This document shows positions 1 through 64,000 of a stretch of DNA of 64,000 nt, piece after piece. The position numbers and the translations under genes are program-made. This DNA is from an uncultured candidate division Zixibacteria bacterium (GTDB taxonomy: Bacteria; Zixibacteria; MSB-5A5; UBA10806). Under the pieces are notes generated by a model. That model made no database searches. It saw only the letters and a list, made by a program, of their open reading frames with translations, and was not told the DNA's origin. The stretch is taken from assembly GCA_963801605.1 (NCBI GenBank), contig CAWDFP010000006.1, forward strand, positions 256,001-320,000, given 5' to 3'. Position 1 is the stretch's first letter. Each line of letters begins with the position of its first letter.

Positions 1-1968
1 GGTATCGGTATTGACCAGGTATAGTATGACTCCCTTATCGTTGACCTGCGCTATGAGATCGACCTTGGGGTCGGATGTAGCTACCGGTGATGTAATCTTT
101 TGGGCGCTTAATATCGATTGGAGCATATCGAGTTTACCAGGCTCGAGCTTGGGCGAGATATCGAAAGTAAATAAATAAACAGTTCCGCTTCCAACCTTCT
201 TGGATGCTCCCAGTACCTTGGTGCCGGATTTCGCCAAAGCCTTCTCCGAGCCATGCGATGAGATAAAACCATAGCGGATAGCTCTAATAGTATTTTTATC
301 CCAGGCAACATTGCAGGGCTCCCAATCAAGCGTAGTGGACATTCCCAGTCCTTTGGCCAGAGTGCGGCAAGGATTGAACTGATCATCAAATTTGGGAAGA
401 AGGCCCACCAACACTACCGTTTTCCCGCCCTGAATAGCCTTTAGAATCATCTCCTGGCTTTTTTGCCCCATGTATTCGGCAGTGGGAATAAAATACAAGT
501 CTTTGTCTTCAAGCGAATTTTCGGAATCGATATCGACAACGGAATAATCATATTTGATATTCATCAGGTCTAACCCCAGAGGGTTCATGGTCTGACCGAT
601 TAGATCGTAGATATAGGAGAACTGGCCAGTCATCCCAAGATGATGCTGCATGAGATAAGGCTTGTGATAGCCAATTCCGACTCGCGAAACCGGTTTGGCG
701 GTATTTATGCCGATGTGTTCCAGCGCGACACTGACTTTGCGGACCATTTCGTAGTTTTCATTGACCGTGCCATCGAAACCGAGTGGCGAACCCAACCAGT
801 GATCTCGTCCCACGAACATATAATGATTCATCCCTTTGAGTCCGGCAGCCAGAGAACTGACTATCAGATATCTATGATACCTGGTGTTCATGGCGGCTGC
901 GTTTTTGGGCTCAGCCGGATGGCGATCTACGTTTTCGGTAGGGTAACCGGCATAAAGTTGCGGCGTCCAGGAAAATCCGGTTTTACTTCCCAGGTAGCGC
1001 AGATTACGGCCCAGGCGGCAGTAGTCTTTAGGATCGGGGACCTGCATTCCCAACAGCATTTTTTCGCCGGCCAGAGTATTCCAATCGGCGGGAAGGCTAA
1101 AATCGTCGGTCCAGGATAGATTGATGGCAAACAGACAGCCGACTCCCAACCCCTCAAGACGCTCCTTCATGGCCTGAATATATTTGGAAAGCACCTGACC
1201 TTTGAAATCGAGCCAGTCGAAATACTTGACCAAATCCTCGGGCTTTTTGGTTTCAATTCCGGTGGGTGGTTCGAGTGTCGCAAAACTTTTATTTTTCTTA
1301 CCGTAAGCCTCGGGAAGCTTGTCGGGCGTTTTATATTTTTCCTCGAGAAACTGATGATAATATTCCCCGATAATCTGGATGTTATAATCAGCGGCAAAGG
1401 GTCCGCTATTTCCCCCAAAGCTTAACTCTTCATCAAGCTGCATGATAAAAACCGGTCCTTTGGGGAAAATATAATTCTGTATGACTTCGATTAATCCGCC
1501 GAGGTACCGTTTGACGTGCCCCAGATATTTCGGATGCAGATAGCTTGGCTGGTAACTTTCGGGCACTCCGGGGCCGTTTTTGGCCATAACCAGTTCGCCT
1601 TTTTGATCGCGAGCAACAACGGCCTCATCAGTAAAGATATACTGCGGTAAGCCGCCATTAGACCATTCGGCCTTGATCCAGGGTCCCGGTCTTAAGATAA
1701 CCTTAAAACCAAACTCCCGGCAGAGTTCCAGGAACACGATGAGATCCTTTTCAGGGCCATTAATTCCCCTGAAATCGAACTCTCCGGGATGAACTTCATG
1801 GAGGTTCCAGGGAACAGAAGTTGAGATGATTCTGAAGCCGGCTTTCTTGATCCGTTCAAAACAGATGGACCAATAACGCTTCTCAACTCGAAAATAGTGC
1901 ATTTCGGCTGAGAACGGGAAAAACTCGTCTCGCCCAATGATGAATTTGTTTTCAATAATACCTAGCAT
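1..1968 (-). CDS. Glycoside hydrolase family 35 (beta-galactosidase/GlmA-like) protein, 3' end runs off the window
   Basis: Not in the ORF track because there is no stop before the window edge. Manual translation from ATG 1968: MLGIIENKFIIGRDEFFPFSAEMHYFRVEKRYWSICFERIKKAGFRIISTSVPWNLHEVHPGEFDF...VILRPGPWIKAEWSNGGLP, the typical GH35 N-terminal motifs. Later QLDEEL, DYN and NHYMFVG. Confidence 0.88.
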   Translation of the reverse strand, partial: MLGIIENKFIIGRDEFFPFSAEMHYFRVEKRYWSICFERIKKAGFRIISTSVPWNLHEVHPGEFDFRGINGPEKDLIVFLELCREFGFKVILRPGPWIKAEWSNGGLPQYIFTDEAVVARDQKGELVMAKNGPGVPESYQPSYLHPKYLGHVKRYLGGLIEVIQNYIFPKGPVFIMQLDEELSFGGNSGPFAADYNIQIIGEYYHQFLEEKYKTPDKLPEAYGKKNKSFATLEPPTGIETKKPEDLVKYFDWLDFKGQVLSKYIQAMKERLEGLGVGCLFAINLSWTDDFSLPADWNTLAGEKMLLGMQVPDPKDYCRLGRNLRYLGSKTGFSWTPQLYAGYPTENVDRHPAEPKNAAAMNTRYHRYLIVSSLAAGLKGMNHYMFVGRDHWLGSPLGFDGTVNENYEMVRKVSVALEHIGINTAKPVSRVGIGYHKPYLMQHHLGMTGQFSYIYDLIGQTMNPLGLDLMNIKYDYSVVDIDSENSLEDKDLYFIPTAEYMGQKSQEMILKAIQGGKTVVLVGLLPKFDDQFNPCRTLAKGLGMSTTLDWEPCNVAWDKNTIRAIRYGFISSHGSEKALAKSGTKVLGASKKVGSGTVYLFTFDISPKLEPGKLDMLQSILSAQKITSPVATSDPKVDLIAQVNDKGVILYLVNTDT

Positions 1969-2146
1969 CCGAAATTCCTTATATCAGGTTCTCGCCCCAA
2001 CAGCCAAGAAAACAAGTTACCATATTACCCCAATATATCCACAAAGTCAATTAAAAAAAGTTATCCGCTTATCATAAAATGTGTTACATTTTCATGTCAA
2101 ACTGGCAGTATAGGCTGTCATTTGAGCGAAAATGGCCATAAATATT

Positions 2147-2181
2147 AAGCCGGGCTCGCTTAATTTCGCGAGACCCGGCTT
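2147..2181 (-). terminator. Stem-loop downstream of the large Cys-rich dockerin gene
   Basis: Imperfect inverted repeat aagccgggctcgc / gcgagacccggctt about 70 nt past the stop at 2254. A second hairpin, cctaac..gttagg, lies at ~2192-2220. Confidence 0.55.
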
Positions 2182-2253
2182 AGTTATTCATCCTAACCTG
2201 TTTTAATAAAACATGTTAGGAAAGGCGTAAGCCCTATCCTTTGGGGATATTGC

Positions 2254-5200
2254 TTATTGGCCAGCTCCGTTCTGTGCAGGAGCATTAATGACAGGCGTTC
2301 CAGGGTTCAGAAGAATGTCGCCAGCAGGCAAGCAGTCGGGGCATCCATGAACCATCGGACCACCCTTGAAGTAGCTCACCATGAAGGTAACATCGAGACC
2401 GTTGAAGGAACAGGACGCATTAACGTCACCAGCGACAAACCAGGTATGACCAGGTGTGCATTCGCAGGAGTACGGCGGAGGCGGACCACCCTTGAAGTAA
2501 CCAACTGAGTAAGTTACGTCAAGACCGTTGAATACCTGACTGTTGTTGGCATCACCGACGTGATAGTTGCAGGTGCCGCCACCCGTAATCTGGAAGGTAA
2601 CGGGGATAGTGTGCACTGCAATTGTAGGCTCGTTGGTGGTAATAATGACTGCACCATAGTAGGTACCCACCGCGAGACCGGTACCGTTCATCATAACGTT
2701 CATCTGGGTAGTATTACCAGGAGCAACGCTGAATGAGGTCTGGTCGATTGTGAGCCATGGAGTAAAGGTGGTGCCCATTAAGCACAGCGAAAGGTCATAG
2801 GCGCCGACCGTAAATGTCGCACCGCCATCAGGCGATTGCAGCGACATCATATCGCCACCAAATGAATCCTGCCAGAGGAAGTTACAACCGTCAACGCTGA
2901 TATCCTGAACTGAAATCCAGCCAGAGAACAGGGTGACTTCTTCCGGTAGAGTAACATCGAATTCCACTTCCGGCCATCCATTGAAGAGATTACCGGTTTG
3001 GACTGGGCTGACAGAAACATCATAAGATGCAATCTCAGCGCCGGGGAATCCGCCAGCATCCTGATAGAACTTAACCTGGAGCATTGCAGGATCTTCAACG
3101 CATGAAGACCAACCAGCGTTGTATGTAAGCTGGAGACCCCATACCTTAACTTCGTTGATGTGAGCGGTTAGGCCAACGAAGCTCTCATAAGCAGTATATC
3201 CAAGCTCTGCAGAAGAAGTGGCAAATGTCCAAGCTTCATCAGGTAGAGTCGGACCCTGGGAGACGATCGAACCTTCGGGGCAACCCGGAGGAGGAGGAGG
3301 AGGTACGACGGCCGCTATATTCAGCGTGTAAGAGCCTGAGGCACCAGTATAACCATCAACAACAACCAGGATTTGCTGGCCGGCTAATAATGGAATGTTG
3401 GTGAGCTCTGACTGCAGACCGCAAGCGTCATCATTACCGCAGATGATGTCGGCCTCGGTAGGCTCGGTCGGGCAGGTGAAGTTGTAGAGAAGCAGACCGG
3501 AATCGTAACCGCTGCCGCAGAGCGAGAAGGTGTAGATGCTGTCATACGGAGCAGTCCACTTGAAGGTCACATCGGGGCCGGCGCAAGAGCCATTGGCGAA
3601 GAAGGAACCCTGCCAGCAGGCGGGCTGAGCAGTAAATGGACCGTAGTTATTTGCATAACCAGCAGTAGTACCAGCATCGCTGACTGGCTCGGTGTTGCCG
3701 AGATCGATGAAGTCGGCGCAGTTATCACCGCCCTGGAGAATCGCACGCTGATCCTTCGGGGGCATCGGGACTTCAACCTTCAACGGAGTTGGAGGAGCAG
3801 AAATTGCGCCCTTGTTATCAATCGGAGTGGGCGGCAGAGTCCGCAACGGTGATGGAGCCTGAATTGTGATATAAGCAGTACCGTCTAACTGAGCGTCACC
3901 AGTATTGCTAATGGTAAGAAGCTGGTTAGCGGAACCACCTGGCGCAGCCTGACCATTAACTTCGGTCGGGTTTACGCCAAAGATCGGTACGCCGCAAACG
4001 ATGGCGCCAGTGCAAGGCACGCCATCATCGGTGATATCGAGTTGGAAATCACCAGTAGCGCCGCCGTAACCCTGAACCAAAACCAGGTAGGTGGCTGTGG
4101 GATCGGAACACCAGCTAAGAGAGCTTCTTAAACCAAACTCAACGCAGTTATCATCATTACCGCCGACGCAGATCGGAGTCTCGCAGCTATAGCAGAAGAC
4201 GTTGATCTTGGTGTCATAGGTAGTGTAAGCATTACAGGTTGAGGCAGTCATGGTGTTGCCGGTACCTTGAACGCTGTACCAAATACCAGCGGCGTCAATT
4301 GTGGTTCCGCAAGTCGGGAACTCGGAATCGAGAGTAGCATCAGCTGTAGAGCCGACTTCCGTGCCGGGAACAGTCATTTGAATCGCGCCGCTGCACAGAT
4401 CGTTGGCAGGCGGAGGCGGGCAGGCGGTACCGTTTACATTAAGTGTATACGGGCCAACTGAGCCAGTGGCGGGATCGTTCATAACTGGATAATAATAAGT
4501 TCCGGCAGGAACGTGGCGGAATACGACAGTAACATTGCCGTCGGGGCAAGTTGTTACGTCGAACGAGAAGTAGGGGACAGTGCCGGTGCAGGGGCAATCG
4601 ATTGCCATGCCCAGCCAGGCATTACCGAAAGCAGGAGTGGTGCCGCAGTAATCGACTGTAATGTCGAGGCACTCTGTGGTGGTAAAGCCTTCCCATACAT
4701 TCGCGAAGGAAGAGAAGCTGGCGCAATCACCAATTGCTAATGCATTAGTGTTGTCACCGGTGAAGGTCAACGGTGTTCCAGCAACTAACGGTACTGGGAC
4801 CACGTTTTCGCACAGGTCGTTCGGAGGAGGAGGAGGAGGAGTAGTCAGGGTTACGGATGCCACATAGTCGGCTCCGCAAGGTACCCCTGTGAACACTGAC
4901 GGGCCGACCCACAACCAGTAGGTGCCGGCGGTCACGGTAGTGGAAATTGTAAGAGGAGTGCACTCGATTGCAGTGCCACTTGCGAGAGTAATTGCGCCGG
5001 CGCAACCATTGTTACCATCAAGGATGAACAGAAGCAGCGGGAATTCCGCATCGACTGTGAAATTGATGGTCTTGAGTTCGCTAACGGTCAACTGATACCA
5101 GTCGGTATCGCGATAGTTGAGGCCGGTGAACATGAATGTACCAGAAGTTCCGCAAATGACGTCGCCGTCAAAGAGATCCTGGAAAACCGCTGGGTCTGAA

Positions 5201-7214
5201 TTGCAGCCGCCATTGGTGACGTCAACATATTCGTCATAGCAAGTCGGCTCACCTTCGGGCACGCCCTCAGGAGGACAGGTAACGACGCACGGAGGTTCGT
5301 AAGTAACGTCGAGTTGGTATGGGCCGCAATAAGTGTCGCTAAAACCTTCCACGGTCAGATAAACTACGCCCGCGGTAAGATTAGTAACTCTAAGTTCGGA
5401 CATTAAGCCAGGGCAATTGAGGCCGTCGTCATTATAGCCCAGGTCCTGGGAACAGGGCGACGTACCGAGGTAAATATAGGAATCCCAATCGGTAGCTGAA
5501 TTGCACAAGCTGAATGTATAAGTACCATCATTGGGAAGTGTGATTTCCCAGATCTGATCTTCGGAAGCGCGCAAGGTGCAATTGTTGATAGCGCCGCAGG
5601 TATTGCCATCAGTCCAGGTACCGGGAGCGGTAACTTGGAAATCTGCTGTCGGCGGAGGAGGAGGATCAGTAACGGAAGCCGTAACATAGTACGGGGTTCC
5701 GCAGGTCACGCCTGTAAATACCGACGGACCTATGAAAATGTAATAATCGCCAGGATCAACCACGGCGGAAAGAACGCCGGTGGAGCATGGCAGAACGGTC
5801 AACGGGCCGGCAGTGACACCACCGGGGCAGGGAGCTGAAATGATGTACATTAACATCGGGAATTCAGCAACTGCTGTAGCGGTAATGGTCTTGCGCTCGG
5901 CAACCGAAAGGGTGTACCAATCGGTATCACGATATTGTAAACCGGTGAACAAGTATGTGCCGGCTGTTGCGCAGATGGTCTCGCCATCTACGATTGTTCC
6001 AAATACGTTTGGAGTGGAATTGCAGCCGCCATTGGTGACGTCAACATATTCGTCATAGCAATCGGGCTCGCCTTCCGGTGTATTTGGATCGGGGCATACT
6101 ACGTTGCACTCGGTGGCCGCATTAATGGTCAGCATGAAATCTGAAATGCAAGTGGGGGACGGCCAGGTATCAATCATAATATAATAAGTGCCCGCTGTAA
6201 GGTTAATTGCAGGAAATCCGTGCGGGGTAGAGCCGCCCATTGTGCTGGTGGCAATACAGGTTGTCGGATTTGGCGGGCAGGCGTTATCGATCAAAATACC
6301 AGTCCAGGTGGTACCAAGAGGATCAAGGTTGATTCCATAAGTACCATCTTCAGTAACGTCGAGCTGGTAGATGATGTCTTCGCCACCATCGTATGAACCC
6401 AGGCAGGTAGCATTATAATCGTCGAGTCTGCCGCAGGTATGGTTTTCGTCAGAATAGGGCAGCTGAGCAGGAAGAGTAACGACGATTGGGTCTGTGCAGT
6501 TGTCGCCGGGAGTCGGGGCAGGGGTTTCGGTAACGTTCAAAGTGTAGTCGCCGGTGTAAGTGCTGTAACCGGTAACAACAATGTAATAGGTGTGTCCGGC
6601 CAGAACAGGAACGTTATCGACTTCAGATGCGGTACCGCAGAAATCGTCGTTGCAGGCGATTTGCGTAGAAGCATCGCCGTCATAGATGGCAATGCCGGTG
6701 TCGAAAGTGGAGCCGCACAGGGAGGCGTTAATCGCACCATCAGCAGCGGGAGCGTAGAAGTATACCACGTCCGCACCGCTTGAACCCAGGCAGCTCGGGC
6801 TATAGTCGTGGGCATAGCCAACGTTTGTGCCAGCATCCGAATACGGAAGCGACGGAATCTCCGTGGCATCAGCAAAAGTATCGCCACCCTGGAGGATAAC
6901 TCTCTGGTCAACCGGAGGAAGAGTGCCGCCGGAAACCTTAACGATTTCTGGATGGACTGGCACTGTTGAGTTATCAGTAGCAGAGGTCATCGGCTGAGCC
7001 GAGGCTGGCTTAGCTTTCGAGGTTTGTTTTTGAACTACCGGCTGTAGATTGGTTGTTGCCTGATGAGTCGCATCAATAGCCGCTTGGGGAGAGGTAGAGC
7101 AGGACGGAGAGTAGTAACCTGAGGCTGCTCACCCTTTACCACGGAATTGCCTGCGAAAGCAAAGCTCCAACACAACAGCATAATAGCCAAAGACAATAGA
7201 AGAGTTTTCTTCAT
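2254..7214 (-). CDS. Large secreted Cys-rich multi-domain protein (repeated PPC-like/beta-sandwich modules, poly-Pro linkers) with C-terminal dockerin; one apparent frameshift at ~7100-7125
   Basis: Signal peptide MKKTLLLSLAIMLLCWSFAFA starts at 7214. The main frame (ORF 2254..6990) stays open upstream to ~7120 (STSPQAAIDATHQ...), so one frameshift joins the two. Repeated CNDDxCG / NDLCxxA / GTYYIxV motifs. C-terminal duplicated dockerin GDANNSQVFNGLDVTYSVGYFKGG / GDVNASCSFNGLDVTFMVSYFKGG. Confidence 0.85.
5198..6061. repeat. 45-bp identical direct repeat (5198-5242 and 6017-6061) marking an intragenic domain duplication
   Basis: gaattgcagccgccattggtgacgtcaacatattcgtcatagcaa occurs twice, 819 bp apart, and encodes CYDEYVDVTNGGCNS in both copies. 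Confidence 0.9.
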
Positions 7215-7539
7215 ATCGTTCTCCAATTAATCTTCAGTTTGAAAAAAAAGCGAAACTAACGAAACCTAAGGTCCTGATTTCCTGTTGGTTTTTTACGGTT
7301 TACGAAGAATAGAAGTCACTATAAAAAATGCAGCTTCTGCAATCACCTCCTTCGTTACTTTTAGTATTTGATTGATTTCTAAAATAAACATAAGTAGAAA
7401 TTAGCGTTGCTGATTTGCTTTGTAATTTCACTTTACCCGAAAGATCCTCCAGAGAAGTTGTCATTCTGGATATGCAGGAATATAGATTGATCCGCTATAA
7501 ATTAAAGCAGGACCCGTCACCAAATATCCCGCAACTGAT

Positions 7540-7567
7540 AATATAAGATTATCGAATATCTTGTCAA
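7540..7567 (-). promoter_or_regulatory. Sigma70-type promoter for the Cys-rich dockerin gene
   Basis: TTGACA-N16-TATATT on the minus strand. The same spacing and -10 occur at 27184-27211 and 39987-40014. Confidence 0.55.
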
Positions 7568-7642
7568 GCCAATTATCCAAAGTTCCCATCTTTTAAATTA
7601 GCTTTATTACACCCGAAAATGCCTCTTAATTCGATGAATTAT

Positions 7643-10432
7643 TTAGCGCTTGCAGTTCCCGGCAAAAGGCGGAGGACCTCCCTTTAAGAAGGTCACCAGG
7701 TAGGTGACATCCAAACCATTGACTGAGCATGAGCCATTGGCATCAGCGCGCAAAATAGGATCGGGGGGCGGCGGGCCTCCCTTCAGGTAGCTGATCAAAT
7801 AAACAACATCCAAACCGTTAACGTCACCCGAGCCGTTAGCGTCGCCAGGGACAAAGGTTGGCCCAATAAGTGTAGTATCCACAAGCGTTTGCGCTTCGGG
7901 AGCACCTGTAAACGGTTCAAGATTTCCGGCCAGATCGCGGGCTCGGGCCTCGAAATAATAAGTATGGCCATTTAATCCGGAGAATGTTGATGATAGTCCT
8001 GAAATGCCTATTCGCCAGTCAACCCAGGTTCCTCCGGATCCATCGCGCGAACGGACATCGTAAATGCCTGAGAGACCGGAACCTACATCGCCTCCCGTGC
8101 TCCAGCTGACATTGAAATTGAGCAAATTGGTCTGTTCCGGTGACGAGGCGACACATCCGGACGGCGGAACATTATCAAACTTGATCGTATCCTGAGCACG
8201 GTTCAGGCATGATTTATTTCCGGCGCCATCGACCAGCCACAGGTATAGAATTGACTGGCCGCTGACAAGGGCGGTGTAGCTTACCGGCGGAGTGCTGGAT
8301 AGATGTCCGGTGGTGTCGTTATCCGAACCTGGGACTGAACCAACTTTATAAAAGGCCTGAACAATACCGGAAGGATCTGTCGGGTTGGTCCAATTCAGGG
8401 AGAAGACCGGATTGGTCGTCCAGGTATGGGGCGTGATGGCGAAGCCAATCGGAGCATTAGGAGCGGTATTATCGAGGGTGAAAGCTCGGCTGGCATAAGT
8501 GGCAAAATTACCGGCAACATCCCGCGCTCTGACGCGCCAGAAAATCCGGCTATCGGCAGGTAAATTTGACGCTGGGGTATAATTCGTGATGGTTGTGGAA
8601 TCGTTAACCGTCTGCGGGTTGGCAAAAAGCGAATCTGTATCGATTTGAATGAAATATTTGCTGATGCCCGATCCGCCAACGTCAGTTACGGTCTGCCAGG
8701 AAAAAGCGGGACGGCGATTATTGGTGAAAGCGTTCTGGGCCGGGGCTACCAATACAGCCGTATTGGGCTTGCGGGTATCTATTTTGAATGATGAAGTTGG
8801 CGTGTAGCTTGTCCAAATCGTGCCGTTACCGGCTCTGGTTCGCCAGTACCAGGTACCGTCTATAAGGCTATCGGGCGATACATAGGTCGTATCCGTAATC
8901 GTGGAATCGTTGATATCGGGCGAAGCGAAGGTGGTCTGCTGATCGACCTGGAGATGGTAAACAGTCGCCTGGGCAGTATCAATCCAGATAAATGTGGGAT
9001 GAGGATTATTTATCCAAACCGCTGCGATGGGCGAAACGTTTATCGGCACCGCCACGGGTATCCCCAGGCCGGCTACCGCGCTGGCAGCATTGATTCGGCC
9101 ATGGCCAAGCTGATTGGGATAGCCCGGATTCAAGGAACTGATATCATCGGCGGTATTTTCAATGCGGGTTATCACTGCGGCCCGCGTCATCGACGGCGCG
9201 AGGGCTCGAATCAGCCCCACCAGCCCGACCACATGAGGGGCGGCCATCGAAGTGCCATCCATATAAGTATAGGTATCGTTAAAATAGGTCGAATAGATAT
9301 TGACTCCGGGAGCAGAGATATCAACCCAACTTCCGTAATTCGAAAAAGTAGCTTTATGATCGGTTTGGTCGGTCGCCGCCACCGCGACGACATCGCTTCT
9401 GGTGCAAAGATAAGGAGCAGTGGTATTATCATCGTTGCCGGCGGCTGAGACTATTACGATGCCGGCATTGGAGGCATGAGTGGCCGCTAAAGCAATACCG
9501 CCGGAATTATCTGATCCCCAGGAGCAATTAATCGCTTTGGCGCCATTGTCAGCGGCATAATCAAAAGCTGACGCCGCATAGCTCATCTGGACATAGCCGT
9601 TGCCATCGGTGCCTTCATAGCCGATTCTCAAACACATGATCGAACATTTAAAGCCCAAACCGGCGATGCCGGTGCTGTTGTTGGTTTCAGCCGAGGCGAT
9701 GCCGGCGCAGTGAGTCCCATGACCATAATGATCCATTGGATTATTATCCGGGACACTGCCATCATCGGTAGGATCGACCGGAGGCCAGAACGGGCTATCG
9801 ACCCAATCCCAGCCGCGGATATCATCGATATAGTTGTTGCCATCGTCGTCGATGCCATTGACGGGATCGTCAAAATTATACCAGATATTGCCATCGAGAT
9901 CGGGATGATCCCAGTCCACGCCGGTATCGGCAATTCCCAGAATGACTGTGGAATCGCCGCGGCCGACATCCCAGGCCTGGCGGGCGTCGATGGTTGTCAG
10001 CGCCCATTGAGAACTCAGGGAGGGATCGTTGGGACTATAAAAGACGCGGTGAATGCCATCAGGCTCGACATGCTCGATGGTGGCGAGCTTGGCGTAAGCT
10101 TCGAGGACTAACTCGAGATCAACCGTATTTTTAAATATCAACGAATAATATCCGGCCATAGCCTTTTCTCCACGCTTCTCTGCGCCGGGGAAAAGGGGAC
10201 GTATCCGAACAACTTCAAATTGACGATTTAAGGCATCAATATCCTGTAATCCGGTAACAATAATCCCCTGATTTACGACCGGAGATACGGGAGCATATTG
10301 AGGCTTAATTGCGATAACTATATTATTGGGAGAATAGGTAACACCATCTTCTAAGTACTTTGCATGGGATATGTTGGGGATCGAGACAAGTGCGGCTAGT
10401 AGTAATACCAGAGCCGCTCCATAGCATTTCAC
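7643..10432 (-). CDS. Secreted subtilase (S8) with propeptide, Fn3/Ig-like domains and C-terminal dockerin
   Basis: Signal peptide. Catalytic triad motifs GIADTGVD, GHGTHCAG, GTSMAAPHV and oxyanion SAAGN. Fn3-like WYWRTRA/FWRVRARD. Dockerin GDANGSGDVNGLDVVYLISYLKGG / ADANGSCSVNGLDVTYLVTFLKGG. Confidence 0.95.
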   Translation of the reverse strand: MKCYGAALVLLLAALVSIPNISHAKYLEDGVTYSPNNIVIAIKPQYAPVSPVVNQGIIVTGLQDIDALNRQFEVVRIRPLFPGAEKRGEKAMAGYYSLIFKNTVDLELVLEAYAKLATIEHVEPDGIHRVFYSPNDPSLSSQWALTTIDARQAWDVGRGDSTVILGIADTGVDWDHPDLDGNIWYNFDDPVNGIDDDGNNYIDDIRGWDWVDSPFWPPVDPTDDGSVPDNNPMDHYGHGTHCAGIASAETNNSTGIAGLGFKCSIMCLRIGYEGTDGNGYVQMSYAASAFDYAADNGAKAINCSWGSDNSGGIALAATHASNAGIVIVSAAGNDDNTTAPYLCTRSDVVAVAATDQTDHKATFSNYGSWVDISAPGVNIYSTYFNDTYTYMDGTSMAAPHVVGLVGLIRALAPSMTRAAVITRIENTADDISSLNPGYPNQLGHGRINAASAVAGLGIPVAVPINVSPIAAVWINNPHPTFIWIDTAQATVYHLQVDQQTTFASPDINDSTITDTTYVSPDSLIDGTWYWRTRAGNGTIWTSYTPTSSFKIDTRKPNTAVLVAPAQNAFTNNRRPAFSWQTVTDVGGSGISKYFIQIDTDSLFANPQTVNDSTTITNYTPASNLPADSRIFWRVRARDVAGNFATYASRAFTLDNTAPNAPIGFAITPHTWTTNPVFSLNWTNPTDPSGIVQAFYKVGSVPGSDNDTTGHLSSTPPVSYTALVSGQSILYLWLVDGAGNKSCLNRAQDTIKFDNVPPSGCVASSPEQTNLLNFNVSWSTGGDVGSGLSGIYDVRSRDGSGGTWVDWRIGISGLSSTFSGLNGHTYYFEARARDLAGNLEPFTGAPEAQTLVDTTLIGPTFVPGDANGSGDVNGLDVVYLISYLKGGPPPPDPILRADANGSCSVNGLDVTYLVTFLKGGPPPFAGNCKR

Positions 10433-10478
10433 AAGAAAATTCTCCTTTCTCGGTAGGGCCGATAACCTCGAGCAAGTT

Positions 10479-11957
10479 TTATTTCAAGAAAGACAGCTTG
10501 GTTGTCTGCGTCTGGGAATCGCCCTGCAGGCGTACGAAATAAGTTCCGCTGGCAACCTCTCCTCCGGCCTCATCGCTGCCATCCCAGATGATTTGTCCGG
10601 AACCGGCCGGCTGATAGCCGCTGAGCAGGGTTTTCACTTTTCTTCCCAGAATATCATAAATCGCCATCTGATATTGGCCGGCATCAGGCAGATTGAAACT
10701 TAACAGGGTCGATCTGTTGAATGGGTTGGGGTAGCCTGAAAGCGTAAGGACGGTTTTGGATTGGATCACGTCGCCGCCTGACTGAGCCCCATTCAAATTA
10801 TAGACGGGAGTAATTGTCTGACCGTTATTATCCGAAAAATCGGCGCTTTCTATGCTGAACGGCCGGCCGTCGGGACCCTCGGGCTGATCAAAATGAAGAC
10901 TAAAGAGCTTGCCGCCGGTGAAGGAATTGTTGGAGGCATCCCAATTTACTATGGTGATTCTCAAATAGCCATCCACGAAATTGCAGTACATCTGCATATA
11001 GGCGGCATCAGGAGCCAGCGCTATTTCGCTGGGCGTAACACCGTTGTCGGGCAGATAGATTATAAAGGATGCTCCTCCCAGTGGAATATTATTTTCGATA
11101 GAGATATCATAATTTTCGCCGGATGGCGAGAGCGATAAAGCCTTAGGCGGCGCGCCTTCGGGCTCCCAATTAGAACCGCCTAATGGCATATCGGGCCAGG
11201 ATCTATCCAGAATGGAATCCTGGGTCACTACCCTGAGCAGAAAAACCAGATCCGCAATCGTGGCCTGAACGCCGTCGCGGTTGCAATCGGAGTTGGCATA
11301 CTGACAGCGATTGAAATGGGCGGTACCGTTAAAAAAGTTGAGAAATAAAACGGCATCAGCGATTTCATAGGGATAAGTGTTGAGATTTATATCGCCGTAG
11401 AGCGGATGTTTAAGAATCATATCTCCCTGGTGCAGGATAAGCAGAGGGGGATTGACCCGATCGTTGGTTTCCAGAACGATAAAATTATCGGGATAAGGAG
11501 TTACGGGATCCTCGTAATATCCGAAATGGGTCAAAAAATCATAACCGATATCCCTGGTGGACACCACAAAAGATATCCAGGCAATGGTGGTATCGCCTCG
11601 CAGCGGAGCCACTGTGGGCGGAGGCGGTAGATCGGTTACCAGGCTCATTTTGATTTTTCCCGGAAGGCTCAGATCATAGGTAAAACTTTGAAAGAACATG
11701 TTGGGCGCCATCAGGGTGGGAGTCAGAACAACGGGATCATAAGTGATAATGAGATTGACTCGAACCGTAGGCCGTGATACCGAAATTTTGATGGGCACAA
11801 AATATTGAGGGTCTCCCAGGCAGGCATCCATAGGTGCGCCGAAGGAAATATCATAATTTTCGGTAATATGCGGCGGTTCACCGGGACGGAGATCGGCCCT
11901 ACAGGGAATCCAGAGTAATCCCGTTAATAATCCGATCGCTATAAGTGTCCGCTTCAT
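10479..11957 (-). CDS. Secreted cohesin-like / dockerin / cohesin-like protein with FlgD-Ig/T9SS-type CTD
   Basis: MKRTLIAIGLL signal peptide. Cohesin-like VPIKISVS..LIITYDP. Internal dockerin GDINLNTYPYEIADAV / SDCNRDGVQATIADLV. CTD YPNPFN..IYDILGRKV..VASGTYFVRL..KLSFLK. Confidence 0.75.
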   Translation of the reverse strand: MKRTLIAIGLLTGLLWIPCRADLRPGEPPHITENYDISFGAPMDACLGDPQYFVPIKISVSRPTVRVNLIITYDPVVLTPTLMAPNMFFQSFTYDLSLPGKIKMSLVTDLPPPPTVAPLRGDTTIAWISFVVSTRDIGYDFLTHFGYYEDPVTPYPDNFIVLETNDRVNPPLLILHQGDMILKHPLYGDINLNTYPYEIADAVLFLNFFNGTAHFNRCQYANSDCNRDGVQATIADLVFLLRVVTQDSILDRSWPDMPLGGSNWEPEGAPPKALSLSPSGENYDISIENNIPLGGASFIIYLPDNGVTPSEIALAPDAAYMQMYCNFVDGYLRITIVNWDASNNSFTGGKLFSLHFDQPEGPDGRPFSIESADFSDNNGQTITPVYNLNGAQSGGDVIQSKTVLTLSGYPNPFNRSTLLSFNLPDAGQYQMAIYDILGRKVKTLLSGYQPAGSGQIIWDGSDEAGGEVASGTYFVRLQGDSQTQTTKLSFLK

Positions 11958-11974
11958 CCTCACCAGCCTCAATC

Positions 11975-14900
11975 CTACAAGCCGTCGGAATTAAGCTGAC
12001 CAACCGGCACAATTTTAATGTCGGTCTTCCCGCCTATTAACAATGGCGGCGGAGGTCCGCCCTTAAAATAGTTTAGCAGATAAACAACGTCAAGCCCGTT
12101 AACGACGCCATTGCCGTTAGCGTCGGCGGCCTCCATTACAGGCGGCCGCGGTCCACCTTTGAAGTAGTTGACCAGATATATGACATCTAAACCGTTAAGT
12201 TCGCCGCTATTATTGGCATCACCGCGGATATAAGTTATAACGGTAAATACGATCCGCAAGGAATCCGTAAGACCAAGAGGATCGGTTGCCACCAGAGTTG
12301 CTACTGTATCGCCATGCTGCAGGGGTTGCGGTATCCAGTATAGGGCAGCCTGATTGTTGCCATGATCCGTCAGGGTCATGCCGAATGGCAAATTGTAAGC
12401 TGATGTTATAGTCAGCAAGTCGCCATCATAATCGGTAGCCGTAAGGGTAATATTCAGGGTATCGTTGGCTCTCATGCGGTGATTCGGTTCTCTGGCGAAT
12501 ATAGGCGGATGATTTCCGGCCAGGATTACATTGATAACTACCAATTGCGAATCCGACATGGCTGGATTGCTTCGATCGCGACATCCGAGGTAAAGATTAT
12601 GAGTCCCGATATCGGCAATTCTCGGGCGCCATTGAAGCGTGCCAGAGCCCTGATTGTTATCCAGGAAAGTTGCCGAGTCTGGTTTTCCCCGCTGGAATAG
12701 GATTGGCGGTATGGAATCGGGATCGGTGGCAACGAAATTTATCGTGATCAAGAATCCATCGCCGAGAGTCGTATCGGCCGGGATATAACCGAGAATCGGC
12801 CGACGATTGACATTAAGGATTGTGATGCGGACGGTTCTTATGGTGAAAATATTCGGATCGACAGCATCGACCGCAATGAACCGCGCTGAATCAACCCCCG
12901 CCTGGAAATAACTGGGATTGAAATTGAAGAATCCGGTACCGTCGCCGTTATCCACGAAAGATGCGTTAGGCGGGATATGTCCCACAGTGAGATGCGAGAT
13001 AGTAGCGTCTTCATCATGCGATACCACCGTGAAGGCCAGATTGGCGCCCTCATTGACCGTGAAGGGTCCGATGGAATCTATGGTCGGAGCTCTATTAATA
13101 TTTATTACATTAATGCTGACTTCGGCAGAATCCGCCACGTCGGGATATTCTCTATCTATGGCGAGGAAAGTAACATGATAGGTTCCATTCTGGGAATAGC
13201 TGGGCGAGAACGTAAACAATCCTCGGCCATTACCGCTATCAGCAAGCGTCGAATTCAGGGGCATATTATGGGCAGTAAGGATTGGCACTATGGAATCGGG
13301 GTCGGATGAGGAAACGCGGAGACGCAGAACCATTCCTTCGTTTATGGACCAATTGGACATGGGAGTGATTCTTGGTCTCTGGTTACCGGCTTCCAGCACC
13401 GTTAGGGTTGTGCTTTGAGTATCTGCGTACTGACCATCGGAGGCCAAAAACGACAGATTGTAAACTCCGGCCTGATTATAGAGGGCGTGATAATTTAGCG
13501 ATCCGTGACCATTAGTCGAATCTATGAAAACCATATTACTCAAAGCTCCGATGATGCTGAGCGCGGGGCGAGTCGAATCGGGGTCTGTGGAGATAAGGTG
13601 GATTGCCAGACTGTCGCCCTCGGTAATGGTAAATGCGCCGATCGGATTTAATGTCGGCGGTTGATTGCCTAAATCGTGTATCTGGATGAGGCCCGGCTTG
13701 GTATCGATGAGATTTCCGTCGGTAGCCGCGAAATTTATGATGTAGATACCGCTCTGGGTATAATCGGGGTGGAAGATAAAGCGCCCGACTCCGCCGCCAA
13801 GATCCTCGAATGTGGAATTGACGGGAATTCGCGGCTCGGTTAATGAATTGATAAACAAAGTCACAGGATCGCCGTCGGGATCAATTGCATGGAGGGCCAG
13901 AGTAAGCGTATCACCCTGATCAATCTCGCTTGGCGGGACCTGTTGAAGCAGGGGCCGGCGGTTAACATTATTAATTCTGAAATGAACCCATCGATTTGCC
14001 GAAAGAGGCGGCACATCGCTATCGACCGCCACAAAGTAAGCTGAATCCACTCCAGCTTGATTAAAAGCCGGCTGGAATACAAAACGTCCGATTCCATTTC
14101 CGATAATGGTAAGAGTGGCGTTGGGCGGCATATAGCCGTGGGTTAGAGAAAGGGTCCCGGGCTGGTAATCGGTTGAATCGTAAACCACAACAGTATCGAC
14201 CAGAGCGACACCTTCGGCAACAACGGTATCTCCCCTGAATGAAATCCAGGGCGCGCGATTGACATCGGTGACGGTAATAGCGACATCCTCATAATCCGTG
14301 AGACCGCCGTTATCCATTGCGATGAATCTGACCGAATGCACTCCCGCCGAGTAATAATCCGGATGGTAAACAAAGCGTCCGGTGCCATTGCGATTATCTA
14401 CAAAGCTTGAGAAGCCGGGAGGATTATCCAAATATAAGAACGGAATAAAACCCTCAGGATCGACTGCCGAGACATTGACAACTAAAGAATCGCCCTCGGC
14501 TACTGTCCGCGGTCCGATGGGAGCCAGCACAGGGTATTGGTTCCCCTGCTCAGCCACATAGATTCTGGTGGCGGCCGAATCGAAAGCAACGCCATCGAAG
14601 GCGCGAAACATGATTACATAATTTCCGGCCTGCTGGAAATTGGGATGGAAATTAAGAGTTCCGGTTCCGTTGGAATTATCCACGAAAGTCATATTGGTAT
14701 AAAGCGGCACGGCCGAAAGCGCCAGCGGATTGCCATCGGCATCTGTAGCCGCGATATTTACCCTGAGTGACTCGCCTTCAGTTACATAATAGGCGGTGTC
14801 GATACTCGCCAAGCGAGGGGCCTGGTTTCCGGCATCGAGAACAGTTATTCGGACGATTTCTGAATCGGCCAGAGAGCTATCCGCGGTAATAAAGGTAACG

Positions 14901-17900
14901 TCATAGATACCGCTTTGCATAAAGTTCGGCCTGAATCCGAAATTAGCGGTGCCGTTTAGGTTATCAACAAAAACCATATTGGGAACGAGCGGAACGGCCG
15001 AAAAAGCGATAGTATTACCATCGGGATCGCTTGCGGTAATGCTAAGAGCCAGCGAATCACCCTCAGTGATGGTTTGCGCACCAATCGGGGAAAGTATCGG
15101 CGCGCGATTAATATTATTGACAGTAATAATAACATGTTCGGAATCAGCTAACATGCCATCCGTGGCGAAGAAGTTGATGGTATCAACTCCCGCCTGGTCA
15201 TAGCTCGGATTGAACGTGAAGGTCCCGGTCCCATTTCCATGATCCAGATAGTTGGCGTTAAGCGGTAAATTCAGCGCTCCCATCATCGGATCATTTCCAT
15301 CAGCGTCGCTGGCAGTTACAGTAAACTGCAGCAGTTGCCCCTCGTTAACCGTTTGAGGACCGATCGGAGCTAACACGGGACTTTGGTTGCCGGATTCGAT
15401 AGTTGTTATTTGAACGCTGAGAGTATCGGAATCCAAGCCGTCGCTGGCGTAGAAATCTACAAATGTAATTCCTGATTGCGTGAAATCAGGCTGATAGCGA
15501 AATACGCCGGTTCCGTTACCGCTGTCGGCAAAGGTGGCATTTAAGGGCAGGTTAGCGGATGTCAGGATAGGTATCTGGCCATCGGCATCAGTAGCATGTA
15601 CCGCGAATATCAGGGTTCCGCCCTCAATGATGGTTTGATTGGGAATGGGGTTGATAACCGGCGGTTGATTGCTGCTTGAGACTGTTATATGTACCAATTC
15701 GGAATCGGCAGAGATACCATCGAATGATGTAAAAAGAACATAGTAATCGCCCTGCTGATTAAAATCAGGTGCGAAATTGAAAACGCCGTTACCATTGGTG
15801 GAATCATAGAACGATGCATTAAGCGGCAGTTGATAAGCTGAAAGCACGGGGATATTGCCGTCGAGATCGTACGATTGCACCACAAATTCCAGATGCCCGC
15901 CTTCGCTAACGCTATGAGGGCCGATAGTAACCAGCACCGGAACACGATTTACGTTAAGAACTGTGACCGGAACCAGTTCAGAATCTGCGGCAATGCCATC
16001 ACTGGCGATAAAAAGTAACTGATAAATTCCGGATTCGAAGAAATTTGGATAAAAAGCAAAGTGGCCGGTGCCGTTTAGATTATCTACAAAAGACGCGTTG
16101 GCGGGAAGTCCCGAAACAGTCAGTATCGGGAAAGTTCCGTCCGCGTCGGTGGCACTGATATTAAATACCAGACTATCGTTTTCAAAAACAGATCTTGGTC
16201 CGATCGGGGCTAAAATTGGAGGCTGATTACCAGCGTCGTTTACGGTAATTTGGACATATTCCGAATCGGCCAGAGGACCAATCGAAGCGATAAAGAGAAC
16301 AGTATATATTCCGTTTTGAGCATAATTGGGAGCGAATCTGAACAGCCCGTGGCCATTAAGCGAATCGGCAAACGTGGCGTTCAACGGCAGCGGACTGGCG
16401 CTAAGATGTGGAAGCGAGCCATCCGGATCGCTTGATGTCACTACAAACTGCAACATGGCACCCTCGTTTACTACCCTTGGACCGATAGGATCCAGAACCG
16501 GCATCAAGGGGGTATTAAGCACAGTCACCTGCACCCAAAGGGAGTCATATAGCGAGCCATCGAAGGCGCGGAAGAGAACGTTGTAGCTTCCGGTCTGATT
16601 AAAGCTTGGATTGAAAATAAACGAACCCCGTCCATTACCGCTATCGGCAAAAGCCGAATTGGCCGGTAAATTGAATGCTTGAAGGGCGGGAATAGTGCTA
16701 TCGGGATCGTGACCTACAATTTCGAGAGCCAGACGCTGACCTTCATAAACTGTTTGCGGAGGAATGGAATCAAGCACCGGCGCCTGATTGCCGGCATCAA
16801 GTACCGTTATCCTGACAAGTTCCGAATCGGCTAAAGAACCGTCAGATGCAATAAATCTGATATCGTAAAATCCGGATTGAGTATACCCGGGAGTGAATCG
16901 AAACACACCGGAGCCGTTCGTGGAATCAACGAAAGTGGCATTTGTGGGAAGATTCTGAGCCACCAAAGTCAGCGACTGCAAATCGGGATCGGTGGCCGAA
17001 GTCCTGAAGCTGATCGTACTGCCCTCGATGACTGAGCGGTTTCCAATCGGATTTAAGACCGGCGGACGGTTGACATTATTTACGGTGATATTGACATTTT
17101 CCGAATCAGCGAGAACGCCGTCACTGGCGATAAATAAAACAGTATATGGACCAGCCTGAGTGTAATCAGGATCGAATACAAACAACCCGCGGCCATTGAG
17201 GCTATCTGTGAAAGCGGCATGCAACGGCAAATTGTGGGCAGTTAAGGTGGGGATTTGACCGTCGAGATCGGAGGCTGAGACAATGAAACTCAAACGCTGG
17301 TTTTCATTGATAGAATGAGGTCCAATGGGATTCAATACCGGCGCTGCATTGGTATGCAGTACGGTAACGCTGACGATCATCGTATCTCTCAGAGCCGGGC
17401 TATTTGAAGACGCAAAAAATGAAAGATTATAGGAGCCCTCTTGAGTTAGATCGGGGCTGAAAACAAGCCTTCCGGCGCCGCCGCCGAGATCGGTAAATGT
17501 CGCATTGGCGGGCAGAGTCCCGCTGGTCAGCGTGATGATATCGCCATCAGGGTCCGAGGCGCTTAAATTGAGATTTAAAGTCTGGCCCTCGGATAAGCTT
17601 TGCGGGGCAACATCGATGAAGACGGGCGCTCTATCAACGTTAGTTACAGTGATATTGACCAGTTCAGTATCAGCCAATGCATTTGAGTTCGCAATGATTG
17701 TAACTTGATATGGGCCGGCTTGAGTATAATTCGGATCGAATATCAGTGAGCCAATACCGCCGGTTGAATCGTGGAATACAGCATTGCCTGGAAGATTGTG
17801 CGCCAGAAGCGTGATCGTATCGCCATCGGGATCGGTTGAAGCGACCCTTATGGCTAAATGCCCGGCCTCCGGTATGGTTTGAGGAGAAATCGGAGTAATG

Positions 17901-19948
17901 GTTGGAGCACGATCGATATTGGTCACGGTTATGTTTACATATTGAGTATCAGCCAAAGCATTAGAATTCGCGATTAATCTTACCTGATAAGGACCAGCCT
18001 GACTGTAATTAGGATCGAAAATCAAGGCTCCAACTCCACCGGTAGAGTCGTGGAATGAGGCGTTGGTTGGAAGCTGTTGGGCAAGTAAAGTTATAAGATC
18101 GCCATCAGGATCAGAGGCGGCGATTCTCACTGCCAAATGACCACCCTCGGCAACGCTCTGCGGGTTGACAGGGGTGATAACGGGCTTGCGATCGACGTTG
18201 GTAACGGTAATAGAAACAATCTCGGTATCGGCGAGAGTATTCGAGTGTGCAATGATACTAACCTGATAGGCCGCTGCTTGAACGTAACTGGGATCAAATA
18301 TTAGACCCCCTCTGCCACCGGTGGAATCAACGAAAGAAGCGTTGGCTGGAAGATTTAAAGCAGTCAGTGTTATAACGTCACCGGCATCAGGATCAGTTGC
18401 CGAGATCCGAACTGCCAGATGGCCGCCCTCAGGTACCGTTTGAGGCGGCACCGTGGCGATCACAGGTGGACGGTCTATTGCGGTAACTGTAATGGGAACA
18501 AGTTCGGTATCGGCCAAACCGCCTGCATTGGCGATAAATATAACCTGGTAGTTGCCGTTCTGAGTGTAATCCGGATTAAAAATGAATCCACCAATTCCTC
18601 CGGTGGAATCGTGGAATGAGGAATTTAGCGGCAGTTGCTGTGCAAGCAAGGTAACGATATCGCCATCCGGATCAGCAGCCGTAACTCGAATCTCCAGATG
18701 CCCGCCCTCGGCGACGCTTCTGGGACCGATGGTCGTAAAAACCGGCGCTCTATCGACATTGGTTACCGTTATATTAACAATCTGGGTGTCTGCCAAAGTA
18801 TTGGCGTTAGCTATAAGCCTGATCTGGTAGCCCCCCGATTGAGCATAATTGGGATCGAAAATCAAGCTACCAACGCCTCCAGTGGAATCATGAAATGCGG
18901 CGTTAGTCGGGAGTTGCTGAGCAAGAAGAGTAATGATATCGCCATCGGGATCAGTAGCGGTTACTCTTAACGCTAAATGTCCACCCTCCGGAACTGATTG
19001 GGCCGATACAGGTGTAATTACCGGTTTGCGATCAACGTTAGTTACCGTGATATTGACAAGCTCTGTGTCCGAAACAACGTTAGAGGTAGCGATAATCCTG
19101 ACTTGATAGCCTCCGGCTTGAGCGTAACTCGGATCGAATATTATACCACCAACTCCGCCCGTAGAATCGTGGAATGTAGCATTTGCCGGCAAATTCTGGG
19201 CGCTGAGTGTAATTGGATCTCCATCCGGATCCGAGGATGTAATTCTTACGGCCAGATGACCGCCTTCAGGCACAGTCTGAGGAGAAACCGGCGCAATAAC
19301 CGGCGCTCTATCGGTGTTGGTGACTGTAATATTGACCAGTTCCGTATCCGCCAAAGCGTTCGATGTCGCTATAATCCTGACGGCAAATAATCCTGCCTGG
19401 GTATAATCGGGACTAAATATAAGGCCACCAACGCCGCCCGTAGAATCGTGAAAAGAAGCGTTCGCGGGAAGCTGCTCCGCATGAAGAGTTATGATATCGC
19501 CATCGGGATCGGTCGCGGTAGTCCTGACGTTTAATATCGCACCTTCAGCCACGCTTTGGGCGCCGATTGAAGTAAGCACCGGGGCGCGATCAACATTAAT
19601 TACGGTAATATCGACGAGCTCGCTATCCGCCGAACCGGCGGTATCGCTAACGATGAAGCGAACTTGATATAGCCCTGCCTGGGAATAGTCCGGTAAAAAT
19701 GTGAATCCGCCGACACCACCCGTGGAATCATTGAAAGTTGCATTGGTCGGAAGCGATTCAGCAACCAGGCTGATAATATCGCCCGCATCGGGATCGCTGG
19801 CAGTGACCCGAATATCTAAACGGCCACCTTCGTTCACAGATTGAGCCCCGATCGGCGCGAGGATCGGAGCATTATTTTGGGCCAGTGACGTTTGAGCAGA
19901 AAACAATATTCCACTGAGTGCTATAGCGAGAATTATCAAGCGCCTCAT
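11975..19948 (-). CDS. Giant secreted repeat protein (27 cadherin-like/tandem-95 Ig repeats) with C-terminal dockerin
   Basis: Signal peptide. 27 repeats of ~96-98 aa, counted by eye (N/D-x-x-P-V-L...V-x-E-G...A-x-D-P-D-G-D...LPxNAxFxD...F-x-P-x-Y-x-Q-A-G). Dockerin GDANNSGELNGLDVIYLVNYFKGG / ADANGNGVVNGLDVVYLLNYFKGG. Confidence 0.92.
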   Translation of the reverse strand: MRRLIILAIALSGILFSAQTSLAQNNAPILAPIGAQSVNEGGRLDIRVTASDPDAGDIISLVAESLPTNATFNDSTGGVGGFTFLPDYSQAGLYQVRFIVSDTAGSADSELVDITVINVDRAPVLTSIGAQSVAEGAILNVRTTATDPDGDIITLHAEQLPANASFHDSTGGVGGLIFSPDYTQAGLFAVRIIATSNALADTELVNITVTNTDRAPVIAPVSPQTVPEGGHLAVRITSSDPDGDPITLSAQNLPANATFHDSTGGVGGIIFDPSYAQAGGYQVRIIATSNVVSDTELVNITVTNVDRKPVITPVSAQSVPEGGHLALRVTATDPDGDIITLLAQQLPTNAAFHDSTGGVGSLIFDPNYAQSGGYQIRLIANANTLADTQIVNITVTNVDRAPVFTTIGPRSVAEGGHLEIRVTAADPDGDIVTLLAQQLPLNSSFHDSTGGIGGFIFNPDYTQNGNYQVIFIANAGGLADTELVPITVTAIDRPPVIATVPPQTVPEGGHLAVRISATDPDAGDVITLTALNLPANASFVDSTGGRGGLIFDPSYVQAAAYQVSIIAHSNTLADTEIVSITVTNVDRKPVITPVNPQSVAEGGHLAVRIAASDPDGDLITLLAQQLPTNASFHDSTGGVGALIFDPNYSQAGPYQVRLIANSNALADTQYVNITVTNIDRAPTITPISPQTIPEAGHLAIRVASTDPDGDTITLLAHNLPGNAVFHDSTGGIGSLIFDPNYTQAGPYQVTIIANSNALADTELVNITVTNVDRAPVFIDVAPQSLSEGQTLNLNLSASDPDGDIITLTSGTLPANATFTDLGGGAGRLVFSPDLTQEGSYNLSFFASSNSPALRDTMIVSVTVLHTNAAPVLNPIGPHSINENQRLSFIVSASDLDGQIPTLTAHNLPLHAAFTDSLNGRGLFVFDPDYTQAGPYTVLFIASDGVLADSENVNITVNNVNRPPVLNPIGNRSVIEGSTISFRTSATDPDLQSLTLVAQNLPTNATFVDSTNGSGVFRFTPGYTQSGFYDIRFIASDGSLADSELVRITVLDAGNQAPVLDSIPPQTVYEGQRLALEIVGHDPDSTIPALQAFNLPANSAFADSGNGRGSFIFNPSFNQTGSYNVLFRAFDGSLYDSLWVQVTVLNTPLMPVLDPIGPRVVNEGAMLQFVVTSSDPDGSLPHLSASPLPLNATFADSLNGHGLFRFAPNYAQNGIYTVLFIASIGPLADSEYVQITVNDAGNQPPILAPIGPRSVFENDSLVFNISATDADGTFPILTVSGLPANASFVDNLNGTGHFAFYPNFFESGIYQLLFIASDGIAADSELVPVTVLNVNRVPVLVTIGPHSVSEGGHLEFVVQSYDLDGNIPVLSAYQLPLNASFYDSTNGNGVFNFAPDFNQQGDYYVLFTSFDGISADSELVHITVSSSNQPPVINPIPNQTIIEGGTLIFAVHATDADGQIPILTSANLPLNATFADSGNGTGVFRYQPDFTQSGITFVDFYASDGLDSDTLSVQITTIESGNQSPVLAPIGPQTVNEGQLLQFTVTASDADGNDPMMGALNLPLNANYLDHGNGTGTFTFNPSYDQAGVDTINFFATDGMLADSEHVIITVNNINRAPILSPIGAQTITEGDSLALSITASDPDGNTIAFSAVPLVPNMVFVDNLNGTANFGFRPNFMQSGIYDVTFITADSSLADSEIVRITVLDAGNQAPRLASIDTAYYVTEGESLRVNIAATDADGNPLALSAVPLYTNMTFVDNSNGTGTLNFHPNFQQAGNYVIMFRAFDGVAFDSAATRIYVAEQGNQYPVLAPIGPRTVAEGDSLVVNVSAVDPEGFIPFLYLDNPPGFSSFVDNRNGTGRFVYHPDYYSAGVHSVRFIAMDNGGLTDYEDVAITVTDVNRAPWISFRGDTVVAEGVALVDTVVVYDSTDYQPGTLSLTHGYMPPNATLTIIGNGIGRFVFQPAFNQAGVDSAYFVAVDSDVPPLSANRWVHFRINNVNRRPLLQQVPPSEIDQGDTLTLALHAIDPDGDPVTLFINSLTEPRIPVNSTFEDLGGGVGRFIFHPDYTQSGIYIINFAATDGNLIDTKPGLIQIHDLGNQPPTLNPIGAFTITEGDSLAIHLISTDPDSTRPALSIIGALSNMVFIDSTNGHGSLNYHALYNQAGVYNLSFLASDGQYADTQSTTLTVLEAGNQRPRITPMSNWSINEGMVLRLRVSSSDPDSIVPILTAHNMPLNSTLADSGNGRGLFTFSPSYSQNGTYHVTFLAIDREYPDVADSAEVSINVININRAPTIDSIGPFTVNEGANLAFTVVSHDEDATISHLTVGHIPPNASFVDNGDGTGFFNFNPSYFQAGVDSARFIAVDAVDPNIFTIRTVRITILNVNRRPILGYIPADTTLGDGFLITINFVATDPDSIPPILFQRGKPDSATFLDNNQGSGTLQWRPRIADIGTHNLYLGCRDRSNPAMSDSQLVVINVILAGNHPPIFAREPNHRMRANDTLNITLTATDYDGDLLTITSAYNLPFGMTLTDHGNNQAALYWIPQPLQHGDTVATLVATDPLGLTDSLRIVFTVITYIRGDANNSGELNGLDVIYLVNYFKGGPRPPVMEAADANGNGVVNGLDVVYLLNYFKGGPPPPLLIGGKTDIKIVPVGQLNSDGL

Positions 19949-20035
19949 CTATTTACCTCATTTTGATTCAAATTTTCAATCCGCATTCGAAAACTCGAAG
20001 TAATTCCTATGCAAAAAATCGCAACCGCGCGATTC

Positions 20036-22165
20036 TTATTTTACCAGAAGCATTCGCTTAGTCTGATCAAAATCTTTTGACTGCAGACGATAGAAGAATA
20101 CGCCCGTAGCCACACTTTCACCATTATCGGAACGTCCATTCCAGGTGACGCTATGATTTCCAGCCGACATATTTTCATTTAAGAGCGTAGTTACTTTTCG
20201 TCCCAGCACATCATAAATCGAGAGCTCGACCTGCCCGTTGTCAGGCAGATCAAAACTTATCATAGTGCTGGAGTTAAAGGGATTGGGATAATTCTGATTC
20301 AAAATATAATCGGTCGGCAACTGGCCTTTAATCTCTGAGGGAATAAAAGCCGAGGCACGATCGACGATCAGAAATTCGTTTAGTCTGATATCCCGCGGGC
20401 TGAAACTGTTGTTCTTGAGACGGAATCTGAAAGTCGCCAATTCACCGGTAGACGGTCCAAAAGTGGAGCCGCCGAGATCGTAGAAAACGCCTTTGGCTTT
20501 GCCATCACCAACACTGTGATCGAATCTGAGATTTTGAACCATTGATCCCGGTTCAACATCGAGAGGTTCCAGGGTCTCGGCGTTGTAGCTAAGATCATAT
20601 TGCAGCGCTGCGGCTTCGGTACCGACATCGGCCCACAAAGGTATGGTGATGATATCCCCCGAAATATCGGCGTCCTTTTTGAGTTCGACAAAGGCAAGTG
20701 GTGTCGGCGGGACTGGCCCTGGTGAAAGAGGTATTTGTAAAATTTGATCGATGACGTTTTGAAGATCGCTGACATTGACTCTGGTATCGCGGTTGATATC
20801 CGCGGCGTCAAATTGCCTGACATCGAGCGTTACGCGATCGATGATGAAAGCCACGATAGTAACACAGTCACCGACATTAACGTGCTCATCAAGATTGGCA
20901 TCACCGAAGCGATCCACAGTGAAATATCCGCTATTAGTTACCAGGCTCCGCGAGGTGCCAATGCTGTCGATAACTTCGATGGCCGAATCGAGAACTACCG
21001 GCGTACGCCCTACGAGCGCGGCAGTATTAACATTGGTTACAAATCGCATTATGGGCCCGGTGCCGCCAATGATTGGATCAAGGCCCGGAGAGAAAACGAG
21101 CACTACGATTCGACCGAGTACCGGTTCGCTATACCAGAATCCCAATCCGGCACAGCGATCGGTGGGAATAACATCGGCAACATCAATCTGGTTATGATCA
21201 TAAAAATAATTAAACTGCAAGCCGTAAACATTTCGGGAATTGAAAAGCTCGATATTAATATCCCGAGTTAAAGCCCCGGGAACACCTCCCTGGCCGCCAA
21301 CAACCGAAAGGAAATCGTTAGGTTGATCCAATACAATAATTGGAACCATCATCGGAGTGGTGTTATTGTGATCGTCGACTGCCGTAAAGGTAACAATAAA
21401 GGTATCTGGCCCCTGCTCAAAAGTCGGCGCAAATGTAAAGGTTCCCGATACAGTCGAATCGCCTTGTACGGTCGGGAAAGAGGCATTGGCTGGCAGGCTC
21501 GAAGCCGATAATGTTATTATATCGCCGTCGAGATCATAGGAAGTAACGGGAAATTGCAATATTTGGCCTTCCCTAACCTCCTGTGTACCTATGCTTCCTA
21601 TAACCGGCGGCTGGTTAGAAGTGCCTCCGGTGACAGTGATGGAACCGTCTACCAACCGCGGGTAAAAAATATCGCCGCTGCCGGTCGTATCCGCCCAGGC
21701 GTTTTCAAAATGATTAGTCGTCGGATCAGTTCCAAAACGTAAATATGTTCTATCTCCATACTGGGTTGATGGCCTGATTCTGAAAGTCATCCTGGCCACA
21801 ACTCCATGGCCATGATGGAGCACATGTCCCGGAATGTTGGGGCTCCAGGTGACTGCCGATATAACAAGCATGCTATCGATATATATTCTACCATCAATAG
21901 TCTCGAGGGTGTCGCCATTGCGCCCGATTCTCTGAATACCGATGTATTGAAGGGCGTTGGGATTTAAGAACACCACCGCACCGTAGCCCTGTAAAACGAT
22001 ATCCATGTTCGAAATATATAAGTCGACCTGGATCGTATCGCCTGGCCGGCCGTAGCTGTCCACAACTTTCATAGTGTCGTTTGGCAATTGTATCTGCGCC
22101 AGGGCGCTCGATGCCACCCCAAACAAAATTCCGATTATCATCACCGGTAATATCAGCCTTCTCAT
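20036..22165 (-). CDS. Scaffoldin-like protein: cohesin - Ig repeat - cohesin - dockerin - cohesin - CTD
   Basis: Signal peptide. Cohesin-like GRPGDTIQVDLYISN, VYGLQFNYFYD, AAALQYDLSYN. One cadherin-like repeat NQPPVIGSIG..DLDGD. Dockerin GDANLDEHVNVGD / ADINRDTRVNVSD. CTD QNYPNPFN..GVFFYRL..KRMLLVK. Confidence 0.8.
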   Translation of the reverse strand: MRRLILPVMIIGILFGVASSALAQIQLPNDTMKVVDSYGRPGDTIQVDLYISNMDIVLQGYGAVVFLNPNALQYIGIQRIGRNGDTLETIDGRIYIDSMLVISAVTWSPNIPGHVLHHGHGVVARMTFRIRPSTQYGDRTYLRFGTDPTTNHFENAWADTTGSGDIFYPRLVDGSITVTGGTSNQPPVIGSIGTQEVREGQILQFPVTSYDLDGDIITLSASSLPANASFPTVQGDSTVSGTFTFAPTFEQGPDTFIVTFTAVDDHNNTTPMMVPIIVLDQPNDFLSVVGGQGGVPGALTRDINIELFNSRNVYGLQFNYFYDHNQIDVADVIPTDRCAGLGFWYSEPVLGRIVVLVFSPGLDPIIGGTGPIMRFVTNVNTAALVGRTPVVLDSAIEVIDSIGTSRSLVTNSGYFTVDRFGDANLDEHVNVGDCVTIVAFIIDRVTLDVRQFDAADINRDTRVNVSDLQNVIDQILQIPLSPGPVPPTPLAFVELKKDADISGDIITIPLWADVGTEAAALQYDLSYNAETLEPLDVEPGSMVQNLRFDHSVGDGKAKGVFYDLGGSTFGPSTGELATFRFRLKNNSFSPRDIRLNEFLIVDRASAFIPSEIKGQLPTDYILNQNYPNPFNSSTMISFDLPDNGQVELSIYDVLGRKVTTLLNENMSAGNHSVTWNGRSDNGESVATGVFFYRLQSKDFDQTKRMLLVK

Positions 22166-22178
22166 AACTTTGGCCTCA

Positions 22179-23003
22179 TTACTTTAAAAGTGTCATTGTT
22201 TTTGTTAAATCCCCACTCTTCGAACTATGCAATCTATAGAAATAAACCCCCGAAGTAATATTCTGCCCGGCCGAACTACCATCCCAGTACACAACAATTT
22301 CGCCAGGGCCGGTCCAGCCCGAATATAGGACGCTCACGCTCCGTCCAAGCAGATCGTAAACGGTAAGATCAACCAAATCGGATTCCTTAAGCGTAAATGA
22401 AATCCTGGTCGTACCGTTAAACGGATTGGGATAGTTTTGCGCTAACGCGAATTGGCCAGGAACAATAGCATCTTCAGCGGCATCCGAGCCGGGTAATATT
22501 TGTATTTCCTGCCCAATTAAAACCGGCACAACCAGAGAGTCTCCGGTACAGTTTGAAAGAGAGTTTTGATGTGAGGTGGAATCGCTATCCTCGTATTGAA
22601 ATAGATAATAGCCGGGTTGAGCTCCATTTTGAATGACAAAGTCCAGAGTGGCAATTGCCCCGTTTCCGGGTACTATCGCGTTTTCGATCGGGCGCCAGGA
22701 CGTGCCAAATATTTCAGCTACACCATCCTCATCAAAATTCGCACCGAACAAATCGAATCCGTGTGAGCGTATCGTGAGATGCATGTCAAGCGGCCTGAAG
22801 GACCATTCATCGAAAGTAATGCGCGCCTGAAATCCACCGACCGCAAATGAATTGACGAGAAGCACGGGAACAGTAACTGTATCGCCCGGACTGCCAACTA
22901 ATGATGCGATGCTGAGCGTATCCAAGGTGGAATAGACTTGCGCCCAACAGCCGACTGAGATCGCTAATACGCACAAAATTACAACGACCTGCAATCTTAT
23001 CAA
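22179..23003 (-). CDS. Single cohesin + CTD protein (mini anchoring scaffoldin)
   Basis: Signal peptide. GSPGDTVTVPVLLVNSFAVGGFQARITFD...GNGAIATLDFVI is cohesin-like. CTD QNYPNPFN..GVYFYRL..KTMTLLK. Confidence 0.82.
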   Translation of the reverse strand: MIRLQVVVILCVLAISVGCWAQVYSTLDTLSIASLVGSPGDTVTVPVLLVNSFAVGGFQARITFDEWSFRPLDMHLTIRSHGFDLFGANFDEDGVAEIFGTSWRPIENAIVPGNGAIATLDFVIQNGAQPGYYLFQYEDSDSTSHQNSLSNCTGDSLVVPVLIGQEIQILPGSDAAEDAIVPGQFALAQNYPNPFNGTTRISFTLKESDLVDLTVYDLLGRSVSVLYSGWTGPGEIVVYWDGSSAGQNITSGVYFYRLHSSKSGDLTKTMTLLK

Positions 23004-23498
23004 CCTTTTTCCTCCCTTAATCGTCCGCTACCTGCCATCAGTCCCTAAATAGGCCTTTGTTATTGCTGCTTAAGTATTTATCGGCATTGACGATGGCGGT
23101 GTTTAGAAGCCGCCAAAGTTTAGGCTCAGGTGCAGAGTTGCTAATATTAGTTAGGATTGTGACGATTCGATTCAATTAGCTTTCCTAATAATTAATTACG
23201 AAATTCCAAAATTCCAGCGGATTGCTTCAATATAATGTGCAAAAGCCGTGCCCCAGGCTGTAAGTTTTTAGATGATAGCAGATTAAGTTGATTCAAAGCC
23301 TTATGGCCCTTCAATGTTTCGGGAAAATAGGCGCTTGTTATTATTAAAAAAAAGAGGACGAGATTTACATAAAAAACTGATATTATAAAAAAAATACAAC
23401 TACTCACTTACTACTCCTGCGTTAATTAACTAATTTTTTGCATACTTTCTCTATATCGACCCCCTCTCCTTTTTCCAACCTTGTTTCATCTTTATGCA

Positions 23499-23531
23499 GG
23501 ATAAGAGAGGGAGATAATCCCTCTCTTATCC
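23499..23531 (-). terminator. Perfect 14-bp stem-loop 3' of the 23560 gene
   Basis: ggataagagaggga-gataa-tccctctcttatcc, with no poly-U tail on the minus strand. Confidence 0.6.
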
Positions 23532-23559
23532 AATACTACCTTTGAATAGAACCGCTGAA

Positions 23560-25799
23560 TTACTTCAGTAAGGTCATCTTCATGGTCTGGCTGTTGGAGC
23601 CAGCGGAGACCTTGGCAAAGTAAACGCCGGAAGCCACTTGGGAAGCATCCCAGGTGATCGACTGCGGGCCAACACCAAAGTGACCGTTCAAGGTCTCTAC
23701 CAACTGGCCGGTGATCGAGTAGATAGCTACTGTCACATCGGATTCGGTCGGCAGGGAGAACTTAATCAGTGTCTTGGCATTGAACGGATTCGGATAGTTC
23801 TGGCTGACTGCGAATTCGCTCGGTACGGGAGCGCCGACACGGCTCTCAAGCAAACGACCATAAGAATCGGCTGCGGAGGCTTCGGAAACGGTACCGGTAC
23901 CGGTCACTGTGAACAGAGTCTGTTCGCCAGCGGCAATTCTCTTGCCGGCCATGGAGTAAACCACAACAGAGAGCACGCCATTGGCGTCATTGGAGAGAAG
24001 CTCCATACCATTGGCTGCGACTGGGGTTCCGATTGTGCCATTGTGGGCAATGCGCACGAGGGCGCCACCAACCTCGACACCGGAATTGATGCTGACTACG
24101 CCATTAACCATATTGATGGAGGCGGAACCAACAGCAGGATCCAACTTCGGGGTGATGAAACCGTTAAGAATATTGATGAAGCGGACGAGATCAGCGATAT
24201 CGGCATGACCGTTACCGTTGAGGTCAGCGCCGGCCTCTTGGAGAGCGTCGTTACCAACATAGTGGGTATCGAACAAGCAGTGCGGGGACTGTCCGAAACC
24301 ATCGTCCTCTAACCACACAGCGGTACCTTCGATCAGCCTGCGAGCAACGAGAACGGCATCAGCTACTTCGTAGAAATAGCAGTTGAGGTTCGGGTCGCCT
24401 TTGAAGCTCTCGGGGTTAACAGTGGTCACGCAACCAGCGGTTAAGCCGGGATGAATGAACCAGTTACCAGTCTCATCAGAGACGGTATTGGAGGTGTAGT
24501 CACCAGGGCCTTCGGTAATGAAATCAATCGGGATTTCCATACCCCAGGGAAGGCCGGGGGCGACTGCATAGTGCAGTACGAGAACGCGGGAGTCAGCGAG
24601 ACCCCAGTACATCGGAGGACCATCTACGCCGTCATTGACGTCGGCGATCCAGACGAATCTGTCGGAACCAGCACCTACGGGATCCTGGATCCAGTTATGA
24701 TATTCGCTGCCATTATTGATGGCGGGCATCCAATCGACACCAACGAGATTAAGAGCGGTATTGTCGGTGTTGATGAGGATCTCAAAACCACCGATGCAGA
24801 TGTCGGTGTTGAGGGTGATAGCAACGTCAGTGATTGAGCCGGGGATACCAGCTGCGCAATGAGGCATAGAAAGGGCGGTAACTGCATGTTCGGCATCACC
24901 GCAGGTAACTGTAACTGTAACATTCAATGCCACGTGGTCAGTACCATCGAACAGATCGAATGCAACGACTTCGCCGTCTGTGAAGTTGGCGCAATAGCTG
25001 CCGGAAATTGTTCCGCCGGTACCAGTAGCGATAACGCCACCGGGGCCAGTGATGGTCAGAGTGTTCTCGGTATCGGTGTCATGACCGGCCAGAGGAATGC
25101 AACCGTACGGAGGCAGGGTGATGGTGGTCGGGCTATCCCAAACCGGGGCGGCGTTGGGAGAGAAGAACAGACCGGAGTACACTTGAGTCGGTACCACGTT
25201 GCGAACGCCATCCTGCATGCCCCAAAGGAGGCCTGCATTGGCTGGGTTGTGACCCTGGGAGAACGGATTGACTGTTGTGCCAATCAGGGCAGGGTTATTG
25301 ATGGTGTGCATATCTGAAGGTGGCGAGTAACTGCCAGGCACCAAGCGTGTAGATGAAATTCTGGCTCGTCACGAGGATCGGTCAGATATGCAAAACCCAG
25401 GAACGACTGGCTGGTGAAGCCAACAGGATATCGCCTATGACAAGAGCCGGAGGGGTATGGGGTGGGCTTGTAGACGTTATTGAGCACGGGGGTGAGGAAG
25501 GACCTATCATCCCAGAGGCCTACGCCAAAGGCGGGGAAGATGCCACCAGTGCGGGCTGAGATGATAAGATCGTCACTCATTAATGGTACATGCACGAAGT
25601 TGACTGAATCCGGATTTCCGGGTGTAGGATCAGTGGCGCCCCAAACCGGGATTTGGATATCTTTATCGATACCAACAGTCACCGGTGAACCATCAACGTT
25701 TCCAAAAGCGATGTGGAAGTTGGCGGGATCCGGCATTTGGGCCAGCGCCATGCTGAAAGGAAGGCATGCTGCCAATGCGAACAGCAACAATTTCTTCAT
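23560..25799 (-). CDS. Scaffoldin-like secreted protein (two cohesin-like domains, dockerin, CTD), split by two +1 frameshifts at ~25363 and ~25312
   Basis: ORF 25284..25799 carries the signal peptide MKKLLLFALAACLPFSMALA. An intermediate frame reads QNFIYTLGAWQLLATF, then ORF 23560..25344 continues MHTINNPALIG. Cohesin ICIGGFEILINTD. Dockerin GDPNLNCYFYEVADAV / ADLNGNGHADIADLV. CTD QNYPNPFN..KMTLLK. Confidence 0.8.
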
Positions 25800-25983
25800 A
25801 ATTTACTCCTTAAACATTGCATGGGCGTTAAACTATTGACATTCTTAAGATTGCAATTTGCGGAAATCCCTTTCCACGGCAATCAAATACAACCCCTCTT
25901 TGAAGCTGTTTCTTCTCTCTGGTTGTCTCACCTCCTTCAAGGAAATCAGGTATTGTCAAAACTATCGTAAAAAATACAAAAAT

Positions 25984-26752
25984 CTATTGACAGGGATCCG
26001 GCGGCGGATTAAAGCCCTTAAAATAGCCAACCAGATAGGTTACATCGATTCCATTGACCGAGTCTGAATGATTGGCATCGCCCGAGCAGAGGCAGCAGAA
26101 TCCCGGACCCAGTCCCTTTAGATAAGCCACAAGATAAGGTGACATCGAGGCCGTTGAGCTGCCCGCTGCAATTGACATCGCCTCGCGGATTGTTGCCGCA
26201 GCGGCCAGCCAAAACATAAACATAGTCTGTGTTTAGAGTTACGGAATCATAAAGAATGTTGCCGCTGGGATCCGAAACGTTGCCCCTGGTGAAAGCCAAA
26301 GCCTGGCTGCTGTCGCAGATAAGGTTATTATAATAATTCATGTGGATCGTAAATATAAGTCCATTGCCGGGAGGCAAAAATACTGAATGAGTGTCAGGCG
26401 GCATGACGGCTATACCAGTAACGATGATTTGAGAATCGGCGCCGGCGTGAACATTGGCACTGAACATTCTCCAGTTGCTGATCCGGCTGCCAGTAGTATC
26501 AGCGGCCTGAGGGTCACCGGGCTGAAACGTTAGCCAGGCTCGTTGAGTGGTAATGATACGAAATTCGAACCCTCCAACCGCACAACTGTTGTTCATGTAA
26601 ACAGGAATACTTATTCTTTGCAGCGAGCACGGCTCAACAGTAGCGCTGCCCAACGTAACAGTGATAGGACAATCGGCAAAGGCATACTGTGCCGCAACGA
26701 TTACCAATACAAATACAACCAGTGTTAGTTTCTTGAGATTTAGGTCAGCCAC
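25984..26752 (-). CDS. Cohesin-dockerin adaptor protein, +1 frameshift at ~26137
   Basis: GTG start 26752 after GGAGG, followed by a signal peptide. Cohesin IPVYMNNSCAVGGFEFRI..PGNGLIFTIHM. Dockerin GDVNCSGQLNGLDVT|YLVAYLKG..GDANHSDSVNGIDVTYLVGYFKG is restored by removing one base. Confidence 0.82.
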
Positions 26753-27183
26753 ATGGCCCTCCGGTTTGAGTGTCTTCAATAGTTACTTCGCCATCCCCGC
26801 GTTGTAGCTTTGTAGCACTAAAACTCCTCCTAATCATTTGAGCCAATTGATGCAAATAGTTTGCCTTACACATTATTTTCGCAATGAAGATAAAGACTAT
26901 GCTTGAAAAAGGTATTAAGTTTTTTCTCGTCAGAGTGGCTAACCACAAGCTCCCCATGCTTTTCTGAAGTTATCAGGGCAGCAGCAAAACGATATCCCAA
27001 CTTTTCGATTTTGCCAGAACAAAGAGACCCGGATCAGGATCAACATAGCCGCTTTAGCTACTTTATGTTGCAAACCTGATGCAAGGGATTTTCATCATTT
27101 AAGGGTCTGTCTCCAAAAAAAGTTGCCTTCTTGTAAGAAGCACACATTTTACGAAGTTCAGCGGAGCTACTTTAGGCAACAGG

Positions 27184-27211
27184 AATATACCCGCATTCAT
27201 CCACATGTCAA
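27184..27211 (-). promoter_or_regulatory. Sigma70-type promoter heading the cohesin/dockerin cluster
   Basis: TTGACA-N16-TATATT, ~430 nt upstream of the 26752 start. Confidence 0.55.
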
Positions 27212-27403
27212 GAACTTTTTTTCGCCAAAATTATAAAATTTAATGCCAAACCCTCAAATTGAAGTTTTAGCTTGACAGGCGGGGTATTATTGTTTTCTTT
27301 TTGAACAGTAGTTTTGTGGGTATTTTACTTTTATAAATTATACAACTAAAAGGGGCTTCATTAATATCTCAAACTTTCAGACGCCTCGGAAGGAGGTGAC
27401 GCA

Positions 27404-27469
27404 ATGTTCGAGATCGAAGAACTGGAGGAAAGGATCGCCCCAGCTGGTTATATAGGAGCTGGTTCCTGA
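27404..27469 (+). CDS. 21-aa peptide MFEIEELEERIAPAGYIGAGS (leader-like ExLEERIAP motif + short core)
   Basis: Strong RBS GGAAGGAGGTGA ending 4 nt before the ATG. Clean ORF, followed by an intrinsic terminator. Below the length cut-off of the ORF track. Confidence 0.8.
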   Translation: MFEIEELEERIAPAGYIGAGS

Positions 27470-27495
27470 GCCGCCGCCTCTTAACCAAACTGATC

Positions 27496-27525
27496 GGCCC
27501 CGCCCTACGCGGGGCCTTTTATTTT
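27496..27525 (+). terminator. Rho-independent terminator of the peptide gene
   Basis: ggccccgc-cctac-gcggggcc followed by ttttatttt. Confidence 0.85.
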
Positions 27526-27626
27526 GGGGCGATCCATCCTCAGATATTTATTATTATTGCCATTCGGACGATTTTGTAGATCGCCAGGCAATCAGCATTT
27601 GTCTTTCAAAGAACAAAACATTCATT

Positions 27627-30600
27627 CTATATACTAAGGCACTCTTCCGTTTGATTCCGTAAGGCTTCCAGTCTGCTTATTGCCGGCAACCGAGAAAAGG
27701 CCTGTCGAGAAACTTCATCAGGAAGAGATCCTACAATTCTATCGGCGTAACTGAACGCTCTCCGCAGTGTTTCCTGTCCCCTTGATGATTTTCCGCACTC
27801 AAAGAAGATTTCCGCCAAACCAATAGCCCCATCGAGCGCATCCGGCAAAAAACCGTCACCTGCGGCCTGAATTTCGGCTTCGGAAAATAATTTTATCGCC
27901 TGATCGTAATTCTTTTGAATCGATTTTAAGTTCCCCAAAAGTAGGCGGGCTTCAAGCGCGACCTTTCGGCTTTGACCCGGCCGGGAATAGATATCGTCAA
28001 TCAAAGGCTCGGCGCTTAAAGGATTTCCTTGTGCAAGATAAGCTTTGGCGGAGGCCAAATTGGCCGATTCTGCAATGTCGTTATGTCCCAGATTGAGTGC
28101 CTTGGGGGCTAATTCTCTCAAATCGGACAGAGGATTTACACAGTCATCAATTGATAAAGCCAGCAAGAACGACAGGTTAGCTTCAGATTCCAGGCGCTGG
28201 TTGCCAACCGATTTTGCATAATCCGCAATTGATTCTGCCAGATTTCGCGCCGATTGGGTGTCGCCGACGACACGATACCACCATGAACGCAGGAGATCAA
28301 CTTGCTTGGCGAAAAGCTTGTTTTCGGCGTAAATGCGGTCGCCTTCAAGAGATTTTAAGACCTTATCCGCCAGCGAAAAATTACCCATCAGGATTCCGAC
28401 CTCTGATAAGAAAAGCTGAGCTTCGGAAGCCTGGTGTTTATTATTGATGGTTTCGGCCATTTGTATGGCTTGTTGGCAGTAATCGATAGCGCTAAAAAGA
28501 GCTCCAGCCCTGAGGTTACATAGTCCAAGATTCGATAAGGTGTTGATTACATTCTCGGTGTAGCCAATTTTGCTTGATATTTCCAAAGCTTGTGAAAGAT
28601 AAATTTGGGCTTTATCGAGTTCGTTTTGATTAATATAAAAATAGCCTAAGTTGTTGGCAGTAAGGGCTTCCAGCCAATAATCCCCGGCGCGTTGAGCGAA
28701 GATTAGGGCTTTTTCAAAGTGGCCGGCTACCTCGGAGGTTCTGCCCATGATATCTTTAACAATTCCCATATTCGATTGAATCTTGACCTGCTCCTGGAAA
28801 TTTCCCAAACTTTGATTTAGCTCAAATGCCGAGCTAAAAGAATCCAGAGCTTTCTCATACTCTTCCTTGACCCAGCAAATAAGTCCGATATTGTTATGAC
28901 AATTTGCCATTCCTTGCCGATTGTTGAGCTTGTTGAAAAGAATCAGGGCTTTTTGAGTATAATAAAGAGCTCTACCCGGCTTTTTGATAGAGCGGTTGAG
29001 GTCTCCCAGATCCTTGAAGGTTTCCGCCCGCAATTCCGCATTCTGGTTTTTATCGAGATTCAGCAACAATTCCAGGTATCTTTTTCTAGCATTGATATAG
29101 TCGCCAGCTTGCTTGGCGATGTCCCCAGCGAGCATCAGGGCGTCCGATAATGGACCTCCGCCATTCCGGGCGATTGTTAAAAGAGTCTCGGAGTACAGAT
29201 TTGCCTTGGCGAAATCGCTTTTTTTAAATAGCTCTCTGGCAGCCTCGATGTTGGCTTGATATCCTTTTTGAGGATTGTCAGATCGTCCCCAATGAAGGGC
29301 CAGAAGCTCAAGACGGCCATCGTCCTCAGCGATATAATTTTCGACTGCCTCGGCCCAGAAACGATGATTGCATTGCCGTTTCTTTTCCGGAGTTTTCCTA
29401 TAGATAATCTGCCGGAAATCATCGGATGGAAAAGCTATTGAATCCTTACCTCTATATAGATGAGCGCTGGCAAGAAAATAATCTATCAGTTTCCTTTGAG
29501 AATCTGAAAACTCCGCCAATAAAATTAAGGGGATATCACCGTCCCAGGCAGCCAGAGTGGAATATATTTCAGTTTGATCCTCATTTAATACACAAATACA
29601 TCGTTCGAGAATGGCCTCAATTTCCGGCGTTATCTCTACAGATATATTCGTTGTTCTCTCAGTCGATGCCAGGTCGAGCAGTCCTGTTTCGATAGAAGAT
29701 AAAATATGCATCCTGACAAGCTCAGGATTACCTCCGGTGGCCAAACTTAGGGCTTCCATGTTTGATACAGACTGATTCTTTTTAAGGAAAGCAATAAGGG
29801 TGTCGGCTGTAGCATTTTGAGCAGTCCGATCCCTGAGGGGATTGCCTGGCTGGCGAGGTAATTCGCAAGGCTTCCAGCAATCACCATAAAATATAATAGG
29901 GTACTGCCTGGGGTGACGCAATAGAGCGCGTAAACCAGCAAGTGAATCCGGTTGTAGCGAAGAGTAATTATCTATTAACAGAATGGTTTTCTGGCATATA
30001 GAGGCTTCCGTTTGATTTAATAGATAATCAAAAGCGGAAGAAACCCACGCCGGATGGTAATCATACTTGATTCTCTCGATATGATAACCTCTCAAACCAA
30101 ACTCGGCGGTGAGATAGTCAAATTCGCCGGTTCCCCAGCCAGAACCTGATATAGAGAGAGCCTTTTCGGATTTGCCTGCGAGGTATTCCGTTACTGTCTT
30201 CTTTAGCTCCTCGAAAAATGGTGGGTTGCCAGCTGACAGATAATAATTGGCACGGGAATTCGTTAGTTCGGTAAAACGTTGTTCCAAACCAAAAGCGGCC
30301 GCCGCGGCAAGTCCATTTTGAGGTCGTCCCTTGGCATCTCTCATGAGGAGAGCAGCCAGGCCGTCTCTAAAGCGCAATGGAATTGGAGAAAGATCGAGCG
30401 GCCCGTTTTCGGTAATTTGCCTGATTAGCTCGGCGCTATCATCTGATGAATACGGCGGCGCTCCCGCAAAAAGCTCATAGAGGGTTGCCCCTATTGAATA
30501 AAAGTCTGATGCAAATGCAGGAGTTTCGCCGAGAAGTACCTCGGGTGCGGCATATTCGATCGTGCCCCGCCGGGCCAGGTGTTCACCAAGCTGCGATACC

Positions 30601-31085
30601 AGATTAAAATCCAGCAAGAGCGGTTGGACCTGATTGCCCTGTTTGGAATCACTTTTCCAAATAAAATTCGATGGCTTATAGTCATTATATAGATAACCGC
30701 AGTAATGAATAAAGGCGGCACATTCGAACAGCTCGACAATAAAGTTGTCAATCCACTCATCGCCTCGTCTGACAGCGGAATCCATGATCGCCTTCAAATC
30801 GCATTGAGAAAATCCATTTACATAAGGCATGACGATGACAGTTCTATTCTCATCGTCTAAAATATTTATGGGATTTATCAGAGAAGGATGACGATGGGTC
30901 ATTGCAAAGCGAAATTCTGATCTAACAGCATCCACGGCCAACGGATCATTTTCGAGGGCCATCTTGAGAGCAACCGGTTGATTGGATAAAATATCGGTTG
31001 CGCTGTAAACGCGGGCAACGCCGCCCTGGCCTAATAATTCACCCAGGCGATAATGACCCCCAATGAGAGCGGAATCGGTTTTCAT
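27627..31085 (-). CDS. Hanks-type Ser/Thr protein kinase with degenerate central NTPase-like region and C-terminal TPR array
   Basis: GQGGVARVY, VALK, YNDYKPSN, DFN, GTIEYAAPE, SDFYSIG. Many TPRs (NNIGLI, SNMGIV, NNLGYF, SNLGLC). Start ATG 31085 lies 1 nt after the stop of the histidine kinase (TGA-A-ATG). Confidence 0.9.
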   Translation of the reverse strand: MKTDSALIGGHYRLGELLGQGGVARVYSATDILSNQPVALKMALENDPLAVDAVRSEFRFAMTHRHPSLINPINILDDENRTVIVMPYVNGFSQCDLKAIMDSAVRRGDEWIDNFIVELFECAAFIHYCGYLYNDYKPSNFIWKSDSKQGNQVQPLLLDFNLVSQLGEHLARRGTIEYAAPEVLLGETPAFASDFYSIGATLYELFAGAPPYSSDDSAELIRQITENGPLDLSPIPLRFRDGLAALLMRDAKGRPQNGLAAAAAFGLEQRFTELTNSRANYYLSAGNPPFFEELKKTVTEYLAGKSEKALSISGSGWGTGEFDYLTAEFGLRGYHIERIKYDYHPAWVSSAFDYLLNQTEASICQKTILLIDNYSSLQPDSLAGLRALLRHPRQYPIIFYGDCWKPCELPRQPGNPLRDRTAQNATADTLIAFLKKNQSVSNMEALSLATGGNPELVRMHILSSIETGLLDLASTERTTNISVEITPEIEAILERCICVLNEDQTEIYSTLAAWDGDIPLILLAEFSDSQRKLIDYFLASAHLYRGKDSIAFPSDDFRQIIYRKTPEKKRQCNHRFWAEAVENYIAEDDGRLELLALHWGRSDNPQKGYQANIEAARELFKKSDFAKANLYSETLLTIARNGGGPLSDALMLAGDIAKQAGDYINARKRYLELLLNLDKNQNAELRAETFKDLGDLNRSIKKPGRALYYTQKALILFNKLNNRQGMANCHNNIGLICWVKEEYEKALDSFSSAFELNQSLGNFQEQVKIQSNMGIVKDIMGRTSEVAGHFEKALIFAQRAGDYWLEALTANNLGYFYINQNELDKAQIYLSQALEISSKIGYTENVINTLSNLGLCNLRAGALFSAIDYCQQAIQMAETINNKHQASEAQLFLSEVGILMGNFSLADKVLKSLEGDRIYAENKLFAKQVDLLRSWWYRVVGDTQSARNLAESIADYAKSVGNQRLESEANLSFLLALSIDDCVNPLSDLRELAPKALNLGHNDIAESANLASAKAYLAQGNPLSAEPLIDDIYSRPGQSRKVALEARLLLGNLKSIQKNYDQAIKLFSEAEIQAAGDGFLPDALDGAIGLAEIFFECGKSSRGQETLRRAFSYADRIVGSLPDEVSRQAFSRLPAISRLEALRNQTEECLSI

Positions 31086-31086
31086 T

Positions 31087-32790
31087 TCAATGGAGCGGCA
31101 ATTCAACAGTAAATACCGCGCCTCCATCGGGACTGTTTTGCCCTATGAGGCGTCCCTTGTGGTTAGAAATAATCCTGTAACTTGTGGAAAGACCCAGACC
31201 ATGGCCGGTCTTTTTAGTAGTAATATAAGGTTCAAATATTCTTGGAAGTACTTCCTCGGAGATTCCAGGGCCATTATCGGAAACAACAATTTCCATCATG
31301 TCACCCTTGTCCCGACAGGAGATACTGATCCGACCATCACTGGTGTCGCTGTCTTTGATGGAATCAGCGGAGTTCATAAGCAGATTAAGAAGCACTTGAT
31401 GAATCTGTCCCACGTCGATTTCGGCCTTGGGAAGATCAGGGGCCATATCGAGCTCGATTTTAATGCCCTTAAATTTCTGCTGCGGTTTAACAAAGAAAAC
31501 CACATCGTCAACCAGACGCGGCATATCGCAGATAACTTTTCTGGTTTCGAGATTCGAGAAATCCATAAGCCCGGCGGTAAAGCGCTTCATTTTATCGATA
31601 TTGCTTACCATAGCCTCAACTTTTGGCGCCACTTTCTCATAATGTTGATTGGCGATATTGATCGAGAGCAGCTGGGCATTGGATGAAATTGTCGCCAGGT
31701 AATTATTTAGCTCATGGCCTATCGAGGCTGCCATCTCGCCTTTGGCAATCATCTTTTCGGACATTATAAGGTATTGTTCTAAAATGATTTTTTCTGTGAT
31801 ATCCTCAGCGACGATAATTCGTCCATTTAAATCACCTTCCATGTGATCAAATGGCGAGAAGTGCAGTCGTATAAAGATATCGCTGGCGCCGGCTTTAAGT
31901 TTGTGCGATTCAACCTCGACGGTTTTGAGATTGGATTTTCCGATATTATCCCACCAGAATTCGCGCTCGCCTTCCGGTAAAAGGTGAAGGAGGTTCTCTC
32001 CCAAAAGAGGATTGTTGGTATCGAATGAATATGCTTTTTCGAATAGGCGTACGGCGGCGGAGTTCAGCGACCGTAAACGGCCATTATCCTCAACAACAAT
32101 GATGGCAACCGGGGTTTTATCGAGGATTGCTTCCTGAAAACGCTGCAGGTTGAAAAGTTCGGTGTAAAGCTGGGCGTTCTGGATTGCCAGGGCGGCCTGA
32201 TCGGCAAAAAGTTCGAATAAATAGAGATCGGACTGTAAGAATATATTGGCTCTCGAGGAGTTATCGAGATAGACCACTCCGATTATCTGATTCTTGATTT
32301 TCAACGGAACGCACATCGCCGAGCGAATATTCATCTGGAGAACAGATTGTTTGGAGCAGAAACGGTCATCGCTTAAGGCGTCGGAGGTATAAGTTGAACG
32401 GCCAGTCTTGACGACACCTTCCGCAATGGTGGTGGAAACTTTGAGATCGCTTTGATCCAGCTCCTGCTTCTTGATATTATGAGCGGTCTTAAATTGCAGC
32501 TTACCGTCGGAGTCGAGCAGCATGAGAAAACCGCGTTCGGCTTTGAGAAGCTCGATTGATTTTTTCATGACAATACTTAAAATCTCATCGAGGATCAGGG
32601 TTGAATTAACAGCCCGCGAGACCTCGTAGAGAACCTGAAGATCCTCGCTGCCCAGAGCATGAGCGGCACCGTGTCCACCGGTGATATCGGGGGAAATGCT
32701 GGTAGTAGAGAATTTTTTTAGTTCCGAGGCGATGTTCAGTTTTTCGGTGTTATCGTAACGGACACTACCAAGTAGAATCTTGTTTGACAT
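31087..32790 (-). CDS. Cytoplasmic GAF-PAS sensor histidine kinase
   Basis: GAF (RSAMCVPLKIKNQIIGVVYLDN..QAALAIQNAQLY), PAS-like region, H-box SIGHELNNYL, N-box QVLLNLLMNS, G1 DNGPGI, G2 GHGLGLS. No TM segments. Confidence 0.93.
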   Translation of the reverse strand: MSNKILLGSVRYDNTEKLNIASELKKFSTTSISPDITGGHGAAHALGSEDLQVLYEVSRAVNSTLILDEILSIVMKKSIELLKAERGFLMLLDSDGKLQFKTAHNIKKQELDQSDLKVSTTIAEGVVKTGRSTYTSDALSDDRFCSKQSVLQMNIRSAMCVPLKIKNQIIGVVYLDNSSRANIFLQSDLYLFELFADQAALAIQNAQLYTELFNLQRFQEAILDKTPVAIIVVEDNGRLRSLNSAAVRLFEKAYSFDTNNPLLGENLLHLLPEGEREFWWDNIGKSNLKTVEVESHKLKAGASDIFIRLHFSPFDHMEGDLNGRIIVAEDITEKIILEQYLIMSEKMIAKGEMAASIGHELNNYLATISSNAQLLSINIANQHYEKVAPKVEAMVSNIDKMKRFTAGLMDFSNLETRKVICDMPRLVDDVVFFVKPQQKFKGIKIELDMAPDLPKAEIDVGQIHQVLLNLLMNSADSIKDSDTSDGRISISCRDKGDMMEIVVSDNGPGISEEVLPRIFEPYITTKKTGHGLGLSTSYRIISNHKGRLIGQNSPDGGAVFTVELPLH

Positions 32791-33053
32791 AATAATCCGC
32801 CATTTTATTTCGCCCAGCCTTCTTATCTTTCAGGTCCGGGCAGTTTAACTTGACGATCCCCCGATTATTGGCACTTATATCTGAGGTTCGGCAAACCCTA
32901 TAGGATTTATCGGTTGAATCATCAAAGACTTAACGGCCCAAACGAGTCTTTTTATAGGAAGCGTAACAGAGGCATTAGCCTATGAAAGCCGATACAAAAC
33001 CAATTGTGTGGCAGTTTTAATGCCATTAAAGCGGGGTTATGCCAATTTGCTGT

Positions 33054-33599
33054 TTATTGGATGATCTCGGCCGATGCTATTCGGCCGTTATAAACCGGGC
33101 ATATCGCCCTTTGATGACATCTGGTGCAAGCGCGAGCTCGATAAAAGCGGCGATGAAGAAATAAAACGGCGAGATAAATCAGAAATAAGCCATGCGCTAA
33201 GAATGAAAATTTGCCCGTAACCCAAATGGGCAGCAGTCGAATTCCCAGAATAATCGGGATAAATCTTAGCGGCCAGAATAAAATGCTCCATCCATAGTAA
33301 GTTCCAAAATCGCCGTTTTCGCTTTTTGAGAAGAATCTCGCAACCCAAAATTTACCCCAGCCAAAGTTGCATCGATGGCCATAGTAGCTGCAGCGGACGC
33401 AACGAACGAGAGGGAAAATCAGGAAAAGGCAAACTATTCCATAGGCTAAAAAGGCGATTCCAAAGGAGAGACTGGCGCCAAGCGTAAAATAAAGTGCCAA
33501 TCCGGCCTCGATAATAAGGAGGAGCCAACGAATGATGGGGATTCGACGTGGGTAAGTGTCTAATCCCAATTTGTTCGAGACGTTTATGGTCTGATCCAT
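33054..33599 (-). CDS. Membrane protein with two Cys clusters
   Basis: About four hydrophobic segments. CVRCSYYGHRC and CTRCHQRAICP. Confidence 0.7.
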   Translation of the reverse strand: MDQTINVSNKLGLDTYPRRIPIIRWLLLIIEAGLALYFTLGASLSFGIAFLAYGIVCLFLIFPLVRCVRCSYYGHRCNFGWGKFWVARFFSKSENGDFGTYYGWSILFWPLRFIPIILGIRLLPIWVTGKFSFLAHGLFLIYLAVLFLHRRFYRARACTRCHQRAICPVYNGRIASAEIIQ

Positions 33600-33708
33600 G
33601 AGCCTAATAATATCGTCTGCGCAAAGTTAGAGCAAGTAATCTCTTGACTGGCCCCAATAAATCTGGTAACAATTGAACTGCATTATCCGTAGCTTAAGAG
33701 GGTGAGAA

Positions 33709-34974
33709 ATGAAAAGATTAACTTCGACAATCATCATAGCGCTGACCATCTACGCGGCCACGAACCCGGTCCTGGCCACAACTTTCCTAAGCACCAAAAG
33801 CCCAAGCTTTGAAGTTGACACCGTTTACAACGATGATGTTTTCATATCGGGTGCCAGAATCAAGTTTAACAGCAAAGTCATCGGCGATCTTTTCTCTCTT
33901 AGCTACGAGATGGTACAGACAGATACTGTAACCGGCAATTTCATGGCGTTGGCGTATTCGGTCCAAAATCTGGGGCCGGTTTTGGGAAGCTACCGGGTTT
34001 GTGCCAGGAATATGTCATGCAACGCCGACGTAGGACGAAATGTGCTGCTTTACGGGCAAGAGATAAATGTTGGGCCGGCTTCACATATCGGGCGCGACGC
34101 TAACCTGGCCGGGGGCAGTGTCGTATTCCAGGGCGATTGCGCCGGGAATCTATTTGTCAGCGCCCAAGCAGCGGTGATTTCGGGTAGGGTTGGTGGGAAT
34201 TTGAATTTCCAGGGTGACAGCCTGACGATCAATCCCAACACCGTTATCGAGGGAAATGTCGACTATAATTCTCCATCGAGAGCCATGATCGCTCCCGGGG
34301 CAGTAGTTAATGGCCAGGTCACCTGGAAAAAGAGTGAAACAGAAAAACCTCAGGAAAACAGGCAAGGCAATTTTTGGACGGCCCTGACCTGGATAATATC
34401 TCTCAGAGGTTATTTTATTATTTCAACTATATTTTCGGTGGTTATCATCGCCTTGAGCCTAATTCCTTTTCCGGGCTGGGTCGTGCTTATCTTTCTTTGG
34501 ATTATTCTGGCTGTTTCGGGGAATGTTTTAATTCTTCTAACTAAATCGAAGGCGATAGCAACCGAGAAAATACTCGAATCTCGTCTATTCCCCAGTATGG
34601 GGCTTGGATTTATAATCTTTTTCATTACCCCTGTCGTGGCAATGATACTATTTTTTACAATCCTGGCGGCTCCCCTGGCGCCGCTTCTTTTGATGCTCTT
34701 TGGGATAGCTGCATTTGCCGGCGCTATTTTTAGCAGCCTGTTTGTGGGCCGAAGCATTTGCGGGTTATTTGGGCAGGGAGCAGCCAATACTCCCGGTTAC
34801 CTTTGTTATACGATCGGCATGACGATTATTGTAGCTTTATCATTTATTCCAATAGCCGGTTATATCCTGGTGCTAATGGCAGTGATGGCGGGCCTGGGCG
34901 GGCTGGTACAAACGTATCAAAAAACCAAAGTTGAGCCAGGTATAACATTAGATAATGCCTCTTCGTCGGTGTAG
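33709..34974 (+). CDS. Bactofilin-like (polymer-forming) beta-helix repeat protein with C-terminal multi-pass membrane domain
   Basis: Signal peptide. Repeated V/I-x-G-D/N-L/V motifs (VIGDLF, VTGNFM, VGGNLNF, IEGNVDY). Five to six C-terminal TM helices. Confidence 0.7.
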   Translation: MKRLTSTIIIALTIYAATNPVLATTFLSTKSPSFEVDTVYNDDVFISGARIKFNSKVIGDLFSLSYEMVQTDTVTGNFMALAYSVQNLGPVLGSYRVCARNMSCNADVGRNVLLYGQEINVGPASHIGRDANLAGGSVVFQGDCAGNLFVSAQAAVISGRVGGNLNFQGDSLTINPNTVIEGNVDYNSPSRAMIAPGAVVNGQVTWKKSETEKPQENRQGNFWTALTWIISLRGYFIISTIFSVVIIALSLIPFPGWVVLIFLWIILAVSGNVLILLTKSKAIATEKILESRLFPSMGLGFIIFFITPVVAMILFFTILAAPLAPLLLMLFGIAAFAGAIFSSLFVGRSICGLFGQGAANTPGYLCYTIGMTIIVALSFIPIAGYILVLMAVMAGLGGLVQTYQKTKVEPGITLDNASSSV

Positions 34975-35049
34975 AATAATTTTAACGGTTTGTCCAGTAG
35001 CATCAGTATGGAGACGCGCAAAGTATGTTCCGCTTGCCACCTTATTCGG
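34948..35049 (-). pseudogene. Orphan remnant of a CTD C-terminus
   Basis: Minus strand reads PNKVASGTYFARLHTDATGQTVKIILHRRRGII*, matching VASGTYFVRLQGDSQTQTTKLSFLK of the 10479 protein. There is an in-frame stop just upstream. Confidence 0.55.
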
Positions 35050-35107
35050 CTAATTAATCTATTTATACTATAGGGCCTTTCTCCGATTTGTCAACATTAT
35101 TATAGAT

Positions 35108-35140
35108 AAAAAAAGCCCCGATCTATTAAGACCGGGGCTC
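35108..35140 (-). terminator. Intrinsic terminator after the small Zn-ribbon gene
   Basis: gagccccgg..cggggct followed by a T run on the minus strand. Confidence 0.7.
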
Positions 35141-35156
35141 GAAAATTAAATTTTAC

Positions 35157-35366
35157 CTAAAATCGTTTATCTCTGGGGAAATCCAACATAAAATTAGCCG
35201 CGCAATCGCGACATCCCCAAACCGCCTGGTTGCCATCAAACCATCTCAGGCCTATTTCATAGGAGCCGCATCGCGGGCAATACAGCCGTGGATAAGTTGT
35301 CTCCAGCATCGCGCCGGAATCGGGATAGTATCCCAGATTTACCTCTTTCTCAATTATGGCTTTCAT
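35157..35366 (-). CDS. Small zinc-ribbon protein
   Basis: CPRC...CRDC in 69 aa, with an AAGGGGG RBS-like sequence upstream. Confidence 0.65.
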   Translation of the reverse strand: MKAIIEKEVNLGYYPDSGAMLETTYPRLYCPRCGSYEIGLRWFDGNQAVWGCRDCAANFMLDFPRDKRF

Positions 35367-35516
35367 AAACCCCCTTTGATTTCAGGTTCTTCTCTTATTA
35401 CCGCCTTATACAAATTGAAGTTCCAAATTTTCGGAAGATGTGCAAAAAAGAGACAAAAATTTCAAATTATAAAGAACTCGGATATGACTATAATAATCCC
35501 TTATTAAAATCAGGGC

Positions 35517-36563
35517 TTAATTCCAGGTTCTAAAAAGCAGGCTTTCCGACGAAAAGCCCGGCCCGAGCGCACTGAAAAGACCATAGGCTCCAGGCTTATA
35601 ATCGGTGCCAAGAAAGCGCTCTAATATATATAGGATAGTCACCGATGACATATTGCCATGATCGCGAAGCACTTGCTCTGATATTGCCAACCCATCCGAT
35701 CCCAGTCCAAGAGCCTCACGGTAAGCGTCGATAACTTTAGCCCCTCCGGGATGAAACAAGTGATAACTAATATCTTCAAGACCCAAATTAAATTTCGAAA
35801 TAAAATTGGTTATATTTGCGCGGGTATATTTGCTCACAATCGATGGAATGGCGCGGGCGAAAACCACTTGCAGACCTTGATTCAGAACATTCCAACCCAT
35901 AACATCAAGCGAATCGGGCCAGAGGGTGCTTTGGCGGGCGATAATTTCGGGGCCGCCTTCGGCTCCGTCGAGGAGGACAGCGGCAGCGCCATCGCCGAAG
36001 AGTGCGGTTGCCACAAGATTGCTTTTCCCAAGATCGTCAAACTGGAAAGTCAGGCTGCATAGTTCGACCGCAATTAGAAGCACTCGCGCTTGCGGATAAG
36101 CCTTAAGATAATCGAATGCCATAGATAACCCCATGGCGCCCCCGGCACATCCCAAACCCCAAACCGGAACACGGGAGATATCGGTCCTCAGCCCCAACAG
36201 GTTTATAAGACGAGCATCGATAGACGGTGTAGCCAGGCCGGTGGTGGAGACAAAGATAAGATGATCAACATCATTAGGGGAGAGAGAGGCGTTAGCCAGA
36301 CATTTTCGCGCCGCTTCTTCTCCCAGACGGCAAGCCCAATCGATATAGGTTTTATTTTTTTCCTCGAAATTATGTGGCTCGAAAAACCAGGTTTTAGGGA
36401 CACAGAACTGCCGAGTTTTAACACGGGAACTGGTATATACTCCCAGAAGCCTATCAATGTCGTGGAATTTAGAGGAAAAATGATGATGGGCAAATTCTAC
36501 GGCTTCGCTTTGATCGATCGGATATGGCGGTTTAGCAATGGCGGCGGCAACTATTCTGGCCAT
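35517..36563 (-). CDS. Type III polyketide synthase (chalcone synthase-like, BpsA/alkylresorcinol-synthase type)
   Basis: Cys-His-Asn triad: GLGCAGG, HPGG, HGNMSS. Also VELCSL, LFGDGAAA, GPGFS. Confidence 0.93.
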   Translation of the reverse strand: MARIVAAAIAKPPYPIDQSEAVEFAHHHFSSKFHDIDRLLGVYTSSRVKTRQFCVPKTWFFEPHNFEEKNKTYIDWACRLGEEAARKCLANASLSPNDVDHLIFVSTTGLATPSIDARLINLLGLRTDISRVPVWGLGCAGGAMGLSMAFDYLKAYPQARVLLIAVELCSLTFQFDDLGKSNLVATALFGDGAAAVLLDGAEGGPEIIARQSTLWPDSLDVMGWNVLNQGLQVVFARAIPSIVSKYTRANITNFISKFNLGLEDISYHLFHPGGAKVIDAYREALGLGSDGLAISEQVLRDHGNMSSVTILYILERFLGTDYKPGAYGLFSALGPGFSSESLLFRTWN

Positions 36564-36882
36564 TAATGAGTCCCCCCTTAATTTTGGATTATGTCCTGAA
36601 TCAAGTTAGATAATAAAGATAAAAAAAGGAAGTCGTCAAGAGTAAATTGCACTTATGGACAATTTCGATAATAAAATGTTTATTCCAATACTATTTCAAT
36701 AGCGTCGCTCGAATTGTAGCGATGCGATCGCCGCATTCAAATCTAAAAAAATAAACGCCCGAGGCGGCCGGAGCTCCGGAGTCGTCCCCTAGGAGCGAAC
36801 AAATTGGAGCGCTTCTGCCGAGATTATCAACTACGTAAATTTGTTGACCGGAGCGATTCATTTGTCATATCTTGAATCCATC

Positions 36883-39800
36883 ATGCAACTTTCCTCAGCC
36901 CAAAGGGATGCAGTCGAATACTTAAGCGGCCCCCAGATAATTTTGGCAGGCGCCGGTTCGGGCAAGACGCGCGTAATCGTCGCTAAAGCCCAGTATCTGA
37001 TCGAGCAAAAAGGTTACGCTCCCGATTCTATCTATGTCATAACCTATTCCAATAAAACGCAGACTGAACTTGAAGAGCGGATGGCAGCCCTTGGCGATCA
37101 GGCTCCAATCATTAAGACTTTCCACTCATTCGGCATGGACCTGATTGGTGAGTTCGGGCATTATCTCAAACTGCCCGGCGAGATTGTCAAGGCCAGCGAG
37201 CATCGTCTCTGGCAATATCTCAAACGCGCCATAGGAGAGTTGACCGAATCAGATCTTCTTGATACCAACCAATCGATGAAAGTATATCTCGATCTCAAGC
37301 AGTTTATCAGCCGTGCCAAAGATGAATTGGTCAAGCCCGAGGAGATAATCGCCAGGGCCGAAAAAGAGCTGGCGGCAATCCCGGCTGGAGTTGAAACCGA
37401 TGATGTTATCCTGCAGCGCGCCAAGTGGAGCAAGGTCCTGGAGGCGGGGAAGATATTCCAATCGTATGAGCGGATAAAATCTGAGCAAAGCACTTCATCG
37501 AACGGCATCGGCGGGATCGACTATGGCGATATGATCGTTCTGACGCATCGGCTCTTATCATCGGAGAAGGTGGTGGGGGCGTCAATCCGCAAACGCTGCC
37601 GTTATATCTTAGTTGATGAGTTTCAGGATGCCAATTTCGCGCAAGTGGAAATTCTACGACTGGTAGCGTCAAACGATTGCGGCGTTACAGTAGTTGGTGA
37701 CGACGACCAGGCGATCTACCGTTTCAGAGGGGCCAGTTTCGCATCATTTAGATTATTCCAGAAGCTTTTCCCGGGGTGGAAAATATTCCGGCTTGAGGAG
37801 AACTACCGCTCGCAGGCCAATATCGTGCATGCGGCGCAAGCCTTGATTGAGCTCGATCCGGCAGCGCGGTTTGATCCCGGCAAGAAAATGACCGCTTTCA
37901 AGCCGGAGGCCGCCAAAGTCATAGTGCGAAAGTGCCCTGATGAATATAGCGAGGCCTTATCCGTGGCCGAGGAGATTGAACGACTCCTGGTCAAAGAGGA
38001 GTTTCAGAAACCGTCGTCAATTGCGGTGCTGGTTCGGGCCCGACGACACAAAGATGTGCTCGCTAAAATACTGGAACGGAAGGGTATTGATTATTTCTAT
38101 GATCGAAGCAGCGCGGAACTAACAAAAAAATCCGCTAAACTCCTATTATTACTATACGAATTTACAGTCGATGATTCGCGGGCCAATCTTTTGCCAACAT
38201 TAATAAATCATTTCGTACCCAACCTTAAGCCTGAGCTCGAACGTGAAATAAACTATCGGCTTTCGCGCCAAAGCACGTCACCCCTGCCGGTATTGACCGC
38301 ATTTATCGCTGAACAGGGCGAGTCCGCTCCGGTCGGGCTTAAAACGATGATTGAACTTCTCGAGCGGCTCAAATTGCTTTCGGTGGAAACGACGCCGTTA
38401 CAGCTTTTGGAAAAGATTATCATTGAAACGGGGATTTTAAAAAATATCGTCATAGAGGGCAAACCAACTGATAATGAGGCCATGCAGGAGATATCCGGCA
38501 TACTCAAAGATGCTGAGAAATTTTTATCGGAATATTCGGACGGATCACATGCTGCCTTTTTAGATTACTTCGATTGGCAAACATCAGGCGGCGAAAACGA
38601 TGGGGAATCTGAAACGAAATCACCGATAATACTGCAGACGGTACACGGGTCAAAAGGCCTGGAGTATCCCGTGGTTTTTATGATCGGCCTCTCGAATCGA
38701 CGCTTTCCGCCTCAAAAACAGAATTCGCTTCTGGAGTTTCCGTCGGAGTTATATAAGGAGGATCTGCCTCCCGGCGATTACCGTATCCAGGAGGAACGCC
38801 GTTTATTTTATGTCGGGATGACTCGCGCCAGGGAAATTCTTTATCTCTATGGAGTTGAAAAAAAAGGCACCAAGATATCGCAGTTTATAGCGGAGCTTTC
38901 TAAATCGTCAGCTTTTATAATCTCGAGCGAATGCGAAACGTTGGGGCAGACCTCGCCTGAAATAATCGAAGGCGTTGGCGCGCGCCAGTTAACAACAGAT
39001 CCTGATTCAGTGATCATCATTCCCTCGAAAAGACCAATTGATAATGCCATTTCCGAAAGCCTTTTTGAGCTTTGGAAAAAGCAGAGTTTCGCTGTCAAAA
39101 ACGAAGAGGACTTTGAGAATCGCAAGGCCGAGTTTACCCAAATGATCGAAAGCGGGCTGGCCAACATTAAAGAAATTATTCATAACGATATCTTTAATCC
39201 ACCGCCTCCTCAACAGCACTATACCGTAGGAAGTATATCGTACACTGATATTTCGGCGTTCCAGGATTGCCCGCTCAAATTCTACTATCGCAAGGTGCTT
39301 TGCCTGCCGGCGCCATCAGGGCCTCAGCAAAGCCTGGGATCTGTGATTCATGGCATTCTCGAGGAAGCCGGAAAGAAGATGATGAAGGGCGAAAAGCCAT
39401 CCCTTGAATCTCTGGTAGCCTCGTTTGAAACCCGTTGGCGAAGAGCGCTTCTAAATGATCCCGATCAAAAGGAACGATTAAGGACGAGGGGACATAATCT
39501 TCTGGAGCGTTTTTTAAAGATGCAAGATGAGCGAACCGGTATACCAATAGCTACGGAGCTTATTTTTAAATTCAGTATCAGCGATCCGGGAAAACCGCCC
39601 AAGCTCACCGGCCGAATAGACCGCGTGGATAAAACCGATGGGGGACTTGAGATCGTCGATTATAAAACGGGCAAAAGCACATCGACGGATTTCAAATCCG
39701 ATCTGCAGCTTCCGATTTACGCCCTGGCCTGTTTCGATCTTTTCAAGGAATACCCTCGTAGGCTAACCTATATGTTCCTTGGAGATGAGATCTGCCATGA

Positions 39801-39954
39801 CGCCGTCTATGACCCCAAGTCTCTGGAAGAAATAAAGGCGCAAATAGTTGCAACGATCGACGAGATAAATAAATCCGATTTTATCGCTACGCCCGGACGT
39901 ATTTGCGAAAATTGTGATTACAAAAGGATTTGTCCGGCCAGGCAAGAGGGATAG
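36883..39954 (+). CDS. UvrD/PcrA-family SF1 helicase fused to a PD-(D/E)XK nuclease (AdnAB/AddA-like) with Fe-S Cys motif
   Basis: AGAGSGKT, VDEFQD, GDDDQAIYRFRGA, NYRS, TVHGSKGLEY, EERRLFYVGMTRA. Nuclease GRIDRVD..IVDYKTG..QLPIY. CPLKFYY ... CENCDYKRICP. Confidence 0.93.
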   Translation: MQLSSAQRDAVEYLSGPQIILAGAGSGKTRVIVAKAQYLIEQKGYAPDSIYVITYSNKTQTELEERMAALGDQAPIIKTFHSFGMDLIGEFGHYLKLPGEIVKASEHRLWQYLKRAIGELTESDLLDTNQSMKVYLDLKQFISRAKDELVKPEEIIARAEKELAAIPAGVETDDVILQRAKWSKVLEAGKIFQSYERIKSEQSTSSNGIGGIDYGDMIVLTHRLLSSEKVVGASIRKRCRYILVDEFQDANFAQVEILRLVASNDCGVTVVGDDDQAIYRFRGASFASFRLFQKLFPGWKIFRLEENYRSQANIVHAAQALIELDPAARFDPGKKMTAFKPEAAKVIVRKCPDEYSEALSVAEEIERLLVKEEFQKPSSIAVLVRARRHKDVLAKILERKGIDYFYDRSSAELTKKSAKLLLLLYEFTVDDSRANLLPTLINHFVPNLKPELEREINYRLSRQSTSPLPVLTAFIAEQGESAPVGLKTMIELLERLKLLSVETTPLQLLEKIIIETGILKNIVIEGKPTDNEAMQEISGILKDAEKFLSEYSDGSHAAFLDYFDWQTSGGENDGESETKSPIILQTVHGSKGLEYPVVFMIGLSNRRFPPQKQNSLLEFPSELYKEDLPPGDYRIQEERRLFYVGMTRAREILYLYGVEKKGTKISQFIAELSKSSAFIISSECETLGQTSPEIIEGVGARQLTTDPDSVIIIPSKRPIDNAISESLFELWKKQSFAVKNEEDFENRKAEFTQMIESGLANIKEIIHNDIFNPPPPQQHYTVGSISYTDISAFQDCPLKFYYRKVLCLPAPSGPQQSLGSVIHGILEEAGKKMMKGEKPSLESLVASFETRWRRALLNDPDQKERLRTRGHNLLERFLKMQDERTGIPIATELIFKFSISDPGKPPKLTGRIDRVDKTDGGLEIVDYKTGKSTSTDFKSDLQLPIYALACFDLFKEYPRRLTYMFLGDEICHDAVYDPKSLEEIKAQIVATIDEINKSDFIATPGRICENCDYKRICPARQEG

Positions 39955-39986
39955 GGAATAATCCTTCATCGGAAATTCGAATAATG

Positions 39987-40014
39987 TTGACGGCCCTCTT
40001 ATGCGATGTATATT
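39987..40014 (+). promoter_or_regulatory. Sigma70-type promoter for the lipoprotein gene
   Basis: TTGACG-N16-TATATT. Confidence 0.5.
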
Positions 40015-40116
40015 AATTATAGGGCGTCGATTTTCATATAACTTTATATTGAATAATGTTTTTTCAACTGATAGATAGATTGGTAAACGGGAAAGAACAT
40101 CATCGGAGTGATGATT

Positions 40117-41416
40117 ATGGGCAAGAAACTTCTGATCTTTTCGGCGATTGCGCTGACGATATCGGCGTGCAACAACCTTAAGCCATCAGAGGGCATAAAG
40201 AATGACCCTCCTGACGCTCCATCAAACCCCAATCCGGGGGATGGGGCTGTCAATCAAGAGATTCATATCAATATGACCTGGGGATGGAACGATGTGGATG
40301 GTGACACCCTGACCTTTAACCTTTATTTTGGCTCTGAGGCAAACCCTCCACTCAAGGTATCTAATCTCGGTACAAGCGGGTATTCTCCGGAAAGCCTGGA
40401 GTATGATCACACTTATTACTGGAAAGTGGTGGCGGACGATGGACACGGACATCAAACCGGCAGCCCGATATGGCATTTTGCCACTCGCGCCTTAAGATCA
40501 TTTAATATCCTGGGGCAATATGCTGACGCCTCGCAAGGGCCATATTACGATCTTACAGGTAATATTCAATCCACATACCTATACGTGACAAACAGACATT
40601 CCTCGGGAACGAGAGACTCATCGTTGATACTTGATTTCTCTGATCCGAACGACATAAGCGTAGCCGGATATATAAGGGGAGCGCTGTTTGGCAATCAATT
40701 CGGGCCAGGTTATATCTATAGTGTAGGACGGCTCGACAGTGGATTCAAATTGAGAGCTTTTTCTCTGGGAGACGCTACTCATCCGAACGAGGAATTCAGA
40801 TTCGATGTCGCCAACATTCAGGACCTGGTGGTGGCTAATGATTATGTTTATTTATATATGAATGGTCATGACGCCGGTCTGCCCAACGGCGTGATTACAG
40901 TTGACAACATGGTGCCGGTTGACACTTTAATCACCGAGTCAACTACCTGGGGACGTTTGAGAGCTTTTGGGACTCTGTTGTTAATTCCGGAGATTGGGGG
41001 AATTGAAATTGTTGATATCAGCGATCCGATTAATCTGCAGATTAGGGCTATGGCTCCCACGCCCGGGGAATGCCGCGATGCCGCCATTTCGGGTACTACA
41101 TTGTATATCGCCTTACACAGCGTTGGTATTGCAATCGCGGATATTTCAGCTCTGCCGTCAGCCGTACCGCTGGGGACAATACCGTCAGTAAATAATTCAT
41201 CAGACATTCTGCTGGTTTCACAAGGGGTACTCTATGTGGCGGATAACAACCTCTTGATTGCCTACAATATCTCTATCCCCGGCAATCCGTTCGAACTTAG
41301 CCAGATACCAGGCCCCAGCGCGAATAACGTCTTTGAATTATTTGCAAAGCCTGCTCATTACATATACCGATTCGATAAATATCAGTGGAATTCAGGGGCT
41401 TGAAATTCAGCCTTAG
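40117..41416 (+). CDS. Lipoprotein with Fn3-like domain and LVIVD-type repeats (probable +1 frameshift at ~41368 near the C-terminus)
   Basis: Lipobox LTISAC. TYYWKVVADD. LVIVD-like IEIVDISDP, IAIADIS, AYNISIP. An alternative frame ends YDSINISGIQGLEIQP* at 41416. Confidence 0.8.
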
Positions 41417-41464
41417 AATCCGCGAGAACAGATTTTTTCTATCCTGGAAATTTAACAAAATAAT

Positions 41465-41493
41465 AAACCGGGGATCTATCGGGTCCCCGGTTT
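41465..41493. terminator. Bidirectional terminator between convergent genes
   Basis: aaaccggggatc-tatcg-ggtccccggttt. Confidence 0.7.
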
Positions 41494-41513
41494 CAATTAA
41501 CTCGAAATTATGA

Positions 41514-42164
41514 TTATTCCCTGATTCGTTCGATGTCGCTGAATTTACCGATAACCACCATTATATCGGTATCTTTAAATATAGTATCGGGTGGGGGGAT
41601 AAACTTAAAATTATCCTGCAACACATCCTTGATGGCGATAAGTTCAACATGGTACTTCTGACGAATCTGCAGCGACGCGATTGTCTTACCGTGGAAATGC
41701 ATCGGAGGAGCGATCTCGGCTACGGTGTAATCCTCGCCTAAAGGAATGAAATCCAGGAGATTGGGACGGGACAGGGAACGGGCCAGTTTTTTAGCCATTT
41801 CCTCCTCTGGAAAAACCACCCGATCTCCGCCCACGGCAAGCAGAATACGCCCATGATCGGGATCCTCGGCTTTGATAATAATATCGCGGCATTTAAGCTC
41901 TCTCAGATGCAATGCGATCAGGATCGAGGCGTGCTGATCAGCGCCGGTAGAGATAACAGCGGCGTCATAACTTGGAATATCAAGCTGTTTCAGAACTTCA
42001 ATATCGGTGGCGTCAGCCAACAGGGCTTGATTGGAATAGCTTTGAATATATTGCACCCGCGCTTTGGATTTATCGATTGCCGTAATATTATGGCCCTCGC
42101 TAAAAAGCGTTTTGGCCACACCTATTCCGAAATTCCCAAGTCCGATCACAAGAAAATGTTTCAA
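41514..42164 (-). CDS. ktrA: Trk/Ktr K+ uptake system NAD-binding subunit
   Basis: VIGLGNFG Rossmann fold, DRVVFPEEEMA, TrkA-C domain. Confidence 0.92.
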   Translation of the reverse strand: MKHFLVIGLGNFGIGVAKTLFSEGHNITAIDKSKARVQYIQSYSNQALLADATDIEVLKQLDIPSYDAAVISTGADQHASILIALHLRELKCRDIIIKAEDPDHGRILLAVGGDRVVFPEEEMAKKLARSLSRPNLLDFIPLGEDYTVAEIAPPMHFHGKTIASLQIRQKYHVELIAIKDVLQDNFKFIPPPDTIFKDTDIMVVIGKFSDIERIRE

Positions 42165-42205
42165 GTTTCACCTCACCTCTAAACGCATCCCAAACTTCGG
42201 GACAC

Positions 42206-43561
42206 TTACCCAATCATGACGCTTTCCTCGGCGTACGAAATCCGGTCAGCCCCTTCCGGCCTGGCTATTACATAGAACATGGTCAGAAGACCAACTCGTC
42301 CGATGATCATCATTATAATCAAAATCAGTTTGCCAGATGTATGCAATCCTGGAGTTATTCCGGTCGAAAGGCCCACGGTGCCAAATGCAGAAACGGTTTC
42401 GAACAGATAATCAAGTTCGGCGCCTTTGGGAAGCCTCGACGGCGTAAAATCGCTTTCAAAAAGCATTAGAGCAATTGTGGCCGAAAAGAGAAGCAATACC
42501 GCCAGCACAAAGATCGAAACTGCTTTGATGACGCTGTCCCTGGAGACTGTCCGCTTAAATATCTCCACATCCGCTTTGCCGTAGAAACGCGCCCGAATTG
42601 CCATGACGATAACCGCAAAGCTCGAAGTTTTGATACCGCCGCCGGTGGAACCCGGCGAAGCGCCGATTATCATTAATAATATCGTAATAAGAATACTGAA
42701 AACCGTGAGGTTATTTTGAGGTACTGTATCGAACCCCGCTGTACGCGGTGTCACCGCCTGGAAAAAACCGGTTATGACTTTAAGATGCCAGGGATCATCC
42801 TTGTAAGCATTGTTCATCTCAAAAAGCACGAACAGAATCGTGCCGATAATAAGCAGCAAGCCGGTAGTAACTACCACCAATTTGGTGTGAAGCGTTAGCC
42901 GCCGGCGTTTACGGAAATTCCTGATTCGATCAGCTATCTCCATATTGGCGGTGAACCCCAAGCCTCCGATAATAATCAGCGCCGCAATTCCCAGCACAAC
43001 GGTAATATTGGAATGATAATCCTGCAATCCGTTTTGGGCGATTGAAAGGCCGGCGTTATTGAATGCCGAAATCGAGTGAAATATCGCAAAATAAATTGCC
43101 TGGAGCGGATTCATCCTGCTTGAAAAGGGAAAATAAAGAAGGATCACTCCAAGCCCTTCAATAATCAATGTCACAATAAAGGCCGCTTTAAGTATCGAGC
43201 GTACCTGAAGAGTAGCCCGGCTGGTGAATGTCTGCCGGAGATCGAATATTTGTCCCGACGAAATCCGTCCGCTAAAAACGAGGAAAAAGAGAGTCGAGAA
43301 GGTCATGACGCCCAGCCCGCCAAGCTGCATGAGAATCATGATAACCACCTCGCCGAAAGTGGAGTAGGTATTAGGAATATTAACGACGGTCAAACCGGTA
43401 ACGCAGAATGCGGAAGTTGAAGTGAATAAAGCATCAATAAAAGTGACCGGGCCTTTCTCGGCGCTGAGCTCGCTGAAAAGAAATATACCGCCAAGAAGGA
43501 TTGGAATGATAAACCAGATTGCAATTTTAAGGGCAGGTGCGATTCTCTTGAGGCGTGTCAT
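42206..43561 (-). CDS. ktrB: Trk/Ktr K+ uptake membrane subunit
   Basis: Four pore motifs TSAFCVTGL, SAFNNAGL, TPRTAGF, SAFGTVGL. Also GASPGSTGGGIKT. Confidence 0.93.
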   Translation of the reverse strand: MTRLKRIAPALKIAIWFIIPILLGGIFLFSELSAEKGPVTFIDALFTSTSAFCVTGLTVVNIPNTYSTFGEVVIMILMQLGGLGVMTFSTLFFLVFSGRISSGQIFDLRQTFTSRATLQVRSILKAAFIVTLIIEGLGVILLYFPFSSRMNPLQAIYFAIFHSISAFNNAGLSIAQNGLQDYHSNITVVLGIAALIIIGGLGFTANMEIADRIRNFRKRRRLTLHTKLVVVTTGLLLIIGTILFVLFEMNNAYKDDPWHLKVITGFFQAVTPRTAGFDTVPQNNLTVFSILITILLMIIGASPGSTGGGIKTSSFAVIVMAIRARFYGKADVEIFKRTVSRDSVIKAVSIFVLAVLLLFSATIALMLFESDFTPSRLPKGAELDYLFETVSAFGTVGLSTGITPGLHTSGKLILIIMMIIGRVGLLTMFYVIARPEGADRISYAEESVMIG

Positions 43562-43575
43562 GAATTATTTGAAAA

Positions 43576-44571
43576 TCACAACTCCAAATATGGGACAGCG
43601 TTATGGCCCAGACTGGACCGTTCGCCGCGCTCCAGGTGAAATGAACCACAGGCCGCAACCATGGCGCCGTTATCTGTACAAAGCTCAGGAGATGGGAAAA
43701 AGATCTCCATGTCTTCAGTCTTCCGTTCCATAAATAATTCCCTTAAGCGCTTGTTGCGCGCCACTCCTCCGGTAACGGAAATCTGTTTTACTTTCATAAA
43801 TTCGGCGGCTACAAGGGTTTTTCTCACCAGGATATCGGCTACGGCCTCCTGGAACGAGGCGGCAATATCTGCTCGATGAGATTCCACGAATTCGGACGGC
43901 TTTTCGTTTACAAAAACCGAGACTGCAGTCTTGAGACCGGAGAATGAGAACTCGAAGCTTTCTCGTCCCATTTGAGCCCGGGGAAACTTGATGAAGTTTC
44001 TATTTGCTCCCTTAGCTGCTTTTTCGATCGCCGGGCCTCCGGGGTAGCCGAAACCCAAAAGCTTCGAAATCTTATCAAAAGCCTCGCCGGGAGCATCGTC
44101 GCGGGTGGCGCCGAGGAGACGGTATTGCCCCCAATCTTCCACTAAATATAGATTCGAATGGCCGCCAGACGCCACTAAAGCAATGTGGGGAGTGCGAAGA
44201 TCTTTATGCTCGAGCTTTCCCGCAAAGATATGCCCCTCGAGATGATTCACTCCATAATAGGGAATACCCCTGGCCAGATGCACTGATTTCACAAATGAAA
44301 GCCCCACCAGAAGGCAGCCTACCAAACCGGGGCCGGACGTTACCGCCAGGCCATCGAGATCGTCAAGGGTGAGTTTGGCCGCTGATAGCGCTTTATCGAT
44401 TATACCCACTAATTCGGTGATATGAATACGCGAGGCGATTTCTGGAACGACGCCGCCGTAACGTTCATGAATTTCCTGGGAAAGGATGATATTGGAGAGA
44501 ATCTCGCGACCATCCCGAACGATACCAGCGGAGGTTTCGTCACAGGAGGTCTCAACTCCTAAGACTAACAT
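43576..44571 (-). CDS. tsaD: tRNA N6-adenosine threonylcarbamoyltransferase
   Basis: LGVETSCDETS, GGVVPEIASR, NHLEGH, SGGHS, DDAPGEAFDK, GYPGGP, FSFSGLKT, CTDNGAMVA. Confidence 0.97.
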   Translation of the reverse strand: MLVLGVETSCDETSAGIVRDGREILSNIILSQEIHERYGGVVPEIASRIHITELVGIIDKALSAAKLTLDDLDGLAVTSGPGLVGCLLVGLSFVKSVHLARGIPYYGVNHLEGHIFAGKLEHKDLRTPHIALVASGGHSNLYLVEDWGQYRLLGATRDDAPGEAFDKISKLLGFGYPGGPAIEKAAKGANRNFIKFPRAQMGRESFEFSFSGLKTAVSVFVNEKPSEFVESHRADIAASFQEAVADILVRKTLVAAEFMKVKQISVTGGVARNKRLRELFMERKTEDMEIFFPSPELCTDNGAMVAACGSFHLERGERSSLGHNAVPYLEL

Positions 44572-44575
44572 TAAC

Positions 44576-44974
44576 TTAAGTCCCGGGCTTAACGGTAACT
44601 ACAAATTGAGTGGGTCCGATAAAGGTAACACTATGATAGCTCGATGGATCAATATCATAAAGGTTGGTGGGATTAATGGTATATTCATATTGGCCAGGGC
44701 GAGATATAAAGGATAAGTCTATATAGGCAGTCGCGCCGCCCGAAAGCATTAATTGGAGAAGCTGCTTACCGGATGCGACTATCGAAACATCGGTGCTGGC
44801 CGGAGCGATGTCGGAAACCTTGAGATTATCTTTCAACCCGATAGTCTGTACTTTGGTGGCGAAGGTCTTTTCGTATATCTTCTCGGTTGAGACATGGAAC
44901 CAGAGCACCAGCGCTAAAAGGATGGCGATTATCTTCCATCCAAGATTAGAGAAGATTTTTTCCTTAATGTTCAA
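44576..44974 (-). CDS. YbbR/CdaR-like membrane-anchored protein (short)
   Basis: N-terminal NLGWKIIAILLALVLWFHV typical of the YbbR family, followed by a single YbbR-like domain. Confidence 0.7.
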   Translation of the reverse strand: MNIKEKIFSNLGWKIIAILLALVLWFHVSTEKIYEKTFATKVQTIGLKDNLKVSDIAPASTDVSIVASGKQLLQLMLSGGATAYIDLSFISRPGQYEYTINPTNLYDIDPSSYHSVTFIGPTQFVVTVKPGT

Positions 44975-45165
44975 GGCTGTTTATCGGTATGTTTGATGAG
45001 CTTACCCTTTGAAACCTCGCCATTATCTATTCGGATATTATACTGGCAATCCGGGTTAGAGCAAACCCAGGCTTTATATCGGATTTCTGAGCCATCGCGC
45101 CCGTAATCCGAAAGCGGCACCAGGACCCCCTTATTGCATTTCAAACATTGTGGGTAGTTTTCCAA
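44971..45165 (-). CDS. Small zinc-ribbon hypothetical protein
   Basis: CLKC...CSNPDC, GGAGGAGAGG RBS, 4-nt overlap with the next gene. Confidence 0.75.
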   Translation of the reverse strand: MENYPQCLKCNKGVLVPLSDYGRDGSEIRYKAWVCSNPDCQYNIRIDNGEVSKGKLIKHTDKQP

Positions 45166-45810
45166 TTCCTCTCCTCCCTACGTTGTCCGCAACCCATAAT
45201 ATTACAAAACAAGGATTTGTCTGTCAATTAGGAATTGTTAGCATTTCAAAAAGAACAGCTGAATTACTATTGGAATCCGCCTTATTTCATAATTTTGGCA
45301 AACGATCCCGTTCAAAGGTTTATCCTATTATATCTTTTACGCTTACCCGTGCCGAAATTTTTTAGTTAAATTCATATCTGTCAGTTAGCTGTCGTCGCCG
45401 TTCATCGGCAACAGTTGTCCAAAGCTATGCCGAGACGTATTATATTTCTCCCTTAGCTTGTCCATTTTTCAAGTACAGGCTACCGTCTTTTTCAGTATCG
45501 GACAATAACCAGTAGTACAATTAAACCACCATCCCAAAGACTGCTTATTTGAAGAACCAATTCGGTTTTTGCCCCAAAATAAAGGGTCGGCCCATTTTTT
45601 TGTAGGACCGACCGCCTAAAGTAGCCCCCGCAATTCTTCTAATATGAAAAATGCCAGTTTTGCTGGCTTTTTTGATTTTTGTGATCCTTAGCAGTATTTC
45701 TCTAAGTAAACCCCTTTTTATAATCCAACGCAAATTAAGTAGGGGCGGGATGGCTGTCAAGCGAATAATTTTAGGCGAATTCTGGACCTAAAAATAGGTT
45801 GAAAAACTTA

Positions 45811-46153
45811 TTACTTAAGCAACAAGAGCTTTTTAACTTCCGTTTGATCGCTTGCCCTGAGCCTGACAAAATATACGCCGCTTGAAACCGTCTGCCCATT
45901 GCCGTTATGCCCATCCCAAATAATACTGTGGCTCCCGGCCGGCAGCGGTTGATTGATCAGGGTGGTTATTTTCTGGCCGAGGATGTTATATATGGTAAGC
46001 TCAACAATTCCTGTGGCTGGGTAGGTCGAATTCAATCTTGGTTTGCGAATTAAAAGGATTGGGGTAGCTTTGATGCAAGGAGAAGCTTTTGGGGACCACT
46101 TCCACCTCTTTCCTGGGATAACCGCTGTTAATATGAAACGATTGGATTCCAGA
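45811..46153 (-). pseudogene. Orphan CTD (T9SS-type/FlgD-Ig) without start codon or passenger domain
   Basis: One frame reads ...EVEVVPKSFSLHQSYPNPFNSQTKIEFDLP. After a +1 shift (~46019) it continues ATGIVELTIYNILGQKI...VSSGVYFVRL..KKLLLLK*. In-frame TGA at ~46155, directly behind the MATE stop. Confidence 0.75.
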
Positions 46154-46175
46154 TCAAACCCGTGATCCCGCCCGC

Positions 46176-47549
46176 TCAGACCCTGATGGTCAGCCATCTG
46201 CCGCGCTGGTAATATACAAAGAAGGCGATGGCGCTAACGGCTGCCGCCAGAGTCATGATCCACCAGATGGCCAGCTCGCCGCCGCCGAAAAACTGCCTTA
46301 CAATGAAGATCGGCAAAACCTGTAACACCCAGGCATTGATGATATTTACAACCATCGCCGGAGTATTAAGCCCGACGCCAGTATGAACAAACTCAATGAT
46401 CATTAGAGCTCCCATAAATGGCATACAAAGTGCAATAATCCTCATCAGCCCCACGCCGTGTTCAATGGTTTCGGAATTCGAAAAGAATATTCCGAGCACC
46501 TGAGGCGCCAGAGCGAATATTATCAAGCCAAAGACAGTCATAATGCCGACACCTATCGCAATCGATTTGTCGCCGGTATTCTTGGCGCGTTCGATTTTTT
46601 CGGCGCCAACATTATGGCCGATAAGAGCCGAAAGCCCCAGTCCAATTCCCACCATAAGAGTATAGCCCAGTCCCATGATTTGATTGGCCACGCCATAAGC
46701 CGCCACCACCGCAGTCCCAAAACCGGCAATCATCGGAGTAATGAGAAGGCGCGACGATGAAAATGACATTTCGGCCAGCCAGGCGGGTATCCCCAATTTG
46801 ACTAATATCCACATGCTGTCAAGGGACATCTTCTCTTTGCTTTTCCAGTGGACTCGGACATTGGTATGGCCGGTGAAGAAAAGCCAGATGCCTATCGAAA
46901 AGATAACTGTAAAGGTAATCACCGAGGCATAGGCAGCGCCAACCATGCCAAAGGCCGGCAAACCGAAAAGCCCAAATATCAATATTGGATCCAGGGCCAT
47001 GTTGAGGACACTGAATCCAAGCATCAATATCATAGCCTTATGGGGATTGGCCGTTCCTCGAAGGGCAGTGAAGATTGTCCAGATGGCATAGTTGATGGGC
47101 AACCCTATAAAGATGATTCGTCCGTACTGGAGACCAAGAGTTAGAGATTCATCCCGCGCTCCGATTAGATACATCATCTGAGGTAGAAAAACAAATCCCA
47201 CAATACCGAAGATCGTTCCGAAAAGAAGCTTGAGTACGAGAGTTTCCTTGATCGCCTTCTCGGTCTTACCGTATTCCCTTTCGCCGTACCGTCGGGAGAT
47301 AATTGCCACCGAACCGGGACCAATCAAATGATTAAAGGTACCCAGAAACCAGGCCAGATTGTTAAAGAAGGTGATCCCCGCTACAGCCGATTCCGATTGA
47401 GGCAGATGCGAGACCCAGAACATATTTACCAAGCCATAAATGTTCTGCGACATAAATCCGAACATCGATGGCAATCCCATCTTGAGGATCGATTTGGTGA
47501 TGGATCCTTTGGTGTAATCGGTGTGGGTTTCGTTTTTATCGTCTATCAT
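46176..47549 (-). CDS. MATE family efflux transporter
   Basis: TKGSITKSILKMGLP, LRGTAN, NMALDPILIFG..GMVGAAYAS, ~12 TM. Confidence 0.93.
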   Translation of the reverse strand: MIDDKNETHTDYTKGSITKSILKMGLPSMFGFMSQNIYGLVNMFWVSHLPQSESAVAGITFFNNLAWFLGTFNHLIGPGSVAIISRRYGEREYGKTEKAIKETLVLKLLFGTIFGIVGFVFLPQMMYLIGARDESLTLGLQYGRIIFIGLPINYAIWTIFTALRGTANPHKAMILMLGFSVLNMALDPILIFGLFGLPAFGMVGAAYASVITFTVIFSIGIWLFFTGHTNVRVHWKSKEKMSLDSMWILVKLGIPAWLAEMSFSSSRLLITPMIAGFGTAVVAAYGVANQIMGLGYTLMVGIGLGLSALIGHNVGAEKIERAKNTGDKSIAIGVGIMTVFGLIIFALAPQVLGIFFSNSETIEHGVGLMRIIALCMPFMGALMIIEFVHTGVGLNTPAMVVNIINAWVLQVLPIFIVRQFFGGGELAIWWIMTLAAAVSAIAFFVYYQRGRWLTIRV

Positions 47550-47961
47550 CTTTATGATCCAAAATAGCAGATACGTAAATATTTCACAAGTGTTGCCTGC
47601 AAGCCAATTTGATTTTAACCGGGTTCCGGGCACTTATCAAGAAATCAAATAGTTAGACAATGGGCACTTGCAGAACGCAGAGATGATTTATTTTAATTTC
47701 GTAAAATAACAGGGACAAAGGAGGCGGATATCGAAGATACACCTTATCAGTGCAGCAATTTTAAATTTATAAGAAATTATGTAATTTTAGTGATAATAAG
47801 GGCGGTGCGCGCCGAAATATATTATATTGGCAGTGCATGGTGATCTTAGTTAACGGTCACTGGGAGAGGAAGTATGTTTGGTCTTTAGGACGAACCCAAT
47901 CCTCCTTAAACTTTTCAGTAGATTTCATTTGATTCTCCTCTTATAATAATTAAAATTCGAG

Positions 47962-48888
47962 ATGCGCGTGGAACAGACTATTTCGATAGCGACTAAATCA
48001 CAAGCAGTAAAGAAAATCAGGTTCAATAAAGTCTTTTGGGCTGTGCTTTATTCAGCCGCAATTATCGTATATATATTTATTTTTTATGGCGGAGCATCGT
48101 TTTACCTGACTCCCTATATGGATCGGCCTTACAGCGCGGCATACCGGTCGCTTCGACCGGCCGGATTTACGGGTCATGCTTACGGCGTGATCGGTTCAGC
48201 GTTGATGATTTTGATGCTTTCCTATTCTCTTCGAAAAAGAGTCAGGGTATTACGAAATTGGGGGATGTTAAGCCGCTGGCTCGATACTCATATCTTTTTT
48301 GGCATTGTGGGACCGTTGCTGGTCGTGCTGCATACAGCATTCAAGGTACAAGGGTTGGTAGCTGTAAGTTTTTGGTCGATGGTGGCGGTTACTATAAGCG
48401 GTATTTTCGGGCGTTATTTGTATCTTCAGATACCGCGTAATATCCAGGGCGACGAGCTAAGTATAAAAGAGCTCGAGGAATCAAACCTGCGCTATTCACA
48501 AGAGCTTCAGAAGGAATATAATCTCTCGGAAGAGATCGTCAAACGACTGGAGGCTCGTGAAACTTTTAAGATTTCCGAAAGCGCGGGCGCTTTCAAAATC
48601 CTGGCGACGGTGTTTGTAAATGATGCGCTCCGCCCTTTTACATTTTTTACCCGAAAGCGAGAGGAGCACGCCGATCTTAAACACCTTCCCCACGAACAGC
48701 AAAAGAAGATTGTTCGTATCTTACACCGGAAGTCGATTTTGACCAGGCGCGTGCAGCTTTTAAATCACATGCAGCGTCTTTTTCACTATTGGCATGTAAT
48801 CCACAAACCGTTTGCGATAATTATGTATTTGATAATGGTGATTCATATTACGGTGGCTGTCTGGACGGGGTATAAATGGATTTTTTAA
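47962..48888 (+). CDS. Cytochrome b-like inner-membrane protein (ferric-reductase-like TM domain)
   Basis: About five TM helices with His residues positioned as heme b ligands: GHAYG, WLDTHIFFG, LHTAFK, WHVIHKPF, IHITVA. Confidence 0.75.
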   Translation: MRVEQTISIATKSQAVKKIRFNKVFWAVLYSAAIIVYIFIFYGGASFYLTPYMDRPYSAAYRSLRPAGFTGHAYGVIGSALMILMLSYSLRKRVRVLRNWGMLSRWLDTHIFFGIVGPLLVVLHTAFKVQGLVAVSFWSMVAVTISGIFGRYLYLQIPRNIQGDELSIKELEESNLRYSQELQKEYNLSEEIVKRLEARETFKISESAGAFKILATVFVNDALRPFTFFTRKREEHADLKHLPHEQQKKIVRILHRKSILTRRVQLLNHMQRLFHYWHVIHKPFAIIMYLIMVIHITVAVWTGYKWIF

Positions 48889-48902
48889 GGATTGCGATTT
48901 CA

Positions 48903-50589
48903 ATGCGTCAATTATCTCTGGTCGCTTTATTAATCTTTCTTGTTTCGGGAAATCTTTTGGCGCAGCTTTCACCCGGTGAGCTTTCACGGCCGCATGCATA
49001 TCTGGAAGGCCTGGAAAATTGCAATAAATGCCATGGTTTCGAAGAAAAACTTTCGCCGGACAAATGCCTGGCCTGCCATCTGTTTCTCGCCGCTCGAATC
49101 AAGGCCGGGCAGGGGCTTCATGCCAACACCGAACATTCCGATTGCGGAAGCTGTCACGTTGAGCATCAGGGGAGAAACTTTATTATCATACATTGGAATG
49201 GCGGCGAGGAAAAGTTCGATCATAATCAGACAGGTTACAAACTCGATGGTAAACATGCAAAATTAGAATGCCGGGCCTGTCATAAGAGTAATAATATAAA
49301 TCCAACAGCTAAGTTACAATCGGATAAGATAGATCTCAATCGCACCTTCCTTGGGACTCGAAAAGGATTGTCTTTCCTGCCATCCAGATGAACATCACGG
49401 ACAATTAGCAAAGGACTGCCTGACCTGTCATATTATGGCAGGATGGAAACCTGCCAGCGCTTTTGACCATTCCAAGGCCAAATATATCCTAACCGGCAAG
49501 CATACTGACGTAACTTGCGTGAAGTGCCATCCGTCGCTGACGAATGAAAATCAGCCATCAGGTAAAGCGTATACCAAATTTACCGGATTGCAATTCCAGA
49601 AGTGTTTGGACTGCCACAAAGACGTTCACAACAATAAATTTGGGCAGAACTGCGAGAGCTGCCATAATACATCAAGCTGGACAAGTGTAAATCAAACAAA
49701 ATTCGATCATTCGAAAACCCAGTATCCGCTCGAACTTAAACATGTTTCGGTTGCCTGTAACAAATGCCATGTTCCGGGAAAGCCGCTTGCCGGATTAAAA
49801 TTCAAGCTCTGCACAGATTGCCACGGCGATTATCATCGGGGAGATTTCGCATCCCGCGAGAAAAAGGGCGCTTGCGAAGAGTGCCATACATTGGCGGGAT
49901 TTGAGATCACTAAATTTACTGTCGACGAACATCAAAAAACAAAATATCAGTTGGCGGGAAGCCACCTGGCAGTCCCTTGCGACGGCTGCCACAAGAAGGT
50001 GATTCTCAACGGTAATAATGAGACGGTTCATATCAAATTCGAAAGCACTCGCTGCCAGGTCTGTCATACTGATCCTCATAAAGGAGCAGTTGACAATTAC
50101 ATGCCAAAGGGCGGATGTGAGTATTGCCACTTAGTAGAAAACTGGCGAGCCAGTTCTTATGATCATTCGCAAGCGAAATTTGTTCTCGACGGCAAACATA
50201 AGACGATCGCATGCAAGGCGTGCCATCAAAAAAAGGGTACTGATCCGCCTCTCTTACAGTTTACCGAACTGGCGCAAAATTGTCAGGGGTGCCATGATGA
50301 TATTCATCGCGGGCAGTTTGTCCAGGTTTCTTCCACAAAAGATGGCTCAAGCAAAGATACGGAATGCAATCGCTGCCATACAGCTGTTGCCTGGAAAACG
50401 CTTAAATTCGATCATAGCCGCGATTCCAAATTTATTCTCGATGGTGCTCATATCAAGCTTTTATGCATCCAATGTCATAAACCTGAAATGATAGACGGTA
50501 AAGCTTTTATAAAATATAAGCCGCTGGGGTCCAAATGCAGCGATTGCCACGGCGGTCAAACGATCCAAACCGGAGCGGGCCAATCATGA
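48903..50589 (+). CDS. Periplasmic multiheme cytochrome c, 20 CxxCH motifs (+1 frameshift at ~49354)
   Basis: Signal peptide MRQLSLVALL..LLA-QLSPG. 4 CxxCH in ORF 48876..49391 and 16 in ORF 49351..50589. RTFLG|LEKDCLSCH is restored by deleting one G. Confidence 0.92.
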
Positions 50590-53500
50590 AAAGGATAGCT
50601 ATAGCAACGGTTATTAGTCTGGCACTCGCCACGATACTGTTAGCGGCTAACGCTACTCAAAACCCTCACGGGAAACTTCAGTGGGAGTGCTATGATTGTC
50701 ACAATACAACGTCATGGACGTCCTTCAAAGAACCGATGACATTTCAGCATGACAAAACCGGTTTTCCTTTGGTGGGAAGACACGGTAAGGTCGATTGCGG
50801 CAATTGCCATAAAGATTTGAAGTTCTCCATGATAGGTTCCGCCTGCGCCGATTGCCATCCCGACATACACAGAGCGCAATTCGGGACAGATTGCGAAAAT
50901 TGCCATACGCCAAAAAACTGGGCAGACAATAAGGAAATAATTAATCTTCATGCCTCTAACGGCTTTCCATTGGTGGGAGTGCATGCGATTGCCGATTGTG
51001 ATGCCTGCCATATCGGCCAACAAAATAAAGAGTATGCCGGCACGCCAGTCGATTGCAAAGGGTGCCACGAAAGCAATTTCACATCTTCCACTGATCCCAA
51101 TCACAATCAGGCGGGATTTTCATCCGATTGTCAGAAATGCCATTTGCAGGTGGCATCAAGCTGGAAAAACACGACGTATCAGCACCCGGCGGCATTTGCT
51201 CTTCACGGAGGACATTTAACAATCGGCTGCAACAGTTGCCATACTCAAGGCTTCACCAATACAAGTTCGGATTGCTATTCGTGTCATCAAGCGCAGTTTA
51301 ATGCCACAACCAATCCGACACACGCCGCCTTTGGTTTCCCAACTACCTGTGCCGCCTGCCACAACGATGTCTCCTGGCAAGGAACACAATTCGATCATGT
51401 GCAGGCCAGCCAATTCGCCTTAAATGGGGCACATGCAACCGCACTGTGCACATCATGCCATATAAATAATCAACTAACGGGGCTGGCTCGCGATTGTTAT
51501 GGCTGCCACCAAAGAGATTTTTCGGGAGCCAACAACCCGGATCACGTCCAGGGCAATTTCCCTCAGACTTGTCTGACCTGCCATAATGAAAACGCCTGGT
51601 CACCGGCGACATTCGACCACAGTCAGTCGCGTTTCCCGCTTACCGGAGCCCATACCGCGCTTCAGTGCCAGGCTTGCCATGCAAACGGCTATCAGAATAC
51701 GCCATTCGATTGTTTCTCATGCCATCAGACTAATTATAATGGCGCCACGAATCCCAATCACGTTCAGAACAACTTCGATCACAACTGCGCAGTCTGCCAC
51801 AGCACATCAGCCTGGTCACCGTCGACTTTTAACCACAACAATACTACTTTCCCTCTGACCGGAGCTCACACGTCAATACAGTGCGTAGCCTGTCATTCGG
51901 CCGGTTACCAAAATACTCCGACGGATTGTTATTCATGTCATCAAGCGGCATTCAACGGAGTAAGCGATCCCAACCACGTGACGAATAATTTCAATCACGA
52001 TTGCACTCAATGCCATAACACCTCGGCCTGGACTCCAGCGACGTTCGATCACGCCAACACCCGATTCCCCTTGACGGGGGCGCATATTCCTCTGCAATGT
52101 ATCGCTTGCCATGCAAATGGATATCAAAATACGCCATACGACTGCTATTCATGTCATGCCAACGACTTCAACAACGCCACGGATCCAAATCATATCCAGA
52201 ATAATTTCAGCCATGACTGCACCCAATGCCACAATACATCAAGTTGGAGCGATGGTTTCAACCACAGTAATTTGGGATTTCCTTTAACAGGTGCGCATAC
52301 ATCCCTGCAATGTATCGCCTGTCATGCTAACGGGTATCAAAATACGCCTGCTGATTGTTATTCTTGCCATGAAGCGGCATTCAATGCGGTGACTGATCCA
52401 AACCACGTCCAAAACAATTTCAATCATGATTGTACTTTATGTCACAGTACGACTTCCTGGTCACCGGCAACATTCGATCATAGCTCAACCACGTTCCCTC
52501 TTACAGGAGCGCACACATCCGTTCAGTGCATAGCCTGTCATGCCAACGGCTACCAGAATACGCCTACGGATTGCTATTCATGTCATGAAGCAGCCTTCAT
52601 TGGAGTATCCGATCCTAATCACGTCACGAATAATTTTGATCATAACTGCACGATCTGCCACACTACCACCGGCTGGTCCCCGGCGACATTCGATCATAAC
52701 GGCACGGCTTTCCCTCTAACGGGAGCGCATATATCGCTACAGTGCATAGCCTGCCATGCCAACGGATATCAAAATACGCCGACGGATTGCTGGTCCTGTC
52801 ATCAGGCAGCCTACAATGGGGCAACCGATCCCAACCATGTTCAGAATAATTTTGATCATAATTGCACGATCTGTCACAGCACCACGGGCTGGTCGCCGTC
52901 GACATTCAATCACAACAATACCGCTTTTCCTCTAACGGGAGCGCATATATCGCTGCAGTGTATAGCCTGTCATGCCAATGGTTATCAAAATACACCTACT
53001 GATTGCTGGTCATGCCATTCCGGCGATTACAATCGAACCACGGATCCGAACCATGTTCAGAATAATTTCAGCCATGACTGTACCCAATGTCATAACACTT
53101 CAAGATGGGATGATGGTTTTAACCATGGCAATTTAGGTTTCCCCTTAACCGGAGCGCACTCGACGCTTCAATGTATCGCATGTCACGCTAATGGATATAT
53201 TAATACGCCTGCGGATTGTTATTCCTGCCATGAAACGGCATTTATTGGTGTAACCGATCCCAACCACGTTCAAAACAACTTTAATCATGATTGTACTCAA
53301 TGCCATACAACAAATGGCTGGACGCCAGCCACATTTGACCATGCAGGTACGCCATTCCCGTTAACCGGGGCACACGTTTCGGTGCAATGTGTAGCATGCC
53401 ATGCGAACGGTTATCAAAACACTCCGACGGATTGCTATGCCTGCCATCAAACAGCATACGATGGCGTAACCGATCCTAATCACGTTCAAAACAACTTCAA

Positions 53501-54857
53501 TCATGATTGTACTCAATGCCATACTACAAATGGCTGGACGCCGGCTACATTTGACCATTCAGGAACGCCATTTCCGTTAACCGGGGCACATGTTTCGGTG
53601 CAGTGCATAGCATGCCATGCGAATGGTTATCAGAATACTCCCACAGATTGCTATTCCTGCCATCAAACCGCATATAATGGCGTAACCGATCCCAATCACG
53701 TTCAAAATAATTTCGATCATAATTGCACGATCTGCCACACTACCACAGGTTGGTCACCATCGACCTTTAATCACGCTAATACTCCATTCCCATTAACAGG
53801 AGCACACACATCATTGCAGTGCGTAGCCTGCCACGCTAATGGATATCAAAACACTCCGACAGATTGCTATTCCTGCCATCAAACTGCCTATAACGGAGTG
53901 ACTGATCCTAACCACGTTCAAAACAATTTTGATCATAACTGCACGACCTGTCATACCACTTCAGGCTGGTCACCGGCCACATTCGACCATAGCAATACTA
54001 CTTTCCCCTTAACAGGAGCGCACACATCGTTGCAATGCGTAGCCTGTCATGCCAACGGATATCAAAATATACCAACCGATTGTTATTCCTGCCATCAAAC
54101 TGCCTATAACGGAGTAACTGATCCCAATCACGTTCAAAATAATTTCGATCATAATTGCACGATCTGCCACACCACTACTGGTTGGTCACCGGCCACATTC
54201 GACCATAGCAATACTACTTTCCCCCTAACAGGAGCGCACACTTCTTTACAATGCGTGGCCTGTCATGCCAACGGATATCAAAATATACCAACCGATTGTT
54301 ATTCCTGCCATCAAACTGCCTATAACGGAGTGACTGATCCCAATCACGTGTCTGATAATTTCAGCTATATTTGTACGCAGTGCCATACTACAACAGGTTG
54401 GTCCCCGGCTACGTTTAATCATAATCAGACATCCTTCCCGCTAACGGGCGCGCATGTGAGCCTGCAATGCCTGAGTTGCCACGCCAATGGATTCGACAAC
54501 ACGCCGACCGATTGTTTTGCCTGCCATCAAAGCGATTTTAATGGCGCCACAAATCCAAACCATCAGAGCGCTGGTTTCCCGACTCAATGCGTAATGTGTC
54601 ATAACACCAGCGCCTGGAGCCCATCAACATTTAATCACGACGCCCAATATTTCCCAATCTACTCAGGAAATCACCGGGGACGATGGAGTACCTGCTCGCA
54701 GTGCCATACCAATCCCTCGGATTTTAGCACATTTGAATGTATCCTCTGTCATGAGCATAACCGCACTGACACAGATTCGCACCATCAGGGCGTGCCGGGC
54801 TATCAGTACAACAGCCAGGCCTGCTATAATTGCCACCCCAGAGGAAGCGGCGGATGA
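50586..54857 (+). CDS. Giant multiheme cytochrome c, 58 CxxCH motifs, built from 72-aa triheme repeats
   Basis: ATGA overlap with the upstream stop. Signal peptide MKRIAIATVISLALA. 58 CxxCH counted manually in 1423 aa. Confidence 0.95.
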   Translation: MKRIAIATVISLALATILLAANATQNPHGKLQWECYDCHNTTSWTSFKEPMTFQHDKTGFPLVGRHGKVDCGNCHKDLKFSMIGSACADCHPDIHRAQFGTDCENCHTPKNWADNKEIINLHASNGFPLVGVHAIADCDACHIGQQNKEYAGTPVDCKGCHESNFTSSTDPNHNQAGFSSDCQKCHLQVASSWKNTTYQHPAAFALHGGHLTIGCNSCHTQGFTNTSSDCYSCHQAQFNATTNPTHAAFGFPTTCAACHNDVSWQGTQFDHVQASQFALNGAHATALCTSCHINNQLTGLARDCYGCHQRDFSGANNPDHVQGNFPQTCLTCHNENAWSPATFDHSQSRFPLTGAHTALQCQACHANGYQNTPFDCFSCHQTNYNGATNPNHVQNNFDHNCAVCHSTSAWSPSTFNHNNTTFPLTGAHTSIQCVACHSAGYQNTPTDCYSCHQAAFNGVSDPNHVTNNFNHDCTQCHNTSAWTPATFDHANTRFPLTGAHIPLQCIACHANGYQNTPYDCYSCHANDFNNATDPNHIQNNFSHDCTQCHNTSSWSDGFNHSNLGFPLTGAHTSLQCIACHANGYQNTPADCYSCHEAAFNAVTDPNHVQNNFNHDCTLCHSTTSWSPATFDHSSTTFPLTGAHTSVQCIACHANGYQNTPTDCYSCHEAAFIGVSDPNHVTNNFDHNCTICHTTTGWSPATFDHNGTAFPLTGAHISLQCIACHANGYQNTPTDCWSCHQAAYNGATDPNHVQNNFDHNCTICHSTTGWSPSTFNHNNTAFPLTGAHISLQCIACHANGYQNTPTDCWSCHSGDYNRTTDPNHVQNNFSHDCTQCHNTSRWDDGFNHGNLGFPLTGAHSTLQCIACHANGYINTPADCYSCHETAFIGVTDPNHVQNNFNHDCTQCHTTNGWTPATFDHAGTPFPLTGAHVSVQCVACHANGYQNTPTDCYACHQTAYDGVTDPNHVQNNFNHDCTQCHTTNGWTPATFDHSGTPFPLTGAHVSVQCIACHANGYQNTPTDCYSCHQTAYNGVTDPNHVQNNFDHNCTICHTTTGWSPSTFNHANTPFPLTGAHTSLQCVACHANGYQNTPTDCYSCHQTAYNGVTDPNHVQNNFDHNCTTCHTTSGWSPATFDHSNTTFPLTGAHTSLQCVACHANGYQNIPTDCYSCHQTAYNGVTDPNHVQNNFDHNCTICHTTTGWSPATFDHSNTTFPLTGAHTSLQCVACHANGYQNIPTDCYSCHQTAYNGVTDPNHVSDNFSYICTQCHTTTGWSPATFNHNQTSFPLTGAHVSLQCLSCHANGFDNTPTDCFACHQSDFNGATNPNHQSAGFPTQCVMCHNTSAWSPSTFNHDAQYFPIYSGNHRGRWSTCSQCHTNPSDFSTFECILCHEHNRTDTDSHHQGVPGYQYNSQACYNCHPRGSGG
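51590..54640 (+). repeat. Intragenic tandem repeat, ~14 copies of 216 bp
   Basis: Unit WSPATFDHxxTxFPLTGAHxSLQCxACHANGYQNTPTDCYSCHxxAxNGVTDPNHVQNNFxHxCTxCH. DNA-level similarity with synonymous divergence. Confidence 0.95.
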
Positions 54858-54881
54858 GACCTGAGATGGTAAATTAATGTT

Positions 54882-55667
54882 ATGAACATATTGTTATTGG
54901 TTTTCCCATTAGTATTGGCTCTTGGCGGAGAGAAAATAGAAACTCCGCACAAGGTTTTAAGGTTTGAGTGTAACGATTGTCATAGTTCCACAACCTGGCG
55001 GGAGGTCAAATTCGATCACGCTAAAACGGACTTTGCCCTTGAAGATCGGCATACGAAAGTAAAATGCGTCCAATGCCATTCGCTTGAGGATTTTCGTGTT
55101 GCGGGAAGTGATTGCGTTTCCTGTCATGATGATATTCATCAGGGCAAACTGGCCCATACTTGTGAACAATGCCACAGCGCCCGCGGGTGGTCCGTCTTCA
55201 ATACGTTGAAGGTTCATGCCAATACATCATTTCCCCTGATTGGCGCCCATGCCAGGCTCGATTGCCGCGCGTGTCATATCAGCGAAATAGAGGGAGAGTA
55301 TTCATTCTTGAAATCGGAGTGCATATTTTGTCATAAAACCGATTTTGAACAAGCTCAAAGTCCACCGCACACGCAGATGGGCCTGGGAACTCGCTGCGAG
55401 GATTGCCACTTTATGGTAAGTTGGCAACCAGCCAATTTTAGCGGACACGACTCGTTCTTTCCGATTTTTTCCGGCAGGCATGCCGGTGTCTGGACAAGCT
55501 GCGAAATTTGCCATGCCAGTTCGCAGGACTATACGATATTTGATTGTTTTAATTGTCACGAGCATTCCAAGGTTCGAATGGATGGTGCACATTCGGATAT
55601 CAGGAATTATGTATATGAAAGCGGCGCATGTTATTCTTGCCATCCTGGTGGCAGCGCTGGAGGATGA
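54882..55667 (+). CDS. Decaheme cytochrome c (short paralog of the giant cytochrome)
   Basis: Hydrophobic N-terminus, 10 CxxCH, C-terminus FPIFSGRH..CYSCHPGGSAGG parallels FPIYSGNH..CYNCHPRGSGG. Confidence 0.93.
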   Translation: MNILLLVFPLVLALGGEKIETPHKVLRFECNDCHSSTTWREVKFDHAKTDFALEDRHTKVKCVQCHSLEDFRVAGSDCVSCHDDIHQGKLAHTCEQCHSARGWSVFNTLKVHANTSFPLIGAHARLDCRACHISEIEGEYSFLKSECIFCHKTDFEQAQSPPHTQMGLGTRCEDCHFMVSWQPANFSGHDSFFPIFSGRHAGVWTSCEICHASSQDYTIFDCFNCHEHSKVRMDGAHSDIRNYVYESGACYSCHPGGSAGG

Positions 55668-57271
55668 TCATGAAAATATTAGCGATGCTCTTATTGCTAT
55701 TTTCGCCAGCCTATCTTCTGGCTCAAAAGACTACGTGCCATGTCAAGTATGTCTCCGGAGAAAGCATTTATATCGATGCCGGGAACGCTGACAGCCTGGC
55801 TGTAGGAGATACTCTTCGGATTGTGCACGGCGATAGCGTCACGGCAACGCTTGAGATATCTTTTGTAGCCGAAAATTCCTCGTCGTGCAAAATATTGAGT
55901 TCGTCCGGAGAAATCAGGGTAGGCGATTCGATTCAATTATCGCAAAAGCCTGTTATTGCCAAATCGATGCAGCCTGCGATTGATACCACCCAATCAGTTG
56001 CCATTCCCACGCCGGCACCGGCAGTGCCGGAACAAGCCGCAAAACCGAAGCCTGCCAGAGTCGATGGCAGCGTAGCGTTTCAGCTTTTTCGATTTACCGA
56101 TCGCAGCCCGTCCCACCTTAATTTTACCCAGCCGACCATGCGATTTAATTTAAAGGCAAACAAGCTTTTTGGCCAGGATATCACCCTTACTATCCGAACC
56201 GATAGCCGCTATAATATGCGCAGCCGCGCTTATAATATTGATGTACCTAAGAACGAATGGCGAAATCGAATATATCAGTTTTCTCTAGGCTTTGCCGGAG
56301 ACAACGCGCCATATAATTTCGAGGTTGGCCGAATCCTTTCAAATAAGGTCAGCGGAGTAGGGTATATCGATGGCTTTATGGCACAAAAAAGGGTGGGAAA
56401 TGGTTTTCAAATAGGAGGGTTTGGGGGAACTCAACCGGAGTGGCAATATTCCAATTTCCAAACCTCGCTTCAAAAATATGGGATTTTCGTAAGTTATGTA
56501 TCGGGTTCTTATCAGAAAAAACGCTTTGAATCAGCGGTGGCAGCCACTGGCGAATATCACGGTCAGATAGTTAGCCGGGAGTACTTCTTTATGAAAAACA
56601 ACCTCAATATTGGGGGCTCCTGGAACTTCTATCAAAGCAGCGAAATCGACATGAATCGCTCCTGGCGTAAGGCGAGAACTGGCAAGAGCTTATCGATAAC
56701 AAACCTGTTTCTTTCGGCGCGAGGCCGCCTATTTAAAAGGCTATCGGCATCTTTAAGTTATGATAACCGTAAAAATTATTGGACTTACGAGACGAGGTCT
56801 CTGGCCGACAGTCTGTTCGATAGTGTTCTTCGTCAGGGGATACGGACGGATTTATCGCTTCGGGCCGGAAAGGGGTTTTCGATCTTTACTAACTTTGGTT
56901 ACAATAAAAGATCAACCGATACCAGGGCCACTTACTCTTATGGAGGCGGCGTCAATAAGAGTAATTTCTTATCAACCAAGCAATTTTTTAACAGCCAGAT
57001 AACCGGTTTCTCGGGTCCTTTCACCGACGGATACAATCTATCTTTAACCGTTGGCCGATATCTGTGGGCGGGAAATATGCTCTCCCTAGGCTACGGTGCT
57101 TATGCCTATAAATTCAACGCCGCTGGAATCAGCAGACTTAACCAGTGGTTTCAAACCAACACGCAGTTCGATATAACTCATAGCGCCTATTTTTCCGGTA
57201 CATTCGAATACGATACCGGCAAGGATACCAAGGGCGAACGTCTGATTGGTGAATTAGGGTATCGTTTTTAA
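55664..57271 (+). CDS. Outer-membrane beta-barrel (porin) with small N-terminal domain
   Basis: ATGA overlap with the decaheme stop. Signal peptide, Pro-rich linker, amphipathic beta strands, C-terminal BAM-type signal GELGYRF. Confidence 0.82.
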   Translation: MIMKILAMLLLLFSPAYLLAQKTTCHVKYVSGESIYIDAGNADSLAVGDTLRIVHGDSVTATLEISFVAENSSSCKILSSSGEIRVGDSIQLSQKPVIAKSMQPAIDTTQSVAIPTPAPAVPEQAAKPKPARVDGSVAFQLFRFTDRSPSHLNFTQPTMRFNLKANKLFGQDITLTIRTDSRYNMRSRAYNIDVPKNEWRNRIYQFSLGFAGDNAPYNFEVGRILSNKVSGVGYIDGFMAQKRVGNGFQIGGFGGTQPEWQYSNFQTSLQKYGIFVSYVSGSYQKKRFESAVAATGEYHGQIVSREYFFMKNNLNIGGSWNFYQSSEIDMNRSWRKARTGKSLSITNLFLSARGRLFKRLSASLSYDNRKNYWTYETRSLADSLFDSVLRQGIRTDLSLRAGKGFSIFTNFGYNKRSTDTRATYSYGGGVNKSNFLSTKQFFNSQITGFSGPFTDGYNLSLTVGRYLWAGNMLSLGYGAYAYKFNAAGISRLNQWFQTNTQFDITHSAYFSGTFEYDTGKDTKGERLIGELGYRF

Positions 57272-57301
57272 GATCCTGATAAAGATCTGAGTGAGTATAT
57301 A

Positions 57302-58624
57302 ATGGAATCTGCAGCAATTTGGGTTATTACAGCTATTATAATTATAGGGATTATAACGCCCTATTTTGTCAAGTTCCGTAGAAGTCAGAAACACGATTTA
57401 GAGCGTATCAAGGAAGCACAACTCCTCGGATTGGACCGTCCCAGGGGACAATATCCTTTGATCGACATGTCGTTTTGTATCGGATGCGGCTCTTGTGTCA
57501 GAGCGTGCCCGGAGGAGGACGTTCTGGGCATCGTATTTGGGCGGGCGATGGTTGTCAATGGACAACGCTGTGTGGGGCATGGATACTGCGAAGCCGCCTG
57601 CCCGGTTGGGGCGCTGAAAGTGGGATTGGGCGATATTAAAACCCGACCCGATATTCCCATAACCGACGAATATGGTCAGACAAATATACCCGGCATCTAC
57701 ATAGCGGGCGAATTAGGAGGATTATCGCTTATAAGAAACGCGATAGATCAGGGACATAAGGCGATTAACCATATTTTTCAAAGCGGACGGCGCACGAATT
57801 CAAACGATATCTATGATGTTATCATCATTGGCGCCGGTCCAGCGGGGATGAGTGCGTCACTGGCGGCCATAAAGTATAATTTGCGATATGTTACGTTCGA
57901 CCAGCAACAGCCCGGCGGCACGATCCTTCAATACCCCCGTCAAAAATTGGTGATGACTCAACCGGTGGAAATTCCACTTTACGGCAAGCTCGATGCTGAG
58001 GAATATTCCAAGGAAGCGCTTCTTGAAATTTGGCAGGATGCAGTTCAAAAAAACAGCGTTTCCCTTAAATGCGACGAAAAAGTGGAACGGGTAATCACAG
58101 GTGACGGAATTATCGAAATTCAGACCCCAAAAGGAGGTTATCGAGCCGCGAATGTTATCCTGGCAATCGGACGACGCGGTACGCCAAGAAAACTGGGAGT
58201 GCCCGGGGAGGATCTTCCAAAGGTGATGTATCAACTCGTTGATGCTCAGTCGTATCAGAATAAAAATATCCTAATTGTAGGTGGTGGTGACAGTGCGGTT
58301 GAGGCGGCGGTCGGCCTGGCAAGGCAGAAAGGCAACAAGGTCACGATTTCATATCGTCAGGCTAAATTTGCGCGGGTCAAAAAGAAAAACGAGGACCGCA
58401 TTAATGAAATAATAGCGCAAAAAAAAGCCCGTCCAATATTCTTTTCGAATGTTCTCGAGATCAGAGAAAAAACGGCGCTGCTCAGGGTTGGCGACAATGA
58501 GAATCTCGAGATCCCCAACGATTATGTTTTCATATTTGCCGGGGGCGAACCGCCGTTTAAGATGCTAAATGAGATCGGAATAGTATTCGGGGGAGAGGCT
58601 AAGCCGATCCCTCTGGCATCATAA
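57302..58624 (+). CDS. Membrane-anchored ferredoxin - FAD/NAD(P)H oxidoreductase (thioredoxin-reductase/YpdA-like fold)
   Basis: N-terminal TM helix. CIGCGSCVRACP and CVGHGYCEAACP. PGIYIAGELGG. FAD motif IIGAGPAG. NADPH motif VGGGDSAVE..SYR. Confidence 0.88.
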   Translation: MESAAIWVITAIIIIGIITPYFVKFRRSQKHDLERIKEAQLLGLDRPRGQYPLIDMSFCIGCGSCVRACPEEDVLGIVFGRAMVVNGQRCVGHGYCEAACPVGALKVGLGDIKTRPDIPITDEYGQTNIPGIYIAGELGGLSLIRNAIDQGHKAINHIFQSGRRTNSNDIYDVIIIGAGPAGMSASLAAIKYNLRYVTFDQQQPGGTILQYPRQKLVMTQPVEIPLYGKLDAEEYSKEALLEIWQDAVQKNSVSLKCDEKVERVITGDGIIEIQTPKGGYRAANVILAIGRRGTPRKLGVPGEDLPKVMYQLVDAQSYQNKNILIVGGGDSAVEAAVGLARQKGNKVTISYRQAKFARVKKKNEDRINEIIAQKKARPIFFSNVLEIREKTALLRVGDNENLEIPNDYVFIFAGGEPPFKMLNEIGIVFGGEAKPIPLAS

Positions 58625-58773
58625 GTCTTCAATTATAAATTCCCCATATTTACTATCTTGTTCTGCTTATAAAGCCAAGATCATAGAAAAGACTTGCCAG
58701 CGGCAGTCGAGTAGGATAGAATCCTGCCTATTGGTGTGTCGGGGGGCGATAACGTATTTCCAGAGGTGAATGA

Positions 58774-60096
58774 ATGAGCAATACCTTGAGATTTCAAAGC
58801 ATAGCATTAGTTATTTTAGTAATTATAATCGGATTCGCTTGCCTGTCTGCCGGGGCTATTGAGACAAGCCCCACGACGGTTGCGCCCAAATACAAGATAA
58901 GCTTCACTGAGCGTTTTCGAATCGAAACCTGGGATAATACCACCAGTTTGAATGACACTCTCCACGCCGGAACCAGCTACACCAGAAACAGATCTACCAT
59001 TATGGGGCAGTGGTTTCCCAATGAGAAGGTTGAGTTGGCTTTAAAATTCGCCAACGAGTTTCGTTCCTATTTAGTCCCTGAGAACAGGCAATTTAATATA
59101 GATGAGCTCTTTATCGACCAGCTTTATTTCAAATGGAAAAATATCGCTAACGTTCCGCTGACCGTTACATTTGGCCGTCAAAACATGCAGTTCGGCGAGG
59201 GCTTTGTGATTATGGATGGAGGCCCGCTCGATGGATCACGCAGCGCTTATTTTAACGCCGTTCGCGCCGATTATGAATTTGCCTCCAAAAAGAATATCTC
59301 CGCGTTTTATACAGTCCAGAATCGTCGGGACGATTTGCTTCCCATTATAAATAATAAGAAAAAAGCCTTGAACGAACAAAACGAGCGCTCTGGCGCTATT
59401 TATTTTAACGGAGATTTCGATTCGAGGAATTTTCAGGCTTACTTTATCCGCAAAGATGCTAAAAGCGCAACCTCGCCCCCATACAATACTCACGTTAACA
59501 CCATCGGGGAACGCACCGTTACTCCGGTATATGCGAAATTATCGCTTACCTTTGAAGGCGCTTATCAATTCGGTAAACGTGGTGGAGCCGACCTGTCTGC
59601 TTATGGCGGTTATGCTTACCTTAGTTATCCGTTTTGTTGGCCGCTGCGCTTCCCTGTGAGCATGACGATCGGGACGATATATCTCAGCGGTGATAATCCC
59701 GACACGCACAAGTATGGGGGATGGGACCCTCTCTACGGACGTTGGCCTAAGTGGAGCGATTCCTATATCTACACCTTGCTGAAAGAAAATGGCGTTGCCT
59801 ATTGGACTAATCTCTTTTCGCTCTGGGGGCGAGCGCAAATTGATATCGCAAAGGGCGTTAAATTCTCATTCGATTATCATCATCTGAGAGCTCCGTTTAA
59901 CGACACGACCAGAATGACGTTCCCCGGCGGCAAGGGCAAATATCGAGGTGAATTGGGAATATTCAAATTGACTTATCAGATCAACAAGATGGTCAATGGA
60001 CGGATTATTTGGGAGAATTTTAATCCCGGCTCGTATTACCTTCCCGGCGCTGACAAGGCCAATTGGATGCAAATTGAATTTATGTTGAGTCTATAA
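58774..60096 (+). CDS. Alginate-export-family outer-membrane beta-barrel
   Basis: Signal peptide, ERFRIETW, GRQNMQFGEG, SGDNP, C-terminal beta strand WMQIEFMLSL. Confidence 0.75.
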   Translation: MSNTLRFQSIALVILVIIIGFACLSAGAIETSPTTVAPKYKISFTERFRIETWDNTTSLNDTLHAGTSYTRNRSTIMGQWFPNEKVELALKFANEFRSYLVPENRQFNIDELFIDQLYFKWKNIANVPLTVTFGRQNMQFGEGFVIMDGGPLDGSRSAYFNAVRADYEFASKKNISAFYTVQNRRDDLLPIINNKKKALNEQNERSGAIYFNGDFDSRNFQAYFIRKDAKSATSPPYNTHVNTIGERTVTPVYAKLSLTFEGAYQFGKRGGADLSAYGGYAYLSYPFCWPLRFPVSMTIGTIYLSGDNPDTHKYGGWDPLYGRWPKWSDSYIYTLLKENGVAYWTNLFSLWGRAQIDIAKGVKFSFDYHHLRAPFNDTTRMTFPGGKGKYRGELGIFKLTYQINKMVNGRIIWENFNPGSYYLPGADKANWMQIEFMLSL

Positions 60097-60141
60097 AATA
60101 TTAGAAAATGTGATGTATTGGCGATAGAGTAAGGAGATATT

Positions 60142-61620
60142 ATGGCGCTAAAAATTATCATTCTGGCGGCCTTCGCCCTGATGACTATCACGGTGGGCAT
60201 CATCGCCTCACGCAAAGCCCGCTCGTTTTCCGATTTCTTTTTAGGCGGTAACGATATCGGCCCCTGGATGACGGCTTTCACCTATGGCGCCGCTTATTTT
60301 TCGGCGGTGCTGTTCATCGGTTTTGCAGGCAAGATCGGTTGGGATTTCGGGATGTCAGGTCTCTGGATCGCCCTGGGCAATTCTTTTATCGGAGTTCTTG
60401 GGGTCTGGTGGATATTGGGCCCGCGAATTAAAAAGATGGCCACCGAAACCGGCGCTCAGACCATGGCAGAATATTTCGAGTTGCGATACAACAGCAAAGC
60501 CCTGAATATTTACACCTCGATTTGCATTTTCATTTTCTTTATCCCCTATACGGCGGCGGTATTTATGGGGCTTTCATATTTATTTAAAGCTAATTTCAAT
60601 GTCGAATATACTACGGCATTAATTTTCATGGGAGTTTTCACTGCTATATATCTGGTATTGGGCGGTTATCGTTCAATGACGATGATCGATGTTATCTTTG
60701 GAATAATCATGATTGCCGGAGTGATTACGCTTTTTTTCAGTACCGTAACCCGAGGCGGAGGCATGGCGATGATCTTTTCCGGGTTGGAAGCCATAAATCC
60801 CAAGTTGACATCGACTATCGGTCCGCCGGGAATCTGGCCTCTTTTCAGTCTGGTCTTTTTGACAAGCGTGGCTCCTTTTGCAATGCCGCAGCTTGTGCAG
60901 AAATTTTATGCGATTAAAGATCAACGTTCGATTCGAATCGGTATGGTGGCATCAACTATATTTTCAATCCTGATCGCGGGAGTCGCTTATTTTACCGGCG
61001 CCACCGCCAGGCTTTTTATAAATCCTGAAAATGCACCGGCCGCTTTCAATAATGGCAAGCCGGTGTTCGATGCCCTGGTACCGGAATTTTTAACCAAGGC
61101 GATACCGGAAGGCCTGGCAATCCTGATATTGCTTCTGGTGCTATCGGCCTCGATGTCAACCCTGGCGGCTTTGGTGCTTATTTCAAGCTCTACGGTCTCC
61201 AAAGATGTTTATCACAGATTTATCAATAAAAAGGCGAGCGATAAGAGGCTGACGATTCTGATGAGAGCCTGTAGCGCCTTTTTTGTGCTGCTTTCAGTGA
61301 TAATGGCCTATTTCAAACCGGCAACGATCGTGGCAATTCTGGGAATCTCCTGGGGCTCGATCGGGGCGGCTTTCCTGGGGCCGTTTGTGTGGGGATTACT
61401 CAGTAAACGAACCACCAAGTTTGGCGCATTTTCATCGTCAGTGCTTGGCCTGGCGACATGTTTGATACTATATGTTAAGGGAATTTCTCCGCCCGAGGCC
61501 GGTACAATTGGAATGCTGATATCTCTGGGGGCTTGCCCGATAATAAGCTTGTTCGCATTCGGCAAAGAACCGGTTATCGCTCCCGAGGTGCTTGAAGTAG
61601 AAGCGAAGCAGCGGATATAA
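60142..61620 (+). CDS. Sodium:solute symporter (SSS family)
   Basis: DFFLGG..GPWMTA, YLVLGGYRS, MPQLVQKFYA, SASMST, ~13 TM. Confidence 0.92.
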   Translation: MALKIIILAAFALMTITVGIIASRKARSFSDFFLGGNDIGPWMTAFTYGAAYFSAVLFIGFAGKIGWDFGMSGLWIALGNSFIGVLGVWWILGPRIKKMATETGAQTMAEYFELRYNSKALNIYTSICIFIFFIPYTAAVFMGLSYLFKANFNVEYTTALIFMGVFTAIYLVLGGYRSMTMIDVIFGIIMIAGVITLFFSTVTRGGGMAMIFSGLEAINPKLTSTIGPPGIWPLFSLVFLTSVAPFAMPQLVQKFYAIKDQRSIRIGMVASTIFSILIAGVAYFTGATARLFINPENAPAAFNNGKPVFDALVPEFLTKAIPEGLAILILLLVLSASMSTLAALVLISSSTVSKDVYHRFINKKASDKRLTILMRACSAFFVLLSVIMAYFKPATIVAILGISWGSIGAAFLGPFVWGLLSKRTTKFGAFSSSVLGLATCLILYVKGISPPEAGTIGMLISLGACPIISLFAFGKEPVIAPEVLEVEAKQRI

Positions 61621-61644
61621 ATATAGCTAAATTAAAATCAATTG

Positions 61645-61673
61645 CCGGGGATTATTATACTCCCCGGTTTTTT
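61645..61673 (+). terminator. Intrinsic terminator after the SSS gene
   Basis: ccgggga..tccccgg followed by T7. Confidence 0.7.
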
Positions 61674-62269
61674 TATTTCTTCACAACTCCCAGCGGAGCG
61701 ACTACCTTACCATAAACCTCATTTAATACCTGAGCCAAACCAGCATACATCGCCAGCAAACCGCAAATGATACCTTCAATGCCGGCAACCAGCTTAACGG
61801 CCGCGCTTTCGGTGGCATCGCCCAATGCTAACAGGAAGAAAAGCAGCGCCAGGGTGCCGAAAACAAGCTGTAAGGCGCGACTAATTTTCAGGGTTCCGAT
61901 AAACATGATGGCTGTAAACAGACCCCAGATAAAAAGATAGGACGCCATAGCCGCATTACCCGGAGCAGAGCCCCATCCGATACGAGGGAAAACAAGCAAC
62001 GCCACCAGGCTCATCCAGAAAAGGCCATAGGCGGTAAAAGCGGTTGTGCCAAATGTATTTTCCTTTTTCCATTCCATAATTCCGGCGATAACCTGCGCCA
62101 AACCTCCAAAAAACAGACCCATTCCCAGTATCATGGTATCGAGCGGGTATAGCCCGGCATTGTGCAGATTAAGGAGCACAGTGGTCATTCCAAATCCGAG
62201 TAAACCTAAAGGCGCCGGATTTGCGGTAGATTCTTTAACTATGCGCACCGAAGCGGCGGCGGTATCCAT
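61673..62269 (-). CDS. satP: Acetate/succinate uptake transporter (GPR1/FUN34/YaaH family)
   Basis: Signature [30 protein letters not shown]. Confidence 0.93.
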
Positions 62270-62440
62270 TACTTTCCTCCATTCATCAATTTAGTATCCG
62301 ATCATCGACCTTATTTAATATCCCATGCCACGTTTGTCCATAATAATTCCGGGGTTACGATATGCTTGCTTAGTTTGAGATTTCATTATAACTTATACTT
62401 TGAAATGGAATATTAAACAATTAAGGCGGAATCAAACCCT

Positions 62441-63358
62441 ATGAAATTTGAAAATATCATTTTGCACGAGGTGGGGCCACGAGATGGTTTACAGGTCGAA
62501 AAGACCAGTGTGCCGCTGGATGAGAAAATTCGCTGGATAGATGGTGTTCTTAAAAGTGGAATCGATATCATTCAGCTTGGCTCCTTTGTCAATCCGGAAA
62601 AGGTGCCTCAAATGGCCGATACCGATAAGCTTTTCGCGCATTACGCATCGGTGGATAAAAAAGGAGTGATTTTATCGGCATTAGTGCTCAATGAAAAGGG
62701 GTTGGAGCGTGGCCTCGCTTGCGGAGTTGAGATGTTCTGCATGGGTGTTTCCGCCAGTGAGACTCATAGCAAGAAAAACACCGGCATGACCACGTCGGAG
62801 GCGTTGGGGCGAATTATACCGATGGCTAAACAAGCGCAAGCGGCCGGGAAAAAAGTACAGGTTTCGATTCAATCGGCGTTCGGTTGCGGTTTCGAGGGGC
62901 CAGTACCGGCGGAAAGAGTGCTTTCAATCGCCAAAGAGTATTTTGCCAATGACATTAGAAATATCAGCTTAGCCGATACAGCCGGACATGGCAACCCCGT
63001 TCAGGTTGAAGAGCTTTTCGGATCGCTAAAAGAACTTGAACCTGATGCACAGCTGGCCTGCCATTTCCATAATACTTATGGCCTGGGGTTAGCTAACTGC
63101 TACGCCGCGTTGAAATCAGGTGTTACATCCTTTGAGAGCGCATTTGGCGGTTTGGGCGGATGCCCCTTTACAAAGCTTCCGGCCGGTAATGTTTCCACCG
63201 AAGACCTGGTTCATTCGCTGCAGCGCATGGGGCTTCGTCGCGATATCAAGCTTGATATTCTGCTCGATGTGGCTCGTATGGTGGCAGGCTACTTTAACAG
63301 AGAGCTGCCGGGCTTTATCCTGAAATCCGGATCAATTGTTGATTTTAAGAAAGTCTAA
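62441..63358 (+). CDS. Hydroxymethylglutaryl-CoA lyase family protein
   Basis: EVGPRDGLQ, SLADTAG, HFHNTYG, GGLGGCPF..GNVSTED. Confidence 0.92.
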   Translation: MKFENIILHEVGPRDGLQVEKTSVPLDEKIRWIDGVLKSGIDIIQLGSFVNPEKVPQMADTDKLFAHYASVDKKGVILSALVLNEKGLERGLACGVEMFCMGVSASETHSKKNTGMTTSEALGRIIPMAKQAQAAGKKVQVSIQSAFGCGFEGPVPAERVLSIAKEYFANDIRNISLADTAGHGNPVQVEELFGSLKELEPDAQLACHFHNTYGLGLANCYAALKSGVTSFESAFGGLGGCPFTKLPAGNVSTEDLVHSLQRMGLRRDIKLDILLDVARMVAGYFNRELPGFILKSGSIVDFKKV

Positions 63359-63375
63359 TATCGCAGGAGAATAAA

Positions 63376-64000
63376 ATGAAGCTTCTTGAAAAAATCCGCG
63401 TGATCGATATGACCAATGTCCTTTCGGGACCGTTTACCACGTTACATCTATCGCTATTAGGCGCCGAGGTAATTAAAATAGAAAATCCCGATGGTGGAGA
63501 TTTAGCTCGAAAACTGGGCAATGTCCCCAAGCTCAACAAAGAACTGATGGGCACGAGTTTCTTAGCACAGAACGCCAACAAGAAATCGTTAACGTTGAAC
63601 TTGAAAGTACCCGAGGCCAAGGAGATTTTCGGGAAGCTTCTAAAAACAGCCGATGTGGTAGTTGAAAATTTTCGTCCCGGCGTGATGGCCCGGTTGGGTT
63701 TCTCATACGAAGAGATCTGCAAGATTAATCCCAAAATTGTTTATTGCGCTATCTCGGGTTTCGGGCAGACCGGTCCGGATGCTTTTAAGCCAGCCTATGA
63801 CCAGATTATCCAGGGGCTTTCCGGAGTGATGGATGTCAATGGAGACGAGCGGCTTCATCCTCTGCGCGCCGGTTTCCCGGTTTGCGATACCGTCGGCGGC
63901 CTGAATGCCGCCTTTGCGATCATGGCAGCGTTATATCATCGGGAACGAACCGGTGAGGGTCAGTTTATTGATATCGCCTTGCTTGATGCTATTATGCCGC
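63376..64000 (+). CDS. Family III (CaiB/BaiF) CoA-transferase, runs off the window
   Basis: Not in the ORF track. Manual translation: MKLLEKIRVIDMTNVLSGPF..LGAEVIKIE..NANKKSLTLNLK..ADVVVENFRPGVM..SGFGQTGP. Confidence 0.93.
   Translation, partial: MKLLEKIRVIDMTNVLSGPFTTLHLSLLGAEVIKIENPDGGDLARKLGNVPKLNKELMGTSFLAQNANKKSLTLNLKVPEAKEIFGKLLKTADVVVENFRPGVMARLGFSYEEICKINPKIVYCAISGFGQTGPDAFKPAYDQIIQGLSGVMDVNGDERLHPLRAGFPVCDTVGGLNAAFAIMAALYHRERTGEGQFIDIALLDAIMP

What the first reader, a model, noticed from the sequence alone, without database searches (positions are those of the whole stretch)
47962..58624. Candidate complete NAD(P)H-to-outside electron conduit with 88 c-hemes, not built from Mtr/Pcc-type repeat sequences
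Seen: six tightly packed co-oriented genes, two with ATGA overlaps. They encode a His-rich cytochrome b-like membrane protein, 20-, 58- and 10-heme cytochromes sharing an FxH-x4-FPLxGxH-x3-CxxCH repeat, a beta-barrel and a TM-anchored 2xFe-S/FAD/NADPH-binding enzyme. Known: porin-cytochrome complexes (MtrCAB, PccH/Pcc types) move electrons across the outer membrane but are normally fed from the quinone pool via NapC/NirT-type (CymA), Cbc or ImcH proteins. No such quinol dehydrogenase is in this operon. Inference: a self-contained chain NAD(P)H -> FAD -> Fe-S -> heme b -> periplasmic 20-heme -> decaheme-in-porin -> 58-heme wire, or the reverse direction. It would couple extracellular electron transfer directly to the cytoplasmic pyridine nucleotide pool.
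Basis: partly seen in the sequence, partly recalled or inferred. Interest (0 to 1): 0.88.

Follow-up and report, generated by a model that had tools for sequence, protein, structure and literature searches.

The report
Flavoprotein-fed porin-cytochrome electron conduit
Six real, tightly packed genes encode what looks like a haem wire from the cell interior to the outside, of a type predicted in 2017 (PCC3) but never tested, here tied to an iron-sulfur flavoenzyme that probably feeds it from cytoplasmic NADPH instead of from membrane quinones.

Summary
Observation confirmed: 88 CxxCH motifs in six co-oriented genes. The 20-haem gene carries a one-base frameshift, probably an assembly error. The claim of a wholly new conduit is not supported. 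Gene order, haem numbers and the membrane protein's two WX3HX13H and one SGxxG motifs fit PCC3 (He 2017), although PCC3 sequences could not be compared directly. The membrane-anchored 2xFe-S/YpdA-like flavoprotein is present in 61 of 61 testable genome loci and in 49 of 50 porin-bearing genomes of the phylum; the exception also lacks the cytochrome b. It is fused to the cytochrome b in 19 of 120 listed long homologues, and distant cytochrome b homologues pair with an unrelated FNR-type reductase. The decahaem is an optional, repeat-less paralogue of the 58-haem protein (21 of 57 loci), so it is not an obligatory porin insert. Best model: NADPH to FAD to Fe-S to two b haems to 20-haem to porin plus long cytochrome, running outward and costing membrane potential. 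Nothing is shown biochemically. This scan found the same cassette before on other DNA (8 notes listed). Verdict: new variant of a known, untested kind.

The parts
47962..48888 (+). Inner-membrane dihaem cytochrome b-like protein (PCC3-type IMP), 308 aa, five predicted TM helices, His110/124 and His281/295, SGxxG, about 110-aa cytoplasmic helical insert
   Evidence: Motifs: (76 of 77 homologues with two HX13H, 77 of 77 SGxxG); invariant His; AlphaFold model pLDDT 87.6; charge bias; He 2017 section 17:
48876..50589 (+). Periplasmic 20-haem c7-repeat cytochrome with Sec signal peptide; split by a one-base frameshift near 49352-49355 (ORFs 48876-49391 with 4 haems and 49351-50589 with 16 haems), probably an assembly error
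   Evidence: 50 of 71 homologous ORFs (fragments included) have exactly 20 haems
50586..54857 (+). 58-haem cytochrome, 1423 aa, Sec signal without lipobox: 7-haem head, 16 three-haem 72-aa repeats, 3-haem cap; T/N/A/S-rich; 24.5 aa per haem
   Evidence: Pfam Cytochrome_C7; family counts follow 10+3k in 51 of 64 capped homologues
51596..54349 (+). 216-bp tandem array (12.8 copies, 74% matches) encoding the three-haem repeat
54882..55667 (+). Decahaem cytochrome: zero-repeat paralogue of the 58-haem protein (same head and cap); optional in the family
   Evidence: present before the porin in 21 of 57 loci; no DmsE/MtrA family hit
55664..57271 (+). Outer-membrane 22-strand beta-barrel ending in Phe, with a small N-terminal beta-domain (residues about 23-92) on a flexible linker and no TonB-receptor-sized plug
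   Evidence: AlphaFold model; best structural matches TonB-dependent transporter barrels, Z 19.5, rmsd 4.0, 362 aligned; weak ExtJ (E 1.3e-4) and FlgT_C (E 0.004) hits, both below cut-off
57302..58624 (+). Membrane-anchored flavoenzyme, 440 aa: N-terminal TM helix, two Fe-S motifs (second with His), then a circularly permuted YpdA/TrxR-fold FAD/NADPH domain without the CxxC redox pair
   Evidence: no CxxC past residue 130 in 59 of 59 homologues; positive charges after the TM helix and no Tat motif

Best explanation
A PCC3-type envelope-spanning cytochrome conduit built of two modules. Inner module: a cytoplasm-facing, membrane-anchored flavoenzyme oxidises NADPH at FAD and hands single electrons through its two Fe-S clusters to the cytoplasmic b haem of the five-helix membrane protein, across to its periplasmic b haem, and on to the 20-haem periplasm-spanning cytochrome; this is a split NOX/MsrQ-like arrangement. 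Outer module: the 22-strand barrel plus the long repeat cytochrome (or its short decahaem paralogue as an alternative tip) carries electrons to acceptors outside the cell. The likely direction is outward. It bypasses complex I and spends membrane potential, so it is more an electron valve (redox balancing, low-potential export, metal reduction) than an energy-conserving respiratory chain. Shown: genes, motifs, co-occurrence, fusions, predicted folds. Inferred: haem b binding, NADPH specificity, direct flavoenzyme-to-cytochrome b transfer, location of the 58-haem protein, direction and purpose.
For: Flavoprotein present in 61 of 80 genome loci with none missing where the flank allowed a test (19 too short), and in 33 of 80 metagenome loci (47 too short). 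It keeps to the operon in three positions, 20 of 61 directly beside the membrane protein. Same 14 of 41 relatives carry both genes. Porin in 50 of 151 and flavoprotein in 49 of 151 phylum genomes, all 49 among the 50; the exception G152 lacks the cytochrome b and 20-haem gene as well. Natural fusions among 120 listed of 294 long homologues: 19 flavoprotein-cytochrome b (17 keep both HX13H in the matched segment; one is a triple fusion with the 20-haem cytochrome; one is from the isolate Rohdeia mirabilis), 9 flavoprotein-20-haem, 27 flavoprotein-long cytochrome via an internal signal-like segment. Distant cytochrome b homologues sit beside an unrelated FAD/NAD/2Fe-2S reductase in 5 of the 5 loci of that type that I opened (4 confirmed by Pfam) or a cNMP/YpdA-like/Fe-S protein in 2 Sphingobium loci. 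GGGDSA and SYR motifs in 56 of 59 homologues fit NADPH use (established knowledge of the TrxR fold). Precedent: MsrQ takes electrons from a cytosolic NADH oxidoreductase, with quinone not the donor (PMC12525009, abstract).
Against: No biochemical or expression evidence exists. He et al. read the same membrane protein as quinone-active, and their four-gene PCC3 definition has no flavoprotein, so the membrane protein may work without it. The genome has a NapC/NirT-family protein, complex I and other cytochrome clusters, so ordinary quinone routes are available. Co-occurrence counts are among kin and among loci picked as the best 80 of 167 and the best 80 of 581 by likeness to the query. The fusion hosts' gene neighbourhoods were not seen, so some may lack a porin; many homologous reductase-cytochrome b-cytochrome c triplets have no porin at all. 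The flavoprotein-long cytochrome fusions may be cleaved. The long cytochrome has no lipobox or known export signal in the N-termini listed, so its outside location is unproven. The fold match of the membrane protein to a dihaem cytochrome b (5oc0, Z 7.2, rmsd 3.2, 130 of 174 aligned) is within background.
Confidence: 0.58

Rival explanations
1. Quinone-linked PCC3 as He et al. drew it: the membrane protein exchanges electrons with the quinone pool; the flavoprotein is an accessory NADPH:quinone (or NADPH:ferredoxin) input that tops up the pool or the same haems.
For: He 2017 section 17; PCC3 defined without a flavoprotein; extra invariant His275/His278 beside the fifth helix could be a quinone site (inference); MsrQ binds ubiquinone besides flavin.
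Against: Uncleavable flavoprotein-cytochrome b fusions, joint loss in G152 and pairing of distant homologues with an unrelated reductase point to the enzyme as the dedicated partner.
Confidence: 0.2
2. Non-respiratory reductase or charge store: the module supplies reductant to the periplasm and cell surface (iron or other metal solubilisation, detoxification, oxidative defence), with the long cytochrome as a capacitor that may stay periplasmic.
For: Porin-less reductase-cytochrome b-cytochrome c triplets on plasmids near copper-handling or hydrogenase genes; whole five-gene cassette plus ccsA on a plasmid of Emticicia oligotrophica (an aerobe, recalled); electron export from NADPH spends membrane potential (established knowledge). 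This rival shares the electron path of the best explanation and differs in purpose and end point.
Against: The barrel and long cytochrome persist as a two-gene module on their own; 19-73 haems in steps of three fit a length-tuned wire; a Lentimicrobium with 61- and 20-haem cytochromes and a porin was recovered only from conductive-carbon incubations (PMC13013709 passages; identity with this family inferred from haem numbers only).
Confidence: 0.14
3. Inward conduit: electrons from an outside donor (Fe(II) mineral, cathode, partner cell) reduce NADP+ directly.
For: PCC3 was found in Fe(II) oxidisers; TrxR-fold ferredoxin-NADP+ reductases are among the solved relatives of the flavoprotein.
Against: Moving electrons inward against the membrane potential to NADP+ (about -320 mV) needs a donor near -470 mV or lower, far below Fe(II) minerals (established redox arithmetic); in ES-1 the extracellular PCC3 cytochrome was not detected in magnetite proteomes (PMC11429942 passages).
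Confidence: 0.08

Closest known systems
PCC3 porin-cytochrome cluster (He, Barco, Emerson, Roden 2017, PMC5566968; Gallionellaceae pangenome PMC9900912; Sideroxydans lithotrophicus ES-1 Slit_1446-1449)
   Same: Order membrane protein, periplasmic cytochrome, long cytochrome, porin; about 300-aa membrane protein with two WX3HX13H and SGxxG; about 21-haem periplasmic and highly variable long cytochrome; 22-39 aa per haem; low-complexity repeats; 22-strand porin as in Leptothrix cholodnii.
   Different: A constant fifth gene (Fe-S/flavoenzyme) and an optional decahaem paralogue; hosts are Zixiibacteriota, Ignavibacteriota, Calditrichota, KSB1, Fidelibacterota, Bacteroidota and Acidobacteriota, not Proteobacteria. 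Sequence homology to ES-1 proteins was not testable. PCC3 itself has never been functionally tested.
Porin-less 'MHC + HX13H membrane protein + other redox protein' clusters (He 2017 section 18 passage and Table S6)
   Same: A redox protein beside an HX13H membrane protein and a multihaem cytochrome. Plasmid loci with matching sizes hold homologues of this membrane protein and either an FNR/2Fe-2S or a cNMP/YpdA-like/Fe-S enzyme; the match to the table rows is by size only.
   Different: No porin or giant cytochromes in most; the paper names no function for the redox protein and judged extracellular transfer unlikely for them.
NOX/FRE ferric-reductase domain family, MsrQ with its cytosolic NADH oxidoreductase (PMC12525009)
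   Same: HX13H pairs on helices 3 and 5; cytoplasmic pyridine-nucleotide flavoenzyme feeding a membrane haem protein that reduces a periplasmic partner.
   Different: No PF01794 hit; donor enzyme is a YpdA-like permutant with its own Fe-S clusters; acceptor is a haem wire and porin.
YpdA/Bdr bacillithiol disulfide reductase and TrxR-fold ferredoxin-NADP+ reductases (PDB 7a7b, 7a76, 3ab1, 6gas)
   Same: Best solved relatives, E 6e-47; no CxxC pair.
   Different: Below the family cut-off (158 vs 340 bits); the C-terminal FAD motif is moved in front of the Rossmann fold; TM anchor and two Fe-S clusters added.
MtrCAB/MtoAB and Geobacter OmbB-type conduits; Geobacter c7 polymer (PDB 3ov0/3oue)
   Same: Porin plus multihaem logic; the repeat unit is a c7-type trihaem.
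   Different: No family hit for the porin; DmsE/MtrA scores 49 and 42 against a cut-off of 192, none for the decahaem; 22 strands against 26 in MtrB (recalled).
Lentimicrobium giant porin-cytochrome cluster (PMC13013709, 2026)
   Same: Adjacent 61- and 20-haem cytochromes with a porin in a Bacteroidota genome; 61 = 10+3x17 fits this family's rule.
   Different: Sequences not seen; the passages read mention no membrane protein or flavoprotein and call it unlike characterised modules.

Membership tests
PCC3 | About 300-aa, five-helix inner-membrane protein with two WX3HX13H and one SGxxG | tested here: met
   308 aa; both motifs and SGIFG; helices in model; 52 of 77 homologues keep both W, 76 of 77 both HX13H
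PCC3 | Periplasmic multihaem cytochrome of about 21 haems | tested here: met
   20 haems across the frameshift; 50 of 71 homologous ORFs have 20
PCC3 | Second, large, repeat-rich cytochrome; 22-39 residues per haem | tested here: met
   58 haems, 24.5 aa per haem, 72-aa repeats
PCC3 | Beta-barrel porin in the cluster | tested here: met
   22-strand model
PCC3 | Order membrane protein, periplasmic cytochrome, long cytochrome, porin | tested here: met
   against Slit_1446-1449
PCC3 | Sequence homology to the proteobacterial PCC3 proteins | not testable with these tools
   No PCC3 reference sequence could be fetched
PCC3 | Extracellular location of the long cytochrome | not testable with these tools
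   Sec-type signal, no lipobox
PCC4 | Three periplasmic cytochromes of 4, 5 and 10 haems and no extracellular cytochrome | tested here: not met
   20, 58 and 10 haems against He 2017 section 16
MtrCAB/MtoAB | DmsE/MtrA decahaem and MtrB/PioB porin family matches | tested here: not met
   TIGR03508 far below cut-off, no porin family hit
Ferric reductase TM domain (PF01794; NOX, MsrQ) | Profile match | tested here: not met
   No hit at E 0.01; His spacing is shared
Dihaem cytochrome b fold | Structural likeness to a solved dihaem b protein | tested here: inconclusive
   5oc0 Z 7.2, rmsd 3.2, 130 aligned, within background
YpdA/Bdr (TIGR04018) | Score above cut-off and native domain order | tested here: not met
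   158 vs 340 bits; circularly permuted

The most novel reading that the evidence does not exclude
A widespread, mobile, quinone-independent 'NADPH oxidase with a wire': cytoplasmic NADPH is exported across both membranes at low potential, helped by the membrane potential, letting fermenters and sediment heterotrophs (Zixiibacteriota, Ignavibacteriota, Calditrichota, Bacteroidota, Acidobacteriota) dump electrons to minerals, conductive carbon or methanogenic partners at potentials that menaquinol-fed Mtr/Pcc conduits cannot reach; wire length is tuned in three-haem steps by a 216-bp repeat.
Probability: 0.35. Interest if true: 0.85.

Novelty: new variant of a known kind. Interest (0 to 1): 0.56.

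Why it matters
Characterised Gram-negative extracellular electron conduits are fed from quinol (established knowledge). A conduit fed straight from NAD(P)H would be a second design, would reassign the role of the PCC3 membrane protein, and would explain how organisms regarded as fermenters take part in mineral, electrode or interspecies electron transfer. About a third of sampled genomes of this phylum carry it (50 of 151). It is testable now: an isolate has the cassette with its own maturation gene on a plasmid (Emticicia oligotrophica DSM 17448), and an isolate has a single-chain flavoprotein-cytochrome b fusion (Rohdeia mirabilis).

Tried and rejected
Complex prediction of membrane protein plus flavoprotein with two haems: no answer (scores 0.02 and 0.01 against a mark of 0.32), no evidence either way. 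Sequencing runs: none was listed, so neither the frameshift nor expression could be checked. Foldseek found no match for the membrane protein at E 0.001. No Mtr/Omb porin appeared among the 50 rows of either porin fold search, which does not exclude likeness. Attempts to obtain proteobacterial PCC3 sequences failed: plasmid searches with porin, decahaem and 20-haem found only Emticicia; plasmid loci gave handles without relatives; viral contigs gave nothing; He's Tables S3 and S4 yielded captions only. ESM Atlas returned only unnamed clusters. The membrane-protein search for longer forms found one fusion only, to cNMP/Fe-S domains; the flavoprotein search found the rest. Neighbouring genes are not part of the system: of 171 loci matched by the membrane protein control, MATE and symporter relatives occurred in 1 each and four other neighbours in 0 (the SatP test used the wrong strand and was redone). 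Promoter/terminator scan was uninformative. The MqnA family was not found in this 87% complete genome; not used as evidence. Distance correlations of 0.88-0.93 among the three proteins in 41 loci are confounded by kinship; the tree was the quick one and no clade test was run. Literature: ten searches showed no paper describing the flavoprotein with a PCC3-type cluster; one search listed only 25 of 389 papers, and subscription papers are missing from the library. PMC8478452 and PMC9386147 passages added nothing specific.
Full report
Observation. The six genes are present and co-oriented at 47962-58624. CxxCH counts are 4+16, 58 and 10, total 88, and two ATGA overlaps are real. The 20-haem gene is broken by a one-base frameshift near 49352-49355 in a stretch that six homologous loci read through. 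A tblastn survey found 6 split against 30 intact loci in this assembly, among them uvrA and typA, so this is probably an assembly error. The repeat has four, not three, residues before CxxCH (15 against 0 matches). The nearest named loci are Candidatus Zixiibacteriota (63% for gene 1), which is the likely phylum (inference).

Anatomy of the cytochromes. The 58-haem protein is a 7-haem head, 16 copies of a 72-residue three-haem unit and a 3-haem cap (DNA array of period 216). Each unit has three conserved extra histidines, so the haems are probably bis-His (inference). The unit is c7-like (weak match to a Geobacter c7 polymer). The decahaem is the same head and cap with no repeats. Of 64 capped homologues, 51 have 10+3k haems, up to 73; of 71 ORFs of the other type, fragments included, 50 have exactly 20. 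A fixed-length cytochrome beside a freely extendable one is what a periplasm spanner and an outer wire would look like (inference). A short 8-10-haem gene precedes the porin in only 21 of 57 loci, and two loci in one genus have only a 36- or 48-haem cytochrome and the porin. The long cytochrome is therefore the barrel's constant partner, and the decahaem an optional short form. None of the long-cytochrome N-termini listed shows a lipobox, so how it reaches the surface is unexplained.

Barrel. The model has 22 strands from residue 130 to 532, a small N-terminal beta-domain and a low-confidence linker. Its best structural matches are TonB-dependent transporter barrels (Z 19.5, rmsd 4.0, 362 aligned), whose lumen holds a plug of about 150 residues (established knowledge); a single file of c7 units could fit (inference, not modelled).

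Membrane protein. It has both WX3HX13H motifs and SGxxG, kept as two HX13H in 76 of 77 and SGxxG in 77 of 77 homologues. These are the defining motifs of the PCC3/PCC4 inner-membrane protein (He 2017 section 17). Charge bias and the model give N-in, five helices, one histidine pair on each side of the membrane and a cytoplasmic insert of about 110 residues. The structural likeness to the dihaem CybB is within background.

Flavoprotein. An N-terminal helix is followed by positive charges and there is no Tat motif, so the enzyme faces the cytoplasm. It has two Fe-S motifs, the second with an invariant histidine and the first losing one cysteine in 12 of 57. The flavin domain is closest to YpdA (E 6e-47) but below the family cut-off, lacks CxxC in 59 of 59, and is circularly permuted: the motif that ends YpdA and the Sphingobium relative stands before the Rossmann fold. 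It reads as a ferredoxin-NADP+ reductase with built-in ferredoxin (inference).

Coupling. In the best 80 of 167 genome loci the flavoprotein is present in 61 and untestable in 19; in the best 80 of 581 metagenome loci it is present in 33 and untestable in 47; no testable locus lacked it. It lies after the porin (40), before the membrane protein (11), just after it (9) or was unclassed (1). The same 14 of 41 relatives carry both genes. In 151 genomes of the phylum the porin occurs in 50 and the flavoprotein in 49 of those; the exception, a single-contig genome, also lacks the membrane protein, and a second porin copy in G125 likewise stands with the long cytochrome alone. These sets are kin and may overlap. 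Stronger are the fusions: of 120 listed among 294 long homologues, 19 join flavoprotein and membrane protein (two sequence groups, one in the isolate Rohdeia mirabilis, one extended by the 20-haem cytochrome), 9 join it to the 20-haem type, 27 to the long type through an internal signal-like segment, 39 carry a 6-9-haem domain in front, 1 joins the porin and 25 are other. Their neighbourhoods were not seen. Distant homologues of the membrane protein on plasmids abut an unrelated FAD/NAD/2Fe-2S reductase or a cNMP/YpdA-like/Fe-S protein, then a 7- or 10-haem cytochrome, without a porin. Two unrelated NAD(P)H enzymes in the same slot argue that the slot is 'cytoplasmic electron donor'.

Mechanism. 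Most likely NADPH to FAD to Fe-S to two b haems to 20-haem to barrel-bound long cytochrome to an outside acceptor (0.58). MsrQ is a precedent for a haem protein of this kind fed by a cytosolic oxidoreductase (PMC12525009, abstract only). By established redox arithmetic, outward flow starts at about -320 mV and is pulled by the membrane potential, which it spends; inward flow needs a donor near -470 mV. So the system suits electron disposal or low-potential export better than energy conservation. Against: He et al. read the membrane protein as quinone-active; the genome has a NapC/NirT-family gene, complex I, an alternative complex III-like cluster and two more porin-cytochrome-like clusters (the last two named from ORF inspection, not family scans), and cymA is remote from mtr in Shewanella too (recalled), so absence from the operon proves nothing.

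What is known. He 2017 (PMC5566968: abstract, sections 15-17, passages of 18, text of Figure S1, Table S6; Tables S3 and S4 unreadable, and they may list hosts or genes that bear on novelty) defines PCC3 with four genes in Proteobacteria and lists porin-less clusters with an unnamed 'other redox protein'. Passages of PMC9900912, 10.1101/2025.02.27.639646 and PMC11429942 confirm haem ranges, gene order and that function is untested (bioRxiv supplements closed). PMC7399161 (sections 18, 20, passages) notes variable haem numbers in similar clusters. PMC13013709 (passages; supplement search empty, one file unreadable) reports a 61- plus 20-haem porin cluster in a Lentimicrobium from conductive-carbon cultures, probably this family by its numbers. 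Ten searches showed no paper linking the flavoprotein to such a conduit. All PCC3 features that could be tested are met, but homology to the proteobacterial proteins could not be tested, so I file it as PCC3-like, not as a proven member. This scan reported the same cassette in other genomes before (look-alikes in 32 windows, 8 notes shown); my reading was recorded before seeing them, and they are not independent support. The fusions, the joint loss, the permutation and the decahaem paralogy were found here.

Verdict. Real, conserved, a new variant of a predicted but untested kind; interest 0.56. The bold reading, a quinone-free NADPH-to-outside conduit used by fermenters, has probability about 0.35 and would merit 0.85.

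Noticed in passing
G000:C6:773381-788176: Second porin-cytochrome-like cluster in the same genome: 42-haem cytochrome, several 6-7-haem cytochromes, a 539-aa probable barrel and lipoproteins; one small cytochrome looks frameshifted.
   Followed up: no
G000:C7:1-9697: Cytochrome c maturation-like genes beside a 13-haem cytochrome with a 428-aa probable barrel, and a divergent Fe-S/membrane/13-haem set (named by inspection).
   Followed up: no
G000:C7:351255-352754: 499-aa NapC/NirT-family protein with six haem motifs and an extra c3/c7-like C-terminal part.
   Followed up: partly
G000:C6:429978-439621: Alternative complex III-like operon followed by a cytochrome oxidase subunit II-like gene (by inspection).
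   Followed up: no
G000:C6:861620-866203: Adjacent 10- and 19-haem genes of another type.
   Followed up: no
window 58774-64000: Alginate-export-like barrel, sodium:solute symporter, SatP-family acetate transporter (minus strand), HMGL-like enzyme and a probable CoA transferase; not co-conserved with the conduit.
   Followed up: partly
L095:9860-21658 (Emticicia oligotrophica pEMTOL02): Complete cassette (281-aa membrane protein, flavoprotein, 23- and 40-haem cytochromes, porin) behind a 1028-aa ccsA gene and divergent from an ECF sigma factor on a 100-kb plasmid of an isolate.
   Followed up: partly
P0198-P0240: 39 proteins, several named as Acidobacteriota, with FHA domains, a TM helix, 6-9 c haems, a second TM helix and then the same Fe-S/flavin module: a possible phospho-regulated one-chain transmembrane redox device.
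   Followed up: no
P0155-P0185 ('other' class): 25 proteins, several from Myxococcota, with the flavoprotein fused to long low-complexity and TPR tails.
   Followed up: no
L096:7974-14693 (Alteromonas macleodii plasmid): FNR/2Fe-2S reductase, HX13H membrane protein and 7-haem cytochrome directly upstream of a [NiFe]-hydrogenase cluster.
   Followed up: partly
L067, L071, L072, L078, L089-L091, L123, L148, L149, L152, L160, L173, L174: A roughly 200-aa TPR protein (weak CcmH/CycH-type hit) is inserted after the membrane-protein gene in 14 loci, perhaps a maturation helper.
   Followed up: partly
L029, L049, L051, L054, L056: Five loci, three named Ignavibacteria, also have exactly 58 haems (53-55% identity) but no decahaem; Zixiibacteriota and Ignavibacteriota rows are intermixed on the quick flavoprotein tree, hinting at transfer of the cassette (untested).
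   Followed up: partly
whole assembly: Frame breaks in housekeeping genes (uvrA at C6 about 360300, typA at C6 about 838900) suggest unpolished indels throughout.
   Followed up: partly
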